The position numbers and the translations under genes were made by a program. DNA of 61,159 bases, counting the filler, from Candidatus Omnitrophota bacterium (GTDB lineage Bacteria; Omnitrophota; Gorgyraeia; JAGLLT01): assembly GCA_023140385.1 (NCBI GenBank). It is 4 parts of 4 records of this genome, joined end to end, with 100 filler letters (N's around TTAATTAATTAA, not from the genome) between each part and the next. Parts side by side here need not be neighbours in the genome. Positions count along the whole stretch, not along the records: positions 26,108 to 52,578 come from JAGLLT010000004.1; 3 more parts are not named here. The stretch is one strand, 5' to 3'. Position 1 is the stretch's first letter; every line of letters begins with the position of its first letter. Of this stretch, positions 1 to 61,159 are shown piece after piece. A model generated the notes under the pieces. The model was not told the DNA's origin, did no database searches, and was given only the letters and a program-made list of their open reading frames with translations.

Positions 1-831
1 GGCGCGGCGCTTGATGTCTATGAAAAATCTCCGCCCGTAGATAACCCTCTTGTCAAACTGGACTGTGTTGTGGCTACTCCTCATCTGGGCGCTTCCACCG
101 AAGAGGCGCAGGTAAGTGTGGCGATTGATATGGCCAGGCAAATGAAAGATGCTTTGCTGGGAAAAGGATACAGGAACGCGGTTAACCTTCCGTCGGTCGA
201 TTCCGAGACGCTCGAAATTATAAAACCTTATATCAACCTGGCAGAGAAGTTGGGCAGTTTTCAGAGCCAGATGCTTGAAGGGCGTGTAAAGCAGGTTAAT
301 ATAAAGTATACGGGGGACATCTGCAAGTATCCTGTTTCTCCTATTACAATAGGCGTAATCAAGGGCATGCTTTCTTCAATTTTGGAAGATGACGTGAATA
401 ATGTTAATGCTCAGGCCATCGCTAAGGAGCGCGGTATTAAAATTGTCGAAAGTAAGCAGGAAGAAGCGGAAGAGTTTAATAATCTTGTTGAGGTGGAAGT
501 AATAACCGGCAAAGGTAAATGCGAGATAGCGGGCACGTTATCTACAAAGCAGGATCCGAGGATTGTCAAAGTAAATGACTATTATGTTGACGCGGTTCCA
601 TCGGGCTATATGATGATTACCAGGCATAAAGATGTGGCCGGCATAATAGGGCTGATAGGTACAATTTTAGGAAAGAATAAAATTAATATCGCGGCTATGG
701 CTTTAGGAAGAAAGAAAAAGGGCGGCGAAGCGATAACTGTTATAAATATTGACACTGCCGTCAAAGAAAAAGTTCTTGAAGAGATTAAAAACGCGAAAAA
801 CATTAGAGACGTAAAGGTAATAAAACTTTAA
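1..831 (+). CDS. serA: D-3-phosphoglycerate dehydrogenase, C-terminal part (5' truncated by window)
   Basis: Frame open from base 1 (GAALDVYEKSP...VATPHLGASTEEAQ), followed by ASB-like and C-terminal ACT-like domains typical of long SerA. Confidence 0.93.
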   Translation, partial: GAALDVYEKSPPVDNPLVKLDCVVATPHLGASTEEAQVSVAIDMARQMKDALLGKGYRNAVNLPSVDSETLEIIKPYINLAEKLGSFQSQMLEGRVKQVNIKYTGDICKYPVSPITIGVIKGMLSSILEDDVNNVNAQAIAKERGIKIVESKQEEAEEFNNLVEVEVITGKGKCEIAGTLSTKQDPRIVKVNDYYVDAVPSGYMMITRHKDVAGIIGLIGTILGKNKINIAAMALGRKKKGGEAITVINIDTAVKEKVLEEIKNAKNIRDVKVIKL

Positions 832-860
832 ATCTCTTTTTTAACTGAGAGGAAATAATT

Positions 861-2102
861 ATGGCCAAGAAAAAAAGCAAAATTTACATTATTGATGTTA
901 CCAACCGTGACGGTGTTCAGACTTCTAGGCTGGGACTGGCGAAGCTTGAGAAAACTATGCTTAACTTATATTTAAACGAGATGGGAGTTTTTCAAAGCGA
1001 GTTTGGTTTTCCGGTAACGAATCATGAGACTAATTATATAAATGCCAACATTGAATTAGCAAAAAAAGGGGTGCTGGTACCGATGATCTTGAGCGGGTGG
1101 ACCAGGGCCATACCGGAGGATATTGAAAACGCCGTTAGGTTGACCAAGGTAGAACATCTTAATATTTCTATCTCGACCTCAGACCAAATGATAAAGGGAA
1201 AGTTTGGCGGAAAAAAGACGAAGAAAGATGTTTTAAAGTTGATGGTTTCCGCCTTAAAAATGGCCAGGAAGAAAGGAATTAAAACGGTGGGTGTTAACGC
1301 GGAAGATGCTTCGAGGACTGATATGGACTATCTTATCGCCTTTGCTCTGGCGGCCCGCGATAACGGAGCGGACAGGATAAGATATTGTGATACGCTGGGT
1401 TATGATAACCCCCAATCTATTTACGCGAGAATTTCCGAGTTGGCGGAAAGGGTGGGGCTGCCGGTTGAAATTCACTGCCACAATGATTTAGGAATGGTGG
1501 TGGGCAATTCGGTTATCGGGGCTGTAGCGGCGGTAGAAAAGGGAGTTGACGCTTACATAAATACCACAGTTAACGGCCTGGGAGAAAGGGCCGGTAACGC
1601 GGATCTGGTATCCGTCATTTTAGCTTTGAAGTTCTCTAAAGATTTGAGTGAAAAAAAACTTCTTGACGGTAGAATTAAACTGTCTGTGGCATGGAAGCTT
1701 GCCAAGTACGCCGCCTATGCCTTTGGGGTTCCCCTTGCTATAAAGCAGCCCGGCGTAGGGGCTAACGCCTTTGCTCATGAATCAGGAATACACGCGGACG
1801 GCGCCTTAAAGGATAGGCGTAACTATGAACTTTACGACTATGAGGAGTTAGGCCGCGGCGAACCCGAAACGGTTGATACAGGGCGCAAGATTACGGCCGG
1901 CGAGTATAGCGGCATCAAGGGCTTCAGAAACGTTTATTCAAAGCTTGAGATAAAGTTTAAGGATGACAGTGAAGCGCGTGAGGTGTTGGAGCTGGTCAGG
2001 TATGCTAATGTTCAGACGCAGAAACCTTTGGTTGAAGATGAGTTGAGATTTATTGCCAAGTATCCAAAAATTGCTAAAAAGATTTTGACGACAACACCTT
2101 AA
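861..2102 (+). CDS. DRE-TIM acetyl-CoA condensing enzyme (homocitrate synthase/LeuA family), probably Re-citrate synthase-like
   Basis: DVTNRDGVQT, HCHNDLG, GLGERAGNA and HESGIHADG motifs; no LeuA regulatory domain. Confidence 0.8.
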   Translation: MAKKKSKIYIIDVTNRDGVQTSRLGLAKLEKTMLNLYLNEMGVFQSEFGFPVTNHETNYINANIELAKKGVLVPMILSGWTRAIPEDIENAVRLTKVEHLNISISTSDQMIKGKFGGKKTKKDVLKLMVSALKMARKKGIKTVGVNAEDASRTDMDYLIAFALAARDNGADRIRYCDTLGYDNPQSIYARISELAERVGLPVEIHCHNDLGMVVGNSVIGAVAAVEKGVDAYINTTVNGLGERAGNADLVSVILALKFSKDLSEKKLLDGRIKLSVAWKLAKYAAYAFGVPLAIKQPGVGANAFAHESGIHADGALKDRRNYELYDYEELGRGEPETVDTGRKITAGEYSGIKGFRNVYSKLEIKFKDDSEAREVLELVRYANVQTQKPLVEDELRFIAKYPKIAKKILTTTP

Positions 2103-2233
2103 TTGGATGTTATGAAATCGATAAATTTACTTGACGAAAAATTGGCTTGAATAATTTAGACGCATACTGTAATATATCTATTAAAAGATTATTCTAGGCG
2201 CGTGGGATTATTTTATTAAGGAAGAATTGGTAG

Positions 2234-2307
2234 ACTCCTTGCTTAAGCTTTGGAGTTAATCTCTGCCTGACGGCAGGCAGGCTTCCCGCCACGGCGGGAC
2301 TCATTAA
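2234..2307 (+). repeat. Palindromic intergenic repeat, copy A (74 bp, three hairpins, ends CTCATTAA)
   Basis: Ungapped 63/74 match to the reverse complement of 49702-49775; hairpins CTGCCTG-acgg-CAGGCAG and TCCCGCC-ac-GGCGGGA. Confidence 0.9.
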
Positions 2308-2316
2308 GGAGGGGAA

Positions 2317-3609
2317 ATGATATATAAAATTATTAGGGTTTCTCTGATTTTTTTATGCTTGGTAGTGCCATCGGTTAAAGTTGCGGCAAGAACTTCTGTC
2401 CTTGAAGATGTTTTAGTTAAGCAGCTTGAAGATAGAACGGAAATTACTTTTAAATTTAACCAGCCGACGACCATGGTTTTTTATACCATTGGCAACCCTC
2501 CCCAGATTATTGCTGACATCATTGGCAATGCTTTTACACAGTCCGATAAAGTTCGAACGGTTATTACGGTTGATGAGGGGAAGATAAAGGACATAAAGGT
2601 TTTTGGAGACCCGTCTTTAGGTGATGAAATTTTTTACGGTATAGATTTTCTTATAGTGAGCCTTGAGGAAAAAGTTTCCTATACCTCGTTAAGACAGGAT
2701 AATAAGTGCGTTCTTTATGTAGCCAATTCTCCTGACGTAAAACTATTCCCGCCTGCGGTAAAGTTACTCAGCCGCGAACAAAAACCTAAAAAACCTGAAC
2801 CTGCCGTGGAAGAAGAGATGTCTGTAATTGACATTCAACGGCCCGCTGGAGTTTTTGTTGAAGAGGAAATTATTATTGAAGAGGAAGAACTGCCGATTAT
2901 AGTAGGGGACTCCGGATTACCTTCAATAAAGTTTAAAGACATAGATGATTTGGATTTAGATGAAGAAAAATGGGGAGTAGAGCTTGAACCAAAATTCAAG
3001 GAAGAAGACAGGCTTGCCGCGCCAAGGCTGAAGACTCCGCGGCCGAGGACAAAAAGGCCCGAGATATCTTTGCCTGAGGCATCTTTACCTGAAGCACCTT
3101 TGCCTGAGGCATCTTTGCCTGAAGTACCCCTGCCTGAAGTGGTCTTAAAAGAAGAAGTTAAAACAGTTGGCATTGAACTTCAACCGAAAAAAGAAGTTGA
3201 GGCAAAGATTAAACGGCCTCAACCCACCAGCGGCGATGTGGAATTGGCGCGCCAGTGGCGAAGGATGGGGTATGACTACCAGAAAACGGAGAATTACATA
3301 AAGGCCGCTGACTGTTACAAAAAGGCGATAGCGTTATATCCGGATTTTGCCTGTGCTCATAACGATTTGGGCATTTCATATTACTATTTAGACGCGTATA
3401 AAAAAGCTGTGGCTGAGTTGAATAAAGCTATTGAAATAGATCCAAAGTACTTGAGTGCCTACACCAATCTGGCACTTGTTTATGAAGAGATGGGTGAGGC
3501 TAAAAAGGCCATAGCTTGTTGGCAAAAACGCATCGGCTTTGCCAAAGATAGTGATGCCTGGACTAAAAAGGCGAAAAGAAAGATAGAACAGCTTAAAAGA
3601 AAAAGATAA
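2317..3609 (+). CDS. Exported protein with AMIN-like N-terminal domain, Pro/Glu-rich linker and C-terminal TPR repeats
   Basis: Signal-peptide-like N-terminus; TPR motifs (AHNDLGISYY, AYTNLALVYEEMG); AGGAGG RBS. Confidence 0.75.
   Translation: MIYKIIRVSLIFLCLVVPSVKVAARTSVLEDVLVKQLEDRTEITFKFNQPTTMVFYTIGNPPQIIADIIGNAFTQSDKVRTVITVDEGKIKDIKVFGDPSLGDEIFYGIDFLIVSLEEKVSYTSLRQDNKCVLYVANSPDVKLFPPAVKLLSREQKPKKPEPAVEEEMSVIDIQRPAGVFVEEEIIIEEEELPIIVGDSGLPSIKFKDIDDLDLDEEKWGVELEPKFKEEDRLAAPRLKTPRPRTKRPEISLPEASLPEAPLPEASLPEVPLPEVVLKEEVKTVGIELQPKKEVEAKIKRPQPTSGDVELARQWRRMGYDYQKTENYIKAADCYKKAIALYPDFACAHNDLGISYYYLDAYKKAVAELNKAIEIDPKYLSAYTNLALVYEEMGEAKKAIACWQKRIGFAKDSDAWTKKAKRKIEQLKRKR
3067..3141 (+). repeat. 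Coding tandem repeat, 5 x 15 nt encoding (S/P)LPE(A/V)
   Basis: tctttgcctgaggca / tctttacctgaagca / cctttgcctgaggca / tctttgcctgaagta / cccctgcctgaagtg. Confidence 0.9.
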
Positions 3610-3642
3610 TAACAAAAATAGAAGCGCGGAAAAGAGTGGTAA

Positions 3643-4926
<1,284 letters not shown>

Positions 4927-4936
4927 AGGTAAGGCA

Positions 4937-5607
4937 ATGGCGCTAAACGGTATCTACTACTTGATAATTCCGGCGGCTGTATGTGTGCTGGGGTTGGTGA
5001 TTGCTAAAATTTTGGCTTTGTTCGTGATGAAACAGGATAAAGGCAGTAAACGCATGACCGAAGTGCATGGATATATTCGCTCCGGGGCAATGATGTTTAT
5101 GGTTGAAGAGGCAAGGATAATGGTTGTGGTTTTGGCCCTTTTGGCCGGACTGCTCTGGATGATATGGGATTGGCAGATTGCCATAAGTTTTGTCATCGGA
5201 ACTTTCTGTTCGGGATTGGCAGGTTTTATCGGAATGAATATGGCTACTAACGCCAACGTGAGAACCGCTCAGGCGGCTACGGGCGGCTTCTCAAAGGCTT
5301 TAAAGGTTGCTTTTTCCGGCGGCGCTGTTATGGGAATATCCGTGGGGTCGCTGGCGCTTCTCGGCCTTTGCTTTGTAATCTGGATTTTCAGGGGCCAATT
5401 TTTGGCCGATAACCTTTGTATCGAAAGTTTAAGAATTCCCATTATAAGTGATATCCTGGGTAAGGAGATTAATTTTATAAAAGGGGCTTTGATAGTCAGC
5501 GCCTACTCGATGGGAGCGTCACTGGTTGCTCTTTTTGACCGTGTTGGCGGCGGCATTTATACTAAAGCGGCGGATATGGCGGCGGATATGGTGGGCAAGG
5601 TTGAAGA
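4937..5607 (+). CDS. hppA: Membrane-bound Na+/H+-translocating pyrophosphatase, N-terminal part (truncated by gap)
   Basis: Multiple TM helices, ANVRTA motif and RVGGGIYTKAADMAADMVGKVE signature. Confidence 0.93.
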
Positions 5608-5707
5608 NNNNNNNNNNNNNNNNNNNNNNNNNNNNNNNNNNNNNNNNNNNNTTAATTAATTAANNNNNNNNNNNNNNNNNNNNNNNNNNNNNNNNNNNNN
5701 NNNNNNN
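5608..5707. other. Artificial contig linker (N-run with TTAATTAATTAA)
   Basis: 100-nt N block with a stop-codon spacer; identical blocks at 26008 and 52579. Confidence 0.98.
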
Positions 5708-5708
5708 T

Positions 5709-6692
5709 GCCGGTGATGTTATACTGATTGTTCCTTCACTGAGAAGCCTGAGAGCCAAATTTCCGGGAGCGTATATCAGTGTTATAGTGGACATGGAGGT
5801 AAAGGATATTTTAAAAAACTGCCCGTATGTGGATGAAGTTCTGGCCTATGATATTAAAGGCGCGGCTTTAGTATCAAAGGATATAATCAATATTGCCCGA
5901 AGTTTAAGAAGAGAGTCCTTTGATATGGTTATAGATTTACAGAATAACTCTAAGAGCCATCTTTTGGGATTTTTAAGCGCCTCGGCAAAGAGATACGGTT
6001 ATAAAAATAAAAAACTGGGATTTCTTCTTAAGTACGGGATTAAGGATACGGGCAGGCTGGTAGACCCTATAAAGCATCAGGAGCGGGTTTTGAATCTATT
6101 GGGGGTAGATATTGTGGACAAGAGCCTGAAGTTGTGGCCGGCAGATGAGGACGAGAGGTACATAGAGGAGTTCTTAAAGAGTGAGTGGGTAGCGAAAGGC
6201 CAGCCTTTGGTCGGGCTAAATATAACAGCCAGTAAAAGATGGCAGAGCAAGAGGTGGCCGCTTGAAAATTTTGCTAAACTCAGCAATGAACTGACACTAA
6301 AGCACAATCTCAGGATTGTAGTGACCGGCGGCTCGGAGGACAAGGAGGAGGCGGAGAGATTTGCCGCCCTTACTAAAAGCAAGCCCATTATTGCCTGCGG
6401 CAAAACCTCTTTTATGCAGCTTGCCGCCCTGATTAAGAGATGCCGGGTTATTGTTACCAGTGACTCCGCGCCTATGCACGTTGCCGCCGCCTTAAAGGTT
6501 CCCTTTGTAGCTTTGTTCGGCCCGACAGATCCTAAAAGGCATGTCGCGTCGGCCGACAAATGCACCGTTATTTATAAAAGGCCTAAGTGCGGCCCCTGCT
6601 ATAAGCCAAAGTGTGATATTATGAAGTGTATGAAGAGTATCGGAGTTGAGGAAGTCGCCAAGGCTGTTATAAAATGGATTAACGCGAAATGA
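5709..6692 (+). CDS. Glycosyltransferase family 9 (heptosyltransferase-like), 5' truncated
   Basis: Frame open from the gap (AGDVILIVPSLRSLR); SKRWP, DSAPMHVAAA and LFGPT motifs. Confidence 0.88.
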   Translation, partial: AGDVILIVPSLRSLRAKFPGAYISVIVDMEVKDILKNCPYVDEVLAYDIKGAALVSKDIINIARSLRRESFDMVIDLQNNSKSHLLGFLSASAKRYGYKNKKLGFLLKYGIKDTGRLVDPIKHQERVLNLLGVDIVDKSLKLWPADEDERYIEEFLKSEWVAKGQPLVGLNITASKRWQSKRWPLENFAKLSNELTLKHNLRIVVTGGSEDKEEAERFAALTKSKPIIACGKTSFMQLAALIKRCRVIVTSDSAPMHVAAALKVPFVALFGPTDPKRHVASADKCTVIYKRPKCGPCYKPKCDIMKCMKSIGVEEVAKAVIKWINAK

Positions 6693-7801
6693 AGATATTG
6701 CTTATGACAACTCATTTAAACGTGGGCGGGATTACTTCGTACACCATATCTCTAGCTAAGAAGTTAAGAGATGCCGGGCATCAGGTGTGGGTTGCTTCAA
6801 GCGGCGGACAGTTGGCGGGCGGACTGGAAGCGGACTCCCTCAGGCATGTTTTGGTCTCCCTTAATACCAAATCAGAACTAAATCCCAAACTGCTCCTAGC
6901 CGTTTTAAAGTTGAGACACCTTATTAAGAAGGAGAGAATTGATATTATCCATGCTCAGACAAGAGTAGCGCAGGTAGCGGCGGCGCTCTTATCGGTCCTA
7001 TGCAAGGTTCCTTATGTAACTACTTGTCACGGGTTTTTCAAGCCTAAAAAGTCGCGGTTAATTTTTCAGTGCTGGGGCGCTAAGGTGATTGCTATTAGTG
7101 AGGCGGTCAGGGCGCATTTGGTTAACAATATGCGGGTCGCTAAAGATAGGGTTGAGTTAATCTACAACGGAGTAGACCTGAAAACCTTCTCATGTTCTTA
7201 CGGCCCGGAGGAGAAAGCGGGTTTTAGAGAGAAGTTCGGGCTTAAAGAAGCGCCGGTGGTAGGCATTATTGCCAGGTTGTCCCCGGTTAAGGGGCATAGA
7301 TATTTTCTGGAAGCCGCCCAAAAGATATTAAAGGAAAAGCCGGATACGCAGTTTCTTATTATCGGAGACGGTCCGGAAGAGGGATATCTCAAAAAATTAT
7401 CACAAACCCTAATGATTGAAGAAAAAACGCGTTTTTTTTCCTCAGTTTTTGAGACTAGCATTCCTTTATCTATTATTGATGTCTTTGTTATGCCGTCACT
7501 TGAAGAAGGATTGGGTTTGTCTATATTGGAGGCGATGGCTTGTTCGGTAGCGGTGGTTGCCAGTAACGTCGGAGGTATTTACTCTCTGGTTGATAATGGC
7601 AAGAGCGGATATCTGGTGCCTCCGAAAAACGCGGAGGCTATTAAAGAAGCTGTGGTAAAGTTTTTAGGCGATAGCGGCCTCAGGAGTAAGTTTGCCGCGG
7701 TAGGAAGACGGACGGCTGAAGATAAATTTTCGCTGGACGAACTTAGCAAAAGGGTTGAACGGGTCTACAGTGAGACAGTTGAGCATAAAAGGAAAATATG
7801 A
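6689..7801 (+). CDS. Glycosyltransferase family 4
   Basis: GGITSY N-terminus, HAQ, ARLSPVKGH, PSLEEGLGLSILEAM motifs. Confidence 0.92.
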   Translation: MKILLMTTHLNVGGITSYTISLAKKLRDAGHQVWVASSGGQLAGGLEADSLRHVLVSLNTKSELNPKLLLAVLKLRHLIKKERIDIIHAQTRVAQVAAALLSVLCKVPYVTTCHGFFKPKKSRLIFQCWGAKVIAISEAVRAHLVNNMRVAKDRVELIYNGVDLKTFSCSYGPEEKAGFREKFGLKEAPVVGIIARLSPVKGHRYFLEAAQKILKEKPDTQFLIIGDGPEEGYLKKLSQTLMIEEKTRFFSSVFETSIPLSIIDVFVMPSLEEGLGLSILEAMACSVAVVASNVGGIYSLVDNGKSGYLVPPKNAEAIKEAVVKFLGDSGLRSKFAAVGRRTAEDKFSLDELSKRVERVYSETVEHKRKI

Positions 7802-8841
7802 CAGACAGGATAAAACGGCCAAAACGTATTTTAATCGTCAATGTTAACTGGTTGGGAGACGTACTCTTTTCAACGGCTGCCATTCGCGCCCTGCGGCGAA
7901 GGTATCCTGATGCTTACCTTGCCTGTATGCTTGTGCCTCGCGCGAAACAGATTTTAGAGGATAATCCCCGGCTGAATGAAATTATAGTTTACGATGAAAA
8001 GGGCAGGCACAGAGGCGTTATCGGCAAGTTGAGATTTATCTTCTTCCTGAAGAAAAAGCGCTTTGATATAGTTTTTCTTTTTCAGCGTTCTTTTACCAGA
8101 CTGCTGTTGTGTTTTCTGGCGGGCATACCGCAAAGGGTGGGGTACTATAGAAAGAAAGGCGGTTTTTTGCTGACAAAAAAGGTTGCTCCAGCTGTTGGCC
8201 GGATTCACAGGGCTGAATATTTTTTAAGGATTGCCGGAGAGGCGGAAGGCGCCGCTGATAATAGAGGTTGTGAGTTTTTTATAGCGGAAGAAGCCGAAAT
8301 CTCAATGAAGAAGTTTCTTGAGGCGCGCAAAGTAAAAAAAGACAACCTTCTGGCAGTTATAAATCCCGGGGGCAACTGGAACCTGAAAAGATGGCCGGCT
8401 GAAAGATTCGCGCGGCTGGCGGATGAGTTGATAAAAAGATACTCGATGAAGGTGATAATTTCCGGCGGGCCGGCGGATGTCCGGCTGGCTGAGGAGATAA
8501 AAAAGATGATGGACTGCAGTCCTATTGTCTCTTGCGGCAGGACGAACCTTAAAGAGCTGGCCGCTCTTTTGAAATTTTCTGATTTAGTGATTTCGGCAGA
8601 CTCCGGGCCTCTGCATATTACTGTTGCCGTCGGAACTCCCGCGATAGCTCTGTTCGGCCCGACAAGCAGTGATATTACCGGCCCCTTTACCGGTAAAACA
8701 CCGTACACAGTTATCCAAAAAGATGTAGGATGCGAGGTGCCCTGCTATAATCTTGACTGTCCGGAAAACAGGTGCATGAAGGCCATAACCGTCGATGACG
8801 TTTTTGAGGCGGCTAAAAAGTTAATTAGAAAGTTGAGATGA
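7798..8841 (+). CDS. waaF: GT9 lipopolysaccharide heptosyltransferase II-like
   Basis: NWLGDV, INPGG...KRWP, DSGPLH, LFGPT motifs; the waaF assignment among paralogs is tentative. Confidence 0.7.
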   Translation: MTDRIKRPKRILIVNVNWLGDVLFSTAAIRALRRRYPDAYLACMLVPRAKQILEDNPRLNEIIVYDEKGRHRGVIGKLRFIFFLKKKRFDIVFLFQRSFTRLLLCFLAGIPQRVGYYRKKGGFLLTKKVAPAVGRIHRAEYFLRIAGEAEGAADNRGCEFFIAEEAEISMKKFLEARKVKKDNLLAVINPGGNWNLKRWPAERFARLADELIKRYSMKVIISGGPADVRLAEEIKKMMDCSPIVSCGRTNLKELAALLKFSDLVISADSGPLHITVAVGTPAIALFGPTSSDITGPFTGKTPYTVIQKDVGCEVPCYNLDCPENRCMKAITVDDVFEAAKKLIRKLR

Positions 8842-9800
8842 AAAAAGTAAAGTCAGTTCTCTTGATAACCTTAAGCAATATCGGTGATGCTGTTTTGACA
8901 ACACCCGTACTTTATATTTTATGCCGGGAGTTTCCCGAAGCCGCGGTGGACGTTGTGTGCGGCCCGAGAGTAAGAGAAATTTTTTCTTCGATTTCAGGGG
9001 TTAGAAGAGTTATTCCTTATAATAAATTTGATTCTTTTAAGAATAAAGTCAGATTAATTTTCAGCTTGAGCCAGAAATATGACCTGGTGGTTGATTTGCG
9101 TCACACATTAATCCCCCTGTTTATAAGCCCGCGCTATAGGACGGCTCTCTGGCGGCGGAAGTCTAAAAAAAGAGCTTATATGAAAGATGTCCATCTGGAC
9201 AGGCTTAAGCAGATTGGTATAAATATCGAAAAGGCCGATTTTCTGATAGAGATAAGAGATGAAGATGAAAGGATTGCCGGGGAGCTGCTTGGACACTTTA
9301 AAACTGAAGAAACACTTATAGCTATGGCCCCCGGAGCCCTGAGTGAGGTTAAAAGGTGGCCGGCCGGACATTTTAAGGAGACGGCTGAGAAGCTGGCCGG
9401 CGGGCTGGATGTTTGTATAGTGCTCGTAGGTGATAAAGATGATTGTCGTATAGCGGATGAAATTACCCGCGGCCTGCCGCAAAAAATACTTAATCTCTGC
9501 GGCAAAACCTCTCTTATGCAGTTGGCGGCCATCTTGAAAAAGACAAGGCTTCTCATTACCAATGACAGCGCTCCTATGCATTTAGCCGCCGCCCAAAAAG
9601 TACCCGTAATATCATTATTCGGCCCCACAAACTCTATTAAGTACGGCCCCCGGGGAGAGTATGATCGTATTATTAAAAAGGAAATCGATTGCGCGCCATG
9701 TGAAAAAGCGCAGTGCCGGTTTGACAATGAATGCCTTAGAAATATTGAATCTGAGGAAGTGGTTAAGGCCGCGGCCGGAATATTACAAGCTATAAAATGA
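8838..9800 (+). CDS. GT9 heptosyltransferase-like
   Basis: SNIGDAVL, KRWP, NDSAPMHLAAA, LFGPT motifs. Confidence 0.88.
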   Translation: MKKVKSVLLITLSNIGDAVLTTPVLYILCREFPEAAVDVVCGPRVREIFSSISGVRRVIPYNKFDSFKNKVRLIFSLSQKYDLVVDLRHTLIPLFISPRYRTALWRRKSKKRAYMKDVHLDRLKQIGINIEKADFLIEIRDEDERIAGELLGHFKTEETLIAMAPGALSEVKRWPAGHFKETAEKLAGGLDVCIVLVGDKDDCRIADEITRGLPQKILNLCGKTSLMQLAAILKKTRLLITNDSAPMHLAAAQKVPVISLFGPTNSIKYGPRGEYDRIIKKEIDCAPCEKAQCRFDNECLRNIESEEVVKAAAGILQAIK

Positions 9801-10840
9801 AAAGTTTAAAAAGGATACTCATAGTCAGGACGGACAGGATAGGAGATGTGCTTTTGTCTACTCCGGTGATTAAGGCCTTGAGGGAGGTATATCCCGAGAG
9901 CCGCATTGCCTTTATGCTCAGGCCTTACGCGCGCGAGATAGCCGAAGGCAATCCGTATTTGGATGAAGTTATAGTCTATGACAAATACGGCAAAGACAGG
10001 GGTATTTATGCCGGATTAAGATTCGCTCATTTTCTTAAGAAAAAGAGATTTGACGCCGCCTTTATTCTTCACCCTACCAACAGAGTTCATTTAATAACCT
10101 TTCTGGCCCGCATTCCTATAAGAGTTGGCTATGATAAAAAAATGAGCTTTCTTTTGACTGACAGGATAAAAGACAGCAAGCATTTGGGCCAAAAGCATGA
10201 AGCTGAGTACAACTTTGATGTTCTTAAAGCCGTTGGTATCAAAAAGATGTCGGATGAACTATTTATGCCCCGCTTTACGCGAGATAAAGAGAAGGTTGAA
10301 GCAATCCTGATTGAAAAAGGGATTAAGGCCGGAGATAAGATAGTGGCGGTTCATCCTGCCGCCAGTTGTCCCTCTAAGATTTGGCCGCCCGAGCGTTTCG
10401 CGAAGGTATGCGACGCGCTTGTTAGAAATGACTCTTGTAAAATTGTTTTTATTTGCTCCGATAAAGATAAAGAAATATGCCGGCAGGTTGTTAGTTTTAT
10501 GAGTGAGGCCGCTTACGCTGTTTTTGAAGGGTTAAAATTAAAGGAGCTGGCCGCCCTTTTAGAGAAGGCGCGGCTGCTGATTTCCAATGATTCGGGGCCG
10601 GTTCATATTGCCGTCGCGGTTAGCACACCGGTAATTGATATTTTCGGGAGAAACCAGACCGGCCTGAGTCCCCGCCGCTGGGGCCCGCTTGATAAAAAGA
10701 GCATAGTTTTACATAAAGAAGTGGGATGCCGCGATTGCCTGGCGCATAAATGTGACAAAAATTTTAAGTGCCTCAAAGCCATAAAAGTAGAGGATGTTTT
10801 AGATGCCGCGAAAAAAATTGAAGAGAGTATTAGTAGTTAA
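9797..10840 (+). CDS. GT9 heptosyltransferase-like
   Basis: RTDRIGDVLL, SKIWP, NDSGPVHIA motifs. Confidence 0.88.
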   Translation: MKSLKRILIVRTDRIGDVLLSTPVIKALREVYPESRIAFMLRPYAREIAEGNPYLDEVIVYDKYGKDRGIYAGLRFAHFLKKKRFDAAFILHPTNRVHLITFLARIPIRVGYDKKMSFLLTDRIKDSKHLGQKHEAEYNFDVLKAVGIKKMSDELFMPRFTRDKEKVEAILIEKGIKAGDKIVAVHPAASCPSKIWPPERFAKVCDALVRNDSCKIVFICSDKDKEICRQVVSFMSEAAYAVFEGLKLKELAALLEKARLLISNDSGPVHIAVAVSTPVIDIFGRNQTGLSPRRWGPLDKKSIVLHKEVGCRDCLAHKCDKNFKCLKAIKVEDVLDAAKKIEESISS

Positions 10841-11882
10841 TCCTTACGGAATAGGCGATGTTCTTTTTACTACGCCCCTTTTAAGTAATTTGCGCAGAGT
10901 CTATCCGGATGTTTTTTTAGCTGTCCTCCTGGGTTCAAGGACAAAGGAGGTATTGGACAATAATAGTGATGTCAATAAAATTTACGTTTTTGATAAAGGA
11001 AAATTTGATTCCCTGAGACGCGTAAAGGCTTTCAGGATACTCTATGATTTAATAAAGGAACTGCGCAAAGAACACTTCGACCTTTTGATTGACCTTTCCA
11101 ATTCAAGCCAGTATGGTTTTATTGAAAAGTTTCTTTTAAGGATTCCCCGGCGAGTAGGGTTTGATTACAGAAAGAGAGGTAGGTTTCTGACGGATAGAAT
11201 AGAACTCAAAGGTTACCGGGAGAGGCATGTAGCCGAGCACTATCTGGATCTGATAAGGCACCTGGGTATAAGTGTTTGGCCGGAGAAGCTAAAATTTCCT
11301 GTTAACGCCGCCGCTCTTAATTGGGCAAAGAGTTTTTTAAAAGGTAGGGGAGTTAAGCCGGATGACCTGTTAATAGGTGTTGTGCCCGGCGGCGGTTCAA
11401 GTTGGGCAAAAGATGCCGCTTATAAGCGGTGGCCGGCGGAAAAATTTTCAGGAATCGCGGATAAGTTAATTGATGAGTTAAGAGCGAAGGTAATTATTAT
11501 GGGGGATAGTTCAGAAAATGAACTGTGCCGTGAGGTCGCGGGTTTAATGAGGAACAAAGCTTTCTCTGCCTGCGGAGAAACAACACTACCCGAGTTCGCC
11601 GCTTTGTGCGGGTTAAGCAGGCTTATTATATGCAACGATGGCGGCCCTCTTCACGTAGCAGTGAGCCGGGGGGTGCCGACAGTTTCTCTTTTCGGGCCCG
11701 TTGACGAAAGGATTTATGGGCCTTATCCCGATGAGGCAAAGAATTGCGTTGTCAAAAAAAACCTTAATTGCCGTCCATGCTATAATGATTTCAGGTTTAA
11801 AGCCTGTCCGGGTAAAGACTGCCTCAGATTGATAGGCGTAGATGAGGTTTATGAGAAGGTAAAGCTTGCCTTAGAACGTTAA
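10803..11882 (+). CDS. GT9 heptosyltransferase-like
   Basis: GIGDVLF, KRWP, NDGGPLHVA, LFGP motifs. Confidence 0.88.
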   Translation: MPRKKLKRVLVVNPYGIGDVLFTTPLLSNLRRVYPDVFLAVLLGSRTKEVLDNNSDVNKIYVFDKGKFDSLRRVKAFRILYDLIKELRKEHFDLLIDLSNSSQYGFIEKFLLRIPRRVGFDYRKRGRFLTDRIELKGYRERHVAEHYLDLIRHLGISVWPEKLKFPVNAAALNWAKSFLKGRGVKPDDLLIGVVPGGGSSWAKDAAYKRWPAEKFSGIADKLIDELRAKVIIMGDSSENELCREVAGLMRNKAFSACGETTLPEFAALCGLSRLIICNDGGPLHVAVSRGVPTVSLFGPVDERIYGPYPDEAKNCVVKKNLNCRPCYNDFRFKACPGKDCLRLIGVDEVYEKVKLALER

Positions 11883-11941
11883 GGTTTTCTATCATGACTA
11901 TAAAAGCTTTTTTACAATTATTTAAAAGCCCTTATAGTTAA

Positions 11942-11970
11942 TTGACAGAAATCAGGCTATATGATAAAAT
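11942..11970 (+). promoter_or_regulatory. Sigma70-type promoter (TTGACA-17-TAAAAT, extended -10)
   Basis: TTGACA 11942-47, TG 11962-63, TAAAAT 11965-70; ATG follows 8 nt later. Confidence 0.7.
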
Positions 11971-11978
11971 AACCTACA

Positions 11979-12962
11979 ATGAATAAACTAATAAAAATTA
12001 TTTCCCAATTTAAGAAGTCCAGAATACTTGTTCTTGGAGACGTGATACTGGATGAGTTTATCTGGGGGGCGGTTGACCGCATATCCCCTGAGGCGCCGGT
12101 GCCGGTAGTTAAGGTTAACTCACAGTCCTTTATGCCCGGAGGCGCCAGCAACGTGGCCAATAACGCGCGATCTCTTGGAGCAAAAGTTTACATAGCCGGC
12201 GTGGTTGGTAATGACCTATACGGTAATATATTATCGAGACAGCTTGAGGATAAAGGCATTAACGTAGACGGATTGATGGTGGATGAGGGGCGTCCGACGA
12301 CTTTAAAAACCCGCGTTATAGCTCATAGCCAGCAGGTTGTCAGGATTGACAGAGAGGATGAGGCTCATATAGGCAGTGGGATATTGAAGCAGATACTGCT
12401 TTACGTTAAGGCAAAGATTAAAGATGTGGACGCGATTTTGATTGAAGACTATGGTAAAGGTGTGATTATGCCGAAACTGCTTAATGGTATTCTGAACCTG
12501 GCAAAAAGCGGCAAGAAAATCATTACCGTTGATCCTAAGGAGAAACATTTTTCTTATTATAAGATGGTGACAGCTATAACGCCGAATAAGCATGAGCTGG
12601 AGAAGGCCAGCGGTATCAAAATAAAAGATACGCCTCAGTTAGAAAAGGCCGCCTTTAAACTGCTTAAGAAGTTGAAGCTTAGTTCGATTTTAGTAACGCT
12701 GGGGGAAGGCGGGATGTGCCTTTTTGAAAAAAACGGCAAAATCAGCCGTATTCCCACAATGGCTCAGGAAGTTTTCGATGTTTCCGGTGCCGGAGATACC
12801 GTTATATCAGCCTTTACGTTATCAATTGCCAGCGGGGCGACACATGAAGAAGCGGCCTTTATTTCGAATTGCGCGGCCGGTGTGGTGGTGGGTAAGGTGG
12901 GTGTTGCTGTTTGCGCTCAAAGCGAGCTAAGAAAAAAAATAATTAGTGAAGGCAAAAAATAA
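11979..12962 (+). CDS. rfaE1: D-glycero-beta-D-manno-heptose-7-phosphate kinase (stand-alone HldE kinase domain)
   Basis: RISPEAPVPV, GGASNVA, DYGKG, DVSGAGDT motifs. Confidence 0.93.
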   Translation: MNKLIKIISQFKKSRILVLGDVILDEFIWGAVDRISPEAPVPVVKVNSQSFMPGGASNVANNARSLGAKVYIAGVVGNDLYGNILSRQLEDKGINVDGLMVDEGRPTTLKTRVIAHSQQVVRIDREDEAHIGSGILKQILLYVKAKIKDVDAILIEDYGKGVIMPKLLNGILNLAKSGKKIITVDPKEKHFSYYKMVTAITPNKHELEKASGIKIKDTPQLEKAAFKLLKKLKLSSILVTLGEGGMCLFEKNGKISRIPTMAQEVFDVSGAGDTVISAFTLSIASGATHEEAAFISNCAAGVVVGKVGVAVCAQSELRKKIISEGKK

Positions 12963-12966
12963 TAAT

Positions 12967-13698
12967 ATGTTAGCTACGGGAATTATACCTGCCAGGTTTG
13001 ATTCAAAGCGTTTTAGAGGTAAGGTCTTGGAAAAGATTCAGGGCAAACCCTTAATCTGGTATGTTTATAACCAGGCGATGCAGGCAAAGATGTTAGATAA
13101 GGTGATTATAGCCACCGACAGTAAAAAGATTAAAAAGGCGGCTGAAGGTTTTGGAGCTGAGGTTGTTATGACCTCATCCCGGGCTGTTACAGGTACAGAC
13201 AGGATCGCGGAGGTTTCGCAGTCGCTCAACTCCGACTTAATTATAAATATTCAGGGGGATGAACCTCTGATAAACCCTAAGCTTATTGACAGGCTTGTTC
13301 AGGTCTTATATAACGACGTTTCCCTGCGCGTCGCGACGGCGGCTTACAGGGCAAAGAACTGTTGTGAGCTTGAGCATCACAATGTGGTTAAAGTTGTGAA
13401 AAATGAAGATGATTTTGCTTTATACTTCTCACGCTCACTTATTCCTTACCCCAGATCTGATGAGGATTTTTTCTGTTTTAAGCACCTGGGAATTTATGCC
13501 TATCGCCGCTTGTTCTTACTGACTTTTGCCACTCTGGCTCCTTCTCAGCTGGAAAAAATTGAGGGACTTGAGCAACTGAGGGTTCTGGAATATGGCTATA
13601 GGATAAAGGTGATTGAGTCAGAGTATGATTCTATAGGAGTTGATACGCCGGAAGACCTGGAAAAGGTTAAAAGGATAATGGAGGCTAAAGGTGCCTAA
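12967..13698 (+). CDS. kdsB: 3-deoxy-manno-octulosonate cytidylyltransferase
   Basis: [28 protein letters not shown] motifs; ATG 12967 preferred to GTG 12946. Confidence 0.95.
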
Positions 13699-15301
13699 AT
13701 ACATTTTTATAACCGGAGGAGTTGTTTCAAGCTTGGGTAAGGGTATTGCCTCGAGTTCTATCGGCAAACTGCTGGAGTCGGAAGGAATGAAAGTTACTAT
13801 TCAGAAGTTCGACCCATATCTTAATGTTGACCCGGGAACCATGAGTCCCTATCAGCACGGTGAGGTTTATGTAACCGAGGATGGAGCCGAAACCGATCTG
13901 GATCTGGGCCATTATGAAAGATTTACCAAGTCACCTATAGGAAAATTTAACAGTGTAACCAGCGGTAAAATATACAATACGGTTATTCAGAAAGAAAGAA
14001 AGGGTGAGTATCTGGGGGGTACGGTTCAGGTCATACCGCATATAACTGATGAGATAAAGCGCGCCATCAAACTGGTTTCCAGGGGTAAGCGCATTGATGT
14101 TGTAATATGCGAAATAGGAGGGACCGTAGGCGATATTGAAGGGCTTCCTTTTTTAGAGGCTATTCGCCAGTTCAGGCAGGATGTCGGCAGAGATAATGTT
14201 CTGTACATTCACTTAACTCTTATTCCTTATTTGAAAGCCGCTCAGGAGCTAAAGACAAAACCTACTCAGCACAGTGTTGGTAAACTGCGGGAAATAGGTA
14301 TTCAGCCGGATATAATATTATGCAGGACCGAGAAGAAATTAAGCAGGGAGGCCAGGGACAAGATATCTCTCTTCTGTAACGTAGACAAAGAAGCTGTTAT
14401 TGAAGCGCCTGACGTGAAGAGTATCTATGAGGTGCCGCTGGTGTTTAAGAAAGGCGGCCTGGATAAAATAGTAAAAAGAAAATTATGCCTGAAGACCAGG
14501 AAAAGCAATTTAAAAGAGTGGGAGGATAAAGTAGTCAGGCCCGCCTTAAATCCCTCCAAAAAAGTTAGAATTGCCGTGGTGGGAAAATATATGAGCCTTC
14601 AGGATGCTTATAAATCTATCTATGAAGCGTTAAAACACGCGGGTATTGCTAATGACTGTGCCGTTGAGATTAAAAAAGTCGACTCCGGAAAACTTAAAAG
14701 AAGTACGATTGATAGACACCTGAAGGATGTAAAGGGAGTTCTTATTCCGGGAGGTTTTGGCCTGCGGGGCATAGAGGGCAAGATTGCCGCCGCCTATTAC
14801 GCGCGGACAAATAAAATACCTTTTTTTGGCATCTGCCTGGGAATGCAGTGCGCCGTTATAGAGTTTGCCAGAAATGTGTGCCTGTTAAAAGGGGCTAACT
14901 CAACGGAGTTTAACAAAGCCGCTAAGTATCCCGTTATAAGCCTTTTGGAGGAGCAGAAGAAGATAAAAAAAATGGGCGGTACTATGCGCTTAGGGGCTTA
15001 TTCGTGCACCCTGAAAAAAAATAGCCTTAGCTATAAGGCCTACAAAAAAAAGTTGATTTATGAAAGGCACCGCCATCGTTACGAGTTTAATAATAAGTTT
15101 ATGAAAGTGATGAAAAAAAACGGCCTGATTATAGCGGGTCTCCATAAAAGTAGAGGGTTGGTGGAAATTGTAGAGTTAAAGGGGCATCCCTGGTATGTAG
15201 CTTCACAATTTCATCCTGAATTTAAGTCAAAGCCCGACAGGGCGCATCCTCTTTTTGTTGATTTTATCAAAGGAGCTATTAAGTTGAATGAAAAAGGTTA
15301 A
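13691..15301 (+). CDS. pyrG: CTP synthase
   Basis: [33 protein letters not shown] motifs. Confidence 0.98.
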
Positions 15302-16127
15302 AGTTGAGAGAGATGTGGATATCGGCAGTTTCAAAGTAGGCGGCGGCAATCCTTTTTTTGTTATAGCCGGCCCCTGCGTTATTGAGTCAGAGAAGACTGT
15401 TCTTACGCACGCTGAGGCAATAAAGAAAATTACTGATGAACTTAAGATACCATGCATTTTTAAATCCAGTTATGATAAAGCAAATAGAACGTCACTTTAC
15501 TCATACAGAGGCCCGGGTATTAAGAAGGGCCTGAGAATACTAAAAAAAGTAAAAACTGAATTTGGCCTTCCCGTCTTAAGCGATGTTCATACAAAAGAAG
15601 AGATAAAGGAGGCTCAATCCGTACTGGATATTATACAGATTCCGGCCTTACTTTCCAGACAGACGGATCTGATAGTAGAGGCGGCGAAAACCAAGAAACC
15701 GGTTAATGTAAAAAAAGGACAGTTTCTATCACCCAGAGATATGATTAATGTAATTCAAAAAATAACTTCTTGCGGCAACCACAAGATACTGCTTACGGAA
15801 AGAGGAAACATATTCGGCTATAATAGCCTCGTAAGCGATATGCGCTCGATTCCCATTATGAAAAGCTTTGGGTATCCCGTTGTTTTTGACGCCAGCCACA
15901 GCGTGCAAACACCTGGAGGTAAAGGTGATAAATCGGCCGGTGAGAGTTTATTTATACCTTGCCTGGCAAAGGCCGCGGCAGCGGCCGGGGCAGACGGCAT
16001 TTTTATGGAAGTACACCTCAATCCGGCTAAAGCGCTTTGTGACGGCACGAATATGTTAAAGCTGAATAAGTTAAAGAAGCTTCTCGTTATACTTAAAGAG
16101 ATTAATGAAATAGTAAAAAGCAGGTAA
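15288..16127 (+). CDS. kdsA: KDO-8-phosphate synthase
   Basis: [27 protein letters not shown] motifs. Confidence 0.96.
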
Positions 16128-16133
16128 TCAACT

Positions 16134-17093
16134 ATGTCTATAAAAAGAGCCAGAGAGGTTTTGAGATTAGAGGCCGAAGGCATAAGTAACTTAATCCCGA
16201 GAATCGATAAAAATTTTATTAAGGCGGCAAATCTGCTTAATGTCTGTGAGCGCATGATTATTGTAACCGGGATGGGCAAGCCGGGCATAATTGCCCAGAA
16301 AATTTCGGCAACCCTGGCTTCTTTAGGTATATCCAGCCTTTTTTTGCACCCGGCTGACGCTATTCACGGCGATCTGGGTAGAGTTGTTAAGGATGATGTG
16401 GTAGTTGTTTTGTCAAACAGCGGCCAGACCGAGGAGATACTGAAACTGCTTTCAACCATAAAAAAGATAGGGGCCAGGCTAATTACCCTGACCGGTAACA
16501 TAAAATCTGAGCTTGCCCGGAACAGCGACGTAGTTTTAGATGTCAGCGTGAAAAAGGAAGCCTGTCCTCTGGGATTGGCGCCTACCGCCTCAACAACGGC
16601 TATGCTGGCCATGGGCGACGCTTTGGCAATGGTTTTGGTGGATATGAAGGGTTTAAAAAAAGAGGACTTTGCCTTCTATCATCCCGGGGGGTCCCTGGGG
16701 AAAAAACTGCTTCTTAAAGTTGAGGATATTATGAGAAAAGGCAGGCAAAACCCCGTGGTCAAAGAAGACGCCGTAATCAAAGATGTCCTTCTGGTTATTA
16801 CCGGCTCTAAGGCCGGTTCAGCTTTGGTAGTGGATACGAAGGGAAAACTGGCGGGTATTTTTACGGATGGTGATTTAAGAAGACATCTGGAGTCGGATAC
16901 CGACTTAACCTCCAAGAGAGTTTCGGAAGTTATGACGAAGAATCCGATTGTTATCAAAAAGGGCAGGCTTGCCCAGGAGGCTCTGAGCGTCCTGAGGCAA
17001 AAGAAGATTGATGAAGTGCCGGTGGTTGACGATAAAGGCCGGCCGGCCGGCCTGATTGACGTTCAGGATTTACTGAAAGCCGGATTAGTATGA
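16134..17093 (+). CDS. kdsD: Arabinose-5-phosphate isomerase (KpsF/GutQ family, SIS + 2 CBS)
   Basis: GMGK, HGDLG, EACPLGLAPTAST, HPGGSLG, TDGDLRR. Confidence 0.95.
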   Translation: MSIKRAREVLRLEAEGISNLIPRIDKNFIKAANLLNVCERMIIVTGMGKPGIIAQKISATLASLGISSLFLHPADAIHGDLGRVVKDDVVVVLSNSGQTEEILKLLSTIKKIGARLITLTGNIKSELARNSDVVLDVSVKKEACPLGLAPTASTTAMLAMGDALAMVLVDMKGLKKEDFAFYHPGGSLGKKLLLKVEDIMRKGRQNPVVKEDAVIKDVLLVITGSKAGSALVVDTKGKLAGIFTDGDLRRHLESDTDLTSKRVSEVMTKNPIVIKKGRLAQEALSVLRQKKIDEVPVVDDKGRPAGLIDVQDLLKAGLV

Positions 17094-17629
17094 AAGAAGT
17101 GAGTCGGGAGTTAAAAGATAAGATTAAGAAAATAAAACTGTTAGTGCTGGATGTTGACGGTGTTCTGACAGACGGTAAAATAATTTACTTAAGCCCCCCC
17201 CAAAGTGACTCCAAAGCGTTTGACGTTAAAGACGGCTTTGGGATGACCTTGCTTTACAGAGCCGGCATCCGGACAGTTCTTTTAACCGCCCGCGCCTCAA
17301 GGACCATAAAACGCCGGGCAAAGGATATGCATGTCGCGAGAGTCTATCAGAATGCTTTTGATAAACTTTCCGTCTATGAGAAAATTATAAATGAGTTTAG
17401 TGTTTTAAGTGAGGAGGTTTGTTTTGTAGGGGATGATTTGATAGACCTGCCGGTTTTAAGCAGGGTGGGTTTTTCGGTTTGCCCCGCCTGCGCGGTAAAT
17501 GATTTAAAGAGCAGAGTTGATTACATAACTTCCAGGCCGGGAGGCTTCGGAGCGGTGCGTGAAATAGCGGATTTAATATTAAAAGTACAGGGTAAATGGG
17601 CTCAGGTAACTGCCAAATACTACGGATAG
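17090..17629 (+). CDS. kdsC: KDO-8-phosphate phosphatase
   Basis: DVDGVLTDG, GDDLID, GGFGAVRE motifs. Confidence 0.93.
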   Translation: MKEVSRELKDKIKKIKLLVLDVDGVLTDGKIIYLSPPQSDSKAFDVKDGFGMTLLYRAGIRTVLLTARASRTIKRRAKDMHVARVYQNAFDKLSVYEKIINEFSVLSEEVCFVGDDLIDLPVLSRVGFSVCPACAVNDLKSRVDYITSRPGGFGAVREIADLILKVQGKWAQVTAKYYG

Positions 17630-17637
17630 AGTGGAAA

Positions 17638-18525
17638 ATGACTAAGTTAATCTTTCTTATTTTATTTATACTTTTTTTAAGCGGTTGTTCCGGAGGGCGA
17701 AAGGCTGATGCTCCAAGTATGTCGGATGGTGATGCCGCGGCAACTGATTCAGCGTTAAATGACGCGGCTCAGCAGAAAATTTCAACATTTTCTCTCTCGG
17801 GTACGGAGAAAGGCCTTAAAAAGTGGGATATTGAGGGTGAGTCGGCCGATTTATTAAGTTCTGATATTGTTCAATTATCGAACGTAAAGGGCAAGAGTTA
17901 CAATGAGGACAATGTAGTTACTGTTACAGCGGAGAAAGGTAAGCTTGATCAAAAAACGAAAGACATGGAGTTGAGCAAAAACGTTGTAGCTGTAACCGAG
18001 GATGGGGCGAGGCTGACTACCGAACGCCTCAACTGGAATGCCGGGGAAGAACATGTTTGGAGCAAGGAATTTGTTGAAATTGAAAAAGACGACATTAAAG
18101 CAAGCGGCACCGGCATCTCAGGCCATCCGAATCTGGAGAAAATGAAATTTAAGCGGGATGTAAAAATAGAGATAGCTCCCGCGACGATTGTAACCTGCGA
18201 CGGGACGCTTCGGATAAATTATAAAGAAAACGTTGCTTATTTAAACGATAATGTCCGCGTAAAGGATGAACGCGGCGAACTTATGGCGGACAAAGCCTGC
18301 GTTTTTTTTGATAAAGATAAGAAGGCAATTAAAAAGGTGATAGCAGAAGGAAATGTGAAAATTAAGAGGGGAGAAAATATTACCTATAGCAGTGAAGCTA
18401 TTTATTATGCCGATGAAGGCAGGGTGGTATTAAAGGGCAGGCCGAAACTTGTGATATATACTATGGATGAGATAAAGGATAAGGATGGAGTTAATACAAA
18501 CAAAAAATCTAATAAAGGCTTATAG
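17638..18525 (+). CDS. LptC-LptA(OstA)-like fusion lipoprotein of LPS export
   Basis: Lies between kdsC and lptB; lipobox LSGC; LptC-like half (LTTERLNW) plus OstA-like half (AEGNVKI, LKGRPK). Confidence 0.75.
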
Positions 18526-19207
18526 CGGCAGACGGGTTGTCGATGAAGTCAATATTGAGATCCGCAGAGGAGAGATAGTTGGTTTGCTGGGGCCTAACGG
18601 GGCAGGTAAGACCACTACCTTCTATATGCTGGTAGGTTTAATTAATCCTGACAAAGGAGGAGTTTTTTTTGGCAGCCGCGAGATAACTAAACTGCCTATG
18701 TATAAAAGGGCGCGTTTTGGAATTGGCTATCTATCACAGGAAACATCGGTTTTTCGCAAGTTAACGGTAGAGGAAAACATTATGGCTGTGCTGGAGACTA
18801 TGCGTATAGCGAGAAAGGAAAGAAAGAAAAGACTGCGAACCCTATTGGAGGAATTGAACATAGTCCATCTGGCCAAAAACCGGGCCTGCACGCTTTCCGG
18901 GGGAGAAAGAAGAAGGCTTGAGATTACCAGGGCGCTGGTCTCGAATCCCGCTTTTATTCTATTGGATGAGCCATTTTCCGGCGTTGATCCGATAGCTGTT
19001 TTTGAGGTACAGCAGATAATTACCCAGTTGAGAGATAGGGGCCTGGGCATATTGCTGACGGATCATAGTGTTCGGGAGACTCTCGCGATTACTGACAGGT
19101 CGTATATAATGGCTGAAGGCAAAATATTAATATCCGGCACAAGCGAGGAGTTAATCAACGACGCTAAAGCCAGGCAGATTTATTTAGGTGAGAAGTTTAG
19201 TATGTAA
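18485..19207 (+). CDS. lptB: LPS export ABC transporter ATP-binding protein
   Basis: [34 protein letters not shown] motifs. Confidence 0.96.
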
Positions 19208-19318
19208 GTGAGACCCAGACTTATGGAGCGAAGCGAGCATAAGTCTGTTAGTCGAACTTATCCCGCCACGGCGGGATTAATTCAGGCTTATCCCGAAGCT
19301 TCGGGATGCCCTCATTAA
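19208..19318 (+). repeat. Palindromic repeat cluster, copy B (three hairpins, TTAATT, ends CTCATTAA)
   Basis: CAGACTTATG...CATAAGTCTG; TCCCGCCACGGCGGGA (identical to copy A); ATCCCGAAGCTTCGGGAT; CTCATTAA-GGAG. Confidence 0.85.
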
Positions 19319-19331
19319 GGAGATTTAAGTT

Positions 19332-19850
19332 ATGCAGATTACTATTACGGGCAGGCATTTTGATGTTACAGAACCCATAAAGAAACATATTATGGAAAAG
19401 AGTGAAAGATTTAGCCGTTATTTAAAAAATATAGTTAATATTCACGTAATTTTAACCGTAGAGAACGTACGGCATATAGCTGAAATTGTAATGACAGCCG
19501 CCGACACAAAATTTTTGTCAAAAGAAGAAACAATGGATATGTACGCTTCAGTAGATAACGCTGTAGATAAAATTGAACACCAGCTAAAGGAGTATAAGGA
19601 GCGCCATAAGAGCCATAGAACGAAGCTTAAAGAGGAAGGTTTGGAATCAGATGACCTGAGGGTGGATGATGCTCCCGTGATTGTGAAGGATACGCGTTTT
19701 TTAGATAAACCTATGAGCCCGGAAGAAGCAATTATGGAGCTGGAGCTGGAGGAATTTGGTTTTTTTGTGTTTAAAGATATGAATGAAGGCGATAAGGTAA
19801 AGATTATTTACAAGAAAAAGGATAAAAGTTACGGCCTTATTGATACTTAA
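19332..19850 (+). CDS. hpf: Ribosome hibernation promoting factor (long HPF)
   Basis: MQITITGRH, DMYASVD and C-terminal KPMSPEEAIMEL dimerisation domain. Confidence 0.93.
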   Translation: MQITITGRHFDVTEPIKKHIMEKSERFSRYLKNIVNIHVILTVENVRHIAEIVMTAADTKFLSKEETMDMYASVDNAVDKIEHQLKEYKERHKSHRTKLKEEGLESDDLRVDDAPVIVKDTRFLDKPMSPEEAIMELELEEFGFFVFKDMNEGDKVKIIYKKKDKSYGLIDT

Positions 19851-19893
19851 GAGTGGGTTTAGTTTTGAATTATAACTTATACTTAGGCATTTT

Positions 19894-20026
19894 ATCCCCC
19901 CTTGTTTTCTGTCCCCGAGAAATCCAGAGGATTTCCGGGACTAAGTCCTTGAAATCGCTGTGCGATTTCTAAGGGCGAAAACACGCAGGGGGGATTAATT
20001 CGTCCCGCCATGGCGGGACTCATTAA
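19894..20026 (+). repeat. Palindromic repeat copy C with branched (multi-way junction) insert
   Basis: Outer stem ATCCCCCC..TGTTTTC / GAAAACA..GGGGGGAT enclosing two hairpins, then TTAATT, TCCCGCCATGGCGGGA, CTCATTAA-GGAG. Confidence 0.85.
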
Positions 20027-20036
20027 GGAGATGTTG

Positions 20037-20501
20037 ATGAGAATTTTGGACTTTCTGAATGACAAGGCGGTTAGCGCGAATTTAACAGCGGGTGATAAAA
20101 AAGGAGTTATCGTAGAATTAATTAAACTGTTGATGTCCGATAGTGGAGCAAAGGACAGAGAGAGTATGGTAAAAGCTTTGCTTGAAAGAGAGTCCCTGGG
20201 TTCTACCGGTATTGGGCAGTCTATAGCTATTCCGCACGCCAAATCCGATAAAGTTAGAAAGATGATAGGCGCTATAGGTATATCGAAAAAGGGTATTGAT
20301 TTTGACGCTTTGGACGGGGAGCCTGTCTTCATATTTTTTCTCTTGTTAGCTCCTATGGATTCGGCTGGCCCGCATCTGAAGGCCCTGGCCAGAATTTCCC
20401 GACTATTAAGAAATAAATACTTTCGCGACTCCTTAAAGAACGCGTCTGATGAAAAGACACTCTTAAAAATAATAAAGCAAGAAGATGAAGCGAGGGATTA
20501 A
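20037..20501 (+). CDS. ptsN: PTS EIIA (fructose/nitrogen-regulatory type)
   Basis: RESLGSTGIG..IAIPHAK, HLKALARISR; start ATG 20037 after AAGGAG. Confidence 0.88.
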   Translation: MRILDFLNDKAVSANLTAGDKKGVIVELIKLLMSDSGAKDRESMVKALLERESLGSTGIGQSIAIPHAKSDKVRKMIGAIGISKKGIDFDALDGEPVFIFFLLLAPMDSAGPHLKALARISRLLRNKYFRDSLKNASDEKTLLKIIKQEDEARD

Positions 20502-21801
20502 ACATTATATGCGCAGGCTTAGATGGCTGATTCCCGGTATGGGTATTAAAAGATGGATATTTATGTCTATCGTGGGAGCTATCCTTGCTATCCTGGGCGC
20601 TTTTTTACTGGGCGGCGTAAAGATAGGCAGTTCCAGTATCATTTCAATAATTGCCGGCTTATTTATTTTACTGGTTGGCTTGTATTTTATTATTGCCGGT
20701 ATTCGGGAACTGGTAAGATTTATTATAAGTATGCTCTTGCCTCAGAGAGAAAGGGAGCTGATAGATATCGTTTACGCGAAAAGACACCTCTCCAAAGGGC
20801 CCAACATCGTAACTATAGGAGGAGGCACGGGCCTTTCAGTGCTTCTTCACGGCCTTAAAAAATATACAAGCAACATCAGCGCCATTGTTACGGTAACTGA
20901 TGATGGGGGCTCTTCCGGCCGTTTGCGCAGAGAGTTTGATATATTGCCTCCCGGAGACATTAGGGACTGCCTGGTAGCCTTAGCTGACGCGGAACCATTA
21001 ATGGGGGAGCTGTTTCAGTTTCGTTTTGAGAAGGAATCAGAATTGGGGGGGCATAATTTCGGCAATTTATTTATTACCGCGATGACTAAGCTTACGGGAG
21101 ACTTTGAAAAGGCCATTAAGGCCTCAAGTAGAATTTTGGCAATAAGAGGACAGGTAATTCCTTCTACATTGAGGAAAATTACGTTGATAGCCAAACATAA
21201 AAACGGAGAGACGACTAAAGGAGAGACAAAGATAAGCGAGGTTAGGGATCGTATTGATAAAATTTATCTGGATCCGCCGCACTGTGAACCGGCCGGAGAA
21301 GTTATAGAGGCTATAAATAGAGCGGATGCTATAATACTGGGGCCCGGGAGCCTTTATACCAGCATTATTCCCAATCTCTTGGTTAGGGGGGTGTCTGAAG
21401 CCATCTCCAACTCCAGCGCACCTAAAATTTACGTCTGTAATGTTATGACTCAATCTCACGAAACGGACGAGTATACTGCCAGTGAACACGTAGAGGCGAT
21501 AACCTCCCACACTAATTCTAAAACAATTGACTATGTTATTGTTAACACGCAGGAAATTCCCCGCAATTCCCGGGCCAAATATGAAGAAGAAAACGCCCAT
21601 CCCGTGGTTAATGACCTGTATAAAATTAGGGAGATGGGGCATAAGGTTATGGCGGTTGACGTAATAAATACCGTTGACCATGTTAGACACAACTCAGAAA
21701 AACTGGCCAGGATAATCATTGATTTAATTAGTGATATACCTGCCTGCCGCCAGGCAGGCCCGCCCCGCCAGGCGGGAAAAGTTAAAAGAACTAATAAATG
21801 A
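20485..21801 (+). CDS. yvcK: YvcK/CofD-family UDP-GlcNAc-binding protein with N-terminal TM helices
   Basis: GGGTGL, DDGGSSGRLR, PPGDIR, GPGSLYTS motifs. Confidence 0.9.
   Translation: MKRGIKHYMRRLRWLIPGMGIKRWIFMSIVGAILAILGAFLLGGVKIGSSSIISIIAGLFILLVGLYFIIAGIRELVRFIISMLLPQRERELIDIVYAKRHLSKGPNIVTIGGGTGLSVLLHGLKKYTSNISAIVTVTDDGGSSGRLRREFDILPPGDIRDCLVALADAEPLMGELFQFRFEKESELGGHNFGNLFITAMTKLTGDFEKAIKASSRILAIRGQVIPSTLRKITLIAKHKNGETTKGETKISEVRDRIDKIYLDPPHCEPAGEVIEAINRADAIILGPGSLYTSIIPNLLVRGVSEAISNSSAPKIYVCNVMTQSHETDEYTASEHVEAITSHTNSKTIDYVIVNTQEIPRNSRAKYEEENAHPVVNDLYKIREMGHKVMAVDVINTVDHVRHNSEKLARIIIDLISDIPACRQAGPPRQAGKVKRTNK
21739..21776 (+). repeat. Palindromic repeat copy E, in frame within the yvcK 3' end
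   Basis: CCTGCCTG-ccgc-CAGGCAGG followed by CCCGCC-ccgcca-GGCGGG; translated as PACRQAGPPRQAG. Confidence 0.8.
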
Positions 21802-22058
21802 TATTGAAAAAAATGCTTACTATAAAAAATAAAAGCGGCCTTCATGCCAGGCCGGCAGCCCTGTTTGTGCAGATTGCCAACAAATTTAATAGTGATATTA
21901 CCATCAAAAAGGGTAATGAGGAGGTTAACGGCAAGTCTATAATGGGCATAATGACACTGGCGGCTGAATGCGGAAGCAGAATCAGTCTGAGGATAGAAGG
22001 AGAAGACGCCGAGGATGTTTTGAGAGAACTGGAGTTATTTTTAGAGAAGTCTGATTAA
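21798..22058 (+). CDS. ptsH: Phosphocarrier protein HPr
   Basis: GLHARPA (His15) and NGKSIMGIM (Ser46) motifs. Confidence 0.95.
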   Translation: MILKKMLTIKNKSGLHARPAALFVQIANKFNSDITIKKGNEEVNGKSIMGIMTLAAECGSRISLRIEGEDAEDVLRELELFLEKSD

Positions 22059-22071
22059 CTTAGGAGTAAAA

Positions 22072-23823
22072 ATGGTCATAAAAGGTATAGCGGCCTCACC
22101 TGGTATAGTTATAGGAAAGGCTTTTTTGATAAACAGCCAGACTCTTTCCATTACCAAGCGCAAGATTCCCAAAGAAGAACTTCCTCTTGAGATTGCCCGC
22201 TTTGAAGAGGCTTTGATAAAGACGCGCTCCGAAATCATTGAGGTGAAGAAAAAAATTACTAATGAATTAGGAGGTGAGCATGGCGAGATTTTTGATGCTC
22301 ACTTGCTGGTCTTGGAAGACAGGGCTCTTATTGAAGAGGTTATCGCGGGGCTAAAGAAAGACAGAGCTTCGGTAGAGTATGTCTTTTCCCGCGTCCTCGA
22401 AAGATATACAAGCGCCTTTACCAGGATTGATGACGAATATTTAAGGGAGCGTTTAAGTGATATCCAAGACGTGGGCAAGAGAATTTTGCAGAATCTTTTA
22501 GGCGGAGAGAAAACGATGCTGAAAGACCTGAAGGAGGAGGTTATCGTAGTTGCTTACGATCTTTCGCCCAGCGATACCGCCTCTATGCAAAGGGATAAAG
22601 TAAAAGCTTTCATAACTGACATAGGCGGCCGAACGTCGCACACGGCCATTATGGCCAGGTCTTTAGAGATACCGGCTGTAATAGGGGTGGAGATAGGAAC
22701 CAGGGAAATAAAAAACGGCGATACCGTTATCGTTGACGGCAACTGCGGTTTGGTTTTAGTTAATCCGGATAGAGTTACTATTCAGAAGTTTCGCAAAAGC
22801 AAGAAAGAATTAGCCGAGTTACAAAGAGACCTTGTAAAGATTAGAAAACTTCCTGCCAAGACGAAAGACGGATATCATGTGCAGCTGTCGGCAAATATTG
22901 AATTTCAGGAGGAGCTGTCCTCTGTTATTTCTCACGGAGCGGACGGTATCGGGCTTTACAGGACAGAGTACTTTTATATGAACAGAAGCGGCTTGCCAAC
23001 GGAAGATGAGCATTTTGAGGCTTACAAAAAGGTGGCTGAGAAGATAAAACCGCAGACGGTTATCATAAGAACTATGGATTTAGGAGGTGATAAGTTTATC
23101 TCTCAGCTTGAAGTTCCTCGAGAGTTGAATCCTTTTTTAGGCTGGCGGGCTATAAGATTTTGTCTGGCACGCCCCGAGATTTTCAAGGTTCAGTTAAGAG
23201 GAATATTAAGGGCCAGCGCTTACGGCAGCCTTAAGCTTATGTATCCAATGATCTCCGGAGTGGAGGAGCTGAAGGAGGCTAATAAAATTTTAGAGAAGTG
23301 CAAGCGTGAACTTGAAAAGGAAAAGATTAATTATAACAGAGATATTGAAGTTGGCGCCATGATTGAAATACCCTCCGCGGCCTTGACTTCTGACATTTTG
23401 GCCAATGAGGTTGACTTTTTCTCAATTGGAACCAATGACTTAATTCAGTATTCATTGGCCGTCGACAGATCGAATGAAAAAATTGCCTATCTTTATAATC
23501 CGGCCCATCCGGCTGTTTTGCGTCTCATTCAGAATGTTATTAATACCGGCCACAATAAGGGGCTCTGGGTTGGTATGTGCGGTGAAATGGCGGCAGATCC
23601 GGCTATGGCTCTTCTCTTGCTTGGCATGGGCTTGGATGAGTTTAGTACTTCCCCCTTGGTGGTGCCCCAAATAAAGAAACTTATAAGGTCTGTCAGGATG
23701 GAAGATGCCCAGAAGATGGCCAAAGAGGCGCTTAAGCTTTCGTCGGGCAATAGGATAAAAAAGTTTGTGGAGGAAAAGTTAAAAAGAATCGCGCCGGAAT
23801 TCATAACGGGAAAAGGCAGGTAA
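22072..23823 (+). CDS. ptsI: PEP-protein phosphotransferase (Enzyme I)
   Basis: GGRTSHTAI, GLYRTE, NPFLGWRAIR, FSIGTNDL, CGEMA motifs. Confidence 0.97.
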   Translation: MVIKGIAASPGIVIGKAFLINSQTLSITKRKIPKEELPLEIARFEEALIKTRSEIIEVKKKITNELGGEHGEIFDAHLLVLEDRALIEEVIAGLKKDRASVEYVFSRVLERYTSAFTRIDDEYLRERLSDIQDVGKRILQNLLGGEKTMLKDLKEEVIVVAYDLSPSDTASMQRDKVKAFITDIGGRTSHTAIMARSLEIPAVIGVEIGTREIKNGDTVIVDGNCGLVLVNPDRVTIQKFRKSKKELAELQRDLVKIRKLPAKTKDGYHVQLSANIEFQEELSSVISHGADGIGLYRTEYFYMNRSGLPTEDEHFEAYKKVAEKIKPQTVIIRTMDLGGDKFISQLEVPRELNPFLGWRAIRFCLARPEIFKVQLRGILRASAYGSLKLMYPMISGVEELKEANKILEKCKRELEKEKINYNRDIEVGAMIEIPSAALTSDILANEVDFFSIGTNDLIQYSLAVDRSNEKIAYLYNPAHPAVLRLIQNVINTGHNKGLWVGMCGEMAADPAMALLLLGMGLDEFSTSPLVVPQIKKLIRSVRMEDAQKMAKEALKLSSGNRIKKFVEEKLKRIAPEFITGKGR

Positions 23824-23826
23824 GGC

Positions 23827-24897
23827 TTGAATAATCTGAATGACATTGAGCTAATACGCGGGATAGATAGAGATAATATGGGTTGTTTTTTAACCGGTTT
23901 TGCCGATCAGTGCCTTGAAGCGGAACAAATCGGCTTAGAGGCCAAGCTGCCCCGAAGATATATTAATAAAGAATTTAAAAACGTTGTTCTTTGCGGTATG
24001 GGCGGTTCGGCTATTAGCGCGGATCTCATCAGGGAGTATCTCAAGTATGAAATTAAATTGCCCGTAATCGTAAACAAGGATTACAGATTAGCGGACTTTG
24101 TTGGCAGAGACACGCTTCTTATCGTTTTAAGTTACTCCGGTAATACCGAAGAAACTGTTTCAGCTTTTAGAGCGGCTTTAAAAAAGAAGGCGGCGATTGT
24201 CGTGTTTTCTTCGGGAGGCAAGCTCAAGAGGTTGTCTCTGAAGAGCCGCGTTCCTTTTATAAAGATTCCCGCGGGGTACGCGCCCCGCTGCGCGCTGGGT
24301 TACCTTTTCTTTTCCTGCCTGGTAATTTTATCAAGGTGCGGTATGATTAAAAGCAAAAAAAAGGAGATTAAAAAAACCGTTAGGTTGATACGAAATGTAG
24401 GCTGTCTGATGACTCCCCATGTAAGCGTTAAAGACAATGAAGCTAAAAGAATAGCCGAAGAGCTCTATGGCAGATTTGTTGTTATTTACGGCTCTACCTC
24501 CACGACAGAGGTTCCCGCTTTAAGATTGAGGAGCCAACTGGCTGAAAACAGCAAGTCTCTTTCTTCGGTTCACCTGCTTCCTGAGATGAACCACAATGAA
24601 ATAGTCGGCTGGCAGCATCCGGGGAGGTTATTAAAAAATTTCGCGGCGGTTTTTTTAACCGATGAATACGATTTAAAGGAAATGCAAAAAAGGATAAAAA
24701 TAAGTTGGAGAATAATAGAAAAGACGGGCGCTAAGGTTATAGGTATCCGTTCAGCCGGCGATAGTTTGCTTAGCCGGATGTTCAGCCTGATTTGTATAAG
24801 CGACTGGATTAGCTATTATCTGGCGGTTTTAAACGGCGTTAATCCTATGCCGGTCAAGATGATAGAGTACCTGAAAAAAGAGATATCCAGGAGGTAA
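23827..24897 (+). CDS. Bifunctional phosphoglucose/phosphomannose isomerase
   Basis: GMGGSA, SYSGNTEET, ENSK, PEMNHNEIVG motifs. Confidence 0.9.
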   Translation: MNNLNDIELIRGIDRDNMGCFLTGFADQCLEAEQIGLEAKLPRRYINKEFKNVVLCGMGGSAISADLIREYLKYEIKLPVIVNKDYRLADFVGRDTLLIVLSYSGNTEETVSAFRAALKKKAAIVVFSSGGKLKRLSLKSRVPFIKIPAGYAPRCALGYLFFSCLVILSRCGMIKSKKKEIKKTVRLIRNVGCLMTPHVSVKDNEAKRIAEELYGRFVVIYGSTSTTEVPALRLRSQLAENSKSLSSVHLLPEMNHNEIVGWQHPGRLLKNFAAVFLTDEYDLKEMQKRIKISWRIIEKTGAKVIGIRSAGDSLLSRMFSLICISDWISYYLAVLNGVNPMPVKMIEYLKKEISRR

Positions 24898-24900
24898 AAT

Positions 24901-25650
24901 ATGAAGGCTTTAATTTTAGCGGCCGGTTACGCTACGAGGCTATATCCTTTGACAAAGAACAAGGCCAAGCCCCTGCTTCCCATTAACGGCAAACCGATAA
25001 TTAATTACATTCTTGAGCGCCTGGAGACGGTTAAGGAAATTGACAAGGTCTTTGTGGTTACCAACGATAAATTTTATATAGACTTTCTTGACTGGAAAAG
25101 TTTAGCTTACTTCCGGAAAGAGATAGAAGTTATTAATGACGGAACACTTGAAGATCAAGAAAAACTCGGCGCTATAGGCGACATTGATTTTGTAATAAAC
25201 AGCCGGCAGATAAAGGATGATTTACTGATTATCGCGGGTGATAATTTATTTAATTTTAATATTGTGGATTTTGTCCAAAAAAGTTATAATATGAAGCCTT
25301 CGGTTTCTATGGGGGTTTATGATCTTAAAGATAAAAGACTTGCCGGTCTTTATGGTATAGTTAAGCTGAACGGACAAAACCGGATTGTAGATTTTGAAGA
25401 AAAACCGCGCTTGCCGAAAAGCAGTCTCGCGGCAGCCGGTATTTACCTGATACCGGAGAGCGCGATAGAACTGGTAGCGTCTTATCTAAAAGAGGGCAAC
25501 AGCCCTGATCAGCCGGGCCACTTTATAAGCTGGCTCTACAAGGTTAACAAGGTCTATGGTTTTCAGTTAGCCGGTGATTGGTTTGATATTGGCAGTCTTG
25601 AGTGTTATAAAAAAGCAGATGAACTATACAAGGAGAAAAAGAGTGATTAA
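24901..25650 (+). CDS. Sugar-phosphate nucleotidyltransferase (NTP_transferase family)
   Basis: [30 protein letters not shown] motifs. Confidence 0.88.
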
Positions 25651-26007
25651 AAAAGATTCTCATTTATTTACTTCAGAGTCGGTTACCGAAGGGCATCCGG
25701 ATAAGATAGCAGACCAGATTTCAGACTCTATTCTGGATGCTATATTTTCAGAGGATCCAAATGGCCGCGTCGCCTGTGAGACACTGGTAACGACAGGCCT
25801 GGCCTTTGTGGCAGGTGAAATTACCACAAGCTGCTACGTGGACGTTCCGGCAGTTGTAAGAAAGACTATAAAGGAGATCGGTTATACGGAGCCGGAGTAT
25901 GGTTTTGATTATAAAACCTGCGGAGTTATAACCGCTATTCAGGCGCAATCTCCTGATATATCAATGGGTGTAGACACCGGCGGGGCAGGTGACCAGGGAA
26001 TGATGTT
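25643..26007 (+). CDS. metK: S-adenosylmethionine synthetase, N-terminal part (truncated by gap)
   Basis: [28 protein letters not shown] start 25643 after AGGAG. Confidence 0.96.
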
Positions 26008-26107
26008 NNNNNNNNNNNNNNNNNNNNNNNNNNNNNNNNNNNNNNNNNNNNTTAATTAATTAANNNNNNNNNNNNNNNNNNNNNNNNNNNNNNNNNNNNN
26101 NNNNNNN
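26008..26107. other. Artificial contig linker
   Basis: N-run with TTAATTAATTAA. Confidence 0.98.
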
Positions 26108-26652
26108 TTAATCAACTCCGCCGAAATTTTATGAACATCTGAAGTAGTGTTGGGATACTTGTAAAATCCCGTATCGGTGGCTATGCCCGTGTAGAGAAGC
26201 AGGGCGGTTTTTTTATCTATTTTTACTTTCATTTCTTTAAAAAGCCGGTAAAGAATCTCTGCCGTGGAAGCGGACTTTGGGTCTTTCAGACACAAGTTTA
26301 CCGGCGGGAGGCATTTGCCGGGATGGTGGTCAATGGTTATAATCAGGTGGTTTTTAATTAAAGCCGACACCTTCCCTATTCTTGTAAGGCCGGGGCAATC
26401 CAGAATCAGGGCCGCCTCAAAACTGCCTTTAAATGACAAAATGTTTGTCTTGATTTTATCGATATCCGGCAAAAAATTATACGCGGCGGGAACGGCGGAG
26501 TCAGCTATCAGGTACACCTTTTTCCCTTTTGCCCTGAGGACTCTTGCCAGAGCCAGTTGACAGCCCAGGGCGTCACAGTCAGGATTTATATGCGAAGCTA
26601 TTAGGAAAGATTTACGCGCATTAAGAGCCTTGATCACTTTTTTAAAGTTCAT
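26108..26652 (-). CDS. nrnA: DHH-family nanoRNase/pAp phosphatase (3' truncated)
   Basis: HINPDCDA, IDHH, TDTG motifs; follows rbfA. Confidence 0.88.
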
Positions 26653-27007
26653 TTTTATCTTTTTCCTTCTTTTTTTCTTCTATCTGTCTGAAAAGTTTTT
26701 CTATGCGCATACCTTCATTAATAGACTCGTCTTCATAAAACTTCAGATCAGGCAGATAGCGAAGCGTTATTTTTTCAGATAACCGGCGCTTAATGTATTT
26801 AGAGGCCTTATTGACAGCCTTTAAGGCGGTGTCTTTCTTTTCATCACCTATTACGGTTATATATACCTTTGCCAGGCGTAAGTCGGAGCAGGTTTTAACT
26901 CTGGTAACGGTTATAAAACCGATAGCCGGGTCATCCAGTCCCTGCTGGATAATTTTGCTTATCTCCTCTTTAAGCAGTTGATCAACTCTATTAAGCCTCT
27001 GATTCAT
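26642..27007 (-). CDS. rbfA: Ribosome-binding factor A
   Basis: RLNRV...DP.IGFITVTRV..SDLR.AKVY...LRYLPDLKF.ED.S. Confidence 0.94.
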   Translation of the reverse strand: MNQRLNRVDQLLKEEISKIIQQGLDDPAIGFITVTRVKTCSDLRLAKVYITVIGDEKKDTALKAVNKASKYIKRRLSEKITLRYLPDLKFYEDESINEGMRIEKLFRQIEEKKKEKDKNEL

Positions 27008-29621
27008 TAGATAGCCTCCGTCTTAAGAAGTTTATCTCGTCACCTTTACATTTAAAGCCTTCATCCAGTTTTTTATATAGAAGTTCGTCCATAATTTTTT
27101 TGAATTCAGCTGAGGGTTTAAGGCCCATTTTTTTCAGGTCTTCACCGTTAATTTTTATTTTTATCTTTCTATAATTAGTCAGGTACCTTTTTACACGGCC
27201 GGTAAGCCGTCCGGCGGCGCTTTTAGTTAATAACATAACGATAAATTCATCCGGACAGGCGGCGAGCAGCCGGTAAATATGGCTGGGCTTTATCCGCTTT
27301 TTGCCGCTTAGGGCATTAAGCACTTTTTTGTTGTTTTTCGCATAGAGGCACACAGTATCTCTGTCGCGCCGCGAAAAAACGAAGCGCCCGGCTACAGAGA
27401 AGGCCTCTTGAAAAGTTAGGTTGTCCGCCAGGGCCAGGAAATACACAAGCCAGTTTTTTAGCGGAAGCTTGACAGTTTTTTTAAACCAGGTGATGTTGTT
27501 TTTTATCTTTTTGAAATAGCCGGTTGTCTTTTTTGTTAACTTTATATTTTTGTGGATAAAACGCAGTTCATGCAGCTGCTTCATTCTCTTGACACCTTTT
27601 AAAGGATTGTTTTCCGATAGAATAGGAATTATCTCATTCCGCATTCTTTCACCGGCAATCTTTTCAAACATATCCATATGAACCGCTGTTTTTATCAGAT
27701 GCTCTGTCTTTTTATCTATGGCAAAATCAAAGCGCTGCTCAAACCTCACAGCTCTAAAGATGCGGGTGGGATCTTCCATGAAGCTGAGGTTGTGCAGGAC
27801 GCGTATTTTTTTTGCCTTTATGTCTTTTTGTCCGCCGTAGAAGTCTATAAGCATGCCGAAGTTGTCTTTATTTAGGCCGGCGGCCATCGCGTTAATAGCA
27901 AAGTCCCTGCGCCCCAGGTCATTTTTTATCGAGCTGAATTCTACAGTTGGTAGGGCTGCCGGATATTCATAAAATTCTGTCCGCGAGGAAGCGACATCTA
28001 TTCTGAAACCGCCGGGCAGAATAATGATAGCTGTGCCGAAACGCTTGTGAATGATGAGAGTACCGCCGATTTTTTTAGATAGTACTTTGGCAAATTCAAT
28101 TGCCTCACCTTCTACCACCAGGTCGATATCCAGATTTTCTCGCTTCAATATCAAGTCTCTTACAAAACCGCCTACTACGTAAGCTTTGAAACCGCGGCTG
28201 TCCGCCATGTCCCCGATTTTTTTTAAAAGCCCGTATGTATTGACCGGCAGTTTGTTTTTCATTATTCCACTTAGATCGCGGGCGTGAAGCTGAAATTTTT
28301 CGCCTCCGGCGCGCTTTGTAAGTATTTTAGTACTGAAATTTTTGTGCAAGAACCTCAAGATGTTATTCCTTGTTACGATACCGGTTATCTTATTGTTTTT
28401 AAGTATGGGGACGCGGCCTATGTTTTTTTCGAATATTATTTTTTGAATGTCAGAGATCGAAGTGTTTTCTTTAGCGCAAATAACATCTTTTGACATATAT
28501 CCCTTAATTCTGGAGTGGCCGAAGTCGTGATAGATGGCCTTATCCAGGTCTCCGCTGGTAATTATACCGGCTACTTTGCCCTTTTCTAAAACGGGCATTC
28601 CGCCGATGTTATATTTAGTCATCAGCCTTTTGGTATTATTTATTGTTTCGGATTCATTGACTGTTTTGACCGGAGAACTCATAATATCTTTGGCAAATAC
28701 CTCGGGCTTGATGTTCTTTTTTAACAGTTCAATAATTTTACTTGCAGCCTCAGTCAAGTTCTTCCCTCTAATTATAGAGGAAGACGCGGAGCTGTGGCCC
28801 CCGCCGCCAAAGAAGGCCGCTATTTTATTGACGTCAACCGAAGGAAGGCTGCTTCTGGCTATCATTTGAATTTTTGAGCCTATTTTTACCAGAACAAATA
28901 TCACGCGGAAATTTTCTATATCAATTAATCTATGGGTAAGAATTGCCAAGTCGGCTATATACTTTTCGTACGCCATAGACGAAATAGCGATATGGATACC
29001 GTTTATAAGGTAAGTCCGCGTCTTTTGGATAAGTTTGATTAGGATTGACAACTCTTCTTCGGTTAGTTCGCGGTTGAGGTGGCGCGCGACTATGTTCAAT
29101 CGTAACCCCTGTTTAAAAAGATAGCTGAGGGCGTCAACATCTTCCGCGGATGTTGTTCTGAAGGTTAACGAGCCCGTGTCCTCGTAAATTCCCAGCCCCA
29201 TCACGGTTGCCTCAAAAGGTGTTATCCGGATTTTTCTTTTGATTAGCTCCTTTATTAGTATGGTCACGGTGGCTCCGATTTTGCGTGATACCTCTTTATC
29301 GGCTTTTATGTCTTTTGAGGTAATCGGATGATGATCATAAATGTGGACTTTTATTTTTTTATTATTTAAAACTGCCGCTGCCCTGCCTATCCTACTTTTC
29401 AGGCGGGTATCAACGACTATCAGGCGCTTGACGCGGCCGAAATCAAAGTGCCTTTCGTCCTTTAGTTCAAAAAGATCCTGATATAGAGCTAAAAAGCCCC
29501 GCACTTGTTTCTCCGGTGAATGAGGAAGAATGACGGAAGCTTGAGGATACAATTTTTTAGCCGCTACAAGAGAGGCCAGTGAATCAAAGTCACCGTTTAT
29601 ATGAGTTACAATTAAATCCAA
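26991..29621 (-). CDS. tRNA nucleotidyltransferase (A-adding or CCA-adding) with DHH/DHHA1 and CBS domains
   Basis: N-terminal DFD/DHH/GGGH, two CBS domains, GGFVRD, DID, RRDF, EDPTRIFR motifs. Confidence 0.88.
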   Translation of the reverse strand: MDLIVTHINGDFDSLASLVAAKKLYPQASVILPHSPEKQVRGFLALYQDLFELKDERHFDFGRVKRLIVVDTRLKSRIGRAAAVLNNKKIKVHIYDHHPITSKDIKADKEVSRKIGATVTILIKELIKRKIRITPFEATVMGLGIYEDTGSLTFRTTSAEDVDALSYLFKQGLRLNIVARHLNRELTEEELSILIKLIQKTRTYLINGIHIAISSMAYEKYIADLAILTHRLIDIENFRVIFVLVKIGSKIQMIARSSLPSVDVNKIAAFFGGGGHSSASSSIIRGKNLTEAASKIIELLKKNIKPEVFAKDIMSSPVKTVNESETINNTKRLMTKYNIGGMPVLEKGKVAGIITSGDLDKAIYHDFGHSRIKGYMSKDVICAKENTSISDIQKIIFEKNIGRVPILKNNKITGIVTRNNILRFLHKNFSTKILTKRAGGEKFQLHARDLSGIMKNKLPVNTYGLLKKIGDMADSRGFKAYVVGGFVRDLILKRENLDIDLVVEGEAIEFAKVLSKKIGGTLIIHKRFGTAIIILPGGFRIDVASSRTEFYEYPAALPTVEFSSIKNDLGRRDFAINAMAAGLNKDNFGMLIDFYGGQKDIKAKKIRVLHNLSFMEDPTRIFRAVRFEQRFDFAIDKKTEHLIKTAVHMDMFEKIAGERMRNEIIPILSENNPLKGVKRMKQLHELRFIHKNIKLTKKTTGYFKKIKNNITWFKKTVKLPLKNWLVYFLALADNLTFQEAFSVAGRFVFSRRDRDTVCLYAKNNKKVLNALSGKKRIKPSHIYRLLAACPDEFIVMLLTKSAAGRLTGRVKRYLTNYRKIKIKINGEDLKKMGLKPSAEFKKIMDELLYKKLDEGFKCKGDEINFLRRRLSNESEA

Positions 29622-29640
29622 AAAACTATCCTCTCTTTAA

Positions 29641-29771
29641 TAGCGTTTAGCGCATAGCGTATAAAACAAGTATAATTTATTACAATAGCGGATAGGGCTT
29701 TACTATACACTAAACGCTGTTTTGTTATACACAATATAAACTATACGCTATCCGCTATACGCCATACGCTA
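29641..29771. repeat. 7-nt periodic imperfect inverted array (TAGCGTA units)
   Basis: Left TAGCGTT-TAGCGCA-TAGCGTA; the right arm in reverse complement reads TAGCGTA-TGGCGTA-TAGCGGA-TAGCGTA. Confidence 0.8.
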
Positions 29772-29772
29772 T

Positions 29773-30663
29773 TTACGGTCTGGGATGATATTTTTTGTGA
29801 ATTGATTTTAGGCGTTCCTTGTTTATGTGCGTGTATATTTGCGTTGTAGAAATATTGCTATGCCCCAGCATTTCCTGAACGATTCTCAAGTCAGCTCCTC
29901 TTTCCAGCAGGTGTGTGGCAAAGGAGTGTCTCAAGGTATGCGGGCTGACATCTTTCTTTATTTTAGTCTGCTTAAGGTATTTTTTAATCATTTTCCAGAA
30001 GGTCTGCCTGGACATTCTTTTCCCCAGCCGCGTAAGGAACAGAGAGTCTGAAGCGCTAGCTTTTTTCAGTAGGCTGGGCCTTACCTTTTTCAGGTACCTC
30101 TCAATAGCTCTGGCCGCCTCCTTCCCAAATGGGATAATTCTTTCCTTGCTCCCCTTACCCTTACATTTAATGAAGCCAATTTCGAGATTAAGGTTGCCGC
30201 GGGTAAGGCCGGTAATTTCAGAGGCCCTCATGCCGGTAGCATATACAAGCTCGAGAACGGCTTTGTCTCTTATCCCCAGCCAATTTTTTAAGTTTGGCCT
30301 TTTAAGAATCCTCTCAACCTCTTCCAAATTTAGCACTTCCGGCAGTTTATGCCAGAGTTTAGGAGTTTCGAGAACACTTGATATATCGCGCTTCAAATAT
30401 CTTTCCATCACCAGAAAACGGTAAAATCCTTTAATGGCCGCCAGGCGCCGGCTAATAGAGTTAGAAGATAAGCCGGCGTCTTTTTCGCGCATAATAAAAT
30501 TAACAATGTCATCTTTGGTAGTTTGCTCAATAGCCGTAACGCGCTTTAGCCGGAGATGTGATATGTATTTTTTTAAATCCTGACGGTAGGCATAAAGAGT
30601 GTTGTCTGCCAGGCCCCTTTCAACGGAAAGATAATTTATAAACTCATCAATTAATTTCTTCAC
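29773..30663 (-). CDS. xerD: Site-specific tyrosine recombinase XerD
   Basis: [46 protein letters not shown]. Confidence 0.92.
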
Positions 30664-30694
30664 TTCTTTAGGCCTTTCTCTATTCGTCTCCGCG

Positions 30695-31330
30695 TTATAA
30701 AAAAGGATTAAGTTTTTTCTCTCTACCTATAGTGGTTGCCGGGCCGTGGCCCGGATAGACGCGGGTTTTGTCCGGCAAAACCATCAGCTTATCTCTTATT
30801 GAACACATTAACTCCTTTTCAGAGCTTCCGGGCAGGTCGCTTCTGCCTATGCCGTCGAAAAAGAGCGTATCACCGGTAAAAATTATATCCTTATAATAAA
30901 GACATATACTGCCGGGGCTGTGACCCGGAGTGTGAATAACCCGTAGGGGGATGCCGGCGGCATTAATAAGTTCATTGTCCTTTAAAAGATTTGGGACATT
31001 AAGAAAAGATACGCGCCCTCCTTCTATTAACCCTGACAGGTTTAATAGCGGGTCTCTTAAAAAAGCCGCGTCTTTTTCGTGTATATAAACCGGAACGGCA
31101 AAGTCCTCATTTGCCTGAATGTGATCTATGTGGCCGTGGGTATTAATGACGCATCTAAGATTAAAACCGTACTCTTTTATAATTTGCCTGATTTGAGTTA
31201 CAGGCCGGCAGGGATCTATCAGGCAGGTATCTTTTGTTTTCGTAGATGCCAGGACATAGGTATTGCTTCCAAAGGGACCCAACACAAACCTCTTGATATA
31301 AACATCTCCCTTTATCTCATTTTCTATCAT
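30695..31330 (-). CDS. Metallo-beta-lactamase-fold hydrolase (YcbL/GloC-like)
   Basis: [23 protein letters not shown] motifs. Confidence 0.9.
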
Positions 31331-31818
31331 TGTTCTTCAGCTATCTGTATCCAACCGCCCTCAAGCATATCTTCGTAATTAAATTCGTGACGAACACCGC
31401 GTATCTGCCGCTTTAACATATCAATTATCTTTTTTTGCCGCGGGACGAATACGCTTCCTGAATGCAGCTCTTTAACAATTAGGTTTAGTTGATTAATATA
31501 GGGCTCTAATTCCCGTTTTTTCTTTGGCTTAAGAAGTTCTCCCATCTCTTTTAGATTATAAAGAGCTCTATCGGCGGAAGCTAAAACTTTTTTCTTATTC
31601 TTTCCCATAGATTCAATCAACTCTTCAAGCCATATGTCATAATAGATAAAGTGATTGTTGTATCTGACGTCTACCGGATAAACTTCGCCCGTAGACAAAA
31701 AAACCTCTTTTTTCTTGGCCTGTTTGCTTTTGCGGACAAACTTGTCCTTCAGCGTCGCGCATCCCCCCAAATTAAAAAATGTAAGCGTAATAAGAATTAT
31801 AAAAACAACCTTTTTCAT
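31327..31818 (-). CDS. Hypothetical lipoprotein
   Basis: Signal peptide with lipobox LGGC; overlaps the next gene by 4 nt. Confidence 0.7.
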   Translation of the reverse strand: MKKVVFIILITLTFFNLGGCATLKDKFVRKSKQAKKKEVFLSTGEVYPVDVRYNNHFIYYDIWLEELIESMGKNKKKVLASADRALYNLKEMGELLKPKKKRELEPYINQLNLIVKELHSGSVFVPRQKKIIDMLKRQIRGVRHEFNYEDMLEGGWIQIAEEQ

Positions 31819-31845
31819 AATTTATATCCTTCCGTGGGCATTGTT

Positions 31846-32574
31846 TCATCTGCCTCCTCCAAGGCGGGTGGCTAAAAATTGCGGCAGGCCGGCCTTGATT
31901 ATCTTTTCCTGCGCCCGGCTAACGGCGTATTCCACTCTTTTAATTTTAACAGTCTTCTCAACGCTGTCATAAACGCAGTAGCAGGCTCTGGGGTCACCAT
32001 CGCGCGGCTGCCCTACGCTCCCTACGTTAATAATGTACTGACTGTCTTTTAAAATTGTTGTTTCTGTAATCTTATGATAATCTATTTTATTCTCATAGTC
32101 CTTTATGATAATTGCCGGGGAGTGCGAATGCCCTATAAAGCATATTTTTTGCCTGAGTTTATCAAAGGTCTTTGCCGCTTCCTTTAAGTTAAGTATGTAA
32201 TTAAATTCGTCCGGGTGATACAAAGAGCCGTGGACAATAGTAAAATTTTCCAACTCCTTTGTTAATGTAAGTGTTTTTAGCAGATTCTTTTCTTTTTCTC
32301 CGACAACCGCTATTGTCCATTCAACCGATTTTCTGGCGTATGGATTAAAGAGAGACAGATCAAAGAGTCCGCAGACAGCATAGTCATGATTACCGGCAAT
32401 TATTACATCAAACATCGCTCCGGCGGCGTCCATGCACTCGATGGGGTTGGCTCCATAACCTACGATGTCGCCCAGACAGATATATTTATCAACTGTTTCC
32501 TTTTTTAGATCTTCCTCTACGGCTAAAAAGGCTTCTAAGTTAGCATGTATGTCGGCAATAATGGCATACTTCAT
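31846..32574 (-). CDS. Metallophosphoesterase (calcineurin-like)
   Basis: DIHAN, GDIVGYG, GNHD, HG, GHSH, GSVGQPRD motifs. Confidence 0.92.
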   Translation of the reverse strand: MKYAIIADIHANLEAFLAVEEDLKKETVDKYICLGDIVGYGANPIECMDAAGAMFDVIIAGNHDYAVCGLFDLSLFNPYARKSVEWTIAVVGEKEKNLLKTLTLTKELENFTIVHGSLYHPDEFNYILNLKEAAKTFDKLRQKICFIGHSHSPAIIIKDYENKIDYHKITETTILKDSQYIINVGSVGQPRDGDPRACYCVYDSVEKTVKIKRVEYAVSRAQEKIIKAGLPQFLATRLGGGR

Positions 32575-32576
32575 AG

Positions 32577-32846
32577 TTAATACCTAATAATAAAAGAAGT
32601 AAATTTATCCTTTGTTTCCGCCCAGGTAGTTTCTTTATTTTGAATATAGCCGCTCATTCTTTCATCAATGTGATTAAGAAAGTTAATAACAGTATCTTCC
32701 CTGCCTTCCGCGGCAAGCTCGACTCTGCCGTCAGGTAAATTTTTTACCCACCCGCGAATTCCAAAGTGCTCTGCCAGAGACAAGGCTGTATAGCGAAAAT
32801 TCACCCCCTGAACCGACCCGGTATAAATCACATACACCCTTTTCAT
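32577..32846 (-). CDS. acyP: Acylphosphatase
   Basis: GSVQGVNFR and GWVKNLPDGRVE motifs. Confidence 0.93.
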   Translation of the reverse strand: MKRVYVIYTGSVQGVNFRYTALSLAEHFGIRGWVKNLPDGRVELAAEGREDTVINFLNHIDERMSGYIQNKETTWAETKDKFTSFIIRY

Positions 32847-32859
32847 TGTTGTTTAAAAA

Positions 32860-33207
32860 TTATACACCTTCTTCTTTTTTGATAATATCTTTCAATTTAT
32901 TTTTAAGAGCAGGAATATCCTTTTTAACAGTATCCCAAACGGCATCCAAATCTACACCCAAATAATCGTGTATTAACTTATCCCGCATACCCGACACATC
33001 CTTCCATGGTATATCGAGATACCTTTCCCTAATCTTTTTAGATAACCTTTTTGTGGCTTCACCCGCTATTTCGATCTACCTAATTACACCATCCTGCACA
33101 AGATTATTGTCCATAAAATCTTTGTATTCTACTTCCTGTGTATACTCTTCTATTCTTGAGAAGGCATCCAATATATGCTTTAAATAAACGGAATCATTTT
33201 TTTTCAT
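32860..33207 (-). pseudogene. HepT/DUF86 HEPN ribonuclease toxin with an in-frame TAG at codon 44
   Basis: Manual translation: MKKNDSVYLKHILDA...VQDGVIR*IEIAGEA...[29 protein letters not shown]...; absent from the ORF track because of the TAG at 33076-33078. Confidence 0.88.
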
Positions 33208-33491
33208 CCGTAAATTACCTCCATTTCCCTTTTTATTGAACCTAACAAATATGGACTTATGGATTTTTCTGTCATTAAATCTACTTTTATGCCCAAGAGT
33301 TCAGATAATTCCCTTTCTATCCTTACAAGATCAAGAAGACTTTTTCTTTCTAAAAACTCAACGATAACATCTATATCACTGTCTGTTTTTTCATCTCCTC
33401 TTACGTATGAACCAAACACGGCTATTTTTTTCGCCCCTTGATTTCTAAGCTGCCGGGTAATCCTTTCAAAAAGTTCATATTTACTTATCAT
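33204..33491 (-). CDS. MntA-type minimal nucleotidyltransferase antitoxin
   Basis: FGSYVRGDEKTDSDIDV (GSx10DxD), KVDL; ATGA overlap with the HEPN gene. Confidence 0.9.
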   Translation of the reverse strand: MISKYELFERITRQLRNQGAKKIAVFGSYVRGDEKTDSDIDVIVEFLERKSLLDLVRIERELSELLGIKVDLMTEKSISPYLLGSIKREMEVIYG

Positions 33492-33506
33492 TTTTTACTC
33501 CTAAAA

Positions 33507-34052
33507 TTACCAGACCGGTAAAGGATTCTTCTTTTTTATTTTAACTTCTTTCAGCGCTTTTTTAATAGTTTCGTTTTTCAGGTTCATTGTATGTCCCTGC
33601 CAGATTACTTTGCCGGCGGCGTCAATAAGATATGCCGTAGGAATACTTTTAATGCCGTATGAACTGTTTGTTTTTCGCCCGCTGTCAATAGCTACCGGAA
33701 ATGTCAGTTTTTTACTTTTTACAAACTTCTTAATGGCGCTTTCCTTTTCAGCGCTTATGCTTATAATTACCAGTCCCTTGTTTTTGTATTTATTATGCAG
33801 CTTCTCTAAATGCGGCATTGCCTTTATGCAGGGAGGACACCACGTAGCCCAAAACTCAAGCAGGACAACCTGTCCCCTTAAGCTCTTCAGGGAGTGCTTT
33901 TGTTTAGCGTTAAATATCTTACTTATACTAATCTCAGGCGCCTTCTTACCAACCAACTTCTTCCCCGCCCCCCAAGCCGCCTTCGCCGGCACAAGCATCA
34001 GGATTAAAAGAAAAAAGCTAATAATCAGTTTTGTACTATATAATTTTTTCAT
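33507..34052 (-). CDS. TlpA/ResA-family thiol-disulfide oxidoreductase, exported
   Basis: Signal peptide; [12 protein letters not shown] cis-Pro loop. Confidence 0.9.
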
Positions 34053-34088
34053 TACTTACCTCCTTATTCTTTTGCAAACTTTAGCCGT

Positions 34089-34165
34089 TGGTCGGGGCGG
34101 GCGGATTTGAACCGCCGGCCTCCACGTCCCGAACGTGGCGCGCTGCCAAGCTGCGCTACGCCCCG
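34089..34165 (-). tRNA. tRNA-Pro(CGG)
   Basis: CGGGGCG acceptor, anticodon arm CCACG-TTCGGGA-CGTGG, GGTTCAAATCC T-arm, encoded CCA. Confidence 0.96.
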
Positions 34166-34169
34166 AAAT

Positions 34170-34260
34170 AAGCTAAAAGTTTAAAGCGAAAAGCGTAAAA
34201 CGATAACTAAAAATTCAAAATTATCAAAGCAGTTTTCACTTTTCGCTTTACGCTTATTTT
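34170..34260. repeat. 7-nt periodic imperfect inverted array (AAGCGAA-like units)
   Basis: AAGCTAA-AAGTTTA-AAGCGAA-AAGCGTA... followed by TTTTCAC-TTTTCGC-TTTACGC. Confidence 0.65.
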
Positions 34261-34289
34261 ATTGTATCTTATTCAGGCTGATAATTCAA

Positions 34290-35252
34290 TTATTTCTTTT
34301 TAGCGGCCGTCGCGGCATCACTGCTTTTTTGCTTTAGCCGCTCGGCTCCCTTCCAGCGGTGATGCACCCACCACCACTGTTCAGGGTACCGCCTTACAAT
34401 CTTTTCAATTTCAGCGGTAAAGGCTTTGGTTATATTGTGGACATCTTTTTGCTCATCCCCCGTTAATTTAATATCAAGCTGGGGAGTTATGACAATTTTA
34501 TGTTTTGTTCTTGACGTTCGAATAATAAAGGCGCATAGAAGCGGCGCTCCAGTTCTCAGATGAAGACGGGCAGGGCCTTCAACCGTACCTGCCGGCCGGC
34601 CGAAAAAATTGACATAAACACCATCTGTTTTATTCTGGTCAGAGTGGAGGCATAGAGGCTTGCCGTCTCTCAGCCACCTGAGGGATTCAACCACGGCTTT
34701 GCGCCTGGGGCGGGCGGAGATAACCTTGATACCGATATTTTTCATTACCTCCTGCCAAAGTTCTGTAACAACCGGGTCATCGGCAAAACGCATAACCAGA
34801 GTAAATGGATAGCCTTCCAGCGCGAGGCGGGTGGTCATTATGGCAAAGTTACCGAAATGGGCGCTTACGCAAATCGCCCCCTTCTTTTTGGACAAGGCTT
34901 GATCGAGATGCTCTGCGCCTTCTATTCGCACGTTGTTTATTAATTTCTGATGAACTTTTTTGTCCAGAGCCAGCCTGGCCGTTTCAGCCGCTCCCCAGGA
35001 AATCTGACAGAAACACTCTAAGGCTGTCTTTTTTATTTCCTGTGGACTTTTTTCATTTTTAAAAGCCTTTGTTAAATTATTGATAGTCAGCCTTCTATGT
35101 TTTCTGGCGGCAAAAAAACCAAACCGGCCGATGGCTCTTGAGAAATGATAAACGAGGCCTTCAGGCATAATTCTAAGAATAGCCACACAGAAAAGAAAAA
35201 AATATCTGCCGGCCAGCCTATCCATTTTTCTTTTAAACTGACTGCGTTTCAT
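34290..35252 (-). CDS. lpxL: Lipid A late acyltransferase (LpxL/HtrB family)
   Basis: HFGNF, DQ, FFG, PEQWWWVHHRWK motifs. Confidence 0.85.
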   Translation of the reverse strand: MKRSQFKRKMDRLAGRYFFLFCVAILRIMPEGLVYHFSRAIGRFGFFAARKHRRLTINNLTKAFKNEKSPQEIKKTALECFCQISWGAAETARLALDKKVHQKLINNVRIEGAEHLDQALSKKKGAICVSAHFGNFAIMTTRLALEGYPFTLVMRFADDPVVTELWQEVMKNIGIKVISARPRRKAVVESLRWLRDGKPLCLHSDQNKTDGVYVNFFGRPAGTVEGPARLHLRTGAPLLCAFIIRTSRTKHKIVITPQLDIKLTGDEQKDVHNITKAFTAEIEKIVRRYPEQWWWVHHRWKGAERLKQKSSDAATAAKKK

Positions 35253-35283
35253 TAATCCGCCCTTTGCTTGTAAAATATATATA

Positions 35284-35312
35284 AGTTTAACAAATCAAAG
35301 CAGTTAAGTCAA
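35284..35312 (-). promoter_or_regulatory. Candidate sigma70 promoter for lpxL (TTGACT-17-TAAACT)
   Basis: Hexamers at 35307-12 and 35284-89 with TG extension. Confidence 0.45.
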
Positions 35313-35332
35313 TATTAATATTATGGATTTTT

Positions 35333-35968
35333 TCAGATGAAGCCTTTTTTTTGCAGGAGTTCTATTGATATGCCGGAGGATGGTCTGGGGGCTTTATTGT
35401 TTACATATTTGGCTAAGAGGTCAAATTCTAAATTTACCTTGCCGCCTATCTTTATAGTCTTTAAAGTCGTATTTTCCAAGGTGTGTGGAACGCAAAAGAA
35501 AGTGAAACCGTCTCTAAAGCAGTCAGCGAGAGTCAAGCTAACGCCGTCAACGGTGATAGAGCCCTTGGGAGCAGTATAAATATTAAATTTTTCCGGCGCG
35601 GACAGTTCAAAGCGGATAGCTCCACCCTCAGGCTTCTTTTGCCTTATTGTACCCAGGCAGTCTATGTGGCCGGTTACAAAATGCCCGCCTATTTTATCGC
35701 TTGGGGTAAGAGAAAATTCAATATTTACGGTGTCACCTTTTTTTAATAAAGATAAGTTGGTTTTGAGGAGAGTTTCTTTTATAGCCTCAAAGTAAACAGT
35801 AGAACCCTCTATCTCCGTTATTGTTTGACAAACTCCGTTTACAGCAACGCTGTCGCCAATAGTCGTCTTTTCCGCGTTTTTTTTCAGCTTAACTCCAAAC
35901 TTTTTTATATCAGCCGCGTTTTTAATTGAAGTTACCTGAGCCATCTGCTCAACTATTCCGGTAAACAT
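35333..35968 (-). CDS. ribE: Riboflavin synthase alpha chain
   Basis: MFTGIVE start, GDSVAVNG, GGHFVTGH, DGVSLT. Confidence 0.95.
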   Translation of the reverse strand: MFTGIVEQMAQVTSIKNAADIKKFGVKLKKNAEKTTIGDSVAVNGVCQTITEIEGSTVYFEAIKETLLKTNLSLLKKGDTVNIEFSLTPSDKIGGHFVTGHIDCLGTIRQKKPEGGAIRFELSAPEKFNIYTAPKGSITVDGVSLTLADCFRDGFTFFCVPHTLENTTLKTIKIGGKVNLEFDLLAKYVNNKAPRPSSGISIELLQKKGFI

Positions 35969-35969
35969 A

Positions 35970-37058
35970 TTACAGATAAGCCTCCACCACTAAATCACCG
36001 TTTATTCTTTTAGCGCTTACACCCTTTAAGTTGATAGCATCCTTCATTCTTTTTACACCTTTGCCTTCACAGAAGGTTGGAGCACTGCTCCCGCCGATAA
36101 TCTTAGGGGCTATAAAAATAACTATTTTATCTGCCAGCTTCTGATTTATTACGGAGGTAATCAGCCGGGCTCCTCCTTCAACCAGAATGCTTACTATGTT
36201 CTCTTTTGCCAGTTTAATAAAGAGGTCTTTTAAATCAACCCTTTTATTTCGCGAGCGGACAATAAGTACTCGGGCTTTTTTTGCCTCTAATTTTCTTATT
36301 TTGTCCTTAGGGGCATAGCGAGTCGCGGCAATTAAAGTCTGAGCGCCCGGACTATTGAGGATTTTTGCCTTAAGCGGTATTCTGAGCCGCGAGTCGACTA
36401 CTATTTTTAAAGGCTGTCCGGTAAATGACTTATAAAAACGGCAGTCAAGGCGGGGATTGTCTTTAATAACTGTTTCTATGCCTACCATAACCGCGTCACT
36501 TTCAGCTCTTAATTTATGAGCGTACTTTCTGGAGTTAAGACAGCTTATCCACTTGGAATCACCGCTGACAGAAGCTATTTTGCCGTCTAAGGACTGAGCG
36601 GCTTTGATAATAACAAAGGGAACTTTCCGCGTTATAAATTTAGCAAAGTCCTCATTTAACTTAACGGACTCCTCCCTTAAGATTCCAGCTTTGACTATTA
36701 ATCCGCTTTTTTTGAGCTTCTTGATGCCTTTAAGGGTATTTATGGGATTAGGGTCTTCTGCGCCAATAACAACTCTCTTTAAACCGCTTTTTATAATTCG
36801 GTCTACGCAGGGGGGAGTTTTGCCAAAATGAGAGCAGGGTTCTAAGTTAACGTATAGGGTTGCGCCTTTTGCCTTTTTTCCGGCCTTTTTTAAGGCTATC
36901 ACTTCAGCATGGTCTAAGCCGGCCTTTTTATGAAAACCTGAGGCTATAATCACACCTTTTTTGACAATCAGCGCCCCTACCATTGGATTGGGATGAGTCG
37001 CTCCCCGGGCTTTTTTGGCAAGCCCGATAGCCTTTTTCATATAAAAGTTATCCATCAT
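35970..37058 (-). CDS. ribD: Bifunctional riboflavin deaminase/reductase
   Basis: PNPMVG, HAE, LEPCSH...PPC, SLDGK, VEGG motifs. Confidence 0.96.
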   Translation of the reverse strand: MMDNFYMKKAIGLAKKARGATHPNPMVGALIVKKGVIIASGFHKKAGLDHAEVIALKKAGKKAKGATLYVNLEPCSHFGKTPPCVDRIIKSGLKRVVIGAEDPNPINTLKGIKKLKKSGLIVKAGILREESVKLNEDFAKFITRKVPFVIIKAAQSLDGKIASVSGDSKWISCLNSRKYAHKLRAESDAVMVGIETVIKDNPRLDCRFYKSFTGQPLKIVVDSRLRIPLKAKILNSPGAQTLIAATRYAPKDKIRKLEAKKARVLIVRSRNKRVDLKDLFIKLAKENIVSILVEGGARLITSVINQKLADKIVIFIAPKIIGGSSAPTFCEGKGVKRMKDAINLKGVSAKRINGDLVVEAYL

Positions 37059-37458
37059 TTAGTTCTTTTTTGATTCTATCCAGAATACCGTTGACAAATT
37101 TGCCGGAGTCTTCGTCTCCATAGCGTTTTGCCAAATTTATAGCCTCGTTAATAGAAACTTTGGCCGGAATATCATCAAGGTGTAATAGTTCGAAGGCGGC
37201 CAGTCTCAATACGTTTCTGTCAATAACAGCCATTCTTTTTATTTCCCAGTTCTCGGTATACCTAACCATAATCTCATCTATCTCTTTAAGATTAATGATC
37301 GTTCCCTCTATAAGCTGGCGGCTAAAACTTTGTATTTCCGGTTCAGATTCATTGAAGCAGGCGAATTCCTTCAGCTCTTCGCTCCACTCCTCCTTCGAAA
37401 TATCTATCTGGTAGAGAAACTTTAACGCGACTTCTCTTGCTTTAGTTCGTTTTCTCAA
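37048..37458 (-). CDS. nusB: Transcription antitermination factor NusB
   Basis: R.KARE.A...LYQ, DRNVLR, INEAI.LAK.Y, FVNGILD. Confidence 0.95.
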   Translation of the reverse strand: MRKRTKAREVALKFLYQIDISKEEWSEELKEFACFNESEPEIQSFSRQLIEGTIINLKEIDEIMVRYTENWEIKRMAVIDRNVLRLAAFELLHLDDIPAKVSINEAINLAKRYGDEDSGKFVNGILDRIKKELNDG

Positions 37459-37476
37459 TTAACTTACCCTTCAAAT

Positions 37477-37941
37477 CTATATTTTTTCTGAAAGATTAAC
37501 AAGTTCTATGGCTGAGAGCGCTGCCTGATAACCTTTATTGCCCTCCTTGGCTCCGGCGCGGTCAATGGCCTGCTCTAAATTGTCAGTTGTAATAATTCCC
37601 ATAGCGAGCGGTACTTTAGCCGTTAGAGATAAGTTAGCAATTCCCTTAGTAACTTCTGAAGCAACATAATCGAAGTGCGGAGTAGCGCCTCTGATAACCG
37701 CTCCCAGGCATATTATGGCATCCTGTTTGTTTTTTTGTAAAAGTCTGGCGGTAATGTACGGGATTTCAAAGGAGCCCGGTACCCAAACAACCTTGATATC
37801 GGAATCCTTAACGCCATGTCTCACAAGACAGTCAATAGCGCCCTCAACCAGCTTTTTTGTTATAAAATTATTAAATCGTGACGCCACCAGAACAAACTTT
37901 TTTTCCTTAGCAATCAAACCAGCCTCTACTACTTTAATCAT
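37477..37941 (-). CDS. ribH: 6,7-dimethyl-8-ribityllumazine synthase
   Basis: SRFN, VPGSFE, GAVIRGATPHF, GNKG; ATG at 37941 preferred. Confidence 0.96.
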   Translation of the reverse strand: MIKVVEAGLIAKEKKFVLVASRFNNFITKKLVEGAIDCLVRHGVKDSDIKVVWVPGSFEIPYITARLLQKNKQDAIICLGAVIRGATPHFDYVASEVTKGIANLSLTAKVPLAMGIITTDNLEQAIDRAGAKEGNKGYQAALSAIELVNLSEKI

Positions 37942-37957
37942 ATTCGCACCTCTTTCT

Positions 37958-39169
37958 TTATACCTCATTTAAAATGTGTCCCATTTTATTCTTTTTTGTT
38001 TTTAGATACCTCCTATTAGAGGAGGCGGGTTTTATTTCTATAGGTACCCTTTCGGTTACCTCAAGCCCATAGCCTTCCAATCCGATAATTTTCTGCGGGT
38101 TATTGGTAATGAGCCTAATCTTTTTTAGGCCTAAATCAACTAATATCTGGGCGCCGATACCGTAATCTCTTAAATCAGCCTTAAAACCAAGTGCTTCATT
38201 TGCCTCAACCGTATCCATTCCTTTATCCTGAAGATGATAGGCCTTTAGTTTATTGGGAAGGCCAATACCTCTTCCCTCCTGGCGCATATATAAAATTACA
38301 CCTTTTTTTGCTTTCTGAATCATTTCCATTGCCGTCACTAACTGTTCTCCGCAGTCGCATCTTTTGGAGTGAAAAACATCTCCGGTCAGGCATTCGGAGT
38401 GTACTCTGACTAAAGCCTCATCTCTGATATCGCCTTTTATTAAAGCAATATGGTTTGAGCCGTCTAAGATAGACTCATAAAGAACTAATCTAAAATCCCC
38501 AAAGGAGGTTGGCAGCTTTGTTTCTATAAGTTTTTTTATTAACCTATCCTGTTTTATGCGGTATTTTATAAGGCTTTCGATACTGCATATTTTTAGGTTA
38601 TGCTTTTGAGCAAACTTCAAAAGCTCGGGCAGTCTTGCCATTTCACCCGCATCATTCATTATTTCACAGATAACACCTGCCGGGTAGAGCTTTGCCGCCT
38701 TCATCAGGTCAATGCAGGCTTCAGTGTGGCCGGCCCTAACCAAGACGCCGCCTTCTTTGGCCCTCAGCGGGAAAAGATGGCCGGGCTTCAATAAATCATC
38801 CGGTTTAGTACTAGGAGCTATCAATGTTTTTATGGTTTGCGCTCTGTCGGCGGCAGAAATTCCGGTACTTACATTTTCTCTGGCATCAACAGACATAGCC
38901 CAATCCGTATGATAAGGGTCTGCCTGTTTTGGTACTCCGGAGTTTTTCATTTGAGGGATTTGAAGCTCATTTAATCTTCCGGCTTCCATTGGAACACAGA
39001 TTAAACCCCTTCCGTGCCTGGCCATAAAGTTTATGTTTTTTCCGGCAGCAAAGTCAGCCGCCAATATGAGATCGCCTTCATTTTCTCGATCCTCGTCGTC
39101 AACCACAATAACCATTTTACCGGCTTTTAAGTCCTGTATAATCTCTTCTATTTTATTAAGCATAATCAT
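37958..39169 (-). CDS. ribBA: Bifunctional DHBP synthase / GTP cyclohydrolase II
   Basis: [44 protein letters not shown]. Confidence 0.97.
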
Positions 39170-39222
39170 TTTTCCTATTATAAAATGGAGCCCTCATAGG
39201 TAAGTCTATGGTATCCACATGT

Positions 39223-39270
39223 ACCCGCCTTCGCTGAAGCAATGGCGGGTTATCCGCCGCGTAGGCGGAT
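39223..39270. repeat. Two GC-rich REP-like hairpins in the rib leader
   Basis: ACCCGCC-ttcgctgaagcaat-GGCGGGT and ATCCGCC-gcgta-GGCGGAT. Confidence 0.7.
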
Positions 39271-39300
39271 AAAAAAATCCCAAAGGCATACCTTCGGGAT
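39271..39300 (-). terminator. Intrinsic terminator (riboswitch expression platform)
   Basis: ATCCCGAAGG-TATG-CCTTTGGGAT followed by a U-run on the minus strand. Confidence 0.85.
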
Positions 39301-39321
39301 ATAATTATTACTCATTAATTA

Positions 39322-39439
39322 AAATCTTCTTGTGTCTAGACTATTACTATTGGCTCCGGAGTTACCGGATCTGCCCCTCTTTTGGAGGAACTCGTGGGCT
39401 TCTACCACCAGTCGGGAATTGCACCCTATCCCGAAGATT
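39322..39439 (-). promoter_or_regulatory. FMN riboswitch (RFN element)
   Basis: Minus strand AATCTTCGGGATAGGGTGCAATTCCCGACTGGTGGTAGAAGCCCACGAG...GCAGATCCGGTAACTCCGGAGCCAATAGTAATAGTCTAGACACAAGAAGATT, upstream of ribBA. Confidence 0.93.
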
Positions 39440-39446
39440 TGTGTAT

Positions 39447-39475
39447 ATATTACAAAATATCTGCTGTTTTGTCAA
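39447..39475 (-). promoter_or_regulatory. Sigma70 promoter of the rib operon (TTGACA-17-TAATAT)
   Basis: Hexamers at 39470-75 and 39447-52; the predicted start site falls at the riboswitch 5' end. Confidence 0.75.
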
Positions 39476-39497
39476 GAAAATTGTAATGGGGACGGTT

Positions 39498-40172
39498 CTA
39501 TTTTATTTTCTTTGGCCGGCCCTTTTCTAGGCGGGTATTATTAACTTTGAATTTGTCCTCCATTTGTTTTATAAACTTCCTGGTTCCCAAGAATAACTGC
39601 TTGAATACTATGTTGCTTATACCTTTTTCTTTATCTAACAGTAAACGCCGGTATTCCCTCTGTCTTTGTTTATCATTATATCCTATCTCATCATAGTATA
39701 TATCTTGGTCTGTTAAGCCATCTTCTTTGCCATAGGCATAGTAGTTATAGCTTGAGTGCTGGTATTTTTCCGCCGAGTTAACTATCTTTGCTTTAACAGG
39801 ATTGCGTTCTATATACAAACCACACGCAAGCAAGTATTCACTTCTTTCTATTAATAGACTCTTAAATCGGTCTTGCCAGAAGTGTCCCGCATAGCCATAC
39901 TTCCTTTTATAATGATTATAATAAAGAAGGTTAATCCTTTTCATTAGTTTAGACAATTCTGTTAATTTATTTGTCTCTATAATCAAATGAACATGGTTAT
40001 TCATTAGGCAGTAATGATATAGCTTAAATGGTTGTTCTTCTTTTAGTTGCTTCACTATTTTTTTATACGTCTTGAAATCTGCCTCATCATGAAAGACCCG
40101 CTGTTTATTGTTTCCTCTGGTGAGTATATGAAAGAGCCCCTCTTCTGTATATATCCTTGCTCTTCTGGGCAT
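39498..40172 (-). CDS. REP-associated tyrosine transposase-like protein (Y1_Tnp, HUH endonuclease)
   Basis: MPR.AR start, FHILTRGNN, NHVHL (HUH), FWQDRF, YIERNPVKA (catalytic Tyr). Confidence 0.9.
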   Translation of the reverse strand: MPRRARIYTEEGLFHILTRGNNKQRVFHDEADFKTYKKIVKQLKEEQPFKLYHYCLMNNHVHLIIETNKLTELSKLMKRINLLYYNHYKRKYGYAGHFWQDRFKSLLIERSEYLLACGLYIERNPVKAKIVNSAEKYQHSSYNYYAYGKEDGLTDQDIYYDEIGYNDKQRQREYRRLLLDKEKGISNIVFKQLFLGTRKFIKQMEDKFKVNNTRLEKGRPKKIK

Positions 40173-40209
40173 AAAAAATCTCCTTTAAAATTGTTCAACC
40201 TTAAAGAAG

Positions 40210-40238
40210 ATATTATCGTGTTTATCACCTTATGTCAA
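40210..40238 (-). promoter_or_regulatory. Sigma70 promoter of the RAYT gene (TTGACA-17-TAATAT)
   Basis: Hexamers at 40233-38 and 40210-15. Confidence 0.7.
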
Positions 40239-40258
40239 GAAAATAGAACCGTCCCCCT

Positions 40259-41167
40259 TTATTGTTGCTCTATGACATAACCTCTTTTTTTAAAAAATTC
40301 TACTAAGCCCTCCGCGCCTACAAGATGGGCGGCTCCTACGATTACCAGAACATTTTCATTTTGCCGCGTTAAGGTTTCAATTTTTGGTATCCAATTTTTA
40401 TTTCTTTGAATAATAAAACGGTTATATATGTCGGGAAACCCTTCAAAGCCTTCCTTTATAAGTAAATTTAATTTATTACTATCACCCGCTTTCCAGGCGC
40501 TTACCAAATCATTCATCGAGGTTTCCATAACATTCAAATCTTTAAGTGTCTGTTTTAAAAATAACTCTTGTTCCTGAGCGCTCATTTGAGCAAGGAGGTT
40601 AATTTGAAATTCAGCGGTTTCTAAAAAATCCAGTTCTTTTTCATCTTGCTTGGCCTTATTATAAAAATAGTTGTCTATTCCGTAGTCCTGATTAAATCCC
40701 AGCCTTTGAAGCTCCATAACGGTTAACATTAAACCGCAAAGCCAGGGCCTGAAGCATTGAAACTGAGCCGCCGGCAGGCCGATTCCCGCCGCTTTACTTT
40801 CAAATAACGCGTAGGTTTCTTCAGAGATGTTCTGCTTGAGCGTTTCTCCCTCCAGATAAAGGCCAAGCGTCATCATCTTAGCTTGAAACTCGGGATCACT
40901 CAGACTACCTATGTCAGCTTCCAGCACTATCTTATCGCAATCATCGTATGCTTTTTCGAATTCTCTTGCCGGCGGGAAAGAATCACTTTTTAAGATATGT
41001 ATAGAGCCTAACAAATAAACTGTATTTTTTTCTGTTTTTATAGACCACAGGCAGTTATTGTTTGTTTGAGTTTCGGGGTTTTCCTGGGTATGAGCTATGC
41101 AGGCAAAAGCGTATACTGATAAAACAAAGACAAAAAGAAAAAAAGTTTTACGTTTAATATTTTTCAT
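40259..41167 (-). CDS. TraB/GumN (TIKI-like) family exported protein
   Basis: Signal peptide; YLLGSIH, LETAEFQ, RNKNW, VGAAHLVG motifs. Confidence 0.9.
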   Translation of the reverse strand: MKNIKRKTFFLFVFVLSVYAFACIAHTQENPETQTNNNCLWSIKTEKNTVYLLGSIHILKSDSFPPAREFEKAYDDCDKIVLEADIGSLSDPEFQAKMMTLGLYLEGETLKQNISEETYALFESKAAGIGLPAAQFQCFRPWLCGLMLTVMELQRLGFNQDYGIDNYFYNKAKQDEKELDFLETAEFQINLLAQMSAQEQELFLKQTLKDLNVMETSMNDLVSAWKAGDSNKLNLLIKEGFEGFPDIYNRFIIQRNKNWIPKIETLTRQNENVLVIVGAAHLVGAEGLVEFFKKRGYVIEQQ

Positions 41168-41169
41168 TG

Positions 41170-44100
41170 TTACGCGGGAACGGGTTCTTTTTCCGGGCTG
41201 GATGCCTCTTCTTTTTCGTCTACAAATTTGACGGAGACTACTTTGGAAATGCCGGATTCCTCCATTGTTATGCCGTACATAACATCCGCCATATTGATAG
41301 TTTTTTTGTTGTGAGTTATTATGATGAATTGAGAGGTTTTAATAAAATCACTTAGTACCCTGCTAAAGCGGACAACGTTAGACTCATCAAGCGGAGCGTC
41401 TATTTCATCCAACACGCAAAAAGGGCTCGGCTTTACCTTAAAGACGGCAAACAAAAGGGCGATGGCGCATAGGGCTTTTTCGCCGCCTGACATTAAAGTA
41501 ATGTTTTGAAGTTTTTTACCCGGAGGCCTGGCAATAATCTCTATGCCGCTTTCCAGTACGTTGTTTTCTTCGGTTAAGACCAGTTTGGCGTTTCCGCCGC
41601 CAAAAAGAAGTTTAAAGAACTCCTCAAAGCATACGCGTATCATCTCAAAAGTCTCTTTAAACATCTTAGTGGTTGTGCGGTTCATTTTTTGGATGGCTTT
41701 ATGCAGTGATTCTTTAGCTTCCTCAAGGTCCTGCTGTTGACGGCTCAAAAAGTCAAACCGCTCTCTTAGCTCTTCATATTCTTCAATGGCCACGAGATTC
41801 ACGCTTCCCATTGACTCCAACTGTTTTTTTAAAGCGGCTATTTCTTTCTCAATCTCCTGCCAGTCGGCATTTTTATCAATGTTAATCTCCGCCTCGCTTA
41901 AATTCACGTTGTAAGCGCTGAATGTCTTTTCGATTAAGTTTTCAATTCTGAGTGAACATTCGGTGTTTTTAACCTCAAAAGTATGCATATTATTCCTAAG
42001 GCCATTAAGCCGTTCTTGCTTATCCCTTAAGAGATTTTGCTGTTCCTTTAAGGTTTGAGAGGCGGCTTGCCTGTTCCCCTCAATTGACCGGATATTTTCT
42101 TCTAACGCCTTTTTTTCGCCGCGCAAGTTTCCGTTAAGACCGTTTAGTCTGTCAATTTCTTTTTTCAACTGTTCTATTTTTTCGCCGGAAGAGGTAATTT
42201 CTCCCTGCGAATTTAGCTGAACCGCCTCAGACTCTTCAATTGATTTTTCCAGTACACCGCAGGTATCCGCTTGATTAGCGTATAGTTTGTCAATGGATGA
42301 TAGTTCAGTATCTATTTGAGCTATCTTTACCTGTGTCTCTTGCGCCCGGCATTTTTTCTCTTCAATCAAACGCTGACTTTCCAGAATAACACTTTGCAGT
42401 TCTGTATTTTTTTGATGTACCTCAACCGCGACGTTTTCGTCCTCTTGCTGTTTATTAATCAAGCTATCTTTTTCAGCCTGAGTTTCTTCAAGTTCTGAAA
42501 TCACTAAGGTAATTTCATCTTCGTATTTCTTCAGGTCTTCTGTAACTGAATTGAGTTCCGACTCAATGTTGGCTCTCCTGATATCCTGCTGATGAATTGA
42601 CTCCTGAAGGCTTCTTTCTTTTTCAGCGAGGGATACTAACTCCTTTTCCTTAGCCAGCATTGTTTCTTTGAAAGCGGCTGATTCTTCCTCGAGTTCCGCG
42701 CATCTGAGCTGGAGTTTATTTATTTTGGCTTCCCTTCCTATTAGGCTCATTTCTTCCTTTATACGGTAACTTCCGCCAGCCAGCCCCCTCTTGGTAATTA
42801 TTTCTCCATTTCGAGTTATCATACGCAGAGTTGAGTCAGCAGACAGTCCCCTGAGGACTTCTTTAGCCATGGTAGTATCCTTTACCAGATAAGCGTCTGC
42901 CAGCAGAAACAGTACAATCTTTTTATATTCATCGGCTACTTCAATAAAATTAACAAGTGAACCCAGTGTTTTGCCGGATATTTCCGGGTCAGGTTCAGAA
43001 GCCGACTTCGTAAAGTTTTCAAGCGGTAGAAAATTAACCCAGCCCAGATTATTGGTTTTTAAAAATTCTATGGCTTCTTCAGCCTGCCGGCCGGTCTCAA
43101 CCACGATGCTTTGTACATTTATTCCGAGAGCTATTTCCATCGGGACTTCATATTCTTCTTTGACTCGTATTAAATTGGCTATCGAATCGCGCAGGCCGTC
43201 AAAAGGAAGCCGGTTTTCTTTGGCATAAATTAAAAGTGTTTTGACAGATTGCGTGTAGCCTTCAAAGCGCTCCTTCAGGTCTTTAAGAAAATTAAGTTTG
43301 GATTTTAAGGATGTTAAGAGATGATTCACATTAACACTTTTGGCCTGGAGAGAGCTAAGTGTATCTTTTGCTTTATTGGTTACCTCAAGCAGCTGCTTCT
43401 CTTCGTTTTTCAGGTTGAGCAAGCCGGTTGCTATTGTATTCTTTTTAGACTTTAGCTCATCATATTTCTCGACAGCTTGCTTGTTTTCTGTCTCAGTCTC
43501 CTCCTTCTCCAGATTAAGCCTCCTTAGGCGGGCGCTAATATTCTGCAAATTAGCTTTAATTTGTGTAAGTTCGTTACTTATTCTGGTCTCACTTGAAGCG
43601 AGCTCCACTATCTCAGACTCATCCTGAGTTACCAGGCGGCAGAACTCTTCTATTTCCGCGTTGAGACTGTTTAACAGCTCTTCATTTTCGCGTAGATTTT
43701 CGTTTTTTTTCGTGGTGCCCGCTTCTATTTGCTCTAACTCTTCTTTGGCATCCTTTATCTGGTTTTTTAGTTTACCGATCTTTTCCTCGTTGGAATTTTT
43801 TTGTTCTGACACATACGTTATTCTGTCATCGAGTTCTTTAATCCTTTCCGCGTCCATATCGAGCCTTGAACTGTTTTTTTCAATCTCACTCGCTGTGCTT
43901 ATCATATTTGTTTTAAAAACAGACAGCTTCTCTTCTATTTCCTGAAGACGGTTTCTTTGAAAGTTAACTTTTTTGTCTATGTCGGTAATACTATTGATAA
44001 AAGAGATTTCTTTCTCTTTAAGGCTGTCCTTTTCAGAAACCGAGGTATTGTTTTCATTTTTGAGTAAGAGATACCCCCGGTAAGAATTTTTTACATCAAG

Positions 44101-44772
44101 GCCCTTAAGCCGTTCAAATCTTTCTTTATATCTTTCCGCCTTGCGCGCCTGTCGCTCTATCGATTTTATTTGACGCGATACTTCAAGCATAACGTCATTT
44201 AAACGCTGTAAATTAGTGACGGTATGCTCCAGTTTTCTCAGGGCTTCCGCCTTTTTTGATTTGAATCTGGTAATTCCGGCCGCCTCTTCAAAGATATGCC
44301 TTCTATCTTCCGGCCGTGTACTTAGTATCAGGTCTATCTTGCCCTGCTCAATGAGAGAGTAAGATACCGTGCCGACACCGGTTCCGTGAAATAATCCCTG
44401 TATATCTTTTAACCTTACTCTGGTTTTATTTAACAGGTATTCGCTTTCGCCTGATCTATGGACTCTCCGGGTTATGGTTACTTCATCGTAATCTATAGGC
44501 AGAGCTTTACTTTCATTAGAGAATGTTAAAGAAACCTCAGCTATATTTATTGGATCCCGGGTATTGGTGCCGTTGAAGATAACATCTTCCATAGAAACTC
44601 CGCGCATCGCCGATGGCCTCTGTTCGCCCAGTACCCACTTTATAGAGTCGGCTATATTTGATTTGCCGCAGCCATTAGGCCCAACGATGGCGGTAACGCC
44701 CGGTTCAAAATCTATCCTGGTCTTCTCGGCAAAAGATTTAAAACCAAAAAGTTCTAATTTTTTCAATCGCAT
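41170..44772 (-). CDS. smc: Chromosome segregation protein SMC
   Basis: GFKSF, GPNGCGKSN, long coiled coils with hinge, MSGGEK, LDEIDAPLD. Confidence 0.97.
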   Translation of the reverse strand: MRLKKLELFGFKSFAEKTRIDFEPGVTAIVGPNGCGKSNIADSIKWVLGEQRPSAMRGVSMEDVIFNGTNTRDPINIAEVSLTFSNESKALPIDYDEVTITRRVHRSGESEYLLNKTRVRLKDIQGLFHGTGVGTVSYSLIEQGKIDLILSTRPEDRRHIFEEAAGITRFKSKKAEALRKLEHTVTNLQRLNDVMLEVSRQIKSIERQARKAERYKERFERLKGLDVKNSYRGYLLLKNENNTSVSEKDSLKEKEISFINSITDIDKKVNFQRNRLQEIEEKLSVFKTNMISTASEIEKNSSRLDMDAERIKELDDRITYVSEQKNSNEEKIGKLKNQIKDAKEELEQIEAGTTKKNENLRENEELLNSLNAEIEEFCRLVTQDESEIVELASSETRISNELTQIKANLQNISARLRRLNLEKEETETENKQAVEKYDELKSKKNTIATGLLNLKNEEKQLLEVTNKAKDTLSSLQAKSVNVNHLLTSLKSKLNFLKDLKERFEGYTQSVKTLLIYAKENRLPFDGLRDSIANLIRVKEEYEVPMEIALGINVQSIVVETGRQAEEAIEFLKTNNLGWVNFLPLENFTKSASEPDPEISGKTLGSLVNFIEVADEYKKIVLFLLADAYLVKDTTMAKEVLRGLSADSTLRMITRNGEIITKRGLAGGSYRIKEEMSLIGREAKINKLQLRCAELEEESAAFKETMLAKEKELVSLAEKERSLQESIHQQDIRRANIESELNSVTEDLKKYEDEITLVISELEETQAEKDSLINKQQEDENVAVEVHQKNTELQSVILESQRLIEEKKCRAQETQVKIAQIDTELSSIDKLYANQADTCGVLEKSIEESEAVQLNSQGEITSSGEKIEQLKKEIDRLNGLNGNLRGEKKALEENIRSIEGNRQAASQTLKEQQNLLRDKQERLNGLRNNMHTFEVKNTECSLRIENLIEKTFSAYNVNLSEAEINIDKNADWQEIEKEIAALKKQLESMGSVNLVAIEEYEELRERFDFLSRQQQDLEEAKESLHKAIQKMNRTTTKMFKETFEMIRVCFEEFFKLLFGGGNAKLVLTEENNVLESGIEIIARPPGKKLQNITLMSGGEKALCAIALLFAVFKVKPSPFCVLDEIDAPLDESNVVRFSRVLSDFIKTSQFIIITHNKKTINMADVMYGITMEESGISKVVSVKFVDEKEEASSPEKEPVPA

Positions 44773-44833
44773 AAAGACACATTTCCTCCGTTAAAAAAAC
44801 GGTTTAAACTATAAAATCCCCCCAACATAATAA

Positions 44834-44862
44834 AATATAGCATAATCTTTCATATCTGTCAA
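44834..44862 (-). promoter_or_regulatory. Candidate sigma70 promoter for smc (TTGACA-17-TATATT, extended -10)
   Basis: Hexamers at 44857-62 and 44834-39. Confidence 0.6.
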
Positions 44863-44910
44863 GGCTACAAACAGTTATGTGAATTTTTGTTTTTTTCATC
44901 ATTAATACAG

Positions 44911-44948
44911 GTACTACATATTGTGGTCTTAGGAGCTATATGTTGTGG
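44911..44948. promoter_or_regulatory. Tandem NrdR-box-like sites
   Basis: GTACTACATATTGTGG (44911-26) and GAGCTATATGTTGTGG (44933-48), 22 bp apart, resembling the consensus acaCwAtATaTwGtgt. Confidence 0.55.
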
Positions 44949-46159
44949 TTTGGGGAATTTTTTAACTTTTTCGTCAAGGCGGGAACAATCTGAAAGAGAT
45001 CACCTACAACTCTGTAATTGGCAACATTAAATATAGGGGCATGAGGGTCTTTATTTATAGCAATAATTACTTTCGAAGACTGCATACCTACTAAATGCTG
45101 GATTTGGCCGGAGATACCGCAGGCAATGTAAATTTTAGGGCAAACCGTACGTCCCGTTTGTCCGACCTGATGGGAGTATGGAATCCAGCCTTCATCAACA
45201 ACTGAACGAGTCGCGCCTATAGCCGCGTTAAGAACCTTGGCCAGTTCTTCAATTATTTTGAAGTTTTCTTCTGAACCAACACCTCTTCCGCCGGCTACAA
45301 TAATATCCGCTTCGGTAATATTTATCGTTTCCTCTATTTCTTCAACTATATCTTTTAATATACTCCGCGGAGAATTAAATAAGGCGGTATCGATGTTTTC
45401 TTCAATAATTACGCCTTTTTTTGTATGATCCTCGCCCGCCTCCTGAAACACCTTATGACGAACAGTGGCCATTTGAGGACGGTGGTTTTTGCAGACAATA
45501 GTGGCCATTATGTTACCGCCAAAGGCCGGCCGCGTCTGCAAAAGCAGTCCACTTTTCTTGTCTATCTCGAGGCCTGTGCAGTCAGCCGTTAAACCCGTGT
45601 TTAATTTTATCGCCAGACGGGGAATTAGAGAGCGGCCGATTGTTGTTGCTCCGGCTAAAATTATCTCCGGCTTGTACTTTTTAGCAAGTTCTTCGATAAC
45701 TACAGAATAAGGTTCACTTTGATAGTGCGTAAGCTCCGCGTTCTCAACAATGATAACCTGATCAGCCCCGCGCCATATTAAACACTGAGCTTCGTCTTTT
45801 ACGTTACTGCCTAATAAAACGGCGGTTACTTTAGTTCCAAGCTCATCCGCCAGCTGACGCGCTTTATAAAGCAATTCAAAAGAAACAGGCTGCAGCTTAT
45901 TATTTTTTTGCTCGGCCATAATCCAGACACCCTTAGCCTCATTCAGACTTATTACCGAAGAGAAACCGGCTTTTTTTTCTATCTCTATGGCATTGAATTT
46001 GCAGGCGCCGGCACAAGCAGCACACAAGGTACACTTGTCATAGTCAATGACCGCTTTTGATGATTTCATGGAAATGGCGTTAAAGGCACAGCTATTTACG
46101 CAAAGGCCGCAGCCAACACATTTATCTTTTAATATGGTAATTTTCTTTAAAACTTTCAA
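44936..46159 (-). CDS. etfA: Electron transfer flavoprotein alpha subunit with N-terminal 2x[4Fe-4S] ferredoxin domain
   Basis: CVGCGLCVNSC and CTLCAACAGAC; GLTADCT, RPAFGGN, QVGQTG, GISGQIQH. Confidence 0.95.
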   Translation of the reverse strand: MKVLKKITILKDKCVGCGLCVNSCAFNAISMKSSKAVIDYDKCTLCAACAGACKFNAIEIEKKAGFSSVISLNEAKGVWIMAEQKNNKLQPVSFELLYKARQLADELGTKVTAVLLGSNVKDEAQCLIWRGADQVIIVENAELTHYQSEPYSVVIEELAKKYKPEIILAGATTIGRSLIPRLAIKLNTGLTADCTGLEIDKKSGLLLQTRPAFGGNIMATIVCKNHRPQMATVRHKVFQEAGEDHTKKGVIIEENIDTALFNSPRSILKDIVEEIEETINITEADIIVAGGRGVGSEENFKIIEELAKVLNAAIGATRSVVDEGWIPYSHQVGQTGRTVCPKIYIACGISGQIQHLVGMQSSKVIIAINKDPHAPIFNVANYRVVGDLFQIVPALTKKLKNSPNHNI

Positions 46160-46959
46160 TTATGCTCCTTTATAACCTGAGCTAACTTTTCCGCGATATC
46201 AGGTATCTCGCCTTCAATAATCAACCCCTCTTCTCTTTGGGGCGGAGAAAAAATCTTCATCACCTGTGTCGGAGAACCATCAAGCCCCAGATACTCCGGC
46301 TTAACATCCAAATCATCGACTGTTAAAACTTTTATTTCCGCCTTTTTTGCCTTCATCATCCCTCTTAATGAGGGTATCCTTGGTTCGTTTATTTCTTTTA
46401 CGACAGTTAGTAGGCATGGCAGGCTTACTTCAATTACTTCATAACCTTCCTCAATCAACCTTTCAGCGGTTATCTTACCGTTTTTCAGGGCACTAATCTT
46501 TTTAACGTAGGTAACCTGAGGTATATCCAGATGGATTGAGATACCCGGCCCTACCTGCGCCGTATCTCCGTCAGCCGCCTGTTTGCCGCAGATTATCAGA
46601 TTATAACCTTTTATTGTTTCTATAGCTTTAGCTATAGTATAGCTGGTAGCCCAGGTATCACTGCCGGCAAATGCCCTGTCCGATAATAAGATACCTTCGT
46701 CGGCTCCCATTGCTATAGCCTCCCGTAAGACGCTTTCCGCTTGAGGAGGCCCCATACTTAATGCTGTAACTCTGCCGCCGTATTTTTCTTTCAGGAGCAC
46801 TCCCTCTTCCACAGCGTATCTGTCAAAGGGGTTCATGATTGACTCTACTCCCTCGCGTATAAGAGTGTTGGTTTCGGGGTCTATTTTTACGTCTGTTGTA
46901 TCCGGAACCTGTTTTACACAAACTATAATATTTAAGGTTTTTTTATCTTCCATAAGCAC
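46156..46959 (-). CDS. etfB: Electron transfer flavoprotein beta subunit (bifurcating-type motifs)
   Basis: VKQVPDT, NPFD, DRAFAGSDTWAT, GKQAADGDTAQVGP, GSPT; start may be ATG 46953. Confidence 0.95.
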   Translation of the reverse strand: MLMEDKKTLNIIVCVKQVPDTTDVKIDPETNTLIREGVESIMNPFDRYAVEEGVLLKEKYGGRVTALSMGPPQAESVLREAIAMGADEGILLSDRAFAGSDTWATSYTIAKAIETIKGYNLIICGKQAADGDTAQVGPGISIHLDIPQVTYVKKISALKNGKITAERLIEEGYEVIEVSLPCLLTVVKEINEPRIPSLRGMMKAKKAEIKVLTVDDLDVKPEYLGLDGSPTQVMKIFSPPQREEGLIIEGEIPDIAEKLAQVIKEHN

Positions 46960-46987
46960 TCTTTTAGGTTAATGACTTCCCTTAAGC

Positions 46988-48148
46988 TCAAGATCGTTTT
47001 TTTCGGGACTCTTTAATTAGGCTGGAAGCGATAATGTTTCGCTGTATTTGATTGGTGCCTTCGTAAATTTGGGTTATCTTAGCGTCGCGCATATACTTTT
47101 CTATAGGATAATCCTTCATATATCCGTAACCGCCGTAAATCTGGATACAGTCGACGGTAACCTTCATCGCCACGTCGGAAGCATACATTTTAGACATAGC
47201 TGACGGGCGGGAAGTATTGGTTTTACCGGCATCAATCATTCTTGCTGTCGAATAGATGAGCGCGCGGGCGGCTTCAATTTGCGTAGTCATATCGGCCAGC
47301 ATAAATTGTATGCCCTGAAAGCCGGCAATAAACTTACCAAACTGCTTTCTCTCACAAGCATAATTTACGGTTAAATCCAACGCTCCCTGGGCAATACCCA
47401 AAGCCTGGGCGGCAACACCCGGACGTGAAACATCAAAGGTTTTCATTGTTATAATAAAACCCATTCCCTCTCTGCTTAATAAGTTTTCAGCGGGCACCCG
47501 GCATTCATTAAAAATTAACTCTGAAGTAGTGCTGGCCCTGATACCTAATTTGTCTTCTTTTTTCCCAAATGAAAAACCTTTTGTGCCCTTTTCAACTATA
47601 AAAGCGCTGGCCCCCCTCGCCCCCTTCGCTTTATTAGTCATAGCGATAATTACGTATACATCAGCAACTTCACCGTTAGTAATAAAGTGCTTTGTTCCGT
47701 TTAATATATAGTGGTCTCCGTCTTTTTTCGCCGTAGTACTGATAGCTGAAGCGTCACTGCCGGCTCCCGGTTCGGTAACCGCAAAAGCGGCCAATTTTTT
47801 ACCACTGGCCAAATCCGGCAAAAACTTCTTTTTTTGCTCGTCATTACCAAATAATAAAATTGGATATGTTCCCAGCGCGCTGGCCGCGTAACAAACGGAA
47901 ATCCCGCCGCAGGCCTTTGAGAGTTCTTCAGTAACCAGGCATAACTCAAAAACGCCGCCCCCAAATCCTCCAAACTCCTCGGGAAGATAAACGCCGAAAA
48001 GGTCGCTGTCGGCCAATGTTTTCATTATCTCATAAGGAAACTCACTTTTTTCATCGAGCTCAGCCGCTACAGGCCGAATCTTTTCTTCGGCTATTTTACG
48101 GGATAAATCCCGCATCATCATTTGTTCCTCAGTTAATAAGTAATCCAT
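46988..48148 (-). CDS. Short-chain acyl-CoA dehydrogenase (Bcd-like)
   Basis: [39 protein letters not shown] motifs. Confidence 0.92.
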
Positions 48149-48177
48149 AGTACACAGCTCCTGCTAATTAGTTGAGG

Positions 48178-49416
48178 CTAACTAAACTTCTTTAAGGCTA
48201 TGGTCGCGTTGTGGCCGCCAAAACCCAGGCCATTTGATATAGCAACGTTTATATCTTTTTTTCGAACTTTATTTGGAACATAATCAAGATCGCAATCAGG
48301 ATCCGGATATTGATAATTAATGGTAGGAAGTATAACGCCCTCTTTTAAAGAAATTGCGGTGGCAATAGCTTCTACGGCACCGGCAGCGCCTAACATATGA
48401 CCCGTCATAGATTTAATTGAACTTACGGCTAATTTTCGCGATGAATCTTTGAAAACGGCTTTGATGGCCATAGTTTCCACTTTGTCATTTAAACTGGTAG
48501 ATGTCCCGTGGGCGTTGATATAATCAACCTCGTCATAGTTTATACCGGCATCGGTTAGGGCTGCCTCCATTGAAGCGATAGCTCCTTTGGCTTCAGGGTC
48601 CGGCGCGGTCATATGATAAGCATCGCAGGTTGCGCCATAGCCAACCAACTCGGCAATAATGGGGGCCCCTCTTTTCTTTGCTAAATCAAAAGACTCCAAA
48701 ACAAGGATACCGGCTCCTTCAGCCATTACAAATCCATCTCTTTCTTTATCAAAAGGACGGCTGGCATGCCGGGGATCATCATTTCGCGTGGAAAGCGCCT
48801 TCGCTGAACAAAAACCTCCAACTCCAAGAGGACAAATACAGTTTTCCGTACCGCCGGCCAGCATAATATCCGCCCTACCCGCCTGAATTAATCTAAAGGC
48901 CTCTCCGATAGCATGATTGCTTGAGGCGCAAGCCGTAACTATCGCGAAGTTTGGCCCTTTCAGATTGTAATTAATAGCTATTTGTCCCGGCGCCATATTG
49001 ACAATAAGCATGGGTATTAAAAAAGGAGAAATTCTTTTTGGACCTCTTTCAAGCAGAATTGTATGCTGCTTTTCTATAGTCATAAGCCCGCCGATACCGG
49101 AACCCATTACGCAGCCGATACGTTCCGGCTCAATTTTATCAAAGTCAATTCCCGCGTCCTCAACAGCCTGTTTGGCAGCAACCACCGCGTATTGAACAAA
49201 GCCATCCATTTTCCTTAGTTCTTTGGAGTTTATTAATCCGGAGGGATCAAAATCTTTTACTTCACCGGCTATTTGCGCCGCGTATTGCGATACATCAAAT
49301 TTAGTAATTCTACCAATTCCGCTATAGCCGCTTATAAGAGACTGCCAGAACTCTTGTTTATTATTCCCGATAGGCGTAATCACACCTACGCCGGTAATAA
49401 CTACACGATTACCCAT
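48178..49416 (-). CDS. fabF: 3-oxoacyl-ACP synthase II
   Basis: TACASS, NAHGTST, KSMTGHMLGAAG, GFGGHN. Confidence 0.97.
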   Translation of the reverse strand: MGNRVVITGVGVITPIGNNKQEFWQSLISGYSGIGRITKFDVSQYAAQIAGEVKDFDPSGLINSKELRKMDGFVQYAVVAAKQAVEDAGIDFDKIEPERIGCVMGSGIGGLMTIEKQHTILLERGPKRISPFLIPMLIVNMAPGQIAINYNLKGPNFAIVTACASSNHAIGEAFRLIQAGRADIMLAGGTENCICPLGVGGFCSAKALSTRNDDPRHASRPFDKERDGFVMAEGAGILVLESFDLAKKRGAPIIAELVGYGATCDAYHMTAPDPEAKGAIASMEAALTDAGINYDEVDYINAHGTSTSLNDKVETMAIKAVFKDSSRKLAVSSIKSMTGHMLGAAGAVEAIATAISLKEGVILPTINYQYPDPDCDLDYVPNKVRKKDINVAISNGLGFGGHNATIALKKFS

Positions 49417-49452
49417 AATTGCATCCTTAGACTTAAGTACCCGGAGAGCCGG

Positions 49453-49686
49453 CTACTTCTTTGCGTTTTCTATATATTTTATAGCTAAATCCACGGTGGT
49501 CATCTTTTCCGCTTCTTCATCCGGAATCTCTATTCCAAACTCATCCTCTAAAGCCATCACTAATTCCACCGTATCCAGAGAGTCCGCCCCCAGATCATCA
49601 ATGAATGACGATTTGGAAGTTATCTCTTCCTTTTTAACACCCAACTGCTCAGCAATTATTGATTTAATCTTTTCCTCTGTTGACAT
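49453..49686 (-). CDS. acpP: Acyl carrier protein
   Basis: [17 protein letters not shown]. Confidence 0.98.
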
Positions 49687-49701
49687 ATACTACTCCTCCC
49701 T

Positions 49702-49775
49702 TTAATGAGTCCCGCCGTAGCGGGACGCCTGCCTGCCGTCAGACAGGAATTAATCCCAAAACTTAAACAAGGGAT
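49702..49775 (-). repeat. Palindromic intergenic repeat, copy D (74 bp)
   Basis: Minus strand ATCCCTTGTTTAAGTTTTGGGA-TTAATT-CCTGTCTGACGGCAGGCAGG-CG-TCCCGCTACGGCGGGA-CTCATTAA, then AGGGAGGAG RBS of acpP. Confidence 0.9.
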
Positions 49776-49790
49776 ATTTTAATTTACTCC

Positions 49791-50531
49791 CTACATCAAC
49801 ATCCCGCCGTCTACCTGAATTACCTGTCCTGTGATATATTTAGACTGCGCTGATGATAAAAAAAGTACCAAATCGGCTATGTCCGCGGCCTCTCCAAACC
49901 TTCTAAGAGGTATTGTTTTTAACATCGCCTCCTTAACTTCTTCAGGCAGGCGTTCGGTCATTTTAGTAATAATGTACCCGGGAGCTATAGCGTTAACCCT
50001 TATTCCTTTTGAACCCAGCTCTTTGGCAACGGACTTTGTCAGACCTATTAATCCGGCTTTTGAAGCTGAATAATTTGACTGCCCGGCGTTACCCATAATT
50101 CCTATAATAGAAGCCATATTAATAATGACCCCATCTTTCTGCCTAAGCATCGGACGTGTTACCGCCTTAATAAAATTGAATGCTCCTTTTAGATTAATGG
50201 CCAGCACACTATCCCACTCAACCTCACTCATCCGAAGAAGCAGTTTGTCACGGGTAATCCCGGCATTATTGATAAGTATATCTATCTTTTTGAATTTGTC
50301 AAGCGTCTTATTGATTAAATCCTGAACCCCCCGATGGTCTATTACGTTAATCATTGAAGACATAATTTTCACGTTGAATTTTTCTAACTCAGAGCAGGCT
50401 TCTTTCAGCGCCTCTTGATTAACATCGCAAATCATAAGGTCAGAACCATTCTCCGCGAGTTTCTCCGCTATTTTCCTTCCGATTCCTTGAGCTGCTCCGG
50501 TAACTATTGACAGCTTTCCTTTTAATATCAT
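49791..50531 (-). CDS. fabG: 3-oxoacyl-ACP reductase
   Basis: TGAAQGIG, NNAGITRD, YSASK, VDGG. Confidence 0.96.
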   Translation of the reverse strand: MILKGKLSIVTGAAQGIGRKIAEKLAENGSDLMICDVNQEALKEACSELEKFNVKIMSSMINVIDHRGVQDLINKTLDKFKKIDILINNAGITRDKLLLRMSEVEWDSVLAINLKGAFNFIKAVTRPMLRQKDGVIINMASIIGIMGNAGQSNYSASKAGLIGLTKSVAKELGSKGIRVNAIAPGYIITKMTERLPEEVKEAMLKTIPLRRFGEAADIADLVLFLSSAQSKYITGQVIQVDGGMLM

Positions 50532-51472
50532 TTGGCAAACTCCTTCTCTATGCGCCGAATGTCTTCTAAGTTAGCCGCGTTTGAAACTTTTAATTCGGGG
50601 TTGATTCTTTTTAATAAACCCCTTAATATCTGCCCGGGGCCTATCTCAAAAAAAATCCGGCATTCTCTGCCCGCGATATTTTCAACTGACTTTTGCCAGA
50701 AGGTAGTATGATTAACCTGTCGAAATAGATTTTCCTTTATCAGCGCCGGCTCATTTTCATCCCGGGCGGTAACATTAAAGATAACTTTCCCTTTGGGAGG
50801 CGCAATATTGACTTTTTCAAGTTCCTCCTTCAGGCTTTCACTGGCAGATGTCATAAGCTCTGAGTGAAAGGGGCCGGATACTTTAAGAACGATTACTTTT
50901 TTAGCGCCGGCTTCAATAGCCTTAACCTTCGCCTTCTCGATATCATCCTCTCTTCCGGAAATAACTACCTGCCCGGGACAGTTAAGGTTGGCTACGTATG
51001 TTTTTGTGAGTTGAGCAACCTCTTTAGCCTGAGCCGGGCTAAGGCCTATAATAGATATCATTTTGCCGGGGTTTTTTATTGATGCCTCCCGCATTAACTT
51101 GCCTCTCTTGCTTACCAGCGCGACGGCCTCCTCAAAACTCATACTGCTTGCTGATGTTAAAGCGCTATATTCTCCCAAGCTTAAGCCGGCAAAAAAATTA
51201 GCACTAACCATTATCCCAACTTCCTTTAGCGCCTCTAACGCGGCTATACTGGTTGTCAGGATAGCCGGCTGGGATATTTCCGTACTCGCGAGTTTATCCG
51301 CCGGCCCTTCAAAACAGATACCGCTTAGGCTATAACCCAAAATCTCGTCCGCCTTGTCAAAAATATCTTTCGCGCCCTTAAAGTTATCATATAAGTCTTT
51401 ACCCATGCCCGGGTATTGGGCCCCTTGGCCCGGAAAAATAAAGGCAATTTTTTCTTCTATACTTTTTACCAT
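50528..51472 (-). CDS. fabD: Malonyl-CoA:ACP transacylase
   Basis: FPGQGAQ, GLSLGEY, SGPFHS, EIGPG. Confidence 0.96.
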   Translation of the reverse strand: MVKSIEEKIAFIFPGQGAQYPGMGKDLYDNFKGAKDIFDKADEILGYSLSGICFEGPADKLASTEISQPAILTTSIAALEALKEVGIMVSANFFAGLSLGEYSALTSASSMSFEEAVALVSKRGKLMREASIKNPGKMISIIGLSPAQAKEVAQLTKTYVANLNCPGQVVISGREDDIEKAKVKAIEAGAKKVIVLKVSGPFHSELMTSASESLKEELEKVNIAPPKGKVIFNVTARDENEPALIKENLFRQVNHTTFWQKSVENIAGRECRIFFEIGPGQILRGLLKRINPELKVSNAANLEDIRRIEKEFAK

Positions 51473-52455
51473 TTTATAACACAGGCTCCCCAGGTAAGGC
51501 CGCCGCCGAAAGCTGTTAGAACCGCGATATTTCCTTTTCGTATTCGGCCCTTGATAACTGCTTCGTTTAAGGCGGTCGCGATTGAGGCGCTTGACATATT
51601 TCCATAATGTTCAATATTTGTATAGACTCTTTCATCAGAGAGTTTCAATTTTTTGCCGACCGCCCTGATTATTCTTATATTGGCTTGATGAGGCACCAGC
51701 ATATCTATGTCGTCAGGCGTCATTCCACACATTTCAAGGGCTCCAACAGCCGCCTCCGTCATTTTGGTAACTGCTACCTTGAAAAGTTCGCTTCCTTTCA
51801 TCTTAATAAAATGTAGATGTTCATTGACTGTTTGCTGGTTCGAGGGCATTTTAGAACCTCCTGCCGGAATATATAAAAGGCCGCCTTTTCTGCCGTCACT
51901 ACCAAGTAAAATTGACTGGATACCGCTATTTGTATAACCCGGCTGGAGAACGCAAGCACCGGCTCCATCTCCAAATAAGACACAGGTATTTCTGTCAGTC
52001 CAGTCCGTGATGGATGTAAGCTTCTCCGCCCCAATAAGTAAAATATTCTTATAGACTCCGCTGGCTATATACGCCCGGGCGATAGATAATCCGTACACGT
52101 AACCGGAACAAGCAGCCCCGATATCCAAAGAGGCCGCGTTAAAAGCCTTTATTTCAGCCTGAACCAGGCAGGCAGTTGAGGGAAAGTTCATATCCGGCGT
52201 AATGGTGGCCACCATAATAAGTTCTATATCAGAGGGCTTAAGCCCCGCTCCCTTAATGGCCTTTCTGGCGGCTTTAGCGGCCATAGCGGAAGTACTTTCG
52301 TCTTCAGCGGCTATCCGCCTTTGTTTTATGCCCGTTCGAGTGGTAATCCATTCATCAGAGGTATCAATCATTTTTTCCAGGTCATTATTGGTCAGTATTT
52401 TTTTTGGAAAGTAGTTGCCGATACCAGTAATCTTCATTATTTTACTTATCTTCAT
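51466..52455 (-). CDS. fabH: 3-oxoacyl-ACP synthase III
   Basis: AACSG, FGDGAGA, PHQAN, GNMSSAS, FGGGLTW. Confidence 0.96.
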   Translation of the reverse strand: MKISKIMKITGIGNYFPKKILTNNDLEKMIDTSDEWITTRTGIKQRRIAAEDESTSAMAAKAARKAIKGAGLKPSDIELIMVATITPDMNFPSTACLVQAEIKAFNAASLDIGAACSGYVYGLSIARAYIASGVYKNILLIGAEKLTSITDWTDRNTCVLFGDGAGACVLQPGYTNSGIQSILLGSDGRKGGLLYIPAGGSKMPSNQQTVNEHLHFIKMKGSELFKVAVTKMTEAAVGALEMCGMTPDDIDMLVPHQANIRIIRAVGKKLKLSDERVYTNIEHYGNMSSASIATALNEAVIKGRIRKGNIAVLTAFGGGLTWGACVIKW

Positions 52456-52479
52456 ATCAACTCCCGGCGATGAAATCTC

Positions 52480-52578
52480 CTAACCATTTTTGACCGCGTC
52501 TACAATGTGCTGATTTACGTTATGAAGCGCGGCTTCGGCGGCTACCCTGATGGCATTTTTTATGGCCTTGGCGGATGA
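52480..52578 (-). CDS. plsX: Phosphate acyltransferase PlsX, C-terminal fragment
   Basis: Manual translation SSAKAIKNAIRVAAEAALHNVNQHIVDAVKNG*; canonical position before fabH. Confidence 0.8.
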   Translation of the reverse strand, partial: SSAKAIKNAIRVAAEAALHNVNQHIVDAVKNG

Positions 52579-52678
52579 NNNNNNNNNNNNNNNNNNNNNN
52601 NNNNNNNNNNNNNNNNNNNNNNTTAATTAATTAANNNNNNNNNNNNNNNNNNNNNNNNNNNNNNNNNNNNNNNNNNNN
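52579..52678. other. Artificial contig linker
   Basis: N-run with TTAATTAATTAA. Confidence 0.98.
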
Positions 52679-52680
52679 CC

Positions 52681-54561
52681 GGCAAGAAAAAGAAGGGTGT
52701 TGGTAAGCCTGCTCCTAAGCAGAACAGTATTTTTTTGTTTGTTGCTATAGCAAGTTTATTTTTCTTCCTTTTTCTTTATAAAAATTATGTTATGACGCAG
52801 CCTTTGACGTACGGTGAATTTTACGGGATATTGCAGGATAATAAAAATACCGGACGTATTGAGTCGGTTGTTCTTCAGGACAATATTATTCAGGGTGCAT
52901 TTTCAGACGGTAAAGAGTTTCGGGTTGTTATTCCGGCGGATGACCCTGATTTAGTCAAGCTGTTGAAGCAAAATGTAGAAGCTAAAAAATTCTCTGTTAA
53001 ATTGCCAAGTCTTTTAGGGCAGATTCTTATGGCAGTTGTTCCTATGCTGATCTTCATTGGTTTGTTTTGGGTTTTCTTTGTCAAAAGGGCAGCGCAGGAA
53101 GGAAAGCGTATTTTCAGCTTTGGCCAGAGTAAACCCTTTCAGCCAAGCAGCGGCAAGCTTAACATTACCTTTAAAGATGTAGCCGGAGTAAGTGAAGCGA
53201 AAGAAGAGCTGCAGGAGGTAATTGAATTTTTGAAAGAGCCTAAAAAGTTTCAGCGCCTGGGAGGCAAGATTCCTAAAGGTATCCTTCTTATGGGGCCTCC
53301 GGGCTGCGGCAAGACACTTTTAGCCAAAGCTGTCAGCGGAGAGGCTGGGGTTCCTTTTTTCAGCATAAGCGGCTCTGATTTTGTGGAAATGTTTGTGGGA
53401 GTAGGGGCCTCGCGGGTCAGAGACCTGTTTAGCAAAGCAAAAAAGTCAGCCAAACTCAGCGGTAAAGGAGGTATTATTTTTATTGATGAGATAGATGCCG
53501 TCGGCCGTCAGCGTTTCGCGGGTATTGGCGGAGGGCATGACGAAAGAGAGCAAACCCTTAATCAGCTTCTTTCCGAGATGGACGGCTTTAATACTCAGGA
53601 AGGGGTTATTCTGATAGCCGCCACTAACCGCCCTGATGTTTTAGATCCGGCGTTATTGCGGCCGGGCCGTTTTGACAGGCAGATAGTGGTTGACCGTCCG
53701 GACATAAAAGGAAGAGAGGCCATATTGAAGGTGCATAGCCGCACTGTGAAGCTAAGTAAAGACGTAGATCTTGCCCTTATTGCCCGGCGGACGCCCGGAT
53801 TTTCGGGAGCCGACCTGGCCAATTTAGTCAACGAAGCAGCGCTTTTGGCGGCAAGGAGTGATAAAAACGCGGTTGAGACAGAAGAGCTTGAAGCGGCTAT
53901 TGAGCGGGTTATGGCAGGACCTGAAAGGAAGTCAAAGGTTATCAGTGAGTATGAAAAATCAGTTGTCGCTTATCATGAGTCCGGACACGCGCTTCTGGCT
54001 CTTTTGATTAAAGAAGTAGATCCGCTTCATAAAGTATCCATCATACCCAGAGGAGCAAAAGCGCTGGGCTATACCTTGCAGCTTCCGCTTGAAGACAGAT
54101 ATATAGTGACCAAAAAAGAACTTATGGGCAGGCTGGCTGTTCTTTTAGGCGGGCGGGTGAGTGAAGAGTTAATCTTCAAGGAAATTTCAACCGGCGCTCA
54201 GAATGACCTGGAGGTGACTACGAATATAGCCAGAAGGATGGTCTGTGAATTTGGTATGAGTAAAAAGTTGGGACACCTTACCTTTGGCCACAGAAGAGAG
54301 CAGATATTCTTAGGCAGGGACATAGGGGAAGAGAGAAACTATAGCGAAGAAACCGCCTTATTAATTGATAAAGAGGTAAGGTTTATTGTTGATGAAGCTT
54401 ATGATAGAGCCAGCGCTTTATTGATGGAACATAAAGCTGAACTGAAAAAAATAGCCGAGAAGTTAAAGGAAGAAGAAACGCTTTACGCGGAGCAGGTGAG
54501 AAATCTCTTGGGGTTGAAGGATAATGGAAACCAGGATACTGAAGATAGAAAGCCAAAATGA
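52681..54561 (+). CDS. ftsH: ATP-dependent zinc metalloprotease FtsH (5' end probably in the gap)
   Basis: Two TM helices, [18 protein letters not shown] region, HESGH zinc motif; frame open to the gap. Confidence 0.97.
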
Positions 54562-55720
54562 AGCGATTAGAGAAATAAGGAAAGTTGGCGCCTGCCCGGG
54601 GGGCGTGAAATTTATGAGCCCCAAGGCAGTATCTTTGGCGGTAAAGATTAAGGAGCTTAAGTCCGCGGCCTGCAACATAATGAAGCAGGAGATGCTGTCA
54701 CTTGGAGGCGAGGTTGCGGTTTCAAGGGACGCGGTAACTAATAAAGTAAACAAATCAGACTGTCTGATCTTTGGTAATTTATCTCAGATTAAAAAACTCT
54801 GTTTTAAGCTCAATAAGCAGCCGTTTGGTTTAACCGAAATTTCCGGAAAACTGAAGGAGGCTCTTTGTAATTATCAAAAGGACACCTTTAAACTCATCTG
54901 TGGAAAATACAGGCTTTACCCGGGCAGAAGAGTTTATCTTATGGGGATATTAAATGTAACGCCGGACTCTTTTTCGGACGGCGGTTTGTTTTTTAATCCG
55001 CGTAAGGCCGTAGAGCGCGGGCTTGAGATGGCCGGTGAAGGAGCGGATATTATTGATGTAGGCGGTGAGTCTACCAGACCCGGGGCAAAACCCGTAACTC
55101 CGCGCCAGCAGATTAAAAGAGTTGTCCCTGTTATAAAAAGTCTGAGCAAAAGATTAAAAGTGCCGGTTTCTATAGACACGAGCAGCCGCCAGGTAGCCTT
55201 AGCGGCTTTAGAGGCGGGAGCGGCGATTATTAACGATATATCGGGCCTTAAGAAAGATGGCGCTATAGCTGAACTGGCTGTCCGTTTTAAAGCGGGGCTG
55301 GTTCTTACGCATTCAAAGGGCACCCCCCGGACTATGCAGAAAAAGCCGGAATATAAATGTCTGATGCAGGATATTATTAACGGTTTAGCGGAGAGCGTCA
55401 ATAGGGCTTTAGGCGCCGGGGTCGTGAAGGAGCAAATTGTAATTGACCCGGGTGTAGGTTTTGGAAAAACAACGGAGCATAATCTGAAGATATTAAAAAA
55501 CCTGTCAGAACTTAAAGGTTTAGGTTTTCCCATTATGGTGGGCACCTCAAGAAAATCTCTGATTGGAAATATTTTAAAAGTACCTGTTGGCCAGCGGCTT
55601 TTGGGAACAGCCGCCACTGTTACTTATTCTATTATGCAGGGGGCTCATATTGTAAGAGTTCACGATGTAAAGCAGATAAAGCAGGTGATTGTAATGACGG
55701 AATCTATAAAAAGGGCGTAG
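54524..55720 (+). CDS. folP: Dihydropteroate synthase with N-terminal extension
   Basis: [40 protein letters not shown]. Confidence 0.95.
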
Positions 55721-55727
55721 TCAAACA

Positions 55728-56558
55728 ATGAGTGAAACCGTTTTAAAAATTTGGGAGTTAACGGCACCCTTATTAGAAATTGCCATACTCTGGTACGCGG
55801 TTTATATGTTTTTGCTGTTTATAAAAGGTACCAGGACAGTTCAGGTCTTAAAGGGCCTTTTTATTTTAATGATTACTTTTTTCTTGAGCCAGATTTTAGA
55901 TTTGGTGGTTATTAACTGGATTCTATATCGGGCTTTTGGTATTGCGGTTATCGCTTTTTTGATAATTTTTCAGCCTGAGTTAAGAAGAGGACTGGCGCGT
56001 CTGGGGCAAAATCCCTTTTTTGGGGTGTTTTCAAAAGAGCATCGTAAAATTATCGATGAAATAATTAAGGCAGTGATTGTTCTTTCCGGCAAAAAGACCG
56101 GCGCCCTTATCGGCTTGGAAAGAGAGATAGGTTTGCGGACATATATAGAAAGCGGCGTTGTTTTGGCAAGCAGGGTATCAAGTGAAATTATCAGTACTAT
56201 TTTTGTGCCGCACACGCCTCTTCATGATGGAGGTATAATTATAAGGAATGGACGTATTCAGGCGGCAGGCTGCCTTTTCCCTCTAATTGAAAATCCGAAG
56301 ATAAGTAAAACCCTGGGCACAAGGCACAGGGCGGCCCTGGGGTTGTCGCAGGAAACTGATGCTGTTGTGGTGGTTGTCAGCGAAGAAACAGGAGCGGTTT
56401 CGCTGGCCGTTTCAGGTAAGTTAATACGCAATCTGGATGAAAAGGGCTTGAGAAAATCTCTGGATAAACTCTATGGACTGGAAGGGCGCGTAAGTTCAAT
56501 AAGGCGCCATATGGACGAACACGAAGAGGATGGACTTGATGAAGAAATGGTTTCTTAA
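55728..56558 (+). CDS. cdaA: Diadenylate cyclase CdaA
   Basis: 3 TM helices, FQPELRR, PLHDGG, GTRHRAA, VSEETG. Confidence 0.94.
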   Translation: MSETVLKIWELTAPLLEIAILWYAVYMFLLFIKGTRTVQVLKGLFILMITFFLSQILDLVVINWILYRAFGIAVIAFLIIFQPELRRGLARLGQNPFFGVFSKEHRKIIDEIIKAVIVLSGKKTGALIGLEREIGLRTYIESGVVLASRVSSEIISTIFVPHTPLHDGGIIIRNGRIQAAGCLFPLIENPKISKTLGTRHRAALGLSQETDAVVVVVSEETGAVSLAVSGKLIRNLDEKGLRKSLDKLYGLEGRVSSIRRHMDEHEEDGLDEEMVS

Positions 56559-56946
56559 TAATCCCGGCTTGAAAATTACTGCTTTGATTTTAGCTGTCTT
56601 TTTGTGGTTTTATATCTCAATGGAAGTTACTGCCAGGTATAAGATAAAAAGGAAAGAAGTTGAAGGAGTGCAGGTTGATATTTTAAGGCGGAAGGGAGAA
56701 ATTGTCCTTGGTCCTTTTATGGTTAGACTTGACCCGGAAAAGGTTAATCTGAGTATTGAGGGGCCCAGAGAAAACTTGGAAGATATGGGTACGGACAAAA
56801 TAATCGCTTTTGTTGACATAACAAATATTGAAAAAGAGGGCATATACCTTCTTCCGGTTAAGGTTATTCTGCCGGATAAGTTAAGGTTATCCTTTCAAAA
56901 TCCGGGTTGTACAGTTGAACTAACCAGGCGTAAGGTGGTTGAGTAG
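56539..56946 (+). CDS. Short CdaR/YbbR-like regulator
   Basis: N..LKI.ALILA..LW N-terminal anchor and one YbbR-like domain; lies between cdaA and glmM. Confidence 0.75.
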   Translation: MKKWFLNNPGLKITALILAVFLWFYISMEVTARYKIKRKEVEGVQVDILRRKGEIVLGPFMVRLDPEKVNLSIEGPRENLEDMGTDKIIAFVDITNIEKEGIYLLPVKVILPDKLRLSFQNPGCTVELTRRKVVE

Positions 56947-56949
56947 GTT

Positions 56950-58320
56950 ATGGAAAGATTATTCGGAACGGACGGTATAAGGGCGAAGTTTGGGGAACAT
57001 CCCTTAACCCGGGACTTTATCCGACAAATAGGAGCCGCCCTTGGCAGTATCCTAAGCCGCAGGAGTTCGAATCCCAGGCTGCTCATAGGTAAAGACACAA
57101 GATACTCCGGGGATGAACTGGAGAGATTTTTAATAGAAGGTATTTCGTCATACCCTGTAGAGATGAACTGTCTTGGCATTCTGCCGACGGCCGCTCTCTC
57201 TTATTTAAGCAGAGAACATAATGCAGACCTTGGTATTATGCTTTCAGCTTCTCATAATTTAAGTGAGGACAACGGAATTAAACTTTTTAATTCAAGCGGA
57301 TTGAAAGTTTCCAATGAGGACGAACTGGAGATTGAGGCTGTTATCAGGGAGGGAGTTAGGGGTGGGGCCTTCAAGCGGCCGGAAGCGGATAAACTGAAGA
57401 TTAAAAGCATTGAGTCCGGGCAGGCGCTTGATAGTTATATTAACTTTTTAAAAGAAGCGGCCGGGGATGTTGATTTAAAGGGCTTTAAAGTGGCTATAGA
57501 CTGTTCACACGGAGCGGTCAGCGGTATAGCGGACAGGGCTCTCCTTGAATTAGGAGCGGAGGTAGATACTTTAAATAACGAACCTGACGGAAAAAACATA
57601 AACCAAGACTGTGGTAGTCAGCATCCGGAGGTTGTCGCGCGTTACGTGGCTGAGAACAAGATGGATGTTGGTTTCTCGTTTGACGGTGATGGAGATAGGG
57701 TAATTTTAATAGATGAGAAGGGCCGGGTTTTAGACGGGGATTACATTTTGACAATGCTCGGACTTAATTTACAAAAAAAAGGAAAGCTGAAAAAAAATAC
57801 ATTGGTAGCGACAGTGATGAGCAATATGGGCTTGGATGAAGCTATGAAAGAATATGACATTAGGGTTTTAAGAACCGCGGTAGGGGATAAAAATGTTGTT
57901 GAGGGGATGCTGAGGGAAAAGTTAAATTTAGGCGGGGAGCAGTCAGGCCATATAGTTCTTCTTGATCACAGCCCCACCGGGGATGGTATATTAACCTGCC
58001 TGAAGATATTAGCCTTAATGAAGGAAAGCAATAAATGCGTAAGCGAATTATCAAACTGTATGAGTAAGTTTCCTCAAATATTGCTCAACGTTAAGGTAAA
58101 AGAGAAAAAGAGTTTTGAGGAAATTCCCGGCCTGCCGGAACTGCTCAAAAAAAATGAAGAAGAATTGAGGGGCAGCGGAAGAATGGTTCTTAGGTATTCC
58201 GGAACAGAACCCCTGGCCAGAATTATGATTGAAGGCAAGAATTTACAAATGATTGAAAGGATGTCCCGTGGAATCGCGGACATTATTCAGGAAGGGAATG
58301 GGAGAGTAACTAGTGCTTAA
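56950..58320 (+). CDS. glmM: Phosphoglucosamine mutase
   Basis: FGTDGIR, SASHN, DGDGDR, GGEQSGH, RYSGTEP. Confidence 0.96.
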   Translation: MERLFGTDGIRAKFGEHPLTRDFIRQIGAALGSILSRRSSNPRLLIGKDTRYSGDELERFLIEGISSYPVEMNCLGILPTAALSYLSREHNADLGIMLSASHNLSEDNGIKLFNSSGLKVSNEDELEIEAVIREGVRGGAFKRPEADKLKIKSIESGQALDSYINFLKEAAGDVDLKGFKVAIDCSHGAVSGIADRALLELGAEVDTLNNEPDGKNINQDCGSQHPEVVARYVAENKMDVGFSFDGDGDRVILIDEKGRVLDGDYILTMLGLNLQKKGKLKKNTLVATVMSNMGLDEAMKEYDIRVLRTAVGDKNVVEGMLREKLNLGGEQSGHIVLLDHSPTGDGILTCLKILALMKESNKCVSELSNCMSKFPQILLNVKVKEKKSFEEIPGLPELLKKNEEELRGSGRMVLRYSGTEPLARIMIEGKNLQMIERMSRGIADIIQEGNGRVTSA

Positions 58321-59026
58321 GCTGGGTGTAAACATAGATCACCTGGCTACCTTAAGGGAGGCGAGGAAAATTGCGGAGCCGGATCCGGTTAAAGGAGCGT
58401 TAATTGCCGAGTCTGCCGGAGCCGATTCAATTGTCGCGCATTTGAGGCAGGATAGACGTCACATAAACGAAACGGATGTAAAGCGCCTTCAGGAGGCGGT
58501 TAAAACCAGACTAAATCTGGAGATGTCCGTAAATCCGGAAATTGTTGAAATTATCAAAAAGATAAAGCCTCCGCAGGCAACGCTGGTTCCTGAAAACAGG
58601 CGGGAAATTACAACGGAAGGCGGCCTTGATGTAGTGTCTAACTTTGACCAGATAAAAAAAGTAGTTGACGATTTAAGAAGGAATGATATTATAATAAGCC
58701 TCTTTATTGACCCGGAGCCGGAACAAATTGAGGCGGCTAAGAAAACGGGCGCCGAGGCTATAGAGCTACATACCGGCGGGTACGCGAACGCGAAGGATAA
58801 AACTGAGAAAATAAGGCATCTTAAAAAGCTTAAAGATTCAGCTCTTGAAGGAGTTTCACGCGGTTTGGCAGTTAATGCCGGTCATGGGCTTAATTATGAA
58901 AACGTAAAAGACATTGCTCTGATATCTGGGCTTGATGAGTTAAATATAGGTCACTCAATTATTTCGGAAGCGGTTTTTACCGGCCTTGATAAAGCAGTAA
59001 GGCAGATGAAGGAACTTATAAGTTGA
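58313..59026 (+). CDS. pdxJ: Pyridoxine 5'-phosphate synthase
   Basis: LGVNIDH.ATLR, HLRQDRRH, TTEGG, AGHGL, NIGH. Confidence 0.97.
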   Translation: MLKLGVNIDHLATLREARKIAEPDPVKGALIAESAGADSIVAHLRQDRRHINETDVKRLQEAVKTRLNLEMSVNPEIVEIIKKIKPPQATLVPENRREITTEGGLDVVSNFDQIKKVVDDLRRNDIIISLFIDPEPEQIEAAKKTGAEAIELHTGGYANAKDKTEKIRHLKKLKDSALEGVSRGLAVNAGHGLNYENVKDIALISGLDELNIGHSIISEAVFTGLDKAVRQMKELIS

Positions 59027-59027
59027 T

Positions 59028-59405
59028 ATGATAATTAATTCCGGTATAGATTTAATTGAAGTGAAAAGGATAAAAAAAGCGGCTAATAGATGGGGCAATA
59101 AGTTTATTAAAAGAGTTTTCACCGACGAAGAGATAAGTTATTCTAAGGAAAAAAAGTTTTTTTATCAGCATTTAGCCGCCAGGTTCGCGGCCAAAGAAGC
59201 GGTTTTAAAAGCTTTTGGAGAAGGCTGGAGAGGGTTTGTGAGGTGGAAAGACGTTGAAGTTTTAAAAAACAAAGACGGCAAGCCGCATATTGAAGTATAT
59301 GGGTACCTGAGAGAGCTAAAAAATGAGAAGATGATAAAGAGCATCTCCATTTCTCTCTCTCATACCAAGGATTATGCTGTCGCCAACTGTATACTGGTGA
59401 GGTGA
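59028..59405 (+). CDS. acpS: Holo-ACP synthase
   Basis: GID, RFAAKEA..KA, GKP, SLSH. Confidence 0.95.
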   Translation: MIINSGIDLIEVKRIKKAANRWGNKFIKRVFTDEEISYSKEKKFFYQHLAARFAAKEAVLKAFGEGWRGFVRWKDVEVLKNKDGKPHIEVYGYLRELKNEKMIKSISISLSHTKDYAVANCILVR

Positions 59406-59408
59406 GAT

Positions 59409-60266
59409 ATGGTTAGAGAAACCTGTAATAAAATTATATCTAAAAGAGTTCCCGCTACTCACAAGGGTGATTACGGGCATGTTCTTGTGGTTGCCGGTTC
59501 CATTGGGATGACCGGTGCCGCCTATTTGTGCAGCCAGGCTTCTTTGATTTGCGGCTGTGGGCTGGTTAGCCTGGCTATACCCGCGAGTTTAAACTTAATA
59601 ATGGAGGTAAAGCTGACTGAGGTTATTACCAAGCCGCAAGAGGAGACCATAGAGGGAAGTTTGAGTCTTGGGGCATATGAGCCAATACTCAAATTGGCCG
59701 CGGGCTGTGACGTAATAGCTATTGGCTGTGGTTTGTCAACCAATCCTCAGGTGCAGGAGTTGGTAAAGAAGCTGATTGCCTCAGTTAAGATTCCGGTGGT
59801 TTTGGATGCTGATGGATTGAACGCGGTAGCCGGCACTCCCGACGTTTTAAAAGAGATAAAGTCAAAAGTTGTCATTACCCCTCATCCGGGAGAGATGTCC
59901 AGGCTGGCAAAGATTCAAACAGACGCGGTTCAGGCGGAAAGGCTAAAGATAGCAAAAAATTTTGCCGCTGAATATAATGTGATAGTAACCCTCAAAGGAC
60001 ACAACACGGTTGTCGCGGGAGAGGATGGTTTAAGTTTCGTTAATAGTATTGGTAATCCCGGGATGGCAACAGCCGGCATGGGAGACGTCCTGACGGGCAT
60101 GATAGCCAGCTTTATTGCGCAGGGCTTAGAGCCTTTTGATGCCGCTAAGCTGGGGGTTTATTTGCATAGTTTGAGTGGAGATATAGCCGCGTCAAAAAAA
60201 GGACAGATTAGCCTGATTGCCTCCGACATTTTAGAGCATATACCGGATGCTATCAGAAAGATATAA
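59409..60266 (+). CDS. nnrD: ADP-dependent NAD(P)H-hydrate dehydratase (no epimerase domain)
   Basis: HKGDYG, DADGLN, TPHPGEM, GMGDVL motifs. Confidence 0.92.
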   Translation: MVRETCNKIISKRVPATHKGDYGHVLVVAGSIGMTGAAYLCSQASLICGCGLVSLAIPASLNLIMEVKLTEVITKPQEETIEGSLSLGAYEPILKLAAGCDVIAIGCGLSTNPQVQELVKKLIASVKIPVVLDADGLNAVAGTPDVLKEIKSKVVITPHPGEMSRLAKIQTDAVQAERLKIAKNFAAEYNVIVTLKGHNTVVAGEDGLSFVNSIGNPGMATAGMGDVLTGMIASFIAQGLEPFDAAKLGVYLHSLSGDIAASKKGQISLIASDILEHIPDAIRKI

Positions 60267-60278
60267 ACAGTGGTTATT

Positions 60279-60354
60279 GCCGGTGTAGCTCAGTTGGTAG
60301 AGCACCTCACTTGTAATGAGGATGTCGGGGGTTCGAAGCCTCTCGCCGGCTCCA
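60279..60354 (+). tRNA. tRNA-Thr(TGT)
   Basis: Cloverleaf; anticodon arm CCTCA-CTTGTAA-TGAGG; encoded CCA. Confidence 0.96.
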
Positions 60355-60440
60355 GAATATAAAAAAGTCATAAGACGCAAGGGCGCAAGTACAAACGTAA
60401 GACAGAGAACGGAAAAGCAAAAGTTATACATCCTATTTTT

Positions 60441-60525
60441 GGGCAGGTTCCAGAGTGGTCAAATGGAGCAGACTGTAAATCTGCTGGCGATGCCTTCGGA
60501 GGTTCAAATCCTTCCCTGCCCACCA
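60441..60525 (+). tRNA. tRNA-Tyr(GTA)
   Basis: GCAGA-CTGTAAA-TCTGC arm, long variable arm, encoded CCA. Confidence 0.96.
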
Positions 60526-60526
60526 T

Positions 60527-60640
60527 AAAAGCTAAAAGCGCAAAGCGCAAAACTGAGGTTGAAAATTCAAAACCATAGATCAAAATTAAAAAGTTTAAAA
60601 TATAATTTTGATTTTTGCGTTTTGTTTTTTTCATTTTTAA
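60527..60640. repeat. 7-nt periodic imperfect inverted array in the Tyr-Gly spacer
   Basis: AAAGCTA-AAAGCGC-AAAGCGC-AAAACTG... followed by TTTTGAT-TTTTGCG-TTTTGTT-TTTTTCA. Confidence 0.6.
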
Positions 60641-60641
60641 T

Positions 60642-60715
60642 GCGGGTGTAGTTTAGTGGTAGAACGATAGCCTTCCAAGCTATACACGAGGGTTCGATTC
60701 CCTTCACCCGCTCCA
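60642..60715 (+). tRNA. tRNA-Gly(TCC)
   Basis: ATAGC-CTTCCAA-GCTAT arm, encoded CCA. Confidence 0.96.
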
Positions 60716-60782
60716 GAAAATATGAAAAGTTAAGACTTAAAATTTACAACTTTTTTTAAAATATTTTTTTATTAAAAAAAAC

Positions 60783-60810
60783 TTGACAAATATTAACTTT
60801 CTGTTAGAAT
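60783..60810 (+). promoter_or_regulatory. Sigma70 promoter (TTGACA-16-TAGAAT, extended -10) inside the tRNA cluster
   Basis: AT-rich UP-like tract, TTGACA 60783-88, TG 60802-03, TAGAAT 60805-10. Confidence 0.65.
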
Positions 60811-60892
60811 ACTGAACTTACAAAATGCTAAAAGGGTGCTGTGTCTATTTTTATGTTCATTTATTGTAACTTTATATAATACAGTAAGTTAT

Positions 60893-60968
60893 GCCCTTGT
60901 AGCTCAGTTGGTAGAGCGCGTCCTTGGTAAGGACGAGGCCGTCGGTTCAAATCCGATCGAGGGCTCCA
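60893..60968 (+). tRNA. tRNA-Thr(GGT)
   Basis: CGTCC-TTGGTAA-GGACG arm, encoded CCA. Confidence 0.96.
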
Positions 60969-61020
60969 GATAAAGAAGTGTGTTTGTAATTCTCGGCGGA
61001 GTTAATATAAATAAGGAAAG

Positions 61021-61159
61021 TTCCGTCTCGAAAGATATCGTAAAATTCTCTTTCCCATGGAATACAAAGTATTCCCGGGACTGAATCCTGGGAATTTCAC
61101 AGTGTGAAATTCCAGAGGGCGACAATTTTACGACTCTCGACGGAATTAATTCCTGCCTA
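61021..61159 (+). repeat. Palindromic repeat copy G with branched insert (runs off the window end)
   Basis: TTCCGTC..TCGTAAAATT / AATTTTACGA..GACGGAA outer stem with two inner hairpins, then TTAATT-CCTGCCTA. Confidence 0.75.

Follow-up and report, generated by a model that had tools for sequence, protein, structure and literature searches.

A bifurcating-type Acd–EtfBA module at the end of a fatty-acid synthesis operon in Omnitrophota is a probable enoyl-ACP reductase

A fab operon that runs into acd-etfBA

The window, by which we mean the whole 61,159-nucleotide stretch of Candidatus Omnitrophota DNA analyzed here, consists of contigs chained via N spacers, one of which, C34, terminates at position 52578. 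Up to this end we observed, on the minus strand, a plsX fragment followed by fabH, fabD, fabG, acpP, fabF, acd, etfB, and etfA (Table 1). The sequence-only reading had described an operon running from plsX to etfA on one strand; the order and the strand stand, but plsX is just a 32-residue C-terminal fragment because the contig stops there, and its translation aligns with residues 299–313 of PlsX from a relative (Pfam FA_synthesis). Since C34 ends at this position, the ftsH gene beyond it is not a genuine neighbor. All five fab and acp products clear their curated NCBIfam cut-offs.

Table 1. Features of the fab-acd-etfBA locus, in window coordinates.
Feature	Position	Strand	Basis or remark
plsX 3' end	52480..52578	-	32 codons plus stop; cut by end of contig C34
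fabH, beta-ketoacyl-ACP synthase III	51466..52455	-	TIGR00747, 441 bits vs cut-off 292
fabD, malonyl-CoA:ACP transacylase	50528..51472	-	TIGR00128, 307 bits vs cut-off 261
fabG, 3-oxoacyl-ACP reductase	49791..50531	-	TIGR01830, 326 bits vs cut-off 298
acpP, acyl carrier protein, DSL motif	49453..49686	-	NF002149, 126 bits vs cut-off 106; alignment
fabF, beta-ketoacyl-ACP synthase II	48178..49416	-	TIGR03150, 651 bits vs cut-off 494
fabF-acd spacer, 29 nt	48149..48177	-	AGGAG ribosome-binding site, no terminator-like hairpin
acd, Bcd-like acyl-CoA dehydrogenase-fold flavoenzyme	46988..48148	-	three Pfam ACAD domains
etfB, small Etf subunit, bifurcating kind	46156..46959	-	PDB matches; GTG start
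etfA, large Etf subunit, ferredoxin-fused	44936..46159	-	Pfam Fer4, ETF, ETF_alpha; TTG start
EtfA 2x[4Fe-4S] ferredoxin domain (residues about 5-64)	45968-46147	-	Pfam Fer4
Post-etfA spacer, 163 nt	44773..44935	-	promoter-like TTGACA-17-TATATT before smc
smc, conserved downstream flank of the reductase slot	41170..44772	-	TIGR02168, 1014 bits

The genes are closely packed as an operon, and the junctions are as first described. The AGGAG lies 10 nt ahead of the acd ATG, and a scan of the minus strand gave only two terminator-like sites, one within fabD and one within fabF, with none between fabF and acd. The etfB stop and the etfA start share the bases TTGA, with AAGGAG upstream; the GTG start assigned to etfB is uncertain, since homology begins at residue 9–10. 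The operon likely ends in the spacer between etfA and smc, in which the candidate promoter at 44862-44834 is a consensus match only.

The three subunits and their closest relatives

Acd is encoded by a single-copy gene (tblastn) and is the sole ACAD found in the genome. It is an ordinary-looking Bcd homologue in which no sequence feature was shown to favor ACP over CoA. Its best PDB match is 5OL2_C of Clostridioides difficile at 435 bits, followed by 4L1F of Acidaminococcus fermentans at 410 and CarC of Acetobacterium woodii at 346, and the glutamate of its YEGT block, E363, is invariant across 40 aligned sequences. In the Acd tree, every fab- and etf-linked Acd falls within one 41-row clade (SH-aLRT 98).

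Both CxxCxxCxxxC motifs that had been reported for EtfA are seen at the N terminus of the translation, where Pfam places Fer4 on residues 5–64, and the alignment with CarE (6FAH_A, 388 bits) begins at residue 7 and includes the 2x[4Fe-4S] domain. EtfB scores 266 bits against CarD (6FAH_B), 247 against 5OL2_B and 245 against 4KPU_B, compared with at most 125 for canonical ETFs. Its motifs RAFAGSDTWAT and GKQAADGDTAQVG are present as claimed and align with their counterparts in CarD and in EtfB of C. difficile. The top Etf matches in the PDB are the bifurcating CarE/CarD, Bcd-Etf, LctBC, and the A. fermentans and T. maritima Etfs, with canonical ETFs scoring about half as high. These similarities place the Etf among the bifurcating ones, with CarDE and Bcd-Etf as its nearest relatives, and bear out its earlier designation.

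The module shares its three-subunit design with CarCDE (PDB 6FAH). CarC, however, reduces phenylacrylyl-CoA in caffeate respiration, whereas acd-etfBA closes a fab operon, has no visible CoA-ester pathway around it and replaces FabI or FabV in relatives; from these differences we infer that its substrate is enoyl-ACP, which it would reduce. In the Bcd-EtfAB complexes of C. difficile and A. fermentans, the cores of EtfB and EtfA are very similar to ours (247 and 310 bits), but EtfA is without a ferredoxin domain, and the butyrate-pathway neighbors thl, hbd, and crt were not found here.

Whether such a complex would bifurcate electrons is a separate matter, as nothing in the sequence proves bifurcation, and we regard it as a tentative proposal made by analogy. 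An enoyl-ACP reductase that simply passes NADH electrons to the enoyl thioester seems rather unlikely to us, although the top NCBIfam names of the three subunits are AcrC, AcrB, and AcrA. The acryloyl-CoA reductase of Clostridium propionicum that bears these names (AcrABC, NF042970-72) reportedly transfers NADH electrons without bifurcation. All three matches fall under the curated cut-offs, however (478 vs 640, 261 vs 475, and 337 vs 600 bits), and no lactate/acrylate pathway context is seen here. The ferredoxin domain of EtfA that aligns with CarE, the EtfB blocks common to proven bifurcating Etfs, and the ferredoxin-linked Rnf/Nqr-type subunits and [FeFe]-hydrogenase encoded in the genome all argue against simple transfer.

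Reductase genes in the genome and across the phylum

The genome (1.5 Mb, 92.7% complete and thus 7.3% incomplete) has FabG as its only SDR, the single match to PF13561. Profile searches of it returned no FabI, FabL, or FabV, no FabK or MDR above cut-off, and no OYE, in line with the absence of canonical enoyl-ACP reductases noted earlier from the visible cluster. Its one EtfAB pair is that of the fab operon. No crotonase was found, the thiolase-fold matches are limited to fabF and fabH, and the sole Hbd-type match, at 31 bits, is not a real Hbd, so that a supply of enoyl-CoA is not visible. The same absences count against the alternative raised in the sequence-only reading, that the module makes acyl-CoA primers for FabH.

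Two NMO-family proteins, encoded on contigs C42 and C56, reach 148 and 122 bits with the FabK model, whose cut-off is 453. One could suppose that they are the reductase, as divergent FabK or as FabX run in reverse with a low-potential donor, leaving Acd-EtfBA redundant or otherwise employed; the FabX chemistry given in PMC8626469 is indeed the reverse of the reductase step. NMO-like proteins also occur in 50 of the 167 Omnitrophota genomes without FabI, FabL, or FabV and in none of the 84 with one (48/154 when counted among genomes on the Acd list, again against 0/84), and such proteins occur in each of the three genomes that make up the window's own family. Both proteins, however, score far better against Helicobacter pylori FabX (7E1Q; 250 and 232 bits) than against FabK (7L00; 112 and 83 bits), match FabX over its full length, and align at its four [4Fe-4S] cysteines and GGH histidine. 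By sequence they are FabX-type and for this reason unlikely to be the reductase. Their genes do not lie near fab genes, and at least 56 Acd-type genomes are without a full-length NMO protein, including 56 of the 60 Acd genomes that have no FabI, FabL, FabV, or FabK match. We consider this explanation quite improbable.

We surveyed 251 Omnitrophota genomes, each at least 85% complete, some of which are related and hence non-independent. FabF is found in all of them. The FabI model matches 57 genomes, about 43 with true FabI and 14 with FabL-type proteins; the FabL model matches 56 and adds 11; FabV occurs in 18; and FabK above cut-off occurs in none, for a FabI/FabL/FabV union of 84. Acd is present at E<=1e-60 in 154 genomes, 149 of them at 62–100% identity and five with weaker matches. 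The overlap between the 84 and the 149 is a single genome, G145, in which fabV and acd-etfBA are divergent neighbors. The distribution is thus complementary, and Acd and known reductases switch within three families (f21, f26, and f31) and within one genus (g92), with FabV in G187 and Acd in G216. EtfA was found in only one of five FabI/FabV relatives tested.

Replacement also occurs in place. The coordinates put fabF directly upstream of acd in 47 or more of the 149 Acd genomes, the adjacency being either absent or unlisted in the others, and smc lies 3' of etfA in 12 Omnitrophota loci. Among same-class FabI genomes, fabI directly follows fabF in 11 of 12; one relative, G084, has the order fabH-fabD-fabG-acpP-fabF-fabI-smc where the window has fabF-acd-etfB-etfA-smc. 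In three further genomes (G209, G088, and G145) fabV sits just upstream of smc. The acd-etfBA genes and fabI or fabV thus take the same fabF–smc slot in relatives. Gemmatimonadota and comparable groups also show a fabF-rnc-acd order, but they possess FabL-like SDRs and every EtfA there lacks the ferredoxin domain; this portion of the cross-phylum synteny says little.

These data bear on the possibility that Acd-EtfBA is a conventional CoA-ester enzyme, an enoyl-CoA reductase or acyl-CoA dehydrogenase of energy metabolism or FabH priming, that is next to fabF incidentally while the true enoyl-ACP reductase belongs to an unrecognized family. The nearest relatives of Acd are authentic CoA enzymes, and the NCBIfam AcrC model is its top match. 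Many Omnitrophota place acd-etfBA apart from fabF, and the Acd clade coexists with FabV in G145 and, outside the phylum, with FabV in G265 and, in G259, with a FabK-like protein scoring 260 bits. In 19 of the 251 genomes no candidate reductase was found, so an unrecognized one may exist in the phylum. Against this stand the near-exclusivity of Acd with FabI, FabL, and FabV alongside universal FabF, the shared slot, the scarcity of EtfA in FabI/FabV relatives, and the lack of an MDR or OYE candidate and of crotonase, thiolase, and Hbd in this genome; crotonase is likewise absent from 138 of the 149 Acd genomes and present in 11. On balance we judge the CoA-ester explanation improbable.

There is precedent for the ACAD fold acting on carrier-protein phosphopantetheine substrates in MbtN, RedW/PigA, AnaB (4IRN), and TcsD (6CXT). 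These are distant: Acd falls far under the cut-offs of the MbtN, RedW, and PigA models (107–280 bits against 500–700) and scores 219–227 bits against the PDB entries. They differ in being oxidative enzymes of secondary metabolism without a dedicated bifurcating Etf. It is very improbable that Acd likewise oxidizes acyl-ACP, here to start anaerobic unsaturated fatty-acid synthesis, even with the one FabA/FabZ domain of the genome fused to LpxC. Such a function would leave 148 genomes without any reductase and the exclusivity with FabI, FabL, and FabV unexplained; FabX-type proteins already cover the role here, and the Etf appears to be of the NADH-using bifurcating kind.

Proposed reaction and its meaning

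Searches for canonical reductases and for butyrate genes, together with conserved synteny and complementary distribution, all support the original suggestion: in this lineage, enoyl-ACP reduction in type II fatty-acid synthesis is probably the work of Acd-EtfB-EtfA, a Bcd/CarCDE-type flavoprotein complex substituting for FabI, FabL, or FabV. By analogy with Bcd-EtfAB and CarCDE, NADH would reduce the FAD of EtfB. One electron would then pass through the FAD of EtfA to that of Acd, where trans-2-enoyl-ACP becomes acyl-ACP, and the other would reach ferredoxin by way of the two [4Fe-4S] clusters at the N terminus of EtfA. A reductase of fatty-acid synthesis has to take chains of C4 to about C18, and this demand on the Acd pocket weighs against the assignment.

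The complex would have this job in common with the known reductases, along with a place between fabF and smc and a distribution across the phylum in which one excludes the other. It has no homology to them, being of the ACAD tetramer fold rather than an SDR (FabI, FabL, and FabV) or an FMN TIM barrel (FabK). By analogy it would comprise three subunits, three flavins, and two Fe-S clusters, would consume 2 NADH, and may reduce ferredoxin, for which the Rnf/Nqr-type subunits and the [FeFe]-hydrogenase are possible sinks.

A literature search turned up no account of an enzyme of this kind. Located where relatives keep FabI or FabV, the complex is probably an enzyme not yet described for the final step of fatty-acid elongation, and it may save energy; if the proposed reaction is correct, every elongation cycle would yield reduced ferredoxin as well.

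The fab operon and its dehydrogenase-Etf genes

The window's own genome (G000) is a metagenome-assembled genome of 1.50 Mb in 57 contigs, 92.7% complete, and its fab operon lies on the minus strand of contig C34. The genes fabH, fabD, fabG, acpP, and fabF, all five of which score above the NCBIfam curated cut-offs, are followed by acd, which encodes an acyl-CoA dehydrogenase-fold (ACAD) protein, then by etfB and etfA, and then by smc. A gap of 29 nt holding an AGGAG site separates fabF from acd, and a consensus scan found no terminator-like site between them. The etfB and etfA genes overlap in the sequence TTGA, and the 163 nt between etfA and smc contain a promoter-like site that matches the consensus. 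The gene order, strand, and junctions described in the sequence-only reading stand, but its plsX amounts to the final 32 codons upstream of fabH, because the contig stops there. The ftsH gene is not a real neighbor of the operon, since an N spacer lies between the two. Downstream of smc, a RAYT-like gene (77 bits against a cut-off of 80) sits between ribBA and a gene of the TraB/PrgY family.

Features of the window and of the related loci, with positions
Feature	Position	Strand	Length	Description
Contig C34	window 26108-52578			carries the fab operon
acd		minus	386 aa	ACAD fold; Pfam Acyl-CoA_dh_N, _M, _1
etfB		minus	267 aa	between acd and etfA
etfA		minus	407 aa	first ~65 residues a 2x[4Fe-4S] ferredoxin domain; two CxxCxxCxxxC motifs; Pfam Fer4
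Linkers	window 26008-26107 and 52579-52678			N runs around ttaattaattaa, joining separate contigs
ftsH	window 52735			
RAYT-like gene	window 39498-40172	minus		REP-associated tyrosine transposase
NMO-family gene, first	L001:1441-2556			contig C42, outside window
NMO-family gene, second	L002:1459-2562			contig C56, outside window
FabA/FabZ-LpxC fusion gene	L088:1471-2802		443 aa	contig C46
fabV and acd-etfB-etfA of G145	L099:3944-8557			contig C1; divergent neighbors
ACP-like ORFs	L099:8753-9010; L094:711-932		~85 aa	between fabV and smc, FabV-type Omnitrophota; ~30% identity to AcpP
GNAT acetyltransferase genes	L005:7524-7985; L013:7351-7824; L014:7513-7968			directly upstream of acd

Within the YEGT block of Acd, E363, which we take to be the catalytic base, is invariant in 40 sequences. 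The best solved relative of Acd is the Bcd subunit of Bcd-EtfAB from C. difficile (435 bits), and CarC matches at 346 bits. EtfB matches CarD at 266 bits and EtfA matches CarE (6FAH_A) at 388 bits, the latter alignment running from residue 7 and including the N-terminal 2x[4Fe-4S] ferredoxin domain, a mark of the Car subtype. The next Etf matches (Bcd-Etf, lactate dehydrogenase-Etf, A. fermentans, and T. maritima) all come from bifurcating systems. By similarity, the Etf may belong to the two-FAD, bifurcating group and not to the AMP-binding canonical one: the top PDB matches, all proven to bifurcate, score 220-388 bits versus 84-185 bits for canonical ETFs. The accessible part of PMC6085437 gives no motifs that define the Etf groups, and all three subunits fall short of the NCBIfam equivalog cut-offs. 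By analogy, Acd-EtfBA probably works like Bcd-EtfAB or CarCDE. That it bifurcates we regard as possible without leaning toward it.

The known enoyl-ACP reductases (ENRs) have other folds, FabI, FabL, and FabV being SDR proteins and FabK an NMO TIM barrel, and show no homology to Acd or the Etf subunits. As far as sequence comparison goes, Acd-EtfBA is by descent outside every known ENR family. Acd also scores below the cut-offs for ACAD-type dehydrogenases that act on carrier proteins (107 versus 700 for MbtN, 280 versus 650 for RedW, and 270 versus 500 for PigA). Substitutions in the fab/etf clade of Acd, K43, R303, and K351 among them, together with a median pI of 6.4 versus 5.5, hint at a more basic surface, to which we give no weight in the argument.

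Enoyl reduction in the rest of the genome

Searched with tblastn, the G000 assembly shows a single ACAD, a single EtfA/EtfB pair, and a single FabF. The sequence-only reading had seen no canonical ENR in the operon, and our searches found none elsewhere in G000: FabG is the only match to the SDR model, FabV was not found by profile search, no MDR protein scored above the cut-off, and no OYE-family protein was detected. FAS-II in this genome is therefore complete but for the enoyl reductase. A single FabA/FabZ domain was found in G000, as part of a fusion with LpxC; the fusion gene belongs to a lipid A cluster and has lpxA and lpxI after it.

That same reading had offered, as an alternative, that Acd-EtfBA makes short acyl-CoA primers for FabH. 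We reject this role because thl, hbd, and crt are missing from G000: crotonase was not found, the thiolase model matches only fabF and fabH, and the Hbd model gives a single 31-bit match, leaving no visible pathway that makes or uses enoyl-CoA. The wider sample agrees: crotonase occurs in 87 of 251 Omnitrophota genomes, yet among the 149 with an orthologous Acd it was found in just 11 and is lacking in 138. Possible users of reduced ferredoxin in G000 are Rnf/Nqr-type membrane subunits and an [FeFe]-hydrogenase.

The obvious rival for enoyl reduction is a pair of NMO-family paralogues in G000 that match the FabK model, though at 148 and 122 bits against a cut-off of 453. Both are closer to 7E1Q, 7E1R, and 7E1S, their best solved relatives (250 and 232 bits), than to the FabK structure 7L00 (112 and 83 bits). 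These three entries are the H. pylori FabX, an acyl-ACP dehydrogenase/isomerase of unsaturated fatty-acid synthesis, for which the accessible part of PMC8626469 describes an NMO TIM barrel, a C-terminal subdomain, four cysteines that hold a [4Fe-4S] cluster, and a catalytic histidine. Both proteins align with 7E1Q over their full length and conserve C300, C304, C308, and C320 of FabX as well as the histidine of the GGH motif. This match, with the conserved cysteines and histidine, assigns the pair by sequence to the FabX type and not to the NAD(P)H-dependent reductases, and suggests that Omnitrophota make unsaturated fatty acids by 'backtracking'; a reverse, ferredoxin-driven role of such proteins in enoyl reduction may also be envisaged. 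Neither gene lies near fab genes; one adjoins hcp and the other eda.

NMO-like matches (E<=1e-25) occur patchily, in 50 of the 251 Omnitrophota genomes, and in none of the genomes with a known ENR. Out of 101 Acd genomes without a match to any reductase model, 60 were searched with the Pfam NMO model, and four of these have a full-length NMO protein; the remaining 56 gave only partial cross-matches of 24-44 bits, like those in FabI/FabV control genomes. At least 56 good genomes therefore have FabF and Acd-EtfBA without FabI, FabL, FabV, FabK, or an NMO protein.

Distribution of reductases and the slot between fabF and smc

Our sample comprised 251 Omnitrophota genomes, each at least 85% complete, with identical per-family denominators in every search; as related genomes are not independent, we give counts without statistics. 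FabF is present in all 251 genomes, Acd (E<=1e-60) in 154, matches to the FabI model in 57, to the FabL model in 56 (adding 11 genomes), and FabV in 18, and FabK is above its cut-off in none. About 43 of the FabI-model matches score 264-316 bits; the other 14, at ~145 bits, are of the FabL type, as assigned by 312-329 bits on NF005975. Although the Pfam model for FabV matched none of 14 control genomes, the search works, since it found 18 clear FabV genes in Omnitrophota, one of them at 597 bits (NF043048).

In 149 of the 154 genomes Acd is 62-100% identical to that of the window; G047 stands at 47%, and G065, G101, G181, and G221 also fall outside the 149, their identities not being among the values listed. 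The weak (47%-type) ACAD matches in G047, G065, G101, and G181, all of which have crotonase, were not counted as orthologues.

The known ENRs together occur in 84 of the 251 genomes and share only one, G145, with the 149 Acd genomes. FabI, FabL, and FabV are thus absent from 148 of 149 Acd genomes, and Acd from 83 of 84 genomes with one of these reductases. A further 19 genomes, all with FabF, have none of the four proteins, which may be due to gaps in the assemblies or to another type of reductase; among them are G003, G025, G039, G053, G055, G063, G085, G105, and G141. The pattern tracks families yet breaks inside some: families f10 and f11 have FabI in 12 of 12 genomes and Acd in none, family f13 has Acd in 38 of 39, family f21 has two genomes with Acd and six with FabV, and genus g92 has one of each.

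The synteny of fabF with acd-etfBA, named as a check in the sequence-only reading, is conserved in relatives. Among the 149 Acd genomes, at least 47 have acd immediately after fabF, in the same orientation and with a gap of <600 nt, a lower bound counted by hand from coordinates with the best 150 of the 251 FabF matches. In 12 Omnitrophota loci the next gene after etfA is smc. Where acd stands away from fabF, a small GNAT acetyltransferase gene was seen directly upstream of acd in some Omnitrophota loci. Among FabI genomes of the window's class, fabI is directly downstream of fabF in 11 of 12; G084, for example, has the order fabH-fabD-fabG-acpP-fabF-fabI-smc, against fabH-fabD-fabG-acpP-fabF-acd-etfB-etfA-smc in the window. 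In G209, G088, and G145, fabV is just upstream of smc and accompanied by a small ACP-like ORF. Thus, three unrelated gene sets alternate at the same place between fabF and smc, which is a classic signature of non-orthologous displacement. An EtfA homologue is absent from four of five FabI/FabV relatives tested, which suggests that the Etf has no role beyond serving Acd. In G145, fabV and acd-etfB-etfA are divergent neighbors, with the ACP-like ORF and smc after fabV, an arrangement that may capture the displacement of one reductase by the other.

The loci closest to that of the window belong to Candidatus Omnitrophota, with Acd identities of 70-85%. A tree of 76 Acd sequences gathers all fab- and etf-linked genes into one clade of 41 rows (SH-aLRT 98), which also holds sequences labeled Fermentibacterota (Hyd24-12), Aegiribacteria, Spirochaetota, Cloacimonadota, Lentisphaerota, Atribacterota, Thermodesulfobacteriota, and Nitrospirota; the Chloroflexota and Bacillota side of the tree is without this linkage. 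We checked 15 genomes from outside Omnitrophota for reductases. Those of Hyd24-12 and Aegiribacteria have fab-acd-etfBA, and no known reductase was found in them; one Spirochaete has FabV, and one Thermodesulfobacteriota genome a 260-bit FabK-like protein, each alongside a ferredoxin-fused EtfA. A fabF-rnc-acd order is conserved in KSB1, Gemmatimonadota, and related MAGs (loci L030, L033, L040, L043, and L045), with Acd 62-65% identical to the window's. We set this order aside as wider support, as these FCB-type genomes have only a ferredoxin-less EtfA, and five of seven have a FabL-like SDR. Given both the FabV and FabK-like co-occurrences and the ferredoxin-less loci, we draw the system narrowly, as the 41-row Acd clade and a ferredoxin-fused EtfA together.

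A candidate enoyl-ACP reductase

The most economical reading of these data, which are all comparative, makes Acd-EtfB-EtfA the enoyl-ACP reductase of the window's lineage, a reading we consider likely though well short of certain. Against it stand the resemblance of Acd to an ordinary Bcd and the existence of genomes in which the complex co-occurs with other reductases. No description of an ACAD/Etf enoyl-ACP reductase was found in the full-text literature searched, which covers few subscription journals. In the proposed mechanism, a Bcd-like flavoenzyme would dock ACP, and at each two-carbon elongation the oxidation of two NADH would both reduce the enoyl-ACP and send a low-potential electron pair out to ferredoxin. 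We raise only tentatively, and with some doubt, the broader proposal that most Omnitrophota and some other anaerobic phyla use an electron-bifurcating enoyl-ACP reductase in fatty-acid synthesis.

Every round of fatty-acid synthesis in bacteria is pulled forward by the enoyl-ACP reductase step, and the enzyme is a long-established target of antibiotics. To our knowledge, its known forms, FabI, FabL, FabV, and FabK, are all single NAD(P)H-dependent proteins. If our reading is true, an ACAD/Etf-based enzyme would form a fifth class with a fold unrelated to the others, would be insensitive to FabI-directed inhibitors, and would show that carrier-protein substrates are open to a Bcd-type enzyme, a property useful for engineered chain-elongation pathways. 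The claim is directly testable with three genes and standard assays. Such an enzyme would account for the reductase that has been "missing" from a large uncultured phylum and from other anaerobes. Were the enzyme also to bifurcate, it would give the first known example of flavin-based electron bifurcation within a core anabolic pathway, a biosynthetic route would return energy to the cell, and the energy accounts of lipid synthesis would change in energy-limited anaerobes.
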